Shown: piece by piece, positions 1 through 28,800 of the stretch
How the letters are laid out: the number at the start of each line of letters is the position of its first letter
Numbering within the stretch: the stretch's first letter is position 1
NCBI GenBank assembly: GCA_018221025.1
Contig: JAAOXX010000001.1
Span: forward strand, 1 to 28,800
Length of the DNA: 28,800 bases
Source of the DNA: Candidatus Altiarchaeota archaeon
GTDB taxonomy: Archaea; SpSt-1190
Direction: 5' to 3'
Program-made: the position numbers and the translations under genes
The notes under the pieces: generated by a model
What the model saw: the letters and a program-made list of their open reading frames with translations, nothing else
Database searches by the model: none
Told to the model about the DNA's origin: nothing

Positions 1-62
1 CATAATCTTATATATTTTATAACTAAAGCTCAATATATGGTGGCGCAGAGGAGAGGAATAAA

Positions 63-1349
63 TTGCTGGATGTAAAATTGTTTAGAGAAACTCCAAAAAT
101 CATTGAAGATAGTCTGAAGAAAAGGGGCATGGACACTGCAATTGTAAAAGAAATACAAGAACTCGATAAGAAGTGGCGACAGAAACAATTTGAACTTAAC
201 CAGTTTCGAAAAGAAAGAAATGAATTATCAAAACAAATTTCTTCTGGAAAAAAGGAATTAGTTTCAAAGGCAAAGGAGCTCAAAGCCAAGATGGACTCCG
301 TGTCTGAAGAGGTTCCACAAATTGAGGCGGATTTGAAAACAAAATTAATGGAAATGCCAAATATTTTGCACAAAGATGTTCCAGTTGGGAAGGATGACAG
401 TGAAAATGTTCCGCTGAGATATTGGGGAACAGTCAAATTGGCACCCGGACTTAAAATTAAAGACAAAGTCAAAACAGAAATGATGAAATTCAAACCAAAA
501 GACCATCAAGAACTCTTAATTCCAAAATATGCAGACATAGAAAGGGCTGCAAAGATTTCTGGCGCAAGATTTTATTATCTCAAGGGAAAAATGGTTGAAT
601 TGGGATTAGCCTTAACTCAATTGTCCTTCGATTTCTTGAAAGGCAAGGGATTCGAGATAGTTGAACCCCCATATATGATGCGAAGAAAGGCAGTGGAAGG
701 CATGACAAGTTTTTCGGATTTTGAAGACGTCTTGTATAAAATTGATGAAGAAGACCTGTACCTAATTGCAACTGCAGAGCATCCACTTGGTGCAATGCAT
801 ATGGATGAGGTTTTGGAAAAAAAACAACTACCAATTAAATATGCGGGAATTAGCCCAAGCTTTAGGAAAGAGGCGGGAAGCCATGGCAGGGACACCAAAG
901 GATTCTTCAGGGTTCATAGATTCAATAAAATTGAGCAATTTGTATTTTCACACCCAGACAAGAGTTGGGAGATTCATGACGAGCTAATCAAAAATGCAGA
1001 GGCATTGTTCCAGAAAATTGAAGTTCCTTATAGGATTACGGACATATGTACAGGAGATATGGGACACGTAGCAGCAAGGAAATATGATCTTGAAGCTTGG
1101 CTCCCGGGACAAGGAAAATTCAGAGAAGTAGTTAGCGGAAGCAATTGTACAGATTGGCAGTCACGGAGACTCGGCATAAAATTTAGAGAAACCGAGTCGT
1201 CAAAACCAGAACTTGTTCATACCTTGAACTGCACGGCATTTGCATTGCAGAGAACCCTAATTGCAATCGTTGAAAATCATCAGCAGGAAGATGGAAGTGT
1301 AAGAGTTCCAAAGGCCTTGTGGAAATACATAGATTTCAAAGAACTTTAG
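63..1349 (+). CDS. serS: Seryl-tRNA synthetase (class II, bacterial/eukaryote-like type)
   Basis: N-terminal coiled-coil arm, TAEHPL, motif 2 FRKEAGSHGRDTKGFFRVH.F.K.E, SGSNCTDWQSRR, motif 3 HTLN...QRT..AIVENHQ; TTG start with purine-rich GAGGAGAGG upstream. Confidence 0.97.
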   Translation: MLDVKLFRETPKIIEDSLKKRGMDTAIVKEIQELDKKWRQKQFELNQFRKERNELSKQISSGKKELVSKAKELKAKMDSVSEEVPQIEADLKTKLMEMPNILHKDVPVGKDDSENVPLRYWGTVKLAPGLKIKDKVKTEMMKFKPKDHQELLIPKYADIERAAKISGARFYYLKGKMVELGLALTQLSFDFLKGKGFEIVEPPYMMRRKAVEGMTSFSDFEDVLYKIDEEDLYLIATAEHPLGAMHMDEVLEKKQLPIKYAGISPSFRKEAGSHGRDTKGFFRVHRFNKIEQFVFSHPDKSWEIHDELIKNAEALFQKIEVPYRITDICTGDMGHVAARKYDLEAWLPGQGKFREVVSGSNCTDWQSRRLGIKFRETESSKPELVHTLNCTAFALQRTLIAIVENHQQEDGSVRVPKALWKYIDFKEL

Positions 1350-1723
1350 AGGGGAATTTCCAAACTCTTTAGTTTGTCATGGTCGCACCAAAGCTCCATA
1401 TTAACTGATGTTACATTTGCACCCAATTGGGTAGTAAGCGTATCAGAAAGTGTTCCTTGTTGAGTGGTCAGGACATAAATATTGTTTCCAACCTCATGAC
1501 CTGGTTTATCGTATACGAAGGGTCCATAAACCACAACGTAACAAGCCTTTCTAAATGGTGCGGAATAACCAACCGAAAAACTAAAAGATGATGATTCAAG
1601 ACTTGCAGACTTGTACTCGAGTGATGGTTCAACAAGAGTCCATTGTGGCAACACAAAAATAAACACTAATCCCATCAACGAGACCATTGTAAGTAACTCA
1701 GTATCCACTTTAATTGCATACAT
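1346..1723 (-). CDS. Hypothetical protein with N-terminal hydrophobic anchor
   Basis: ORF track 1346..1786; ATG at 1723 (MYAIKVD) avoids overlap with the divergent gene; one hydrophobic segment then a beta-rich region. Confidence 0.6.
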   Translation of the reverse strand: MYAIKVDTELLTMVSLMGLVFIFVLPQWTLVEPSLEYKSASLESSSFSFSVGYSAPFRKACYVVVYGPFVYDKPGHEVGNNIYVLTTQQGTLSDTLTTQLGANVTSVNMELWCDHDKLKSLEIPL

Positions 1724-1756
1724 TAAACTTTTTAACTCTTTATGTGCCATACCAGT

Positions 1757-2443
1757 GTGAAAATACTTGCAATGGCCGATATTCACGGCGATTTAGAAAA
1801 ACTCTACAGATTAATCGATGGTTTAAAGGAAAAGCCAGATGCAGTAGTAGTAGCCGGTGATTTGACTCCGTTTGGTCCTGAAAATCTAGTACCAAAAATA
1901 AAGTCGGCACTCGATGGCGTTTCAAAATATGTATTTATTATTCCAGGGAATGAAGACCCGAAGGAAGTAAGAAAAGTTATGAAGGACTTGAAAATTGATA
2001 TGCACGGAAAGAAACTGGAGTTTCCAAAGGCAACATTCATGGGATTCGAGGGTGCACAATGGATAGAAGATGACGGCGAGATTTTAACCCATTATGAACC
2101 AATTCACAAGATATTGAAAGACGCAAAGAGAAAAACAGTATTAGTTACACATGTCCCACCATTCGATACCAACGCAGATACTCTGTGGACGGGGCATCAT
2201 GTAGGCTCTCCTTTTTTGAGAGGAATTGTAGACGAGTATCATCCAGATTTCTTAATTTGTGGTCACATCCATGAGGCGCGGGGAGTTGAAAAACTTGGTA
2301 AAACTCTAGTAATTAATACAGGAGCATTGGCCGATGGATACGCTGCATGGCTCGACACAGAAACGGCTAAAATTGAATTTTTGAAGATAGGAAAAAAAGG
2401 AATTAAGAAATTTACGGAGCCTTTGAAAGTAAAGACTCAATAA
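1757..2443 (+). CDS. Metallophosphoesterase (calcineurin-like, Icc-related)
   Basis: Motifs DIHG, GDL, GNED, THVPP, GHIHE; GTG at 1757 gives MKILAMADIHGD. Confidence 0.92.
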   Translation: MKILAMADIHGDLEKLYRLIDGLKEKPDAVVVAGDLTPFGPENLVPKIKSALDGVSKYVFIIPGNEDPKEVRKVMKDLKIDMHGKKLEFPKATFMGFEGAQWIEDDGEILTHYEPIHKILKDAKRKTVLVTHVPPFDTNADTLWTGHHVGSPFLRGIVDEYHPDFLICGHIHEARGVEKLGKTLVINTGALADGYAAWLDTETAKIEFLKIGKKGIKKFTEPLKVKTQ

Positions 2444-3029
2444 AGAATTCAATATCTTTCTGTGCCAGTTCCGGGTCCTTAACAAAGAACCGAATACTTT
2501 TTTCAGTGATAGTAAATCCATAATTTCCATCAGGCAATTCAAGCTTCCCACTCACCTCACGAAGTTTCCCCCTTGCCTTTAGGCGATTGAGTTCTTTGGA
2601 AGCAGAAAGCCCACCGCCAAATAATGCAACCTCAACGACGTGCTCATCATCTGTACCATAGATTCTTACTTTTCTAACATCACCACTCATTTTCATGAGC
2701 CGTTCAAAGTCACTTGGACCAAAGATAACCGGGTCTATATCTCCTAAGACTGATAGAGCCCTAATTGTGCGTTCAATGAGCACGGGTGCCCCATATGCTT
2801 CAATAACCCCATTGGATTTTATGTGGACTTCAACAGACGCAAAAGTTTCCATTTTCAGTTTTTCTTCAGAGATTGAATTTCCTTCGAGTTTTGCAATTTT
2901 AATGTATTTTGGAATCTTGAAAGTATAGTCAAGTCGAATCTCATCAAAGTCATCCCAAGTTTCAAACTTTGTAATTCCTTCATCCCCATTGAAACGGAAT
3001 TCTTCCAATTGCTTCATAATGGAATCCAT
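2412..3029 (-). CDS. Hypothetical protein
   Basis: Long ORF with protein-like composition (track 2412..3080); likely start ATG 3029; no motif recognised. Confidence 0.7.
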   Translation of the reverse strand: MDSIMKQLEEFRFNGDEGITKFETWDDFDEIRLDYTFKIPKYIKIAKLEGNSISEEKLKMETFASVEVHIKSNGVIEAYGAPVLIERTIRALSVLGDIDPVIFGPSDFERLMKMSGDVRKVRIYGTDDEHVVEVALFGGGLSASKELNRLKARGKLREVSGKLELPDGNYGFTITEKSIRFFVKDPELAQKDIEFFIESLLSKAP

Positions 3030-3060
3030 TCGAAGCGACCCCTCACTAAGAGAAAACAGT

Positions 3061-3273
3061 CTAAGATTCTTCCATGCCATTTTTAATCACCAAATCCATC
3101 AGTGCAACGCCAAACAAAACAAACATCCCAAAGAATGTAGCCTTACCAGCCCAGAACATATCTTTTGCAGTCAGGTACGACCACAAGTAAATCATCACAA
3201 TTAATGCGAGCCCTACTCGTCGATACCAAGTGGCTACAAGCCCTTTGAGTTTTTCCACAGAAGCCTTCGTCAT
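3061..3273 (-). CDS. Small membrane protein (2 TM)
   Basis: ATG 3273 (MTKASVEK) removes overlap with fen; two hydrophobic segments. Confidence 0.6.
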   Translation of the reverse strand: MTKASVEKLKGLVATWYRRVGLALIVMIYLWSYLTAKDMFWAGKATFFGMFVLFGVALMDLVIKNGMEES

Positions 3274-3338
3274 GACTGTATTAAACGTTTCCGACGCAAA
3301 TTTATTGGATTTTATAAAGTATTGATGCACAGGGGTGT

Positions 3339-4358
3339 GTGGGCGTCCAAATAAAGGATATTGTTGAATGGAAAAAAATATCATTTGACAGATTGGGCGG
3401 AAACAGAGTAGCAATCGATGCATTCAACACTCTTTATCAGTTTATTACAATAATACGACAGAGGGACGGGACACCCCTAATGGATTCACGGGGACGCGTG
3501 ACTTCACATCTTTCTGGGATGCTTTATCGAACTGCAAAACTTGCGGAAAATGGAGTAAAGCCAGTGTATGTTTTTGATGGAAAGCCACCCGAATTCAAAT
3601 TGGTAAGAGCACAGAGAGACAAGGTGAAAAGAGAAGCGGAAAAGAAACTCGAAGAAGCAAAAAAAACAGGAGACGATGAAGGAGTAAGAAAATATGCGAG
3701 TAGGGCTGTCCGTCTTGAAAAACATATGATTGATGATTCAAAAAAACTCTTGACGCTTCTCGGAGTTCCTTGGGTACAAGCACCAAGCGAGGGCGAGGCT
3801 CAGGCAGCTTACATGGCGGAAAAAGGAGATGTCTGGGCCGCAGCAAGCCAAGATTTTGATTCATTACTGTTTGGTGCACCTAAACTAATTCGAAATATGA
3901 CAATGAGTGGGCGTAGAAAACTCCCATTCAAGAATGTATATGTTGATGTTTATCCTGAACTCCTAAGGCTTGATGAAGTTATAGGAGCACTTGGAATAAC
4001 ACGAAAACAACTGATTTGTGTTGGGCTCTTAGTTGGAACTGATTTCAATCCAGGAGGAATAAAGGGGATTGGACCAAAAACTGCTTTGGACTTGGTCCGA
4101 AAAAGGGGATGTGATGCATTAAATGATGTCAAGTGGAAAGCGGAATGGCCATCAATTGAAACAGTCACTAGGTTTTTCTTGAAGCCTCCAACAACAGACA
4201 ATTATGAATTAGTTTGGAAGAATCCAGACACTGACAAACTATTAGATTTTATGGTGGGAGAACATGATTTCTCAGAAGACAGAGTTTTGAAGACAGTCAT
4301 GCATTTTAAACAGGGACTAAAGAAAGGCAGACAAACTGGTCTTGAAGACTGGTTTTAG
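3339..4358 (+). CDS. fen: Flap endonuclease 1
   Basis: MGV start, AIDAFNTLYQF, TSHLSG, PVYVFDGKPP, APSEGEAQAAY, SQDFDSLLFGAP, GTDFNPGGIKGIGPKTAL; C-terminal PIP box QTGLEDWF. Confidence 0.98.
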   Translation: MGVQIKDIVEWKKISFDRLGGNRVAIDAFNTLYQFITIIRQRDGTPLMDSRGRVTSHLSGMLYRTAKLAENGVKPVYVFDGKPPEFKLVRAQRDKVKREAEKKLEEAKKTGDDEGVRKYASRAVRLEKHMIDDSKKLLTLLGVPWVQAPSEGEAQAAYMAEKGDVWAAASQDFDSLLFGAPKLIRNMTMSGRRKLPFKNVYVDVYPELLRLDEVIGALGITRKQLICVGLLVGTDFNPGGIKGIGPKTALDLVRKRGCDALNDVKWKAEWPSIETVTRFFLKPPTTDNYELVWKNPDTDKLLDFMVGEHDFSEDRVLKTVMHFKQGLKKGRQTGLEDWF

Positions 4359-5203
4359 AAGAGATAAAGCATACTGAGCGCAACAGGTATTGCAAAATTA
4401 TCATCAATTGGCGCCCAGACCTCTGCAATTAAGAACAAGATTGCGGGTAAAATAACTGGGCTGTAAAAATGACGGGCAATTGCCCAGGCACCAATAAAAC
4501 CTGCAAAAGTGCCCTCTACACTCTTGTTTTTGTACAAAGGAGTATATCCGAAAAATTTACCAATCAGAGTAGATAAACCATCACCAATTCCAAGAACAAG
4601 AATTATCCAGGGCTGTCCAAGATATATTGGTAATAGTGAACCTAAAAAGAAAAAGAATGCACCACGCCCAGGCCATTCAGTTTCTCTCTTTGTTTCATAT
4701 AGTACAGTCGTAATAATTGGAAGTTTAACATATTTGATGACTAAGAGGAAGAGCATACCTGTGAAATAGATGGGAAGTATAATTCTCTTATCAATGAAAA
4801 ATGGGGGAATCGCTATTAGGACGCCAAATGCTGCATGAAACACTTTTCTCTTAACTTCACCAGTTTCAAGAATAAGCTTCTTCTTTCGAATCACATGCCA
4901 TTTGCCCAAACCATAACCAAGCAAGAGTCCAGCAACCGCATTGAGTGGATTACCCATTCCAAGCATAAAGTAGACGAGAGTCAGTAACCAGAAAAATCCA
5001 TTAAAAACGGAAAGCGTCGCAAGGAACATAACATTGAGGTTGGGGGGTGCCGTGGTAAAAGTTAATGTGTCTGAGACAAGATATTTGAGAGTAACACCAA
5101 CCAGTCCAGAAAGAAACAAAGTATAAGCCACTTCAAAACGTCTTCGCCTAACATAATACAAAAATATCAAGAAGATAATTGCGTACAGCAAGACACTACC
5201 CAT
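4355..5203 (-). CDS. Dolichol/phytol kinase-like CTP-dependent membrane kinase (SEC59/DGK1/VTE5 family)
   Basis: Polytopic membrane protein with KRKVFH, GDGLSTLIGKFFG, KSVEGT and DDNFAIP family motifs. Confidence 0.85.
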   Translation of the reverse strand: MGSVLLYAIIFLIFLYYVRRRRFEVAYTLFLSGLVGVTLKYLVSDTLTFTTAPPNLNVMFLATLSVFNGFFWLLTLVYFMLGMGNPLNAVAGLLLGYGLGKWHVIRKKKLILETGEVKRKVFHAAFGVLIAIPPFFIDKRIILPIYFTGMLFLLVIKYVKLPIITTVLYETKRETEWPGRGAFFFFLGSLLPIYLGQPWIILVLGIGDGLSTLIGKFFGYTPLYKNKSVEGTFAGFIGAWAIARHFYSPVILPAILFLIAEVWAPIDDNFAIPVALSMLYLF

Positions 5204-5260
5204 TCAAAACATCGCTCGGAAGAATTTTTAATGATTTGTGTCTGCATGAGTTTCGACAAT

Positions 5261-5668
5261 TTATAATTCAATTCCATAAACTCTGCCGGCAATTGATTCA
5301 AAACTGTACTCGTGTAAGTCAAATGATTCATTAATTGCACCTTCAATTGAATCACTGGTGCGTCTGGCTTCTGGCATATTGTCAAAGAGGCTATATACAC
5401 TTCTTGTGTTGTTGACGGCATTGCCATAGATTTCAGTCAATGGTGCAGGGTCAATCTGACTTGTTGCATCGGATATCATATTACTGTATTGACTAAGTTC
5501 CTCAGCAATTCGTTCGTCGGTATCTACAATAAAATCTTTTACATCAAATTGTCCACTGTAACCCAAATTATTAGAGCCCTTAAAACTGGAATAAGCAGTA
5601 GAGGCGCCTTTTTCGAATAGGCCCTTCACTTTCTTAAGAACATCTGGGTCTTGGACTAAACCTGTCAT
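5261..5668 (-). CDS. Hypothetical protein
   Basis: Track ORF 5261..5707; ATG 5668 lies about 24 nt downstream of a TTATATAA box (5699-5692), consistent with a leaderless start. Confidence 0.65.
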   Translation of the reverse strand: MTGLVQDPDVLKKVKGLFEKGASTAYSSFKGSNNLGYSGQFDVKDFIVDTDERIAEELSQYSNMISDATSQIDPAPLTEIYGNAVNNTRSVYSLFDNMPEARRTSDSIEGAINESFDLHEYSFESIAGRVYGIEL

Positions 5669-5707
5669 ACTACGTGTTACTACTTTTTGGTTTATATAAG
5701 TTATCAA

Positions 5708-6502
5708 TCAAGCCTCTAGCCAAATTTTCAACGAATTTGCCTTTCTTGATGGTCGTGCAGATTTTCCATAAATCCTTAGGTCTTCCTCAGAAATCACAGT
5801 ATCCACGAGTAGACGTGCATGATGCAATGATGCTTCAACTACAAAGCCTTCCTTTGTGGTGTGACCGGCAGCCCTGCCAATCTTAATCGTATCACCAACC
5901 AAGTCTCCAGTAGGCCGAAGGTAAGATAATGTGTATTTTCGAAGAAGTGCCATACGTTCAAATTTATGCCAGGAAAAATCCATCTTACCCCCAATTAATG
6001 CAAGTTTTCCTGATGGAACTACCCACATATCAGGGTCATCATAAAATTCTACAGTATCAAAATTAATTGGAACTCGCCCAGCAAGAACTGTAACTACGGG
6101 TTTTCCTTCCGCTTCCTCAATGAGAGTAAGTTCTGGATTAATTTTGGTGGTTCGACCATTCCAAGTTACAGTGTTTTCAGCATCAAATGTACTCCCCTCT
6201 AAGACTTCACAGCCATAATCCATTGCCTTATTGAGATAGTGCCAATACATGCGTTTAGTAGAAACTATTGAGCCTGCAACCCCCCTTTCATCCAATTCAA
6301 AATCTTTATTGAAATTTGCAACATACTTGATTTTATTAATCACGAAATCAGATAAACTGAATTCATCGACGGTGTTTTCACCAACTGGCTCAGAAACCAT
6401 GTCTGGAATTTTTCCAAAAAGACCTACTGACATGCCTTCAGCGGATAATCGAGAAGCGATGTAAACTGAGGGTAGACCCATCCCAAAAATTGCAATGTCC
6501 AC
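5708..6502 (-). CDS. Degenerate geranylgeranyl-reductase-like flavoprotein-fold protein
   Basis: Collinear resemblance to GGR: DIAIFGMGLPS (Rossmann), GSIVSTKRMYWHYLNKAMDYGCEV, MWVVPSG, IKIGRAAG (for VGDAAG); only 264 aa. Confidence 0.6.
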   Translation of the reverse strand: MDIAIFGMGLPSVYIASRLSAEGMSVGLFGKIPDMVSEPVGENTVDEFSLSDFVINKIKYVANFNKDFELDERGVAGSIVSTKRMYWHYLNKAMDYGCEVLEGSTFDAENTVTWNGRTTKINPELTLIEEAEGKPVVTVLAGRVPINFDTVEFYDDPDMWVVPSGKLALIGGKMDFSWHKFERMALLRKYTLSYLRPTGDLVGDTIKIGRAAGHTTKEGFVVEASLHHARLLVDTVISEEDLRIYGKSARPSRKANSLKIWLEA

Positions 6503-6542
6503 TATCTAGTTAGCACTATGAAATAGATATACCTTTTGTTAA

Positions 6543-7547
6543 CTATCGGACTAAACCAACTCGCTCTGTGACGGAATAAATAGTTGATTTTGTATTGTCG
6601 CCGTTTAGAAGGCTGATTGCTCCATATCTGTCTCTTATTGTTTGAGCTCTAATAACTGCAGACTCAAAGTCACTATAAGAAATGCCGACTTGCTCAAGCG
6701 TAGTGGGAAGTTTATACTCCTCTAGTTTTTGCCTATAATTATCCCAATCAATAATAGACTGCTCCTCAAATTTTTCAAATAATCCCAAATTGAATAATCC
6801 AAATAAGGCAACAAGTTCCCCGTGACGAGAGCCGTAATCTCCTGTTTCTGACAAGGCGTGATAAATAGTGTGCTCCCCCCCAGAAGCTGGACGAGATGAA
6901 TCTGCTAAATTAATGGCTACACCCGATGCAGTAAGAGCCGAGAAAAGTCCTTCTTCTGATGAAAATGAAAGTGACTCCATAATCTTATTATATGCTTCAG
7001 AATCTACAGTTTCATTGTTGTGTCGAGATGAAAGTAACCAATCTGATACTGAAGAATAATTTGATAGTAAGTCGCCAATGCCTCCAACATTCATAGGATT
7101 CTTTTCCAGCACTTCGCGAATTCCAATCACTTTGTTTGGACGAATCGTTTTGATGGATGCTTTCTCACCATTGTAATGAAGAGAGCTCCTATTACTTGCG
7201 ATTCCATCATGACTGAGTGCTGTTGGAAATGCAAATAAATTAATGTCCAATTCTGATGCGAAATATTTGGAGCAATCAATTATTGCCCCACCGCCAACAC
7301 CGGCGACAATCTCATAAGTTTCATCCAAACCACTTATCAACTCAGAAAGATTTTCAATTGTCCTTCTGTCACCGTTCACAATAATTAATTTTGCATCAAA
7401 TTTCTCGGCCAATTCCCTACCAAATACTTTCCCAGTGGTTGGACCTGTAATAACTAGATCAATTTTTAGGTCAAGTTCATCCAACTCATCTCGACTAACA
7501 AAATAGAGATCCGGACTATGAATAGTACTCACCAAAGACAGCCGCAC
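6543..7547 (-). CDS. egsA: sn-glycerol-1-phosphate dehydrogenase
   Basis: GVGGGAIIDCSKY, PTALSHDGIAS, GDLLSN...SDW, SRPASGGEH..YHAL, HGE; true start may be GTG 7532, about 24 nt after TTTATA at 7559-7554. Confidence 0.88.
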   Translation of the reverse strand: MRLSLVSTIHSPDLYFVSRDELDELDLKIDLVITGPTTGKVFGRELAEKFDAKLIIVNGDRRTIENLSELISGLDETYEIVAGVGGGAIIDCSKYFASELDINLFAFPTALSHDGIASNRSSLHYNGEKASIKTIRPNKVIGIREVLEKNPMNVGGIGDLLSNYSSVSDWLLSSRHNNETVDSEAYNKIMESLSFSSEEGLFSALTASGVAINLADSSRPASGGEHTIYHALSETGDYGSRHGELVALFGLFNLGLFEKFEEQSIIDWDNYRQKLEEYKLPTTLEQVGISYSDFESAVIRAQTIRDRYGAISLLNGDNTKSTIYSVTERVGLVR

Positions 7548-7622
7548 AAGTCGTATAAATGTGGGTGTCGTAATTCTAAAAATTTGTCGAGATGAGTATC
7601 GACAATAACTAAAAATAAATCT

Positions 7623-7650
7623 CGCGTAGCGGGGAAACTCCCCGCCTGCG
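7623..7650 (-). terminator. GC-rich hairpin downstream of histone gene, terminator-like
   Basis: Perfect stem GCGGGGA-AAC-TCCCCGC at 7629-7645 with imperfect extension, followed on the minus strand by ATTTATTTTT. Confidence 0.55.
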
Positions 7651-7665
7651 ATTAAAATAATAATA

Positions 7666-7866
7666 TTAGCCTCTATATGCGAGTTTAATATCTTCTTTTG
7701 TCACAGTCTTTCGACCAGCGTGCCTCGCGAGCTGTACAGCCTTTGAGGCGACTTCACTAGCGAAATCCTCTAACACTTCCCTAAGGGCATCTGCAGCATC
7801 TTCTGAAACGCGAGCTGCGCCTGCTCCTTTTACCAGCCTTTTCATAGGCGCTAAAGGTAACTCCAT
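7666..7866 (-). CDS. Archaeal histone (HMf family)
   Basis: ELPLAPMKRLVK.AGA.RVSEDA...HAGRKTV..EDI histone fold; GGTGA SD 5 nt before ATG 7866. Confidence 0.96.
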   Translation of the reverse strand: MELPLAPMKRLVKGAGAARVSEDAADALREVLEDFASEVASKAVQLARHAGRKTVTKEDIKLAYRG

Positions 7867-7897
7867 CCCGATCACCATTAAGACTAGTTACGCTCCA

Positions 7898-7910
7898 TTT
7901 AATACTTTTC
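7898..7910 (-). promoter_or_regulatory. Candidate BRE/TATA promoter of histone gene
   Basis: GAAAAGTATTAAA on the minus strand, about 32-44 nt upstream of ATG 7866. Confidence 0.45.
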
Positions 7911-8024
7911 GATTTGTGCTTTTTTCGTAAAATGGAGCACGTAGCATCGCCCATAGACCACCAACTCATAAAAAAAGTCAGTAAAAGCGATGAAGCTCCA
8001 TTTCCGATGGAACTAACTCTCGAG

Positions 8025-8540
8025 TTATTTAACAGTTGGTAAGAAACTCAGGTACTCCTTGATGTCTTTAACAATTTGTTCGGCATCCTGTCTAACACGA
8101 GTCAGATGAACTTCTCTTCGACGTCTATAGAAATAAGCATCCCTTATTGGGAAGAATGGACGCAATAATGGACTACTCGCCCATACATTAAGATAATCAA
8201 CAACTATGGCACCATTCATAAAGAATGAAAAACTTCCCTTTGGAACCATTTGTGGCGTCTCACCTTTGTCTCCGGGTTTAGGAGCAAGCGACCAAGTAAG
8301 CTTCCAGTGAATATCCAATGCAGAGATAACATACTTCCCTTCAATTTCAGTAGAACCAATCCACACTCCGACGGCAGCCTGTTTAGAACCATCCCCATAC
8401 CAGCCATGGGCATATCTCCATTCACTAATACCATATCCCCTATCACTGAAAAAATTCCATAGTGCTTTGTACATATCTGGCGGATAAAATCCCTCATGTT
8501 CAAACTTCATGTCCCTGAATGCCCAATATCTTACAGCCAT
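8025..8540 (-). CDS. Conserved hypothetical protein
   Basis: 171-aa ORF; start overlaps the CBS gene stop (TAATG); pattern resembles DPANN hypotheticals from recall only. Confidence 0.75.
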   Translation of the reverse strand: MAVRYWAFRDMKFEHEGFYPPDMYKALWNFFSDRGYGISEWRYAHGWYGDGSKQAAVGVWIGSTEIEGKYVISALDIHWKLTWSLAPKPGDKGETPQMVPKGSFSFFMNGAIVVDYLNVWASSPLLRPFFPIRDAYFYRRRREVHLTRVRQDAEQIVKDIKEYLSFLPTVK

Positions 8541-8956
8541 TAGATTACCTGTTTCGAATGTTCAGTAATTAACTCAATTATTTCTGGAGCAATCCCGACT
8601 ACATCTTTATCCGAAACCACACCCACAACCCCTAAATTATCTTTAATTACAATTCGCCTAATTTTTTCACGAGCCATATTCTTTGCGATTTCCATAATGG
8701 GCGTTGAAACCATTGCAGTCTTTAGTGGAGAACTCATCACATTTTTTGCAAGGGTATTCTTAGGATTTTTTCCTTCAGAAACAATTTTGACTATATCCAT
8801 CTTTGTAATAATTCCAACGTACTGTGAGCCATCTGAAACGAGAACACTACCAACTTTGCGAGAAATCATCACTTTTGATACATCTTGTAAAGTAGACTCA
8901 AGACTAACAAAAACAACTGGTGTCGACATGACATCGCTTGCAAGTACGGCTCTCAC
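8540..8956 (-). CDS. CBS-domain pair protein
   Basis: Two CBS repeats: DVMSTPV...VGSVLV..GIITKMDI and NVMSSPL...IRRIVI..GVVSDKDV. Confidence 0.92.
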   Translation of the reverse strand: MRAVLASDVMSTPVVFVSLESTLQDVSKVMISRKVGSVLVSDGSQYVGIITKMDIVKIVSEGKNPKNTLAKNVMSSPLKTAMVSTPIMEIAKNMAREKIRRIVIKDNLGVVGVVSDKDVVGIAPEIIELITEHSKQVI

Positions 8957-9049
8957 ACAAGACTAAGTTACAAGCTTATTAAAGAGTTTCTTAACCAAAG
9001 TGGCGAAAAATCTGGGTAAAGAATTTAAAGGATTACGACAAAGAGCGAT

Positions 9050-9754
9050 GTGAGGGCTGAAAAAGTTTCAATGCGAATTGCAGGAGAAATTGTCCTGTCA
9101 GAGAATCCCGGAGCAATAATGCGAAAATGGCGTGAAATCTTTGGAATCTCTCAAAAAGACTTGTCAAGAAACTTAAAAATTAGTTCGTCAGTAATTTCTG
9201 ACTATGAATCTGGACGGCGAAAGTCACCCGGAACAAAACTGGTTGCAAAAATTGTGAATGCATTAATTGAGGTTGATGAAGAGCGTGGTGGTGCCGTGGT
9301 TCAAGAGTATACCAAGCTGCTCGAGGGGAGTCGTTTCTTCGAGGCAATACTTGCAATAAAGGAATTTGCTGAGCCGCGAAAGATTAAGGATATTGTAAAA
9401 TGTGTTGAAGGTGAATTCTTAGTTGGTGAAAAAAATCTTGACAATAATGTTTATGGTTACACTGTGGTTGATAGTATGAAGGCTATAATAGAATTGAGTC
9501 CATTAGAACTCGCAATGATTTATGGTACAACTACTCAGAGGGCATTAATTTTTGTAGGAGTTAGTCATGGAAGGAGTCCAATGTTGGCAATAAAATTGAC
9601 GAGTCTTAGACCATCAATGGTAGTACTCCACGGCCCAATCAAGGAACCAGACCCACTTGGAATGGAGCTCGCTAAGCGAGAAAGGATACCATTAGTATTA
9701 TCTCACGTTAAGGAAGTCGAAACACTTATTAACAATTTGAGGGGGCTGGATTGA
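9050..9754 (+). CDS. Archaeal XRE-HTH transcriptional regulator (COG1709-like)
   Basis: IAGEIVLSENPG..MRKWREIFGISQKDLS...SVISDYESGRRKSPG HTH; C-terminal GYTVVDS, GRSPMLAIK. Confidence 0.88.
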   Translation: MRAEKVSMRIAGEIVLSENPGAIMRKWREIFGISQKDLSRNLKISSSVISDYESGRRKSPGTKLVAKIVNALIEVDEERGGAVVQEYTKLLEGSRFFEAILAIKEFAEPRKIKDIVKCVEGEFLVGEKNLDNNVYGYTVVDSMKAIIELSPLELAMIYGTTTQRALIFVGVSHGRSPMLAIKLTSLRPSMVVLHGPIKEPDPLGMELAKRERIPLVLSHVKEVETLINNLRGLD

Positions 9755-10125
9755 GGGGACAACTCAGTCTAGAATTTCTCATAATTTTTTTCTTACTAAC
9801 AACATACCTATCAGTAGTATTCACCCTATTTTCTTCAACAAAGGCATCACTGGAACAAGCAGTTGACAAGAAAGTAGAGCAGCGCATATCTTCATGGACA
9901 AACTTCATATTTCAGAGGCCGAAAGGAACAGAAATACAATTGGAACTTAATCCGTTTCCAAACCGATTTGTAGGCATTAGGTGTGGTGAAAACCTCATTA
10001 TTACAACCCCATCAAAAATAACCACTATTGACATCGCATCAAATTGTGAAAGTCTTAACATAACGGGTAAATCTTGCATTTTAATTAAGAGAATAGATGG
10101 AGGTGTTCAAGTTTCAAGCTGTTGA
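9751..10125 (+). CDS. Class III signal peptide (type IV pilin-like) protein
   Basis: RG/QLSLE followed by a hydrophobic helix; TTGA overlap with upstream gene. Confidence 0.8.
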   Translation: MRGQLSLEFLIIFFLLTTYLSVVFTLFSSTKASLEQAVDKKVEQRISSWTNFIFQRPKGTEIQLELNPFPNRFVGIRCGENLIITTPSKITTIDIASNCESLNITGKSCILIKRIDGGVQVSSC

Positions 10126-10396
10126 ATTTCTAATTGCCCTCGGTATATTGATTGCGGCATTCTCCCCACTCTACATCTCAGCAAAGAAATATCACGAAAT
10201 CGCAGAAGCTGCACTTTTGAGATTCAATGAATCAATTAAGTATCAGAGTGCAAACTCACTCATACAAAACCTGCAATCATATGGAGAGCCATTTGAAGTT
10301 AAGGAGTTTGGAAAATTTGACCTGTCTAAATTAGATGGAGTCAGGTTTGACCTTATTTCCAATACATATACATACGACACATATTCGAGGTGGTAA
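10097..10396 (+). CDS. Pilin-like protein with degenerate class III signal
   Basis: KF/QAVEFLIALGILIAAF; sits between two other pilin-like genes. Confidence 0.6.
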   Translation: MEVFKFQAVEFLIALGILIAAFSPLYISAKKYHEIAEAALLRFNESIKYQSANSLIQNLQSYGEPFEVKEFGKFDLSKLDGVRFDLISNTYTYDTYSRW

Positions 10397-10397
10397 T

Positions 10398-10688
10398 TTG
10401 AAGGGACAAATATTCGAGCTGTTATTTTATCCACATATAGCAGTTCTCCTACTATTCTTTTTTTCATTTATGACTAGTGAATTAATTTCCGAAACGGTAA
10501 CACTGAAATCTGTATTGGCAAAATCAAATTCCGCAATCGCATCATCAAACCTAAACTTATTGAATTGTACACCAGACCACCACACTGGTTTCTGTAATAC
10601 CAACACTGAAACGGGCACATACTATATCAGAAGACTTGTGAGCGATGGCACAGCCATAAAAGAATTAATATTCCCTAATACGAATTAA
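10398..10688 (+). CDS. Class III signal peptide (pilin-like) protein
   Basis: TTG 10398 after GAGGTGG SD gives MKG/QIFELL plus a hydrophobic helix. Confidence 0.7.
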   Translation: MKGQIFELLFYPHIAVLLLFFFSFMTSELISETVTLKSVLAKSNSAIASSNLNLLNCTPDHHTGFCNTNTETGTYYIRRLVSDGTAIKELIFPNTN

Positions 10689-10691
10689 CTA

Positions 10692-10940
10692 ATGGACGAA
10701 TTTGTATTTTCTCCGGCATCATTGGACGTTAGCCCAGACAACTCAGTAGTGTTTAAATTTCCAAAATTCACAATAACTTTACTGGATTCCAAAGGAAAAT
10801 TATATGCGGAAGTATTGGAGAAAAACTCTCGAAAAACATTCAAATGCGAAGTCAAGGACAATTCTGACGAGTTGGATGCGGCAGTGAATAAAGTAATGGA
10901 TAAATTAAACAAGATAATTGAAGTAAACCGCAACAAATAA
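10692..10940 (+). CDS. Small hypothetical protein
   Basis: 82-aa ORF, 3 nt after the previous stop, same strand. Confidence 0.65.
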   Translation: MDEFVFSPASLDVSPDNSVVFKFPKFTITLLDSKGKLYAEVLEKNSRKTFKCEVKDNSDELDAAVNKVMDKLNKIIEVNRNK

Positions 10941-11047
10941 CTATTCTGTTAATGAGGTATGTGTATGTGGCTCTTTTATGTTTTAGTTACCGTCGGCGAA
11001 GGTGGGAAAATTGTCGAGCATCTTGAAAATGGAGGCGGATTCTGAAT

Positions 11048-14000
11048 ATGAAGAGTGGCTCAAGACTTGAAAAATTGTCAATGAGGGGTTTCAAATCATT
11101 TTCAAAGCCAACCACCCTATTATTTTCACCAGGAATAACTTCAATAGTTGGACCTAACGGTTCAGGAAAGAGCAATGTTCTCGACGCACTTAGTTTTGTA
11201 ATGGGGAGTTTGAGTTTCTCGGCCTTGAGGTCGAAGAGTGCGGAAAACCTTATCTATTTTGGAAAAACCAAGCAGTCAAATGATGCGGAAGTTGGACTTC
11301 GAATAAGGATAGATAGTGAATTTTCAGACGACGGAATTTTGAGTTTGAATCGAAAACTATCAAGAAATGGAACCAGCGTATATAGAATAAATGGAAAACG
11401 TTCAACAAGGCTTGCAACAATCGACATTCTCGCATCAATGCATATATTTCCAGACAGCCATAATATTGTTAGACAAGGAGATATAACGCGGTTTGTCAAT
11501 ATGAGTGCAAGACAACGACGGGAACTAATTGAAGTCGTTGCAGGAATTGAATTATATGAACGCAAAAAAACTAAAGCAATGACTGACCTTGACGGAGTTG
11601 AAATCAAAATTGAAAAAGTTGAGGCGGTTCACGGTGAACGGGTAAGAATTTTTACACAATTAAAGGAAGAGAAAGAAAAGGTCAACCAATTCAATAATAT
11701 GAAGGAATTGGAGGGGCGGGCAAAATATAGTATTCTATTGAATGATATTGAAAACCTAAGAAATAAATTAAATGAATTTAATAAAAACAAATCAAATAAG
11801 GAAGAAAAAATAAATGTGGTTGAGGAGTCAATGAAACAAAAAACTGATGAGTTGATGGTGGTAAGCTCAAATCTTGAAAAACGCGGTATGAGGGAAAAGG
11901 TTGGGGAAATGACGCGTCTCGAACGGTTGAAAATGGAATTTGAAAAGAAAGAAGAAGAAAAGCACAGAGAAACCACTGGTATTGAGAGTTCAAGCAAGCG
12001 CATAGAGTCAATAAAATCACAAGTTGCTGGTTTGAAAAGGCGTCAAAAGGATACTTATGAAGATATCTCAACCAAGCGAAACAGGTTGAAAGACATAAAA
12101 AAGGAAACTCAGGAATACAAGAAATTGCGGGATGAATTAACTGCTAAGGTTTCAAAAGCAAAGCAGGATTTTGAGCAGAGGAAACACAAGTATGAGCGTC
12201 TAAAAGAAAAGAAAGAAAGATGGACTCTCAAAAGTAAAGAGTTATTATTGGAAAAACAATCGAATGAACGCCTTACTCACGAATTAATACGAAAACTCAA
12301 GAATGAGGAGACTCGAAAATTGTCTCTTGAATCGGAAAAGCAAAAAATATTAGACGGAAAAAAAATACTTGAAAAAAGAATTTCATCAATCAATTTACAA
12401 CTGAAGGAGACTGAATCTAAATTGAAATTAGCAAGAGAAGGTGAAAAGGAAATCTTATACTCATCAACATTGCCTGAGGGGGTTAGAGAACTACAAAAAA
12501 AAGGTTACAAGGTGTTGGGTGAAGTGGTGGGGGACCCATCAGAAATAATGCCTTTTGCACTTAGCATTGTTGCATCCGATGCAGAAATTAAAACTATGAA
12601 AGTTGAGAAGGGGTGGGTCTATGTTGTTTCGGATAAAGTAGATATTGAAAAACTCAAAGAACTTTCAAAGATGGGGAGGGCAATTGGAAAAATAACCGGC
12701 CATGAATTCGTTAGTGCTAATCAAAGAAATGCGGAACTGGAAACTTTACAAAAAACAATTGAGTCTCTGGAAAAAAGAAGGGACTCCTTGAGGGAAGAGA
12801 GGTCTACTATTGATGGAAAATTAACACAAACATTTGATATGGAAAAAATGAAAAACACCATCGATTCAATTAAAATAATCAAAAGGGACATTTCTGAGCG
12901 GAAGACGAGATTGGTTGAAATTAATAGTGAAATGAAAGAATTGAGCGGTGAGGTTCTGAAAATGGGAGACTTGAAGGAGCCAACAATTGGAGAGGCTAGA
13001 CGACTCGAAGAAGTTACCTCAAAAATTTACTCATTGGAATCTGAATTAATGAGAACCTCTTCCGAAATAAAGGCGGAAGAAGATACACTAAAGAATTTGA
13101 TTGAGCCGGATATTTTGAATTATGAAAAATTGGGAAAAAGTATATCTGACGAGATAAAAAATAGTAAAGCTACAATCGCAGATACTGATAAGCGAAAAAT
13201 AGAAATTGGTGTTGAAATTAGGGAAGTCGAACTACGAATTGCCAAGATTGAAGGACTTTTATCTAAAGAAATAACAGTGAAATCAGAAATTGAAGAATTT
13301 CTAAAGGCATCTCAAAATACAGTTTATCAATTAAAGTCAGACATTGCCGTACTAAATGAAAAAATAAAGGGAATAACTGGGCGGATACAAAGCCTCGAAG
13401 AATCTAAACCTCAAGGAATTCAGAGAATAGAAAATCCCAGAGATGTGCTTAAACAAGTAGTAAACCAACTTGAACAATTAGGGACCTTAAATTTCAAGGC
13501 AATAGAAGAATTCAAAGAGGTTAGTGGACTTGTTGAGGATATAAGCGACCGTCTTAAAAAATTGCGAGATGAAAAAAACGCAATACTCTCTATGATGAAT
13601 GAAATTGAAAGCCAAAAATTCCAAATGTTCATGGAAACTTTTGAAAAGATAAATGCGAGTTTTTCAAAAATATTTTCTCAGGTAATTGAGGGGAGCAGTC
13701 GGCTCGAAATAGATGGTGATGACCCATTCGAATCAGGAGTCCATATTAAAACGCGAGTACAGCATAGAGACTTACCAACTGAATCTCTGTCCGGTGGACA
13801 AAAGACACTCGCGGCCCTTGCACTAATTTTTGCAATTCAGGAAGTAAAGCCATCACCCTTGTATGTGTTTGATGAAATTGATGCGGCTCTTGACAAACCG
13901 AATAGTGAAAAACTCGCAAAGATGTTTAAGAAAATGTCTGAAACAACACAAATAATTTCAATTACACATAATGACACAATGGTTAAGGAATCCGACCAAA

Positions 14001-14098
14001 TTGTTGGAGTTTACATAAATAAGGGAGCAAGTCGATTAGTCAGTCTTCCTAAAGATAAAGTTATGAAGGAAGCTGAAAGTTGGATTAGTAAAAACTAA
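11048..14098 (+). CDS. smc: Chromosome segregation ATPase SMC (short, divergent hinge)
   Basis: Walker A GPNGSGKSN, Q-loop NIVRQGDI, long coiled coils, signature LSGGQK, Walker B/D-loop YVFDEIDAALD, ITH; no CxxC zinc hook. Confidence 0.92.
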   Translation: MKSGSRLEKLSMRGFKSFSKPTTLLFSPGITSIVGPNGSGKSNVLDALSFVMGSLSFSALRSKSAENLIYFGKTKQSNDAEVGLRIRIDSEFSDDGILSLNRKLSRNGTSVYRINGKRSTRLATIDILASMHIFPDSHNIVRQGDITRFVNMSARQRRELIEVVAGIELYERKKTKAMTDLDGVEIKIEKVEAVHGERVRIFTQLKEEKEKVNQFNNMKELEGRAKYSILLNDIENLRNKLNEFNKNKSNKEEKINVVEESMKQKTDELMVVSSNLEKRGMREKVGEMTRLERLKMEFEKKEEEKHRETTGIESSSKRIESIKSQVAGLKRRQKDTYEDISTKRNRLKDIKKETQEYKKLRDELTAKVSKAKQDFEQRKHKYERLKEKKERWTLKSKELLLEKQSNERLTHELIRKLKNEETRKLSLESEKQKILDGKKILEKRISSINLQLKETESKLKLAREGEKEILYSSTLPEGVRELQKKGYKVLGEVVGDPSEIMPFALSIVASDAEIKTMKVEKGWVYVVSDKVDIEKLKELSKMGRAIGKITGHEFVSANQRNAELETLQKTIESLEKRRDSLREERSTIDGKLTQTFDMEKMKNTIDSIKIIKRDISERKTRLVEINSEMKELSGEVLKMGDLKEPTIGEARRLEEVTSKIYSLESELMRTSSEIKAEEDTLKNLIEPDILNYEKLGKSISDEIKNSKATIADTDKRKIEIGVEIREVELRIAKIEGLLSKEITVKSEIEEFLKASQNTVYQLKSDIAVLNEKIKGITGRIQSLEESKPQGIQRIENPRDVLKQVVNQLEQLGTLNFKAIEEFKEVSGLVEDISDRLKKLRDEKNAILSMMNEIESQKFQMFMETFEKINASFSKIFSQVIEGSSRLEIDGDDPFESGVHIKTRVQHRDLPTESLSGGQKTLAALALIFAIQEVKPSPLYVFDEIDAALDKPNSEKLAKMFKKMSETTQIISITHNDTMVKESDQIVGVYINKGASRLVSLPKDKVMKEAESWISKN

Positions 14099-14147
14099 GC
14101 TTTTAGAAAAAGCTTAACCAAAATTTGTGGAATTTTTGAAAAATGAA

Positions 14148-14245
14148 TATGATGCCTCAGTTATCACACGAGCTTTTCAAAAACCCGTCCCGACGGGTCG
14201 GGAAGCTCGACCAAAACAAAATAAGTATGATGCCTCAGTTATCAC
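14148..14245. repeat. Perfect 20-bp direct repeat pair around a hairpin
   Basis: TATGATGCCTCAGTTATCAC at 14148-14167 and 14226-14245; the 58-bp spacer holds nested inverted repeats. Confidence 0.9.
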
Positions 14246-14302
14246 CTCCTTTTCCTCAACCCCTCACAAGGAGAGTCAGGTCAAGCCACTATCCTCACAG
14301 GC
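14232..14302 (-). ncRNA. Box C/D guide sRNA (two guides)
   Basis: GCC-T-GTGAGGA (C, 14298-14292), 12-nt guide, CTGA (D', 14279-14276), CTCTC/GAGGG stem, TTGAGGA (C', 14259-14253), 14-nt guide, CTGA (D, 14238-14235), GGC; both K-turns have the 3-nt bulge and closing stem; TATA about 24 nt upstream; T-rich tract downstream. Confidence 0.78.
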
Positions 14303-14323
14303 TTAAACCCGTAAGTCGAAACC

Positions 14324-14334
14324 TTATAACTTTC
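14324..14334 (-). promoter_or_regulatory. BRE/TATA promoter of the C/D sRNA
   Basis: GAAAGTTATAA on the minus strand; TTATAA at 14329-14324, about 24 nt before the predicted 5' end. Confidence 0.55.
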
Positions 14335-14342
14335 TCGAAAAA

Positions 14343-14519
14343 TCAGAAATCGTCGGAAAACTTATCTTCAAATTCAGTTTCCTCATTACCAAATTCATCT
14401 TGAAATTGAGTCTTCTTCTTCTTATCGGAGTCGGCCTCTTCCATGCCTTCAAGGAACCCTTTGGCCTCCCAAGATTCATCTTCATCGTACTGATCTTCGA
14501 TACCACTTTCCCCAAACAT
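14343..14519 (-). CDS. Small acidic protein
   Basis: D/E-rich ORF (YDEDESWEAKGFLEGM); SD-like GTGAGGG before ATG 14519. Confidence 0.6.
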   Translation of the reverse strand: MFGESGIEDQYDEDESWEAKGFLEGMEEADSDKKKKTQFQDEFGNEETEFEDKFSDDF

Positions 14520-14547
14520 GAAAGCAACCCTCACTACTATTTTTAAA

Positions 14548-14579
14548 TTTTATGTATAACTTCCAAGTTATGTATAAAA
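14548..14579. promoter_or_regulatory. Imperfect 32-bp palindrome (operator or dif-like site)
   Basis: TTTTATGTATAA-CTTCCAAG-TTATGTATAAAA. Confidence 0.4.
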
Positions 14580-14609
14580 CGAGTAACTTTACGACAAAAA
14601 ACGAATTTT

Positions 14610-14822
14610 TCAGTTCCACTTGTGTTTTGGGTTTCGTGGAACAATTAACCAAGCAATAAAGTATAGTGATAACCCAGGGGGCCACAAAAAGCTTCCAAGA
14701 ATCCACATTAGTCGAACCAGTGATGGGTCAGTTCCAACATAATCTGCAACTCCACCACAAACACCACCTAAAACTCTGTCTTTATTGGAACGATAAATGC
14801 GCTTTACTTTTTTCTTTGCCAC
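14610..14822 (-). CDS. pspC: PspC-domain membrane protein
   Basis: RIYRSNKDRVLGGVCGGVADY...DPSLVRL...YFIAWLIVP. Confidence 0.92.
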   Translation of the reverse strand: MAKKKVKRIYRSNKDRVLGGVCGGVADYVGTDPSLVRLMWILGSFLWPPGLSLYFIAWLIVPRNPKHKWN

Positions 14823-14885
14823 ATATACTTCGGGTGGGTTCAGATTTTATAGTTATTGACTGAGACCACTTCACTGTAATTGAAG

Positions 14886-15497
14886 TCAGTTTACAAATAA
14901 TTCGCGTTTATTCCAGAGATAACCAATCAGCAGAATTGGGAGTATAACTCCCGAAAATGAGTAAAATGAGTCAGTCAACACATTGAGTAAAATAACTACA
15001 ACCTGTTGAAGCATATACAGAGTCCATCCAAGTTTTTTCATCTTTAGGAGAGAAATATTGGCAACGAGTCCAAAAATCCCTAATAGGAGCGGAGTCATCA
15101 AAAATGCAAAAAGAACAAATCCAGATGCTGTACCTATATCTCCCAGGAGTTGTAAAACAGGGACCATTTCAATGAATGTAGCCATGACTGTTGTCACAAT
15201 TGGGGCCATAACTACTGCCATAACTAAGATAGCTAAACCAAATAAAGTTGCCAGTGCGGAACCAATTAAACCAATCCATCCCATGAAGCCAATTAGTTTT
15301 GGTCGTGAAGTAGGTGAATTGAGATTCGAGGAGCCCGTTGAAGGACTTTTTTGAAATTCAGTAACTGCAGCATCAATATCTTCTTGAGACCAGCCCTGCC
15401 CGAGCAAACTCTGTTTAAGAGCTGGAATTGCATGGCCTTGAGAAGTGTAAGTCTTGAGATATGTAATCAACTGCGGGTTGGCCACAATATTAAGCAT
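14886..15497 (-). CDS. Membrane protein (about 4 TM) with small N-terminal helical domain
   Basis: N-terminal L..Y......G......K..L..QGW..EDI..A, Ser/Pro linker, hydrophobic helices. Confidence 0.75.
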   Translation of the reverse strand: MLNIVANPQLITYLKTYTSQGHAIPALKQSLLGQGWSQEDIDAAVTEFQKSPSTGSSNLNSPTSRPKLIGFMGWIGLIGSALATLFGLAILVMAVVMAPIVTTVMATFIEMVPVLQLLGDIGTASGFVLFAFLMTPLLLGIFGLVANISLLKMKKLGWTLYMLQQVVVILLNVLTDSFYSFSGVILPILLIGYLWNKRELFVN

Positions 15498-15516
15498 ACT
15501 TCGCGCATTTATGCTT

Positions 15517-16152
15517 TTAGACGGTTACTTTGTATATTCTTGAATACTTATCTGCATACACCAAGGCAAGCCCATCAAGTTCTTCCCCATTCCACATCTT
15601 AAACAAAACAAATTTATTGGCAGATTCTAAGGGGACATAATTTTCATCCAAGTATTCAGAAGGGTTCATATCCATTATAAGAAATAATGAATAGCTTTTT
15701 CCTCGTTCGCCATCAGTAATTAATATGTATTCCATTTCATTGGCTTTCATAGTTTGAATTAGGGTGGATATGTCTTCTGATAGAAACGCAGTTACGGCCC
15801 CCTTTATTTTCTCGTGAGACTCGCATTTTGGGCATTCAACGGCATCCAGTTCAGAATCAGAGAGTTGTGAATACATTGCAACAGTGAATAGGATTTCTTT
15901 AGATGGTGCAGTAATGAAAGGTTTTCGATTAGCCAATTGGTCAATTGTTTTTGCATAATCCCACCACGCAAAAATCGTTGAGTTTTCAGGCGTATTTTCA
16001 CGTAGCCAATTCATTGAGTCTGAAAGGTTATCATATACCGGAGTAAAACTATCAGGGTCAGCCATAACTTTAGTTACGCATCCGGCAAATAAAATCAAAA
16101 TAAGAAATGAAACCGCAGTTTTCATGGAAGCACTCATGGAAAACAAAGACAC
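15517..16152 (-). CDS. Putative lipoprotein with AglB/STT3 C-terminal-like domain
   Basis: Lipobox LILFAGC (likely start ATG 16125); NWLRENTPENSTIFAWWDYAK.I..LANRK resembles the STT3 WWDYG block. Confidence 0.7.
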   Translation of the reverse strand: MSLFSMSASMKTAVSFLILILFAGCVTKVMADPDSFTPVYDNLSDSMNWLRENTPENSTIFAWWDYAKTIDQLANRKPFITAPSKEILFTVAMYSQLSDSELDAVECPKCESHEKIKGAVTAFLSEDISTLIQTMKANEMEYILITDGERGKSYSLFLIMDMNPSEYLDENYVPLESANKFVLFKMWNGEELDGLALVYADKYSRIYKVTV

Positions 16153-16211
16153 CCTAAACTATTATGCATTGCCACCAAACATATTTAATTCCTTGAAAAA
16201 GAAGATGGATT

Positions 16212-17393
16212 GTGAATATTCAGGAAAAACATGGTTTAGAGGCTAATATTTGGAAGATTTATCTACTGTCATTTTTCCAGATATTTTTCCTATTTGAACC
16301 TATTTTCTTCGTGTATCTTGAGAATGCACTCGGATTTACAATGTTTGAAATGATGTTAATTTCAGGGGTATTTTTATTTACGATGATGCTCTTCATGATA
16401 CCTGCCGGCGTCATGGGGGATAAATTAGGCTACAAAATTACACTAAGTATTGGAACTTTTTTGATTTTAATTGGGGTTGTTATGTGGGGATTTGCCAATA
16501 GTTTTTACGCCATACTTATTGCAGAAATCGTATGGGCAATCGGATGGGCATTAAAACTCGGCGTCCAGGACACACTTCTCTATGAAACCCTAAAGAGTCT
16601 CGGAAGGGAAAATGAATTCAAAAAAACCATTGGAAAGGTAACTGCCCTCTTTTGGATAGGTCTTGCATCAAGTGCATTAATTGGAAGTCTCTTGACACGA
16701 ATAAGTCCTTGGCTACCCGTTAAAATCGGATTCATTCCGATGATAATACCATTCATAGTGTCACTTTGGTTTGTCGAGCCACTAAGAACAAAAAATAAGA
16801 CTTCGTATCTCCAACACACGAAAGATGCATTAAAAAATATTAAAGAGAACGAGAGACTGAAATTATTTGTTTTTTATGCTGTTACGAGTGCAATGATAGT
16901 CGAAATCTCTTACAAATTTTTTCAACCACTTCTCAATAGAATTGGGGTTGAATTAGCATTATTCGGCGTCATATTTTCAATTAGTTATTTGTTGTCTGGT
17001 GCAGGTGCATTTTTTAGTTATAGGATTGAAAAATTGCTCGGTGAAAAAAGATTTCTTTACTCATTTTATGTTGGACTCTTGGTATTATTGATTTCTCTTG
17101 GAACAGTCTCATCGATGTTTGCAATACCCCTCATACTCTTGGTATTCATAATTGATGGGATAAAGGGTCCAGCAGTGCTTGACTACCTTAATCAAAACAT
17201 CGAGAGTCACAACAGAGCAACTATCAATTCAATAAGCAATATGGTGAAATCTCTGCTAGTGGCAGTAATGATTCCATTATTTGGATTACTCGGAGACCTG
17301 CATGGAATTTCAATAGTTTTTTGGATTACGGCCGGATTTTCACTCATATGTATTTTTGGACTGAAAGAACTGTACAGCCGCGCACAGAACTAA
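16212..17393 (+). CDS. MFS transporter
   Basis: About 12 hydrophobic helices; IPAGVMGDKLGYK motif A; G..DTLLYETLK. Confidence 0.9.
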   Translation: MNIQEKHGLEANIWKIYLLSFFQIFFLFEPIFFVYLENALGFTMFEMMLISGVFLFTMMLFMIPAGVMGDKLGYKITLSIGTFLILIGVVMWGFANSFYAILIAEIVWAIGWALKLGVQDTLLYETLKSLGRENEFKKTIGKVTALFWIGLASSALIGSLLTRISPWLPVKIGFIPMIIPFIVSLWFVEPLRTKNKTSYLQHTKDALKNIKENERLKLFVFYAVTSAMIVEISYKFFQPLLNRIGVELALFGVIFSISYLLSGAGAFFSYRIEKLLGEKRFLYSFYVGLLVLLISLGTVSSMFAIPLILLVFIIDGIKGPAVLDYLNQNIESHNRATINSISNMVKSLLVAVMIPLFGLLGDLHGISIVFWITAGFSLICIFGLKELYSRAQN

Positions 17394-17989
17394 TTACAAC
17401 CAACTTGTTTGAAACATTCTGAAATACTCTTAGCAAGTTCCTGAGAGCCTTCTGTAAAACTTCGAGGAATTATTTGACGCTGCGTCGTATCAACATAATT
17501 GTTGGGGAAAATAGACAGTGCCACTTCTGATGGGTTTTCTTGAATTAAGATTTCTCGTTTGATTCCCATATTGCTTAAAATTGTTTTTGAAACATCATAA
17601 GAACCTGCTGGAATTTTCAAAGTGGAGCCGTCGAGAGGGTCATGGTAAACTTTGCAGTATGCAGGAAGTGCTGAATTGAGATTAGTTTCACCATACAATG
17701 GAAATCCAATATGATTCATTTCTACTTTTTGAAAAACATACTCAGCAGGAGTATTCATTGCAACACCGAGAATATAATTAGGTTCAGAGCCAATAAAATC
17801 TTCGACATTTTCAATAAAAGTTGAAACCATTTTGGTGCCGAGACCCTTGCCAAATCCAAATTTATGGTAGATGGACATATGATTAATACTTAATTCTCCC
17901 GTTTGGAGATGGTGCGTCCACTCTAGCTCACCAGCCATTTCATTACCTTCTTTAAAAATCCACTTTCCACATGTAGACTTTGAATCCAC
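17390..17989 (-). CDS. Hypothetical protein, possible GNAT-like fold
   Basis: FGKGLGTKMV resembles the acetyl-CoA-binding motif; rest unrecognised; alternative start ATG 17938. Confidence 0.55.
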   Translation of the reverse strand: MDSKSTCGKWIFKEGNEMAGELEWTHHLQTGELSINHMSIYHKFGFGKGLGTKMVSTFIENVEDFIGSEPNYILGVAMNTPAEYVFQKVEMNHIGFPLYGETNLNSALPAYCKVYHDPLDGSTLKIPAGSYDVSKTILSNMGIKREILIQENPSEVALSIFPNNYVDTTQRQIIPRSFTEGSQELAKSISECFKQVGCN

Positions 17990-18109
17990 ACGAAATTATT
18001 ACTAAAGAATTTATATATTGAGTGTCCTACAGTTTCAAAAAAACTAAAGATTTTATCGACTCTTGTCTTAATTATTTACGACAAACCTTATATACAATTT
18101 ACGTTTCCT

Positions 18110-19648
18110 TTGAAGGTGGGACTACGAAAACGTAACAAATCAGAAAAAAATTCACCTCCATCTACTGATATTGAAAATCGCATACAACCAGGGGGCGTTG
18201 TTTTAACAGATAGTCAACAGAGTTGGTTATTGGGTGAAGGAGGGTCAGAAATGACGACATCACCAATAAAGCAACTGGAAAGTTTCGATGGGATTGACCA
18301 ATATGAAATTCGCCATCCTGAAATTACTGAGGAATTTAGTATATATGGTAGATTATTTAGGAAGAGTGGAACTAAGCCTTCTGAAGATGAAAGAGGTGCA
18401 TTACTCATACCCGGAATTACTTCGAACGGTGGTACTTTTGCAGCAGCCATCAAAGCTCTTTTGGAAGATGCTGAGTACGATTGGGCGGTTACAGTAAATA
18501 CACCGGGACATTATGGTTCAACCACAAAGTCGGGAAAAGTGAATATTGAGGATTATACTGAAGCTATGTGGAATTTCATGAACTTCATATATTCTGAAGA
18601 ACAAATTTCAGGCGACATGATGATTTCAGGGCACTCGGGTCATGCTGCAATTGCATTGGAAATGTATAATGAAGACTATAAGAATTTTATAGATTCCAAA
18701 GGTGCCGAGGGGGGTAAAATAAAGGGTGCAATTTTGGTTGGCCCAGCTTACCATCCAAGAGATTCTTATTTTGGACGATGGGGTCCCATCGTTGCAAAGC
18801 TGTTTAGTTTCTTCCCAGACAGATTAGTAAATGTGGCCGGAAAAGTTGTCAAAAATTATGCAAAGAATGCTACAAGCAAGGAAGAAGGCGAATTGCATGC
18901 AAAAAGGAAAGTTTTAGTTAAGAACAAAGAAATTTATGAGGACATTATGGCAATGAAAAGGTATCACGACCAACACAAAGGTACTCCCTTCTTAGTTGAC
19001 CCAGAACACATGAATGTAGCAATAATTAAGCCACTCAAAGATAAGTTGACTAAGAATGTTACGGATGAAAAACTTTATGCGTGGCATGGTCCTTTTACTA
19101 AGGTCATTCACATGGACCATAAGGGGCATAGTCCACAGAAAACAAATCCACTGAGATATGCTTTAATGCATAAAGAAGTGATTCAGGAGTTTGAAGTTGA
19201 CCAAGGAATAAAGAGCGTATTAGGTATATTGCCTATTAAGAGTGCATTATTTGGCATGTATCTACATGAACGGTCTCAACAAGGACAGGACTTTGTTGAG
19301 TTTAGTGATTTTGCTAAATATGCGTTCAATGGACGTTTATCTGAAACTGAACTTGCAGATGCGAGTACATACTGGATTCAACGATCAGGTCCAATATATG
19401 CACTCATCCATGAGGGTCTTGTTGAAGATGAAAACAACTTACTTCGGCTGACATCAAAGGGGCAACAGCACTTTGATGAACTAATTTACACGATGGCCAA
19501 CAATGAGCTGGGGTCAATAATCCCGGGCGAAGTAAGTAAACTAAATGTACCAGTGAGTTTTACGGAAGAATTTGGTCAGGGTACTGGAGACTACATAAAA
19601 AGTCAAGACGCTGGAGCCTACGTAGATACGCTTGCAGCTAAAGCTTAA
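18110..19648 (+). CDS. Alpha/beta-hydrolase-fold protein with C-terminal winged-helix-like region
   Basis: LLIPGITSNG, NTPGHYGS, ISGHSGH, ILVGPA, KD, GHSPQ in canonical order; LIHEGLV...LRLTSKG; start uncertain. Confidence 0.65.
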   Translation: MKVGLRKRNKSEKNSPPSTDIENRIQPGGVVLTDSQQSWLLGEGGSEMTTSPIKQLESFDGIDQYEIRHPEITEEFSIYGRLFRKSGTKPSEDERGALLIPGITSNGGTFAAAIKALLEDAEYDWAVTVNTPGHYGSTTKSGKVNIEDYTEAMWNFMNFIYSEEQISGDMMISGHSGHAAIALEMYNEDYKNFIDSKGAEGGKIKGAILVGPAYHPRDSYFGRWGPIVAKLFSFFPDRLVNVAGKVVKNYAKNATSKEEGELHAKRKVLVKNKEIYEDIMAMKRYHDQHKGTPFLVDPEHMNVAIIKPLKDKLTKNVTDEKLYAWHGPFTKVIHMDHKGHSPQKTNPLRYALMHKEVIQEFEVDQGIKSVLGILPIKSALFGMYLHERSQQGQDFVEFSDFAKYAFNGRLSETELADASTYWIQRSGPIYALIHEGLVEDENNLLRLTSKGQQHFDELIYTMANNELGSIIPGEVSKLNVPVSFTEEFGQGTGDYIKSQDAGAYVDTLAAKA

Positions 19649-19693
19649 GCATACTATACACACATCCAACTTAACCCGCGAGTGAAGTTCCTA

Positions 19694-19891
19694 TTATGTT
19701 AAGACCTTGTACATAGGTTTTGCATATGCCAACACGAAAACTATCAAGTACCAGTACCATTCAAGACTCAATAGAGGCGGCCATACCTTTGCTAAAAACA
19801 AAGTAAATGCAGCAACACCAAGCTTGATTAGCTTTATATCACAAATAGTCATTTTTTTCAATTTCTCTTCGGCCCATTTCATAAGTCCCAT
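19694..19891 (-). CDS. Small 2-TM membrane protein
   Basis: MGLMKWAEEKLKK...DIKLIK...AKVWPPLLSLEWYWY; ATG 19891. Confidence 0.75.
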   Translation of the reverse strand: MGLMKWAEEKLKKMTICDIKLIKLGVAAFTLFLAKVWPPLLSLEWYWYLIVFVLAYAKPMYKVLT

Positions 19892-19928
19892 TCCAATCGG
19901 GCGCAATTTGGGTATTTATGCTGTTCCT

Positions 19929-20028
19929 TTGATCAAAATCCCATTTTGGTCAAGGTGCCCAAAGGGCATCCTACGGATTTTGGAACGGAGCCCGAAGGGC
20001 GGAGTGAGAAAAGTCCCGTTTTACGGGA
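19929..20028. repeat. Cluster of five short palindromes, each with a 3-nt centre
   Basis: 19929-19953, 19956-19968, 19968-19978, 19990-20000 and 20014-20028, directly 3' of the tRNA. Confidence 0.8.
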
Positions 20029-20038
20029 AAAGCTTGAA

Positions 20039-20113
20039 TGCCCCAAGCGGGATTCGAACCCGCGTCGCGGGATTGAGAGTCCCGAATCCTTGGCCGGGCT
20101 AGACGATTGGGGC
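20039..20113 (-). tRNA. tRNA-Glu(CTC), no intron, CCA not encoded
   Basis: Acceptor GCCCCAA/TTGGGGC plus A73; anticodon arm CGGGA-CTCTCAA-TCCCG; T arm GCGGG-TTCGAAT-CCCGC; 75 nt. Confidence 0.97.
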
Positions 20114-20138
20114 GACGTATAAGAATGTGGATTTGTTA

Positions 20139-20147
20139 TTTTTAAAA
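20139..20147 (-). promoter_or_regulatory. TATA box of the tRNA gene
   Basis: TTTTAAAAA on the minus strand, 26-34 nt upstream of tRNA position 1. Confidence 0.5.
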
Positions 20148-20378
20148 CGTAGTATGAAATCAGTTGTAAAGAATAAATCATGACAGAAACTCTGTTCCGG
20201 ACTGTTTTTTGAAATAATTATTGAGTTTACCATCTAAACCATCAAGAAGTTCGTCGAAATCGTCTTCCTTTTTATCAAAGTCCACGACAACTCTACGATT
20301 TTTTCAATCCACATATTTTAGGAAAATCGTTCCATAGAGAATAAATTGTCAGAAATTTAAAGACACGCAAGATACATA

Positions 20379-21260
20379 TTGGTGGTCGGAAAAGATAAGT
20401 TACAAACCAACAGAACCTGCCCAAACTGCAAAACCAATATGGAATCAAAAATTACTAACTGGACCTTCTTCTGTAGAAATTGTGGACTCTGGACTTCAAA
20501 TCTAGGATCAAAAGAAAACCGGCTTTTAAGAGAAATGGATGTGTCCCAAAAAGACAGGATCAAGGGTTTGCATTCAATAAGGCTTGAGAATGCAACAATT
20601 ACAAGGCGCGCTTTTGAAAAGCATGACACCTTACACGGAAAAACACTCTGTGATGTGGGTTCAGGATATGGGTGGTTTAATCAAGTTTTTGAAGAAGGCG
20701 GTGCACAGGTCTTGGGAATTGAACCGGAAAAAATAGTCGCAAAGCAAGCAAGGGTAAAAACGCGCATTGGATATTTTCCAAACGCACTGAAAAGAGGGGA
20801 GCGGTTTGATATTATATCGTTTAATGATGTGTTTGAGCATATGAACCACCCAAGTAAGGTATTGGAAGAAGTTCACAAACGACTAAACAAAAAAGGCAAA
20901 CTAATAGTTTCCGTTCCCAGTAGTGGAGGCTTATTTTACAGGTTAATCCCTGTATTCCATAAGCTCGGTTACAGGGAACCATGGAATAGACTCTGGCAAT
21001 GTGAATTTAATTCCCCACACGTCTTATATTTCAATTCAAATAATCTGAAAGCTTTAATTGAAAAAAAGGGTTTCAGACAAATTGACAAAGGGCGGCTGAA
21101 AACATTCGAACTAAGGGGATTGAAAAACAGAATCAATACTGGTAAAGGCACAGGAAAGATTATATCATGTCTACTATTCGCGGTGCTTGTCCTGACCTAT
21201 CCACTAATCAATTACATATTCCCAAGCGATTCAATTTTCCAGATTTTTGAGAAGGTTTAA
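20379..21260 (+). CDS. Class I SAM-dependent methyltransferase with N-terminal CxxC/CxxC zinc ribbon
   Basis: CPNC...CRNC; LCDVGSGYGWF; FDIISFNDVFEHMNHP; PHVLYFN. Confidence 0.9.
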   Translation: MVVGKDKLQTNRTCPNCKTNMESKITNWTFFCRNCGLWTSNLGSKENRLLREMDVSQKDRIKGLHSIRLENATITRRAFEKHDTLHGKTLCDVGSGYGWFNQVFEEGGAQVLGIEPEKIVAKQARVKTRIGYFPNALKRGERFDIISFNDVFEHMNHPSKVLEEVHKRLNKKGKLIVSVPSSGGLFYRLIPVFHKLGYREPWNRLWQCEFNSPHVLYFNSNNLKALIEKKGFRQIDKGRLKTFELRGLKNRINTGKGTGKIISCLLFAVLVLTYPLINYIFPSDSIFQIFEKV

Positions 21261-21317
21261 GGTAATAAAAACAATTACATAAATAACTAAGTTGCATAGT
21301 TTTAGTAAGGGACTTGC

Positions 21318-21872
21318 ATGGCAAAAGTAATGAATGTTGTTTTTGGGGTTGGTATTGCAATTATGATTTTCATTGTAGCGCTACTTGGTATTGAAGTATT
21401 CTACCCAAGACCCGACATTGCAGATTTTGGTTGTAATGATATCAGAGCCCCCAAACTTACTCCATGTACAGAAAATATGACTGTTGGTGAGTGTAGGGAC
21501 CTTGAATTTCAACAGATGATTGACCAAGAAAACAGTCAAGAATCTAAGGATTGTTGGGATCTGTATGATAGTGCTCGAGATGATTATAATAGGGATTTCT
21601 TCCTCATTACTGCAGTCTTAGGATTCATAGCAATAATTGGAAGCATGTACATGTTCAGTATGATTAATATTGCAGCAGGAACTACGTCTTCAGGATTAGC
21701 ACTAATAGTATTTGGATTTATGGTTGGTTGGCAGAGTACAAACGATTCAATTAAATTCATAGTCAGCATCATTATCACCATGGTTGTCGTAAAATTCGCC
21801 ATAATTGTGAACAAATGGTATGATGTAAAAAACAAAGGTCAAAGCACCCCAAAACGAATCAAGAAAAAGTAA
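21318..21872 (+). CDS. Membrane protein (4 TM, Cys-containing extracellular loop)
   Basis: Hydrophobic helices flanking a loop with four Cys; basic C-terminal tail. Confidence 0.75.
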   Translation: MAKVMNVVFGVGIAIMIFIVALLGIEVFYPRPDIADFGCNDIRAPKLTPCTENMTVGECRDLEFQQMIDQENSQESKDCWDLYDSARDDYNRDFFLITAVLGFIAIIGSMYMFSMINIAAGTTSSGLALIVFGFMVGWQSTNDSIKFIVSIIITMVVVKFAIIVNKWYDVKNKGQSTPKRIKKK

Positions 21873-21877
21873 ACGGT

Positions 21878-22681
21878 TCACAATTCTAAAGAATTCATTA
21901 CGTCGTCATGTGAAAAATCAGCCCCAAGTTGTGAAGCAAATTTTCGTTTCCCAAATTGGAAATATACCACATCATTTTCAACACTCCAATATTTCCCATC
22001 AAAAATCATTTTCACTTCGTATTTTTTACGGTCCTCATCATCATAAGTAACCCTATTCAAGAGTGCATATCCATTGTCTTTTCGAATCAATGTAATAAAA
22101 TCAATAAACTCCTCATCAGTTCCTTTGTCTTTTTGATGCATGGGTGATGTATTGCAAACATCATAGGCGTTAAGTGAAGTAAAAATCAAATCTGAAAAAT
22201 TCACACCATAATTGGAAACAAGTGTTGCAACACTGTACAAATCACTAGGGTAAAAATATTCTTTGTGGAACTTATCGCTTAGCTCGCCAACACTTTTCAC
22301 ATCCGGACTAATTGAATATAATTCTTCAAATAATGTAGAAACCATATCTATGTTCGCATCGGAACCAGAATCAATTATTTGTTCACAAATTGTTACAATA
22401 TCCTTAACTTCAGGCAATTTTCTTAATCCGATTTCAATATCCTCAAGTAAAGCTTGGGCTAATCCAATAATTACTGCTGGTCGCCTAAATTTATCGACAT
22501 AATCAGATGCACCTTCAGCAATTTTCACTTGTGCCGTTATACTTTTATTCAGAAACTTTACACCAACACCTTCTTGTTCCTTCATATTCTTCCCCCGAAG
22601 CTTTACATCAACACCTTCAAAACTTTCAAATTCTGTTGGAAATTTTTTGACAATATCAACGGCACTATCGTAGGTTACCAC
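21878..22681 (-). CDS. Hypothetical acidic protein
   Basis: 267-aa open frame, GTG start, no motif recognised. Confidence 0.7.
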   Translation of the reverse strand: MVTYDSAVDIVKKFPTEFESFEGVDVKLRGKNMKEQEGVGVKFLNKSITAQVKIAEGASDYVDKFRRPAVIIGLAQALLEDIEIGLRKLPEVKDIVTICEQIIDSGSDANIDMVSTLFEELYSISPDVKSVGELSDKFHKEYFYPSDLYSVATLVSNYGVNFSDLIFTSLNAYDVCNTSPMHQKDKGTDEEFIDFITLIRKDNGYALLNRVTYDDEDRKKYEVKMIFDGKYWSVENDVVYFQFGKRKFASQLGADFSHDDVMNSLEL

Positions 22682-22837
22682 AAAACTATGTCACTCTGGA
22701 GTTTAAAAATATGACAATAAAATGAACTCAAATTTCCATTTTATTCACAACGCACACGTTTTTAATCTTTTGATTATTTCTCATCTACGACAAACAAGTT
22801 GATTTTTGTCTTGGTTATGGGTTTCTTAGCACTTAGT

Positions 22838-22881
22838 ACGGGTGCATTCGCACAGCAAATGCCCGTCTTTTTTTATTTTTT
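22838..22881. terminator. Hairpin plus T-tract, terminator-like
   Basis: ACGGG-TG-CATTCGC-ACA-GCAAATG-CCCGT then CTTTTTTTTATTTTTT on the plus strand. Confidence 0.4.
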
Positions 22882-22885
22882 AAAT

Positions 22886-23596
22886 TTAAGCATCAAAGCC
22901 CTCTTCAATAGCAGGATAACCATACTTTTGTGAAGGGGAACCATGTAAGAATTCCATTGCAGAATAAACCCTGTCTTTGATTCGTGTTGACAAGGGTTTC
23001 CACTCAGTTTCAGGGTGATAGTGTTGGATTGCTCCATGTAATTCGCCAAATGCTTTTCTTACATTTCTGCGCCCCATCTCTCGTTTTAATTTGGAACTAA
23101 CCTCATAATCATCTCCGTATTTCTCTTTGTAGTCCGGCATTCGCTTCTCAACTATTGTTGAATCAATAACAGTTCCAGCACACCCGAAAAAGAGAGCAGA
23201 TGGGAAACCAACATAAAAGGGCCAAACATCCCGAGTAACTGCAGTTCCTGCAATAATTCCTAAAATAGAACCAACAAAAGCAGCCATAGAAACAATAGGC
23301 ATCCCGTCATCAGCATAGCCGTCCCAAAATCCTGTAAATTCCTTAGACGCATTAGCTAGTTTAGTAGAATAAGTTTCAAAGGAAGTATAGTCGTTAAAAT
23401 TAACTTCACTAGACTCTCCCGTTTCAACTAAATAAGCATCAGCAAGTTTAGCAATAACTTTGAAGCCATTCCAATGTTCAGCAATTTGAGTCTGAAGTTT
23501 TGTCCCAGCCGATTTCCAATCATCAACCATGCCTCGTTCTTCAAAAAACGCGAAGTACTGTTCAATATTTTCCTTATTGTGTTCAACATCACTCAT
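22886..23596 (-). CDS. Hypothetical protein with two central TM helices
   Basis: Track 22886..23656; ATG 23596 after GGAG; hydrophobic hairpin IVSMAAFVGSILGII...YVGFPSALFFG. Confidence 0.7.
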   Translation of the reverse strand: MSDVEHNKENIEQYFAFFEERGMVDDWKSAGTKLQTQIAEHWNGFKVIAKLADAYLVETGESSEVNFNDYTSFETYSTKLANASKEFTGFWDGYADDGMPIVSMAAFVGSILGIIAGTAVTRDVWPFYVGFPSALFFGCAGTVIDSTIVEKRMPDYKEKYGDDYEVSSKLKREMGRRNVRKAFGELHGAIQHYHPETEWKPLSTRIKDRVYSAMEFLHGSPSQKYGYPAIEEGFDA

Positions 23597-23668
23597 ATTA
23601 CTTACTCCAGAGTAGAGTTTTAAAACATTTGGATTCGACGTATGTTGACACGACAAAAACCCAACAGT

Positions 23669-24178
23669 TTAGGTATATCTTTCTGCCACGCGTCCAGGAA
23701 GTATTACTGCAAGCTTCTTAGTAAGTATATCTGTTTCTGCAGCACTTCGTTTGTTGGGACCAAGATATAACTTAACACCATGCTCATTTCCAAAACTTTT
23801 GTAAGTTTCAGGAGAATCTGGAATTCCTACAGGTGCTTGAAAAGCTCCCATATCTGAAAGATTAGTGCAAATATCCATTTCCCTTGCATAAACTGAGTTG
23901 GTTGAATTTTTTTGTGTAGATACACGCAATTCTCCATCACGAACACCAATTACTGCGGTTCCACCCCTCGAAATTCCCCCTGCAACTTCTTCAGAAACTG
24001 GGAGGTCATAACTAGAAGAAATATTGTCTTCAGTAAGGACACCAATTTTAATTATATCTGAATCTGCGGAGTCGGATTTGTGCCTCCAAATTACTGCAGT
24101 ATCTCCTTCTGACAAAGAAATCTGTTCGGGAGAATTCATACTAGCCGGAATAATTACATATGCTGATTGTTCAGTCAT
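23669..24178 (-). CDS. Hypothetical protein with divergent FHA-like domain
   Basis: AVIWR, GISRGG..IGVRDG, NSTNSVY in FHA order and spacing. Confidence 0.5.
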   Translation of the reverse strand: MTEQSAYVIIPASMNSPEQISLSEGDTAVIWRHKSDSADSDIIKIGVLTEDNISSSYDLPVSEEVAGGISRGGTAVIGVRDGELRVSTQKNSTNSVYAREMDICTNLSDMGAFQAPVGIPDSPETYKSFGNEHGVKLYLGPNKRSAAETDILTKKLAVILPGRVAERYT

Positions 24179-24231
24179 TACATTCTGTGTTCATTTCGAT
24201 TTAAATATATTACCAATGAGTAACAACTTAA

Positions 24232-24786
24232 TCAGAATGTATCTCTGGACTTAAATTCAGTCTTCAAAATTCCATAACGGAATTCATCATGCCAACTACC
24301 GCGTTTAAATCTCTCATCCCTCAAGAGTCCTTCCCGTTTGAATCCACATTTTTCCAATACTCTCTTTGAACCGGTGTTTACTGAAAAAATTCCGGCAGAA
24401 ATCTTATGGAGTTTAAGCTGATTGAATCCAAAATCAAGCACAAGATTAACCGCCTCAGTCATAATTCCCCTTCCCCAAAAATCCTTACTAAGCCAATAAC
24501 CAATGAATGTTTTCTTTTCAATCGGTTTTATGTCTCCGAGTCCAATAGATCCAATAAGTTTATCAGTTTCATTCAAAATAATTCCAAAATTGTAGCTTTT
24601 TCCAGAAGCAAATTCCCTTTGCTTTTTCTGTATAAATTTTTCTGCTCCGTTTCGAGGATATGGATACGGTATATTCTTAGTCCATCTCGAAATTTCCCTA
24701 AATCTAATATGTTGGTACATATCATCAGCATCAGAGATTTTCAATGGACGAATTTTAATTCGGTCAGTTGAATATTCGAGTTTCAT
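24232..24786 (-). CDS. GNAT N-acetyltransferase, RimJ/RimL family
   Basis: IGYWLSKDFWGRGIMTEAV, N..SKRVLEKCGFKREG.LR. Confidence 0.93.
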   Translation of the reverse strand: MKLEYSTDRIKIRPLKISDADDMYQHIRFREISRWTKNIPYPYPRNGAEKFIQKKQREFASGKSYNFGIILNETDKLIGSIGLGDIKPIEKKTFIGYWLSKDFWGRGIMTEAVNLVLDFGFNQLKLHKISAGIFSVNTGSKRVLEKCGFKREGLLRDERFKRGSWHDEFRYGILKTEFKSRDTF

Positions 24787-24865
24787 AGAAAATCATATCA
24801 CCCGCATTTTTAAGCCATTTAGTGAGCCGAGTAAACATATATAATGCCAATGTTAACTGCAACCT

Positions 24866-25273
24866 ATGGGGACATACTATCCGAGTTATTATTGGGTTCA
24901 ACCCAATTCTTATCCGGATGCCCCAACACCAAAGAATAAGTGGCTCCCTTGGGCAATAATCTTCATTTTGATTGTGGCTTCATTCTACACAATTTACCTA
25001 TATATTCAACCGGATTTTGTAATGGAAAGCGCGGCTTGCAGTAAACAATATACAATTGTGCATTTGATTACTGCAAAAGCGGGGCGTTTTTTCATGGGTG
25101 AATTTAGTGTAAATATTGCCGGAATTGACTATACAGATAAGGTGACGAGTACGGTCACTGAGGGCGAAAAATTAGACATAGTCTTTGATGTTGCACTTGC
25201 CCCTGGCACATACAGTGGCGAGGCTTATTTTAGAGGTAGTTTTCTGGGTGATTTTTCCTGTAGAGTCATATAA
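24866..25273 (+). CDS. Membrane-anchored hypothetical protein
   Basis: Y/P-rich N-terminus, one TM helix, beta-rich C-terminal domain. Confidence 0.7.
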   Translation: MGTYYPSYYWVQPNSYPDAPTPKNKWLPWAIIFILIVASFYTIYLYIQPDFVMESAACSKQYTIVHLITAKAGRFFMGEFSVNIAGIDYTDKVTSTVTEGEKLDIVFDVALAPGTYSGEAYFRGSFLGDFSCRVI

Positions 25274-25340
25274 TCTACCCAAGAGCCAGATGAATCTTAA
25301 AGCTTATAATAGGTTGAGCGAAAGTTGTAGAGGTGGTTAA

Positions 25341-25886
25341 GTGTTCGAAATTGCAACAATCAAGCAAAATGTGAGAGTTCCTCCAAGACTTTGGAAAAAG
25401 AACATCAAATTGGCAGTTAAAGCGGCCTTACGCGAGTTGGAAGGTAAAGTTTCCAAAATGCACGGTATACTTTTGTCCATAACTGATGTTAAATCCGTCG
25501 GAGAAGGTAAGATTTTACCTGGTGACGGGGCAGTATATTTTCCTACAGACTTTGAGGCTTTGATTTTTAGACCAGAACTAAATGAAGTCGTTGACAGTGA
25601 AGTTACCGACATGACAGAATTTGGTGCATTTTTACGAGTTGGCGCACTCGATGGATTAGTCCACGTGAGCCAAGTTTCAGATGACTTCTTCAGCTACAGC
25701 AAAGAAGGAGTACTACAAGGCAAGCAGAGTAAACAAATTGTTAAAATTGGTGACAAGGTTCGAGCACGAATAATCAGTGTTAGTTATAAGGCCGAGCCAG
25801 CAAAGCTTGGTTTAACTATGAGGCAGCCTGGACTCGGAAAATGGGAATGGTTGGAGGCGAATAGAATTGGCAACAAAAAGGAGTAA
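25341..25886 (+). CDS. rpoE1: RNA polymerase subunit Rpo7 (RpoE')
   Basis: VRVPP, GEGKILPGDGAVY, EFGAFLRVGALDGLVHVSQVSDD, GDKVRARIISVS, LTMRQPGLGKWEW; GAGGTGG SD. Confidence 0.97.
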   Translation: MFEIATIKQNVRVPPRLWKKNIKLAVKAALRELEGKVSKMHGILLSITDVKSVGEGKILPGDGAVYFPTDFEALIFRPELNEVVDSEVTDMTEFGAFLRVGALDGLVHVSQVSDDFFSYSKEGVLQGKQSKQIVKIGDKVRARIISVSYKAEPAKLGLTMRQPGLGKWEWLEANRIGNKKE

Positions 25887-26061
25887 AGTTTGTAGGAGTT
25901 GTCGTGTCTTTGTTAACGGCAAGAAATGCTCCATGTGTGAAGGCACAGAATTTAGTTCAACTTGGGCAGGCATAGCTATTATAATGGACCCCACCAAATC
26001 AGAAGTAGCAAAGAAAATGGACGTAGCAGTCCCAGGAAAATATGCACTAAAGGTGAGATAA
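25867..26061 (+). CDS. spt4: Transcription elongation factor Spt4 (RpoE'')
   Basis: CRSC...CSMC zinc finger, W.G..II.DP.KSEVAK, PGKYALKVR. Confidence 0.95.
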   Translation: MATKRSKVCRSCRVFVNGKKCSMCEGTEFSSTWAGIAIIMDPTKSEVAKKMDVAVPGKYALKVR

Positions 26062-26553
26062 ATGAAAATGAATATAATTTCAGATAATACAAATCCGCTT
26101 CTATCAAGAAGAGAGGTGGAATTTCAAGTAATCCATGATGGTGGAGCAACACCAAGAAAAATAGATGTCGCAGGATTACTTTCGGCTAAATTGAATACGA
26201 GTCTCGACAAGATGGTTATTGAAGATTATACTACGCATTTTGGAAAGAATACAAGCGAGGGAATATGTTTTGTATACGAGGATAAAGAAGCAATGATTAG
26301 AGCTGAACCTACAAAACTATTGAATCCAAAGAAAAGAATTGGGGATGCGGGCAAACCTAAAGAAAAGGAAAAAACTGAAGTAAAGGAAGCTCCTAAAGAA
26401 GAAGAGAAGCCAACTGAGGTAAAAAAAACTCCTGAAGAAAAAGCCGAAGTAAAGGTTGAAAAGCCTAAAGTTGAGGAAAAGAAGGCCAAAGTAGTAGAAA
26501 CCCCAAAAGAAGAAGGTGAAAAGAGTGAAACACAAGACAGTAAAAAAGAGTGA
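26062..26553 (+). CDS. rps24e: 30S ribosomal protein S24e with charged C-terminal extension
   Basis: NPLLSRREVEF.V.H.G.ATP, T.FG...S.G...VY; K/E/P-rich tail. Confidence 0.95.
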   Translation: MKMNIISDNTNPLLSRREVEFQVIHDGGATPRKIDVAGLLSAKLNTSLDKMVIEDYTTHFGKNTSEGICFVYEDKEAMIRAEPTKLLNPKKRIGDAGKPKEKEKTEVKEAPKEEEKPTEVKKTPEEKAEVKVEKPKVEEKKAKVVETPKEEGEKSETQDSKKE

Positions 26554-26692
26554 TTATTTCAAGATTGAAGGGGATAAAATTACAAGAGAAAGAAAATCTT
26601 GCCCCAAGTGTGGGTCCGGCGTATTTCTTGCCAACCACGGCAATCGATTACACTGTGGTAGATGCAGATACACTGAGTTCGTAAAGGCTTAA
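26525..26692 (+). CDS. rps27ae: 30S ribosomal protein S27ae (55 aa, below the ORF-track cutoff)
   Basis: Translated by hand from GTG 26525 after GAAGGTGA SD: MKHKTVKKSDYFKIEGDKITRERKSCPKCGSGVFLANHGNRLHCGRCRYTEFVKA. Confidence 0.95.
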   Translation: MKHKTVKKSDYFKIEGDKITRERKSCPKCGSGVFLANHGNRLHCGRCRYTEFVKA

Positions 26693-26715
26693 AATAACCC
26701 GTAGTTAGGTGTTTT

Positions 26716-27528
26716 GTGGAAAAAGCGAAGACATTAATGGAAAATTTTAGGGCTGGGAAAATTGAATTAGGCAAGGAGCTCACTCTCGCGTGCCTCTCTT
26801 TGTTTAATGAAGCTTTCAAGAGGAATGAAGAGACGTTTCTAAAAAATAGGGAAAACTTTGTTTTAGAAATCCTTTCAAGACCTATAGACCCTTTGACTAA
26901 TAATTTTTTAGAGGCAATTATGAAAGCCAAAACAGTTAAGGAAACTCAAAAAGTATTGACATTTACGAAGGAATATCTCAAAGATTCGAGAAAAAAATTG
27001 ATTCCTAATGGGAGCAACCTACTCAAAGGAAAGAAAACGGTAATGGCAATTGGTTATTCAGAAGTCCTTGCGGAAATGATTGACGAGCACAAATCAGAAT
27101 TGACAGTTTATGTACCTGAGCTATCTTTAACAAAGGCCGGACACAAGATGGCATCACGCTTATCTGCAAATACAATTTTGATTCCAGACTGCGCAGTTGG
27201 ATACTTCATCCCTTCAGTTGACCTAGTATTAACGAGGAGCTGCTGTGTTTCGACTTCAGGATTGTTAGGTTCATCTAATGCAAAGTCAGCAGCAATAATT
27301 GCAGAGTGGCACGATAAACCATTTTACATGATAGCAGAACTCTTACGAATTGGGGAAAGTTTTGTAGTGAATGAACACAAATGGGATGTCAAGTGTCAGA
27401 ATAGGGCGCCATTATATGATAAAGTTGAACCAGAGCTGGTTTCCGGAATTGTAACGGAGGAAGGTATTTTAACGCATGAATCCTATATCGATAAAGCTAA
27501 TGAAAAGAAAGAGGAGATGATTAAATGA
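26716..27528 (+). CDS. Divergent eIF-2B alpha/beta/delta / ribose-1,5-bisphosphate isomerase family protein
   Basis: LIPDCAVGYFIPSVDLVL, KPFYMIAE, APLYDKVEPELVSGIVTEEGIL; conserved ligand motifs altered. Confidence 0.75.
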   Translation: MEKAKTLMENFRAGKIELGKELTLACLSLFNEAFKRNEETFLKNRENFVLEILSRPIDPLTNNFLEAIMKAKTVKETQKVLTFTKEYLKDSRKKLIPNGSNLLKGKKTVMAIGYSEVLAEMIDEHKSELTVYVPELSLTKAGHKMASRLSANTILIPDCAVGYFIPSVDLVLTRSCCVSTSGLLGSSNAKSAAIIAEWHDKPFYMIAELLRIGESFVVNEHKWDVKCQNRAPLYDKVEPELVSGIVTEEGILTHESYIDKANEKKEEMIK

Positions 27529-27662
27529 GTACTCTTGAAATCTTATGGAATGTGTTAATATTCGTATTGAGTCTGTTTGCAGGACTTCTTGCAGGGAATT
27601 TCTTTGGGGAAAGCAGAGCAGAAAGTTTTAGATACAAATACTTGGGCGGTGGAAAACCATGA
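27525..27662 (+). CDS. 45-aa single-TM protein (not in ORF track)
   Basis: ATGA overlap with upstream stop; MSTLEILWNVLIFVLSLFAGLLAGNFFGESRAESFRYKYLGGGKP. Confidence 0.65.
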   Translation: MSTLEILWNVLIFVLSLFAGLLAGNFFGESRAESFRYKYLGGGKP

Positions 27663-27796
27663 TATCAAGGACTGACTTATTGGTAATACTTGTCGGATAC
27701 GCTATTGGTCTCGGTATTGGATTTTGGTATGGTATGAGAAGCGGAAAACAAAAATTTTGGAGAATGCCTGGTAGTAGTTGGAAGGTGAGAAAGTGA
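27659..27796 (+). CDS. 45-aa single-TM protein (not in ORF track)
   Basis: ATGA overlap upstream and GTGA overlap downstream; MISRTDLLVILVGYAIGLGIGFWYGMRSGKQKFWRMPGSSWKVRK. Confidence 0.65.
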   Translation: MISRTDLLVILVGYAIGLGIGFWYGMRSGKQKFWRMPGSSWKVRK

Positions 27797-28155
27797 TTCA
27801 AATTGCAGTTGTAGGCAGTACGAGTGCTGCATTCCATGCTGCGAAAAAAGGGTTTGCCGTATTTGGTATTGAACCAGAACTGGAGAGTCATGCCGCAAAG
27901 GCCGGCGGATTATTTATTTTATTTGGAGTTGAAGAAACTAAACTCAATATTAAGTTTCGAGACAAGGTTGATGCTGCGAGTAAGATGATTGAATCGGCGG
28001 ATATTGTAATAATTGGTAAAGGTCAAAATGCTAAATTTGTAAAACAAATGTGCGACCTAAAAGGAATTAAGTATGTCGAAGGAACAGGCGAAGACGTCGT
28101 TGAAAAGGCAAAAGAAAGACTAGTCAGATTCAACTTATTCGGAACCAAGAAGTAA
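27793..28155 (+). CDS. Hypothetical protein, weakly SLOG/LOG (TIGR00725-like) Rossmann fold
   Basis: GTG 27793 after GAAGGTGA SD; MIQIAVVGS, AAKAGG, MIESADIVII resemble the SLOG skeleton. Confidence 0.55.
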   Translation: MIQIAVVGSTSAAFHAAKKGFAVFGIEPELESHAAKAGGLFILFGVEETKLNIKFRDKVDAASKMIESADIVIIGKGQNAKFVKQMCDLKGIKYVEGTGEDVVEKAKERLVRFNLFGTKK

Positions 28156-28156
28156 T

Positions 28157-28800
28157 TTACTTTTCAGTTGGAGTTTTCTTATTATCTTGTATCTTTTCGT
28201 CAACAACTTTTTTTGATTCTTCGACTGGTTTTTCAACCGGAGTTTCTTCATTGACGACTTCAGTACTTTCTGTGGATACTTCAACTATGGGTTCAACTTC
28301 AGGTTCAACATCTTTAGGAGTTTCAGGAGTACCTGCGGGTATTTCCAAGGGTTGTTCTTCTTCCTTAATTTCAACCGTCTCGATTACTCTCTTAACTTCT
28401 TTTTTCTCGGGTTCAACTCTGAATGTAATTTCATCACTAAATGTTGCATCTGGTGCAAGGATTGAAACTTTTACTCCAATAACTCCGGGCCGTGTCATTG
28501 CTTTTGCATATGCAATTTGAACTTGGTCAATTGCATCTTGGCCACATTTTCTGAGTTTTCCTGATGTAAAAATCCATGTCTTTGACCTTGCACTTGGAAG
28601 CTTGCCACCAAGGCGGATTTCAACTCCCTTTGCACCGGCCTGAACGACTCTTTGCATTGTAATATTTGCAACTCGTTTGAAGTATGCACCCTTCTCTAAT
28701 GAACGTGCAATTCTCCATGCAACAACGTGTGGGTCGAGGGATGCTTCCCTAATTTGCTCAACCTCGAGGTGTGGATTTTCTACACCAAACCTTGAGCCAA
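28157..28800 (-). CDS. rps3: 30S ribosomal protein S3 (5' part outside the window) with acidic C-terminal extension
   Basis: Frame stays open to the window edge: FGVENPHLEV...LDPHVVAWRIARSLEKGAYFKR...AGAKGVEIRLGGKL...GVIGVKVSI. Confidence 0.96.
   Translation of the reverse strand, partial: GSRFGVENPHLEVEQIREASLDPHVVAWRIARSLEKGAYFKRVANITMQRVVQAGAKGVEIRLGGKLPSARSKTWIFTSGKLRKCGQDAIDQVQIAYAKAMTRPGVIGVKVSILAPDATFSDEITFRVEPEKKEVKRVIETVEIKEEEQPLEIPAGTPETPKDVEPEVEPIVEVSTESTEVVNEETPVEKPVEESKKVVDEKIQDNKKTPTEK

Follow-up and report, generated by a model that had tools for sequence, protein, structure and literature searches.

A candidate gene for a dual-guide box C/D sRNA of the Neq sR13 type in a small-genome archaeon

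The window analysed here, a stretch of 28,800 nucleotides at the start of contig JAAOXX010000001.1 of a Candidatus Altiarchaeota archaeon (GCA_018221025.1), raises the question of whether a short minus-strand element next to an SMC-family gene is an RNA gene, which sites in 16S rRNA its two guides would address, and whether such a guide is new. The original prediction, made from the letters alone, described a box C/D sRNA that would bridge the decoding helix and the anti-Shine-Dalgarno (anti-SD) tail of 16S rRNA. The source assembly (G000) comprises 632 kb in 75 contigs and is 86% complete.

Architecture and surroundings of the sRNA locus

The complete C/D architecture claimed for this locus, with C, D', C' and D boxes, a GCC/GGC closing stem and a TATA element, can be read directly on the minus strand from 14302 to 14232 (Table 1), and a single U separates the GCC of the stem from the C box. 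Both the C box and the C' box read UGAGGA, not UGAUGA, and the C box is off consensus at one tolerated position. A strict regular expression for the C/D'/C'/D order with a closing stem, run over both strands of the 632-kb assembly, matched only at 14232-14302. Apart from the closing stem and a small hairpin in the spacer, folding gave no structure (z = 0.27), and little further structure is expected of box C/D sRNAs. At the two ends of the element, A-T-rich TATA-like boxes stand at an equal distance from the sRNA in all relatives, and T-rich tracts follow its 3' end in most of them.

Table 1. Features of the candidate sRNA locus and related elements of the same assembly. Positions are those of the window unless a contig (C) is named.
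Feature	Position	Strand	Remark
Whole box C/D sRNA, 71 nt	14232-14302	minus	covariance model R1, 75.7 bits, E 3e-18
BRE/TATA-like promoter GAGAAAG-TTATAA	14324-14336	minus	centred about 25 nt upstream of sRNA 5' end; read from the sequence
Closing stem, 5' half GCC	14300-14302	minus	pairs with GGC 14232-14234
C box GUGAGGA	14292-14298	minus	RUGAUGA variant, G at 3b position
D' guide UAGUGGCUUGAC, 12 nt	14280-14291	minus	predicted pairing with 16S helix 44, 1406-1414; +5 = A1409
D' box CUGA	14276-14279	minus	aligned in A1
D'-C' spacer, 16 nt	14260-14275	minus	5-bp hairpin possible; holds decoy GUGAGGG
C' box UUGAGGA	14253-14259	minus	aligns with UGAUGA of relatives
D guide AAAGGAGGUGAUAA, 14 nt	14239-14252	minus	predicted pairing with 16S 3' tail, 1531-1541/1542, including anti-SD CCUCC; +5 = C1533
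D box CUGA	14235-14238	minus	invariant in A1 family; variants in G010, G012 and G011
Closing stem, 3' half GGC	14232-14234	minus	pairs with GCC 14300-14302
T-rich tract UUAUUUUGUUUU	14213-14224	minus	likely archaeal terminator; read from the sequence
Palindromic hairpin element GGTCGAGCTT ... AAGCTCG	14169-14212	minus	downstream of sRNA; genome-wide family
Second copy of last 20 nt of sRNA, GTGATAACTGAGGCATCATA	14148-14167	minus	78 nt downstream of first copy
Small ORF without family	ends 14343	minus	upstream neighbour of sRNA
SMC-family gene	11048-14098	plus	SMC_N, 162 bits; 3' end flanks sRNA
Other hairpin family members	C5:13615-13640, C17:603-628, C18:2706-2731, C22:10871-10911, C35:19165-19205, C70:4871-4894, C53:766-801
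C/D sRNA candidate	C22 ~697-751	plus	canonical: TATA ~25 nt upstream, GUGAUGA, 11-nt guide, CUGA, UGAUGA, 12-nt guide, CUGA
C/D sRNA candidate	C21 ~4545-4612	plus
C/D sRNA candidate	C35 ~1718-1741	plus

The SMC gene and the sRNA gene are convergent, and the sRNA also lies behind the SMC C-terminus in G001, a relative of the same genus, and in G005, which is the place in related genomes at which a search for homologues had been suggested. A second, sR33-like C/D pattern (14341-14405, minus strand; 12.8 bits, E 3.8), which sits within the 3' end of the upstream small acidic ORF and has guide spacers of 17-18 nt, was rejected as probably a chance match.

The palindromic hairpin element downstream of the sRNA belongs to a family with the pattern GGTCRAGCTT, a variable loop and AAGCTYG, the loops of which carry different inserts. 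Four of its seven strict copies in the genome lie within 3 nt of a tRNA gene and a fifth lies 38 nt away; one further variant is located directly 3' of another C/D sRNA on contig C22, and fragments of the family recur in relatives. The family is probably a bidirectional terminator or a processing hairpin for stable-RNA genes. The duplicated sRNA end, GTGATAACTGAGGCATCATA, has only two copies in the genome, and the repeat extends to 29 nt with two mismatches; the copies (within 14148-14245) flank the hairpin element in the manner of a target-site duplication or a slipped copy. In the same-genus G001, no such duplication was found between the SMC stop and the sRNA. Together with the other C/D candidates listed in Table 1, the C/D repertoire of this small genome seems to amount to a handful only.

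With respect to the protein partners, fibrillarin (252 bits) and an adjacent Nop5 (163 bits) are encoded on contig C30. L7Ae was not found in the 86%-complete assembly, the sole PF01248 match being L30e, the gene of which lies between rpoA'' and nusA. On the other hand, the nine other genomes of the order all encode L7Ae, and its absence here is most simply explained by an assembly gap.

Conservation across the phylum

Covariance model R1 was built from seven Undinarchaeota-type sequences, leaving aside Neq sR13, the Nanoarchaeum equitans guide with which the sRNA is compared below. A blastn search followed by R1 recovered a single copy, scoring 62-85 bits, in nine of the ten genomes of the order, and the tenth genome is 72% complete. 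Across the phylum, which is represented by a single class, the sRNA is present in 12 of 17 genomes, including two of 3.6-3.8 Mb, and R1 E-values are as low as 1e-20 in relatives. No counterpart was found in family f4 (four genomes of the same phylum) or in G006. In addition, eight more copies with the full architecture occur in metagenome contigs.

The boxes are kept in relatives: in alignment A1 (seven sequences), the GA dinucleotides of the boxes are invariant. In the C box, the U-G-A and G-A columns of A1 do not change, and the middle base is U, A or G among relatives (UGAUGA, UGAAGA or UGAGGA). The D' box is CUGA in the seven sequences of A1 but CCGA in G001, and the D box is replaced by CAGA in G010 and G012 and by CCGA in G011. 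Both guides are conserved as well, the D' guide being kept in 12 genomes. A D spacer is usually 12 nt long; it measures 14 nt in all nine sRNA-carrying genomes of the order. Over 13 sequences, all cells of the closing stem are paired (100%), with two double changes, from GC to AU and from GC to CG. The D'-C' spacer is expanded with a hairpin in the genus of the window, and in relatives it measures 2-4 nt or contains a different hairpin (G001, G010 and G012).

At the gathering threshold, Rfam reported only a tRNA in the window, and no family covers the sRNA. At a loose threshold, sR2 (RF01139) reached 17.3 bits against a gathering score of 42 and is thus a sub-threshold match; sR2 has the box C/D architecture in common with the window sRNA, but the guides are unlike.

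These observations bear directly on the explanation that there is no RNA gene at all, and that the boxes arose by chance around the SD site of an mRNA leader or within a coding fragment. It is true that GGAGGUGA, which is contained in the D guide, doubles as a ribosome-binding motif, and that mechanically called ORFs overlap the locus on the plus strand. However, the GGAGG is not followed by a start codon on the minus strand, the locus has a promoter and a terminator of its own, and the conservation is that of an sRNA, with fixed boxes and guides, spacer indels and R1 matches at the E-values given above. In the alignment of relatives, the D'-C' spacer indels are 16-17 nt long, that is, not multiples of three, which rules out coding sequence. 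Both an mRNA leader with its SD site and a coding sequence are contradicted by the alignment, the R1 matches and the paired closing stem, and the absence of an RNA gene is hardly credible.

Predicted 16S rRNA targets and function

The 16S and 23S genes were searched for in the source assembly and are absent from it; pairing was measured on the 16S rRNAs of relatives (G001, G002, G005, G010 and G011) in place of the window's own. The reverse complements given for the two guides in the original prediction are both correct. In the complete or near-complete rRNA operons of G002, G005 and G010, the 16S 3' tail is the single best site for the D guide. On the 16S rRNAs of relatives, this guide forms 11-13 contiguous Watson-Crick pairs, from 1529/1531 to 1541/1542, compared with the 10 that had been estimated, and the proposed +5 target holds: C1533 is opposite the +5 position in every homologue of the phylum. 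The predicted 16S complement of the D guide at 1531-1541 is AUCACCUCCUU. At position 1541 the pairing is accompanied by a compensatory change, the 16S of G011 reading CCUCCUA and its guide AUAGGAGG, and in the other genomes with both sequences, the 16S reads CCUCCUU and the guide xAAGGAGG.

The site of the D' guide is the 5' strand of helix 44, directly 3' of CCGCCC, and its predicted 16S complement at 1406-1414 is UCAAGCCAC. Nine contiguous pairs (U1406-C1414) are formed with the 16S rRNAs of G001 and G005 and nine pairs with that of G010, and the window guide forms 11 contiguous Watson-Crick pairs with the 16S of G002. Overall, the D' pairing comprises 9-11 pairs from 1405/1406 to 1414/1415, and the guide is conserved, so the assignment to the start of helix 44 stands. 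Guide/target covariation, which had been put forward as a check, was obtained for the D guide at 1541 in G011, and at 1414 it holds for the D' guide only in part: G011 has a G opposite a guide C and G001 a C opposite a guide G, whereas G010 has a U·U mismatch there, which is why the D' covariation is only partial.

For the D' guides of the window, G001, G005, G010 and G012, the +5 position falls on A1409. In six relatives the D' box is preceded by one extra base, and the +5 position consequently moves to A1408. Either the exact nucleotide at the D' site is not conserved, or A1408 and A1409 would both be modified, as in N. equitans. In all species that were checked, the +5 nucleotide forms a Watson-Crick pair with the guide. 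The bridging of both 16S sites by one sRNA fits the data from relatives, in which both guides are conserved phylum-wide and match the 16S, and no complement equal to or better than these was found for either guide in the genome's own 632 kb, where a better match to another RNA would have spoken against the idea.

A separate observation concerns the 16S leader of G005, which holds CUCAAGCCAAUU 24 nt upstream of the 16S 5' end (L005 position 1477). This sequence is an 8-10-nt complement of AUUGGCUUGA, the D' guide variant of several relatives. The match may be due to chance, or it may represent a second contact with the pre-rRNA.

Taken together, we regard it as likely, with a probability of about 0.8, that the locus is a free-standing sRNA gene and that its product, an archaeal box C/D sRNA with two guides on the pattern of Neq sR13, would guide 16S methylation. 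The sRNA would be assembled with L7Ae, Nop5 and fibrillarin into an sRNP. Its D' guide would then bind the decoding site on the 5' strand of helix 44 (1406-1414) and direct methylation to A1409, or to A1408 where the extra base is present, and its D guide would bind the single-stranded 3' tail (1531-1541/2), covering the anti-SD CCUCC, and direct methylation to C1533. Since the two targets, approximately 125 nt apart, flank helices 44 and 45, the bound RNP would also hold the 3' minor domain of the nascent 16S rRNA, which would amount to a chaperone or timer role as proposed for Neq sR13. Expression of the gene, RNP assembly, the methylations and any role in subunit assembly are what we infer from the sequences. 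Two look-ups for RNA sequencing runs belonging to this DNA listed none.

The balance between these two activities may be different. It is possible, if rather doubtful, that the sRNA is chiefly an assembly chaperone or timer that holds the start of helix 44 and the 3' tail through the Nob1 cleavage site, delaying the folding of pre-16S rRNA and the maturation of its 3' end, with methylation as a secondary matter. This explanation overlaps with that of a methylation guide and is compatible with it. Archaeal 16S rRNA usually ends at or before position 1541, and the pairing reaches 1541, at or past this usual end, with the compensatory change of G011 behind it; similarly, the methylation register of the D' guide shifts by 1 nt between relatives with no change in the stretch that pairs, and the same role has been proposed for Neq sR13 by Seistrup et al. 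(PMC5389701). Against a mainly structural role, the +5 nucleotide is Watson-Crick paired in all species checked, as methylation requires, and RsmA/Dim1, the checkpoint for which sR13 was proposed to stand in, is encoded in 17 of 17 genomes of the phylum.

A further-reaching version of the same idea would make the clamp a phylum-wide 30S assembly factor acting alongside RsmA/Dim1, not a Nanoarchaeum-specific substitute for RsmA. The sRNP would gate 3'-end cleavage, a step suggested by the pairing of the D guide through 1541/1542, at or beyond the Nob1 cleavage site, and it would keep immature subunits from SD-dependent initiation until its release. We consider this version unlikely.

The D guide also contains a perfect SD in GGAGGUGA, from which it could be argued that the sRNP acts as an SD mimic on the mature 30S subunit, masking the anti-SD and thereby regulating translation initiation. 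SD-like 5-mers are found upstream of 14.8% of long ORFs in this genome against a background of 2.6%, which implies that the anti-SD is in use here. However, nothing observed favours masking beyond the sequence itself. The guide stands in the canonical C'/D frame at a constant distance from box D in every homologue, which fits catalysis better than titration, and the published counterpart yields stoichiometric methylation (PMC5389701). In addition, sRNA levels below those of ribosomes, if such is the case, could not mask many ribosomes. Such a regulatory role is very improbable, and methylation guidance, with a possible contribution to assembly, is preferred.

Relation to Neq sR13 and other known guides

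Neq sR13 is an sRNA of Nanoarchaeum equitans that pairs with 16S rRNA at two places, at 1405-1415 through its D' guide and at 1531-1540 through its D guide (Seistrup et al. 2017, PMC5389701), and the 1408 prediction was given in Dennis et al. 2015 (PMC4644070). Am1408, Am1409 and Am1534 were verified by MALDI-MS and RiboMeth-seq, and the sRNA, which spans helices 44 and 45, was proposed as a chaperone or timer and as a stand-in for the RsmA/Dim1 checkpoint, which is absent in N. equitans (PMC5389701). The novelty implied by the original prediction is thus lost: the same dual-guide design was already published and verified as Neq sR13 (PMC5389701), and the window sRNA belongs to this type. In full-text literature searches, only Seistrup et al. 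was found for Neq sR13 and its sites, and no paper on Undinarchaeota sRNAs was found.

The order of the parts and both 16S targets are as in Neq sR13, and the guide cores GGCUUGAC and GGAGGUGAU are identical. R1 scores Neq sR13 at 34.7 bits (E 1e-7), and its pairing, rechecked on the N. equitans 16S, amounts to 11 and 10 contiguous pairs. The shared letters are nearly all fixed by the target or by the boxes, and for this reason common descent and convergence are indistinguishable. On the other hand, the D guide is 14 nt long in the window and 12 nt in Neq sR13. With this longer spacer, C1533 and not A1534 falls at the +5 position, and the pairing reaches 1541/1542. The D' +5 position is A1409 in the window, in contrast to A1408 in Neq sR13 and the six relatives with the extra base, so that the selected nucleotides of the window, A1409 and C1533, are each one nucleotide away from A1408 and A1534. 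Both are known as modifications, Am1409 in N. equitans and Cm1533 in I. hospitalis (PMC5389701), and the D' register drift of 1 nt within the phylum recalls the double Am1408/Am1409 of N. equitans. The 16-nt D'-C' spacer hairpin is found in the genus of the window, unlike in Neq sR13. Finally, whereas N. equitans is without RsmA/Dim1, the enzyme (PF00398) was detected above cut-off in 17 of 17 genomes of the window's phylum (in the source assembly at C1:13345-13944, 150 bits), which shows that the sRNA is not tied to the loss of RsmA/Dim1.

The search for the dual design elsewhere gave few matches. With a second model, R2, applied to 150 sampled genomes of the N. equitans phylum under strict filters of limited sensitivity, the dual design was found only in N. 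equitans itself; R2 also matched one sRNA with the helix 44 guide alone (G122) and two chance matches that look like coding sequence. When 185,579 genomes (one per species) were scanned for the exact pattern, 61 stretches were returned against a rough chance estimate of ~66, and a C/D architecture was present only in N. equitans and in four Undinarchaeota-family contigs. A match in Brockarchaeota has no boxes and was missed by the model, and it was rejected. In the sRNA of G122 (L111) and in that of N. acidilobi, which targets A1408 and G1508 (PMC5389701), the D' guide is the same helix 44 complement, of the AUUGGCUUGA type, but the second guide is not an anti-SD complement, unlike that of the window sRNA.

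The 16S rRNA of Ignicoccus hospitalis carries Gm1408/Cm1409, for which the guide is Iho sR56, and an orphan Cm1533 without a known guide (PMC5389701). Here C1533, the nucleotide selected by the window D guide, is 2'-O-methylated by experiment, and 1408/1409 are methylated too. However, the two sites are not on one sRNA, and Iho sR56 couples 1408 with U1380 (PMC5389701). The sRNA described here provides a candidate guide type for this orphan Cm1533.

The value of these findings lies in the annotation and in a lead that can be tested, and not in a new kind of system. The Neq sR13-type guide, published and verified in a single hyperthermophilic symbiont, is extended to an entire phylum of archaea that have small genomes and come from sediments and other cold habitats. 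The retention of RsmA/Dim1 in this phylum weakens the idea that the sRNA exists to replace the RsmA checkpoint, and it points to a broader requirement of small-subunit assembly, namely that the decoding site and the anti-SD tail be methylated or held. Compared with Neq sR13, what differs is the presence of RsmA/Dim1 in the same genomes, the shift of the D register by one nucleotide and the conservation of the sRNA across the phylum.

Follow-up and report, generated by a model that had tools for sequence, protein, structure and literature searches.

A duplicated box C/D sRNA 3' end in an Undinarchaeota genome, the probable scar of a duplicative hairpin-cassette insertion

The sRNA gene and the two copies of its 3' end

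In this work we have analysed a window of 28,800 nt (the whole stretch of DNA under study, contig C2) from a metagenome-assembled genome (MAG), here called G000, which comprises 632 kb in 75 contigs and is 86% complete. The MAG belongs to the Undinarchaeota, which are DPANN archaea, and the database records that hold orthologues of the sRNA described below are labelled Candidatus Undinarchaeota. It was compared with the relatives G001-G009 of the family, of which G001 is from the same genus. The minus strand at 14232-14302 carries what is, judging from its boxes, the complementarity of its guides and the presence of fibrillarin in the genome (252 bits, contig C30), an archaeal box C/D sRNA; its assignment also draws on orthologues. 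The C box GUGAGGA (14298-14292), preceded by GCC, is followed by a D' guide of 12 nt (14291-14280) and the D' box CUGA (14279-14276), and the C' box UUGAGGA (14259-14253) by a D guide of 14 nt, AAAGGAGGUGAUAA (14252-14239), the D box CUGA (14238-14235) and GGC (14234-14232), so that the closing stem is GCC/GGC. The sRNA is preceded on the same strand by a TATA-like element, TTATAA (14324-14329), about 22 nt before its first base; by the established spacing of archaeal promoters this is the putative promoter of the sRNA itself. Since the MAG assembly contains no 16S or 23S rRNA genes, rRNAs from relatives were used in the search for guide targets. In the 16S rRNA of G002 the D' guide finds a match in 11 of 12 positions, GUCAAGCCACU, at the top of helix 44; for the D guide, 10 of 12 positions match at the 3' end of 16S rRNA. 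The two guides are directed to the 3' minor domain of 16S rRNA, the D' guide to the helix 44 site and the D guide to the extreme 3' end, in the anti-Shine-Dalgarno region. A permissive Rfam search gave an sR2 match for the sRNA at 17.3 bits, which is below the gathering score of 42; at gathering thresholds the only Rfam hit in the whole window is a tRNA-Glu.

The box layout and the guides are shared by 14 distinct orthologous loci in relatives and metagenome contigs. The orthologue set covers six species of the family (G001-G005 and G008); metagenome contigs and GTDB-based genome records contributed another five distinct loci. The box variants UGAUGA, UGAAGA and UGAGGA occur among the orthologues, and position 5 of both the C and the C' box is U, A or G (L005-L009, L011, L022-L032). 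The sRNA is conserved across the Undinarchaeota. Its convergent neighbour is an SMC gene on the plus strand (11048-14098; Pfam SMC_N, E = 1.4e-47), also recognized by synteny. The distance from the SMC stop codon to the 3' end of the sRNA is 6-30 nt in most orthologous loci; the intergenic region measures 135 nt in this genome.

The 3' end of the sRNA is present twice in this region, and the duplication is real. The minus-strand 20-mer GTGATAACTGAGGCATCATA occurs in exact copies at 14148-14167 and 14226-14245, which are the only two in the window, whereas 100 shuffles of the window produced none. The complete 632-kb assembly contains exactly these two copies, even when up to two mismatches are allowed. 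The 20-mer is part of a longer repeat of 28 nt (14140-14167 against 14218-14245) in which 26 of 28 positions are identical and the copies are spaced 78 nt apart. The proximal copy, X (14218-14245, minus strand), belongs to the intact sRNA gene and consists of the final 14 nt of the sRNA, that is the end of the D guide, the D box and GGC, together with a 14-nt trailer that includes a T-run. The distal copy, X' (14140-14167, minus strand), is a relic of the sRNA 3' end: it carries a pseudo-D box CUGA (14160-14157) and GGC (14156-14154), then T5 (14143-14139), and lacks a C box as partner. Behind the proximal copy the minus-strand T-run reads T4-G-T4 (14221-14213). X and X' are separated by 50 nt, in which an outer stem, CGAGCTT/AAGCTCG, has its arms at 14203-14209 and 14169-14175 and two overlapping inner hairpins fall inside 14183-14202. 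An earlier sequence-only reading of this DNA had described the exact 20-mer repeated 78 nt apart, the T-rich tracts behind both copies and the outer stem with its two inner hairpins, and each of these was borne out, the repeat by searches of window and genome, the T-rich tracts in the sequence and the hairpins at the positions first given. It had also proposed that relatives be compared for an empty or an occupied site. The second copy of the 3' end is absent from all 14 distinct orthologous loci, so the site is empty in 14 of 14 and the duplication is therefore derived.

Could the duplication be an assembly artefact in which two strain variants of the locus were joined? The source is a fragmented MAG of 75 contigs, which speaks for this. 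However, the exact repeat of 20 nt falls below the k-mer lengths with which assemblies are usually finished, the copies are distinguished by two mismatches and by unique flanks, and the same architecture is found in independently assembled genomes of the family. An artefact thus appears unlikely on the sequence, and we give it next to no weight. A CRISPR mini-array was also set aside, as there are only two copies, Cas1 was not found in the 86%-complete MAG and the repeat is part of an sRNA. An open reading frame of 86 codons on the plus strand (14143-14403) is antisense to the sRNA and spans both repeat copies, and we treat it as spurious.

The hairpin between the copies and its module family

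The DNA between X and X' has relatives. A short palindromic module recurs in this genome with the plus-strand motif AAGCTTTTAGAAAAAGCTYRAYCAAAA, and the 50-nt spacer aligns with AAGCTTTTAGAAAAAGCTYRAYCAAAA plus a hairpin in the loop. Catalogues of the genome made with nhmmer and regular expressions contain about 28 copies, 13 of which are perfect 9-bp palindromes with covarying arms; AGC arms go together with an ACCAAA tail, and AAC or ACC arms with an ATCAAA tail. One canonical copy, M1 (AAGCTTTTAGAAAAAGCTTAACCAAAA; 14097-14123, plus strand), lies in the window, and its 9-bp palindrome overlaps the SMC stop codon (14096-14098). The SMC stop codon in the window is provided by M1 (14096-14123), and the SMC frame of G001 (L005) is about six codons longer and stops 5 nt from the sRNA; the gain of the module has therefore shortened the C-terminus of SMC. 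The motif was found in 7 of 9 relatives within the family and in 1 of 7 genomes outside it, with no hits for a reversed-pattern control, and by its distribution the module is specific to this family.

Where do the modules lie? About 12 follow directly after tRNA 3' ends, and there their T-run can serve as a possible terminator. Others lie 5-13 nt before tRNA 5' ends or before the leaderless ATGs of long ORFs, which places their TTTT(N)AAAA core near -26; this fits at four tRNAs and three leaderless ORFs. The geometry of the -26 core is the one ground on which we infer that the module may be an archaeal promoter. Several modules of G000 hold other GC hairpins in their loops. At contig C35 (1740-1870) two opposed modules flank a GC hairpin, and C/D-box-like sequences (GTGATGA, 11-12 nt, CTGA) start directly beside both of them, so several sRNA genes may be clustered here.

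The nearest analogue of the module, to judge by its resemblance, is the promoter and terminator arrangement of Nanoarchaeum equitans, in which tRNA and sRNA genes have a conserved box A promoter at -26 and a T-stretch terminator, and in which C/D sRNA genes have been associated with genome rearrangement (PMC3491384). Both are DPANN archaea in which one strongly conserved promoter keeps a set distance from tRNA 5' ends and the terminators are T-runs. Unlike in N. equitans, the promoter core here lies within a covarying 9-bp palindrome with an AYCAAAA tail, and the module also appears as a putative tRNA-proximal terminator and as cargo between duplicated gene ends.

The hairpin between the sRNA copies, M2 (14169-14216, plus strand), was delimited by alignment with M1, a variant on contig C53 and four canonical modules. 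It is a palindromic module that holds a 20-nt GC hairpin (14184-14202) in its loop, with the outer stem 14169-14175/14203-14209, and this 20-nt insert, which parts the core of the module from its tail, is common to the C53 copy. The C53 relative (766-801) is 94% identical to M2 over 36 nt, and another M2-type copy lies on contig C1 of G001. Read on the minus strand, M2 presents the GC hairpin followed by T5 (14183-14179) and would be terminator-like for the sRNA. A consensus terminator scan likewise picked out a terminator-like minus-strand site (14203-14188, then TTTTT), and a GC-rich stem with a T-run downstream of a gene is the composition expected of an intrinsic-terminator-like element. 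A tRNA in G001 and a protein gene on C53 are also followed by the M2-type hairpin with its T-run. No flanking duplication was detected at these two copies, and the window is the only M2-type site that has one.

Does the second copy of the sRNA end have a function of its own? The sequence-only reading had suggested that the distal D box gives a longer isoform with a different guide, switched by the hairpin; an antisense RNA against the sRNA 3' end, driven from M1, is another form of the same idea. The distal CUGA-GGC is intact and might form a pair with the 5' GCC-C box, folding predicts two alternative inner hairpins, and M1 is canonical, has the orientation of a promoter and lies about 20 nt upstream of the relic. 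Nevertheless, the duplication occurs in no relative, and T4, a second T4 and a hairpin with T5 stand between the two D boxes. The alternative guide, GCUCGUGUGAUAA, matched neither the 16S and 23S rRNAs of G002 and G005 nor the tRNAs of G000 with up to two mismatches, whereas both real guides match 16S rRNA. The minus-strand RNA has a predicted fold of -18.2 kcal/mol (z = -1.6), not significantly better than shuffles, and the two inner hairpins are divided between the minimum-energy structure and the centroid, one in each. The plus strand folds more stably (-21.2 kcal/mol, z = -4.3). An antisense RNA from M1 would meet T5 almost directly after its predicted plus-strand start, and relatives have nothing comparable. 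The long isoform with its different guide is thus not upheld, and a functional duplicate of either kind seems to us extremely unlikely. A bistable RNA switch was rejected separately, since the fold is no better than shuffles and the second inner hairpin, weakened in the G001 copy, is not kept there.

A simpler origin has to be considered. The plus strand reads M1, spacer, X', M2, X, which has the form of two units in tandem, and slippage or unequal crossing-over could have copied a unit of about 70 nt composed of terminator module, spacer and sRNA 3' end. One of the modules would later have acquired the GC hairpin, while the 15-nt spacer disappeared and compensatory changes built up in the arms; various GC hairpins occupy module loops elsewhere, so a later gain is plausible. 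The two pairs of sequences do not seem to have diverged equally, though. X and X' differ at 2 of 28 positions (7%), whereas M1 and M2 differ at about 6 of 27 (about 22%) and by two indels, small counts in both cases. The alignment of M1 with M2, again over few positions, gives about 21 matches in 27, an insertion of 20 nt and a spacer difference of 15 nt. The higher divergence between the modules is suggestive evidence against a tandem origin and, with so few positions, is not statistically strong.

Hairpins between duplicated gene ends elsewhere

The layout of the locus, a gene end followed by a cassette and a relic of the same gene end, is not confined to the sRNA. We scanned G000 without bias for short-range direct repeats and compared each tRNA end with its flanks, and the same layout was present at seven tRNA loci. 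It also recurs in this genome at two protein-gene boundaries. The repeat and tRNA-end scans placed it on contigs C10, C16, C18, C33, C48, C65 and C70, and the remaining output of the direct-repeat scan consisted of coding tandem repeats only. In a control in which tRNA ends were compared with random genome segments, a score of at least 13 was reached in 3 of 1980 comparisons. The 3' end is duplicated at tRNA-His, at tRNA-Asp, at a tRNA on C65 and at a tRNA on C10, where there are three copies; the 5' end is duplicated at tRNA-Gly(CCC), tRNA-Leu(GAG) and tRNA-Leu(CAG), with the module as the insert. At tRNA-Gly and tRNA-Leu(GAG), on C48 and C33, no second module was found upstream of the relic, which keeps the native GTT leader and an older TATA-like element. 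Without an upstream module and with the native leader kept, these sites therefore need an insertion and not a simple tandem duplication. Relatives show the layout at several tRNAs and at the 3' end of a 5S rRNA gene. The tRNA relics might also be taken for split-tRNA or 3'-half genes, but intact genes adjoin them and they have no T-stem partner, so that we rejected this reading.

Some of these sites are elaborate. On contig C44 of G008 (3460-3570; L021) a 5S rRNA gene has its final 14 nt or more repeated on either side of two tandem modules, and the relic abuts the stop codon of a convergent protein gene. On C10 of G000 (106-290; L059) the 3' end of a tRNA (GGGTTCAAATCCCCCTGACCCCATT) occurs three times within 185 nt, the copies being separated by the hairpin called cassette A below and by a second hairpin insert of 59 nt; three copies with two inserts point to serial insertions at one site. 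The 20-nt duplication on C7 of G000 (1015-1170) is the whole spacer between two divergent start codons.

The same insert can lie within different duplications. Cassette A is a hairpin of 26 nt, GGAGGTATCGGAACCTTGGTTCTGAT, which is identical on C10 and C12 of G000 and on C35 of G001. On C10 it is flanked by a 25-nt duplication of a tRNA 3' end, on C12 (1435-1510; L063) by a 20-nt duplication of the ribosome-binding site and start of a protein gene, and on C35 of G001 by a 19-nt duplication of the tRNA-Gly 3' end. The family contains 17 copies in 6 of 10 genomes, with a covarying closing stem pair (A-T or G-C); the cassette occurs in G000, G001, G002, G005, G006 and G009, and G003, G004, G007 and G008 lack it. 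Among the 16 copies that could be evaluated, 13 have flanking duplications of 16-40 nt, mostly about 20 nt; the other three show chance matches of 7-8 nt only and serve as an internal null. The second, downstream duplicate starts 0-9 nt after the cassette A hairpin, and the geometry in the window is alike, since the M2 stem starts 8 nt beyond the end of X, and X' begins 1 nt past that stem. Cassette B (GGTTTAGAAAGGGGCGAAGCCCCTTCT) has a 20-nt duplication on C7, and the same pattern was seen on C65 and at a tRNA-Gly gene of G005. Cassettes A and B are thus each found at unrelated sites, with a duplication proper to each site.

All 17 copies of cassette A (L056-L072) begin with GGAGGTR, and this heptamer is also found in the D guide of the sRNA (GGAGGUGAU). 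The left border of the duplication in the window falls within it. The shared heptamer may be a coincidence or a clue to target choice. Perhaps the likeness between the GGAGGUG of this guide and GGAGGTR, the conserved left end of the commonest cassette, made the sRNA a target.

These sites bear directly on a tandem origin of the sRNA duplication. True arrays of module, leader and gene start do exist and lend it some support: G002 has a 73-nt unit repeated three times on C29 (2990-3330; L020) and an array with a 64-nt unit on C14/C13 (L012, L013). Each unit of these arrays is made of the module, the leader and the first 14-18 nt of the tRNA, and it appears that an existing duplication can be amplified by unequal crossing-over. 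On the other side, the relics on C48, C33, C12 and C7 have no second cassette upstream, which calls for an insertion-type event, and cassette A shows different duplications at unrelated loci. We therefore leave local tandem duplication a small but real chance as the origin of the sRNA locus.

A classical att scar was the other proposal of the sequence-only reading. According to it, a virus or plasmid with an integrase entered the 3' end of the sRNA gene and later lost its interior, which left attL and attR 50 nt apart. Duplication of an ncRNA gene end that keeps the gene intact is a hallmark of integrases (PMC9897764, PMC3293823), and the relics of tRNA 3' ends begin within the T-loop, which is a known sublocation of integrase sites. 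Partial tRNA gene duplications at attL and attR left by integrative elements go back to Reiter 1989 and Williams 2002, as cited in PMC9897764, and a case with a 5' tRNA fragment comes from Caldiarchaeum (PMC3293823). The locus resembles these in that a repeat of an ncRNA end brackets an insert, a working copy is paired with a relic, and relatives have an empty site. It differs in its insert, which has 50 nt and no genes where integrative elements have 2-120 kb, in its target, a C/D sRNA, in repeats that range from 16 to 40 nt around the same cassette, and in the lack of an integrase match. A search with PF00589 found no tyrosine recombinase in the 86%-complete MAG, so that not even a XerA-type dimer resolvase was detected. 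The genome search, which the earlier reading had proposed for the 20-mer and the spacer together with a search of mobile elements, returned the two known 20-mer copies and no others, and the viral contigs of IMG/VR gave no match to the 20-mer, M2 or cassette A and nothing like an attP. Further, more than 15 sites have 34-160 nt between the repeats and the same small hairpins, which is unlike the outcome of independent internal deletions. What stands of the att proposal is therefore the form of the locus, in which the copies over the gene end bracket an insert, the gene is intact and 14 loci are empty; the type of element does not stand, since the insert is a 50-nt hairpin cassette, and no element genes, integrase or attP-like match were found. 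We hold a classical att scar to be very unlikely.

Other small mobile sequences come closer in size. REP/REPIN sequences with their RAYT transposases, the palindromic elements of Rickettsia and MITEs either leave their target unduplicated or duplicate a short stretch of constant length, and need a recognizable transposase. The cassettes share with them the character of short, non-autonomous hairpin repeats at gene ends which have spread through a lineage. The duplications here are long and variable instead, with 16-40 nt around cassette A and no fixed length, and neither a Y1 transposase nor TnpB was detected in the 86%-complete MAG. Spacer integration by CRISPR systems, ectopic integration included, duplicates a repeat, and a duplication of about 28 nt flanking an insert of about 30-50 nt is common to both. 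Here, unlike in CRISPR integration, the MAG gave no match to Cas1, only two copies exist, the 'repeat' belongs to a functional sRNA and the 'spacer' to a hairpin family.

Probable origin of the duplication and its meaning

Taking this evidence together, we regard it as likely that the locus is the scar of a duplicative insertion of a hairpin cassette and that the distal copy is a relic. The C/D sRNA and SMC genes would have converged almost end to end in the ancestor. In the lineage leading to this MAG, cassette M2, a copy of the palindromic promoter/terminator module typical of the family that carries a GC hairpin in the loop, would have entered the sRNA about 14 nt short of its end and brought with it a target duplication of about 28 nt. 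As a result of this duplication, the gene would have kept a complete 3' end (X), and the second copy (X') would have been displaced downstream as a relic. The sRNA is presumably transcribed from its own TATA promoter, with termination either in the T-runs of X or at M2, where the GC hairpin is followed by T5. X' would make no sRNP because it lies behind these stops and has no C box as a partner, and M1 and M2 together may insulate the convergent SMC and sRNA transcripts from each other. Taken as a single locus, this is probably a recent and neutral scar.

On this account the locus would be one outcome of a process which recurs in the family, where hairpin cassettes insert at the ends of tRNA, 5S rRNA, C/D sRNA and protein genes with target duplications of 16-40 nt, mostly about 20 nt, and where events survive if the duplication rebuilds the gene end. 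How might the cassettes move? Three routes are conceivable: the template may switch at a stalled fork so that another module is copied, illegitimate recombination facilitated by homology may bring in DNA of a related strain, or an unrecognised nuclease may cut about two helical turns apart. It is possible, and we suggest it tentatively, that hairpin cassettes, including the cell's own promoter and terminator palindromes, are moved in Undinarchaeota and other DPANN archaea by a mechanism not yet described, free of integrase and transposase, which makes staggered duplications of about 20 nt, re-caps gene ends and spreads promoters and terminators. Our literature search found no paper describing such cassettes in archaea; the search was incomplete and novelty is unproven.

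For annotation, it follows that the relic sRNA and tRNA ends seen here should not be read as extra genes, isoforms or riboswitch-like switches. The locus is a clean example, with a C/D sRNA as target and a promoter/terminator module as cargo, of an apparently undescribed mobility process. A compact archaeal genome can in this way gain terminators and promoters between abutting genes without the loss of a gene, since genes survive the insertion because the accompanying duplication rebuilds their ends. Should a single dedicated mechanism be responsible for moving the cassettes, this would represent a new mode of DNA mobility that makes regulatory elements, and the same mechanism might also generate split or intron-bearing RNA genes in DPANN archaea.

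Follow-up and report, generated by a model that had tools for sequence, protein, structure and literature searches.

SLOG proteins, such as LOG, the Moco carrier protein, DprA/Smf and TM1055/TT1887, hold phosphorylated ligands at the C-terminal edge of their sheet. The LOG proteins are cytokinin riboside-5'-monophosphate phosphoribohydrolases, and SLOG domains are the nucleotide sensors in Thoeris ThsA. In SLOG-SLATT and other conflict systems with a sensor and a 2TM effector, a SLOG-fold protein is accompanied by small membrane partners. We know of no system in which two single-pass peptides accompany a bare SLOG domain. [quoted passage not shown] It is thought that the regulatory subunits of eIF2B arose from sugar-phosphate isomerases by losing catalysis, and according to Kuhle et al. 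2015 (PMC4787765) most of the catalytic residues are gone from the aIF2Bs as well.

In this work we analyzed a four-gene cassette in which putative members of both folds are encoded around two very small membrane peptides. The window, that is, the whole stretch of DNA that was analyzed (28,800 nucleotides), comes from a genome of 632 kb in 75 contigs that is ~86% complete; public records of its close relatives carry the labels Altiarchaeota, Undinarchaeota or archaeon. All genes of the cassette lie on the forward strand. P1 (26716-27528, GTG start, 270 aa) is a non-catalytic protein of the IF-2B family, pepA (27525-27662) and pepB (27659-27796) encode bitopic micro-proteins of 45 aa each, and P4 (27793-28155, GTG start, 120 aa) encodes an alpha/beta protein, predicted to be cytoplasmic, whose fold is of a minimal SLOG type. 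Upstream on the same strand stand rpoE' (rpo7), spt4, rps24e and rps27ae (25341-26692), the S24e and S27a proteins being matched in Pfam. rps27ae ends at 26692 and leaves a gap of 23 nt, which agrees with the placing of the cassette directly after it by the sequence-only reading. The order rpoE'-spt4-rps24e-rps27ae-cassette is common to loci L002-L007 and L015 of the window's family (here f1), and downstream of the cassette rps3 is found in convergent orientation. It had also been remarked that many euryarchaea have kae1 at this position, a remark without weight, as this genome has its kae1 at another place. A role of the cassette as a replacement of kae1 is ruled out, with kae1 lying on another contig.

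The ATGA, ATGA and GTGA overlaps by which the four ORFs at 26716-28155 were said to be chained are all present, and a Shine-Dalgarno-like motif precedes each of the four starts. For P1 this is an AGGTG (26707-26711), read from the sequence 4 nt ahead of the GTG start. The motif ahead of the pepA start, GAGGAG (27511-27516), lies within the P1 coding sequence, and the orthologs have GAGG- or GGAGG-like sequences at the same place. The GGTGG ahead of pepB (27648-27652) is made of Gly codons that are conserved at the C-terminal end of pepA, with GGTG kept in L002, L005, L006, L007 and L015, while the AGGTGA ahead of the P4 GTG (27783-27788) is made of the conserved W-K-V-R codons of pepB and is kept in the orthologs as GGAAGG(T/C)GA. 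In the P4 orthologs the start codon aligns with that of the window but is an ATG. By this layout the cassette genes are shown to be co-transcribed and translationally coupled, and the tight coupling of expression that had been proposed stands. Since overlaps of four bases are common in this compact genome, the coupling by itself says little for a complex.

The two peptides fall under the 60-aa default minimum of the ORF listing. Each has one hydrophobic stretch: in pepA at residues 6-24, in a transmembrane helix of about residues 6-27 that carries (A/G)-x3-G-x3-G, and in pepB at residues 7-25, with a glycine zipper, G-x3-G-x3-G-x3-G. The C-terminal tails have a net charge of +2 in pepA, where the motif is GE-x3-E-x2-R-Y-x-Y-L-x-G, and +7 in pepB, whose basic and aromatic tail reads GK-x-(K/R)-FW-(R/K)-MP-x2-SW-K-x-RK. 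These features are those of two 45-aa ORFs with a single Gly-rich helix each, as they had been described, and the hydrophobic stretch followed by a positive C-terminal flank fits a single-pass topology, presumably N-out/C-in, for both peptides. Among seven orthologs of the family, from genomes of about 38% to about 60% G+C, 15 columns are invariant in pepA and 16 in pepB. The mean pN is 0.22 for pepA and 0.28 for pepB, compared with 0.30 for P4, 0.47 for P1, 0.25 for S27ae and 0.23 for Spt4, while pS is saturated pairwise at about 0.8-0.87 (0.87 for pepA and 0.83 for pepB). Since pN of the peptides is close to that of S27ae and Spt4 at saturated pS, the constraint on them equals that of the neighbouring ribosomal and transcription proteins. 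By these comparisons and by synteny, pepA and pepB are shown to be real genes under purifying selection, as had been supposed of conserved coding genes. That the small ORFs are artefacts or antisense genes is ruled out by the conservation, which tracks the forward-strand frames, by the Shine-Dalgarno-like motifs and by the saturated synonymous sites.

Neither peptide has a significant match in Pfam, NCBIfam or PADLOC. For pepA, 39 clusters were found among 5.8 billion proteins, none of them named. The pepA profile finds its gene in 8 of 9 genomes of f1, in both genomes of f2, in the single genome of f3 and in all four of f4; the pepB profile does so in 8 of 9, one of one and four of four genomes of f1, f3 and f4, always immediately behind pepA. 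In 104 other archaeal genomes the two profiles gave chance-level matches only (one weak match for pepA). When the profiles are compared with each other by hhalign they align over 39 columns with 90% probability (E 1.6e-6), a score that the composition of transmembrane helices may inflate. This alignment of both families suggests that pepA and pepB are paralogs, probably from a tandem duplication.

In the window's family, eight of the nine other species-level genomes have pepA-pepB-P4 in this order; among further public loci it is found in 11, including every one with enough flank. The ninth genome of the family (G003) has no triad, and rps27ae is likewise undetected there; for this reason it was not counted as an absence, and the locus is probably unassembled rather than truly absent. 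Altogether the triad is found in three families of the class-level group, f1, f3 and f4, and within it the genes keep overlaps of 4 nt or 1 nt, or lie between zero and a few bases apart. In f2, a family of large genomes, all that is seen is a pepA-like gene of 75 aa with a zinc-ribbon gene behind it. In the window's family the triad occurs without P1 at L015, where it lies directly behind rps27ae, and at L026, L042 and L044; it also occurs without P1 in f3 (L022) and f4 (L023, L032-L034), in wholly different neighbourhoods. In the compared loci of f1, f3 and f4 we found no conserved neighbours outside the triad that point to a pathway. The order and tight spacing of the triad persist beyond what the general compaction seen in the window would give. 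One four-gene unit, as first proposed, is thus not borne out, since P1 is absent in a sub-lineage of f1 and in f3 and f4; gene content shows the conserved unit to be the triad pepA-pepB-P4, with P1 as an add-on in part of one family. As P1 is limited to part of f1 it is accessory to the triad, and it is dispensable for the core module. Where it is present, P1 always directly precedes pepA and is found nowhere else in those genomes; the P1 stop and the pepA start overlap in the window, L002 and L005-L007, and in L003 and L004 the two genes abut. The best explanation of these data is that the operon is lineage-restricted and vertically inherited.

P4 has no family match in Pfam or NCBIfam. Its relatives form 15 clusters among 5.8 billion proteins, and the family profile finds 9 cluster representatives only among 1.84 billion. 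A search of the ESM Atlas gave no usable match, and the profile gave chance-level matches only when compared with PDB sequences (e.g., phosphoglycerate kinase). Fused forms, which would link the parts of the cassette, were not found among longer proteins by a search that is itself weak. The AF2 model of P4 has a pLDDT of 87.9 and superposes on SLOG proteins over 108-118 of its 120 residues. In VIA-align the best matches are the Moco carrier protein 2iz5 (Z 12.7), TM1055 (1rcu, 11.4) and TT1887 (1weh, 11.3), followed by type-II LOG (10.6), DprA (10.6), TT1465 (10.3), YgdH (9.7) and a fungal LOG (9.7). All eight of these are SLOG proteins (Z 9.7-12.7), while generic NAD-Rossmann folds reach at most 8.9, and the top Foldseek matches are the same SLOG proteins. 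The agreement of the model with both structural searches supports the SLOG-like skeleton that had been seen in the last ORF.

Near-invariant glycines of P4 follow beta-1 (G8), beta-4 (G75 and G77) and beta-5 (G97 and G99), and the loops after these strands are where Rossmann-type folds hold phosphates. In the model these glycine-rich loops lie at the C-terminal sheet edge, at the site where SLOG proteins hold their phosphorylated ligands. P4 also has a conserved C-terminal motif, VR(F/Y)NLFG-x-K. Compared with the SLOG proteins it is ~40-60 residues shorter, and two bitopic peptides are encoded beside it in every case. It was suggested that both SLOG motifs are lacking, which holds for the first and not for the second. 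The motif after beta-2 (GGxxGxM or GGxGxM) is absent, as P4 reads G-I-E-P-E-L-E-S here, with T-x-D/E-x-x-x-G in the orthologs of f3 and f4. The PGGxGTxxE motif after beta-4 is reduced rather than absent and reads (I/V)G-x-G-x3-[E/K]-[F/L], in which G77 is nearly invariant and the Glu is kept in many orthologs, with Lys in the window. None of the SLOG families of Pfam is matched above threshold: LDcluster4 matches 2 of 24 members of the P4 family at 18.1 bits against a cut-off of 26.3, and the f3 and f4 orthologs have weak, sub-threshold matches to Pfam 'SLOG cluster4' (E 0.002 and 0.06). P4 is therefore best described as a minimal SLOG-fold protein, which belongs to the superfamily by its predicted fold and not by its sequence motifs. 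Because the first glycine motif is absent and the second is reduced, P4 may bind no ligand at all. A profile-profile comparison finds P4 and P1 unrelated (probability 0.4%), so P4 is not a fragment of an eIF2B domain.

P1 matches the Pfam IF-2B family (PF01008) with 63.7 bits against a cut-off of 22.4, and with 58.5 bits in a six-frame search of the genome. [quoted passage not shown] On this match and this predicted structure, P1 is a full-length bona fide IF-2B-family protein, and it shares with the eIF2B subunits and aIF2B both the two-domain fold and the loss of catalytic residues. A canonical paralog, which adjoins RuBisCO form III in the same genomes, keeps xCHS, ETRP, GxDA and NKIGT. In an alignment with these canonical paralogs all seven P1 orthologs are without the catalytic Cys, the catalytic Asp and NKIGT, and the P1 of the window has IGYS, ELSL, RSC and GSSNA opposite (I/H)CHS, ETRP, G(I/A)DA and NKIGT, just as had been read from its letters. 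The description of the first gene as a degenerate eIF2B/R15Pi-like protein without the catalytic Cys/Asp, ESRP, GAD and NKIGT therefore holds. In the sub-clade of the window's P1, SRP..PL..N is kept with ELSL in place of ESRP; in the other sub-clade, of three members, the Arg of the first motif is lost and ESRP is still read only in L005. By the known roles of the IF-2B-family motifs, such decay along different lines in two sub-clades argues against a conserved sugar-phosphate pocket and against sensing through it, and the ancestral pocket of P1 is probably not conserved. The metabolite sensing that was proposed for the cassette is a conjecture from the folds. The rate at which P1 evolves is about double that of the triad (pN 0.47 vs 0.22-0.30). 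A pseudogene, for which a corresponding dN/dS had been named as a sign, is ruled out, since none of the orthologs seen has an interrupted frame, pN stays lower than pS and the AF2 model is of high confidence.

The origin of P1 is less clear. Its score is 21.7 bits on the R15P isomerase equivalog TIGR00511 (cut-off 314.1) and 22.6 bits on the archaeal aIF2B-alpha equivalog NF006210 (cut-off 339), far under the cut-off in each case, while an aIF2B-alpha anchor protein from a genome with three paralogs reaches 487 bits on the latter. Compared with aIF2B-alpha, P1 has also lost NK(I/V)GT, and compared with R15P isomerase, with which it shares the family, it has neither the Cys (xCHS) nor the Asp (GxD) that are catalytic in R15P isomerase and MtnA, reading IGYS and TRSC in their place, and does not adjoin RuBisCO. 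When the P1 family profile is compared with solved structures it scores 107 bits with eIF2B-alpha, 101 with PH0440 and 74 with R15Pi, and the best match of L005, the least diverged ortholog, is the R15Pi equivalog TIGR00511 (107 bits). In a free ML tree the P1 clade stands on long branches beside the R15Pi-like proteins of f4 (support 92/79), and a 99/96 branch separates it from the anchored Thermococcales aIF2B-alpha clade; a tree constrained to join P1 with aIF2B-alpha is 10.1 lnL worse (AU p 0.06). By these comparisons P1 would be either a duplicated isomerase that has decayed or a protein of the aIF2B type, and an AU p of 0.06 does not choose between them.

Based on these data, a membrane-anchored, lineage-restricted complex with P4 as a small ligand-binding SLOG subunit has, in our view, about an even chance of being correct. 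One other explanation, which is a good deal less probable although to be taken seriously, is that two unrelated units abut here through the compactness of the genome, where overlapping genes are frequent. P1 would then be a soluble aIF2B-like translation-factor homolog that stands among translation genes, and the triad would be a separate membrane module, functionally unconnected to P1. The absence of P1 from the cassette in one f1 sub-lineage, in f3 and in f4, the twofold rate of P1 and the preference of its profile for eIF2B-alpha and PH0440 among the solved structures all fit this explanation. It is harder to reconcile with the position of P1, which overlaps or abuts pepA wherever it is present and never occurs elsewhere in those genomes, and with the free tree, in which P1 does not group with the Thermococcales aIF2B-alpha clade.

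It may also be asked whether the cassette belongs to a conflict or defence system, in which P4 would be the sensor of a signalling nucleotide and the two glycine-zipper peptides would assemble into a pore. A glycine zipper is a typical feature of helices that form pores, the SLOG domains of ThsA match P4 at Z 7.0-7.7, and pepA matches the RT-associated SLATT model (RTasSLATT) at chance level (E 0.055, 11.3 bits); the SLATT profile is not matched by pepB, and for pepA the match falls short of significance. The partners in the cassette, unlike those in SLOG-SLATT systems, are two single-pass peptides and not a 2TM SLATT domain. Moreover, defence islands are patchy and fast-evolving, whereas this module occurs in almost all genomes of the group, is conserved like ribosomal proteins and is syntenic beside core ribosomal genes in a housekeeping context, and PADLOC gave no match for P1, pepB, P4 or two P4 orthologs. 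Vertical inheritance, the core-gene neighbourhood and the lack of a PADLOC match make a defence role very improbable. It is barely credible that P4 is a degenerate protein of the small-GTPase fold, as the P-loop GxxxxGK[ST] is absent, no GTPase is found among its best 50 structural matches, of which the top eight are all SLOG, and Pfam gives no GTPase match; the structural search leads us to reject this assignment.

Under the membrane-anchored complex that we prefer, the peptides would sit in the membrane N-out/C-in, with their glycine-zipper helices bringing them together as pairs or oligomers. Their conserved tails, acidic and aromatic in pepA and basic and aromatic in pepB, would then lie at the cytoplasmic face of the membrane and could dock P4, whose three conserved glycine loops would line a crevice for a phosphorylated ligand, probably one derived from a nucleotide. 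The overlapping stop and start codons, together with Shine-Dalgarno-like motifs inside the preceding gene, would give stoichiometric co-translation of the subunits. In most of the window's family the P1 gene would have been added in front, coupled in the same way, so that P1 is made together with the triad. Both P4 and P1 may be tethered to the membrane, as the operon structure suggests, and the cassette may have a link to translation. A bolder possibility, which we regard as a long shot, is that pepA-pepB-P4 is an undescribed DPANN-group-specific housekeeping membrane micro-complex, and that P1 is a second, independent conversion of a sugar-phosphate isomerase into a non-enzymatic eIF2B-like protein, through which the membrane-bound nucleotide-binding module is coupled to translation. 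If this is true, the cassette would parallel, in an archaeon and tethered to the membrane, the way in which the regulatory subunits of eIF2B came about.

The value of the cassette is that of a clean and testable orphan system, which by itself answers no long-standing question. P1 offers a natural case of catalysis that was lost beside an intact paralog, and P4 would be among the smallest SLOG-fold proteins and therefore handy for asking what the bare fold binds. With pepA and pepB, two micro-proteins of 45 residues are conserved like ribosomal proteins in ultra-small archaeal genomes. These genomes have shed most of their metabolism and yet kept this module, which is thus probably important at the membrane.

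The conserved C-terminal codons of the two 45-aa single-TM peptides carry a second signal in the window. The bases of the pepA L-G/S-G codons double as the Shine-Dalgarno-like (SD) motif of pepB (27648-27652), and those of the pepB S-W-K-V/A-R-K codons double as the SD motif of the gene for P4, the SLOG-fold protein (27783-27788); therefore the conservation of these C-terminal ends may in part reflect the translation signal of the next gene. In genome G004, the pepA ortholog of the window's family (L003:2262-2387) is fully conserved in sequence, yet it has no in-frame ATG, GTG or TTG, and its frame opens at ATA-ATA, immediately behind the stop of P1, the IF-2B-family gene. Possible explanations are a start codon of non-canonical type, an error in the assembly, or re-initiation.

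The surroundings of these genes differ between families. In the large-genome family f2 the pepA-like protein (L035:3036-3260 and L036:3037-3264) has 75 aa with an additional N-terminal hydrophobic segment, and a gene for a 70-aa CxxC...CxxC zinc ribbon follows in place of pepB and P4. In family f4 (L032:1726-2625 and L033:1834-2718) the gene before the pepA-pepB-P4 triad codes for a membrane protein of the peptidase A24 type, resembling prepilin/preflagellin peptidases, with a TRAM-domain gene downstream on the opposite strand; this neighbourhood has no counterpart in the other families. In the window, rps24e (26062-26553) has a Lys/Glu-rich C-terminal extension of ~70 residues, with rps27ae starting 38 nt within this tail region, and rps3 (28157-28657) has a long, acidic one; in relatives both tails are shorter or different.

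The f22 archaea encode a very divergent 258-aa IF-2B-like protein (L082:475-1248 and L083:449-1222; Pfam ~40 bits), whose very long branch clusters with those of the aIF2B-alpha anchors; it looks like a separate, independent instance of a strongly diverged eIF2B-like protein. The canonical IF-2B paralog retains the ETRP, GIDA and NKVGT motifs; in genome G000 (contig C15:3692-4099, L024) the gene is incomplete, being interrupted by the contig end. In relatives (L037-L039) it adjoins form III RuBisCO, a neighbourhood that fits an AMP/pentose-bisphosphate pathway.
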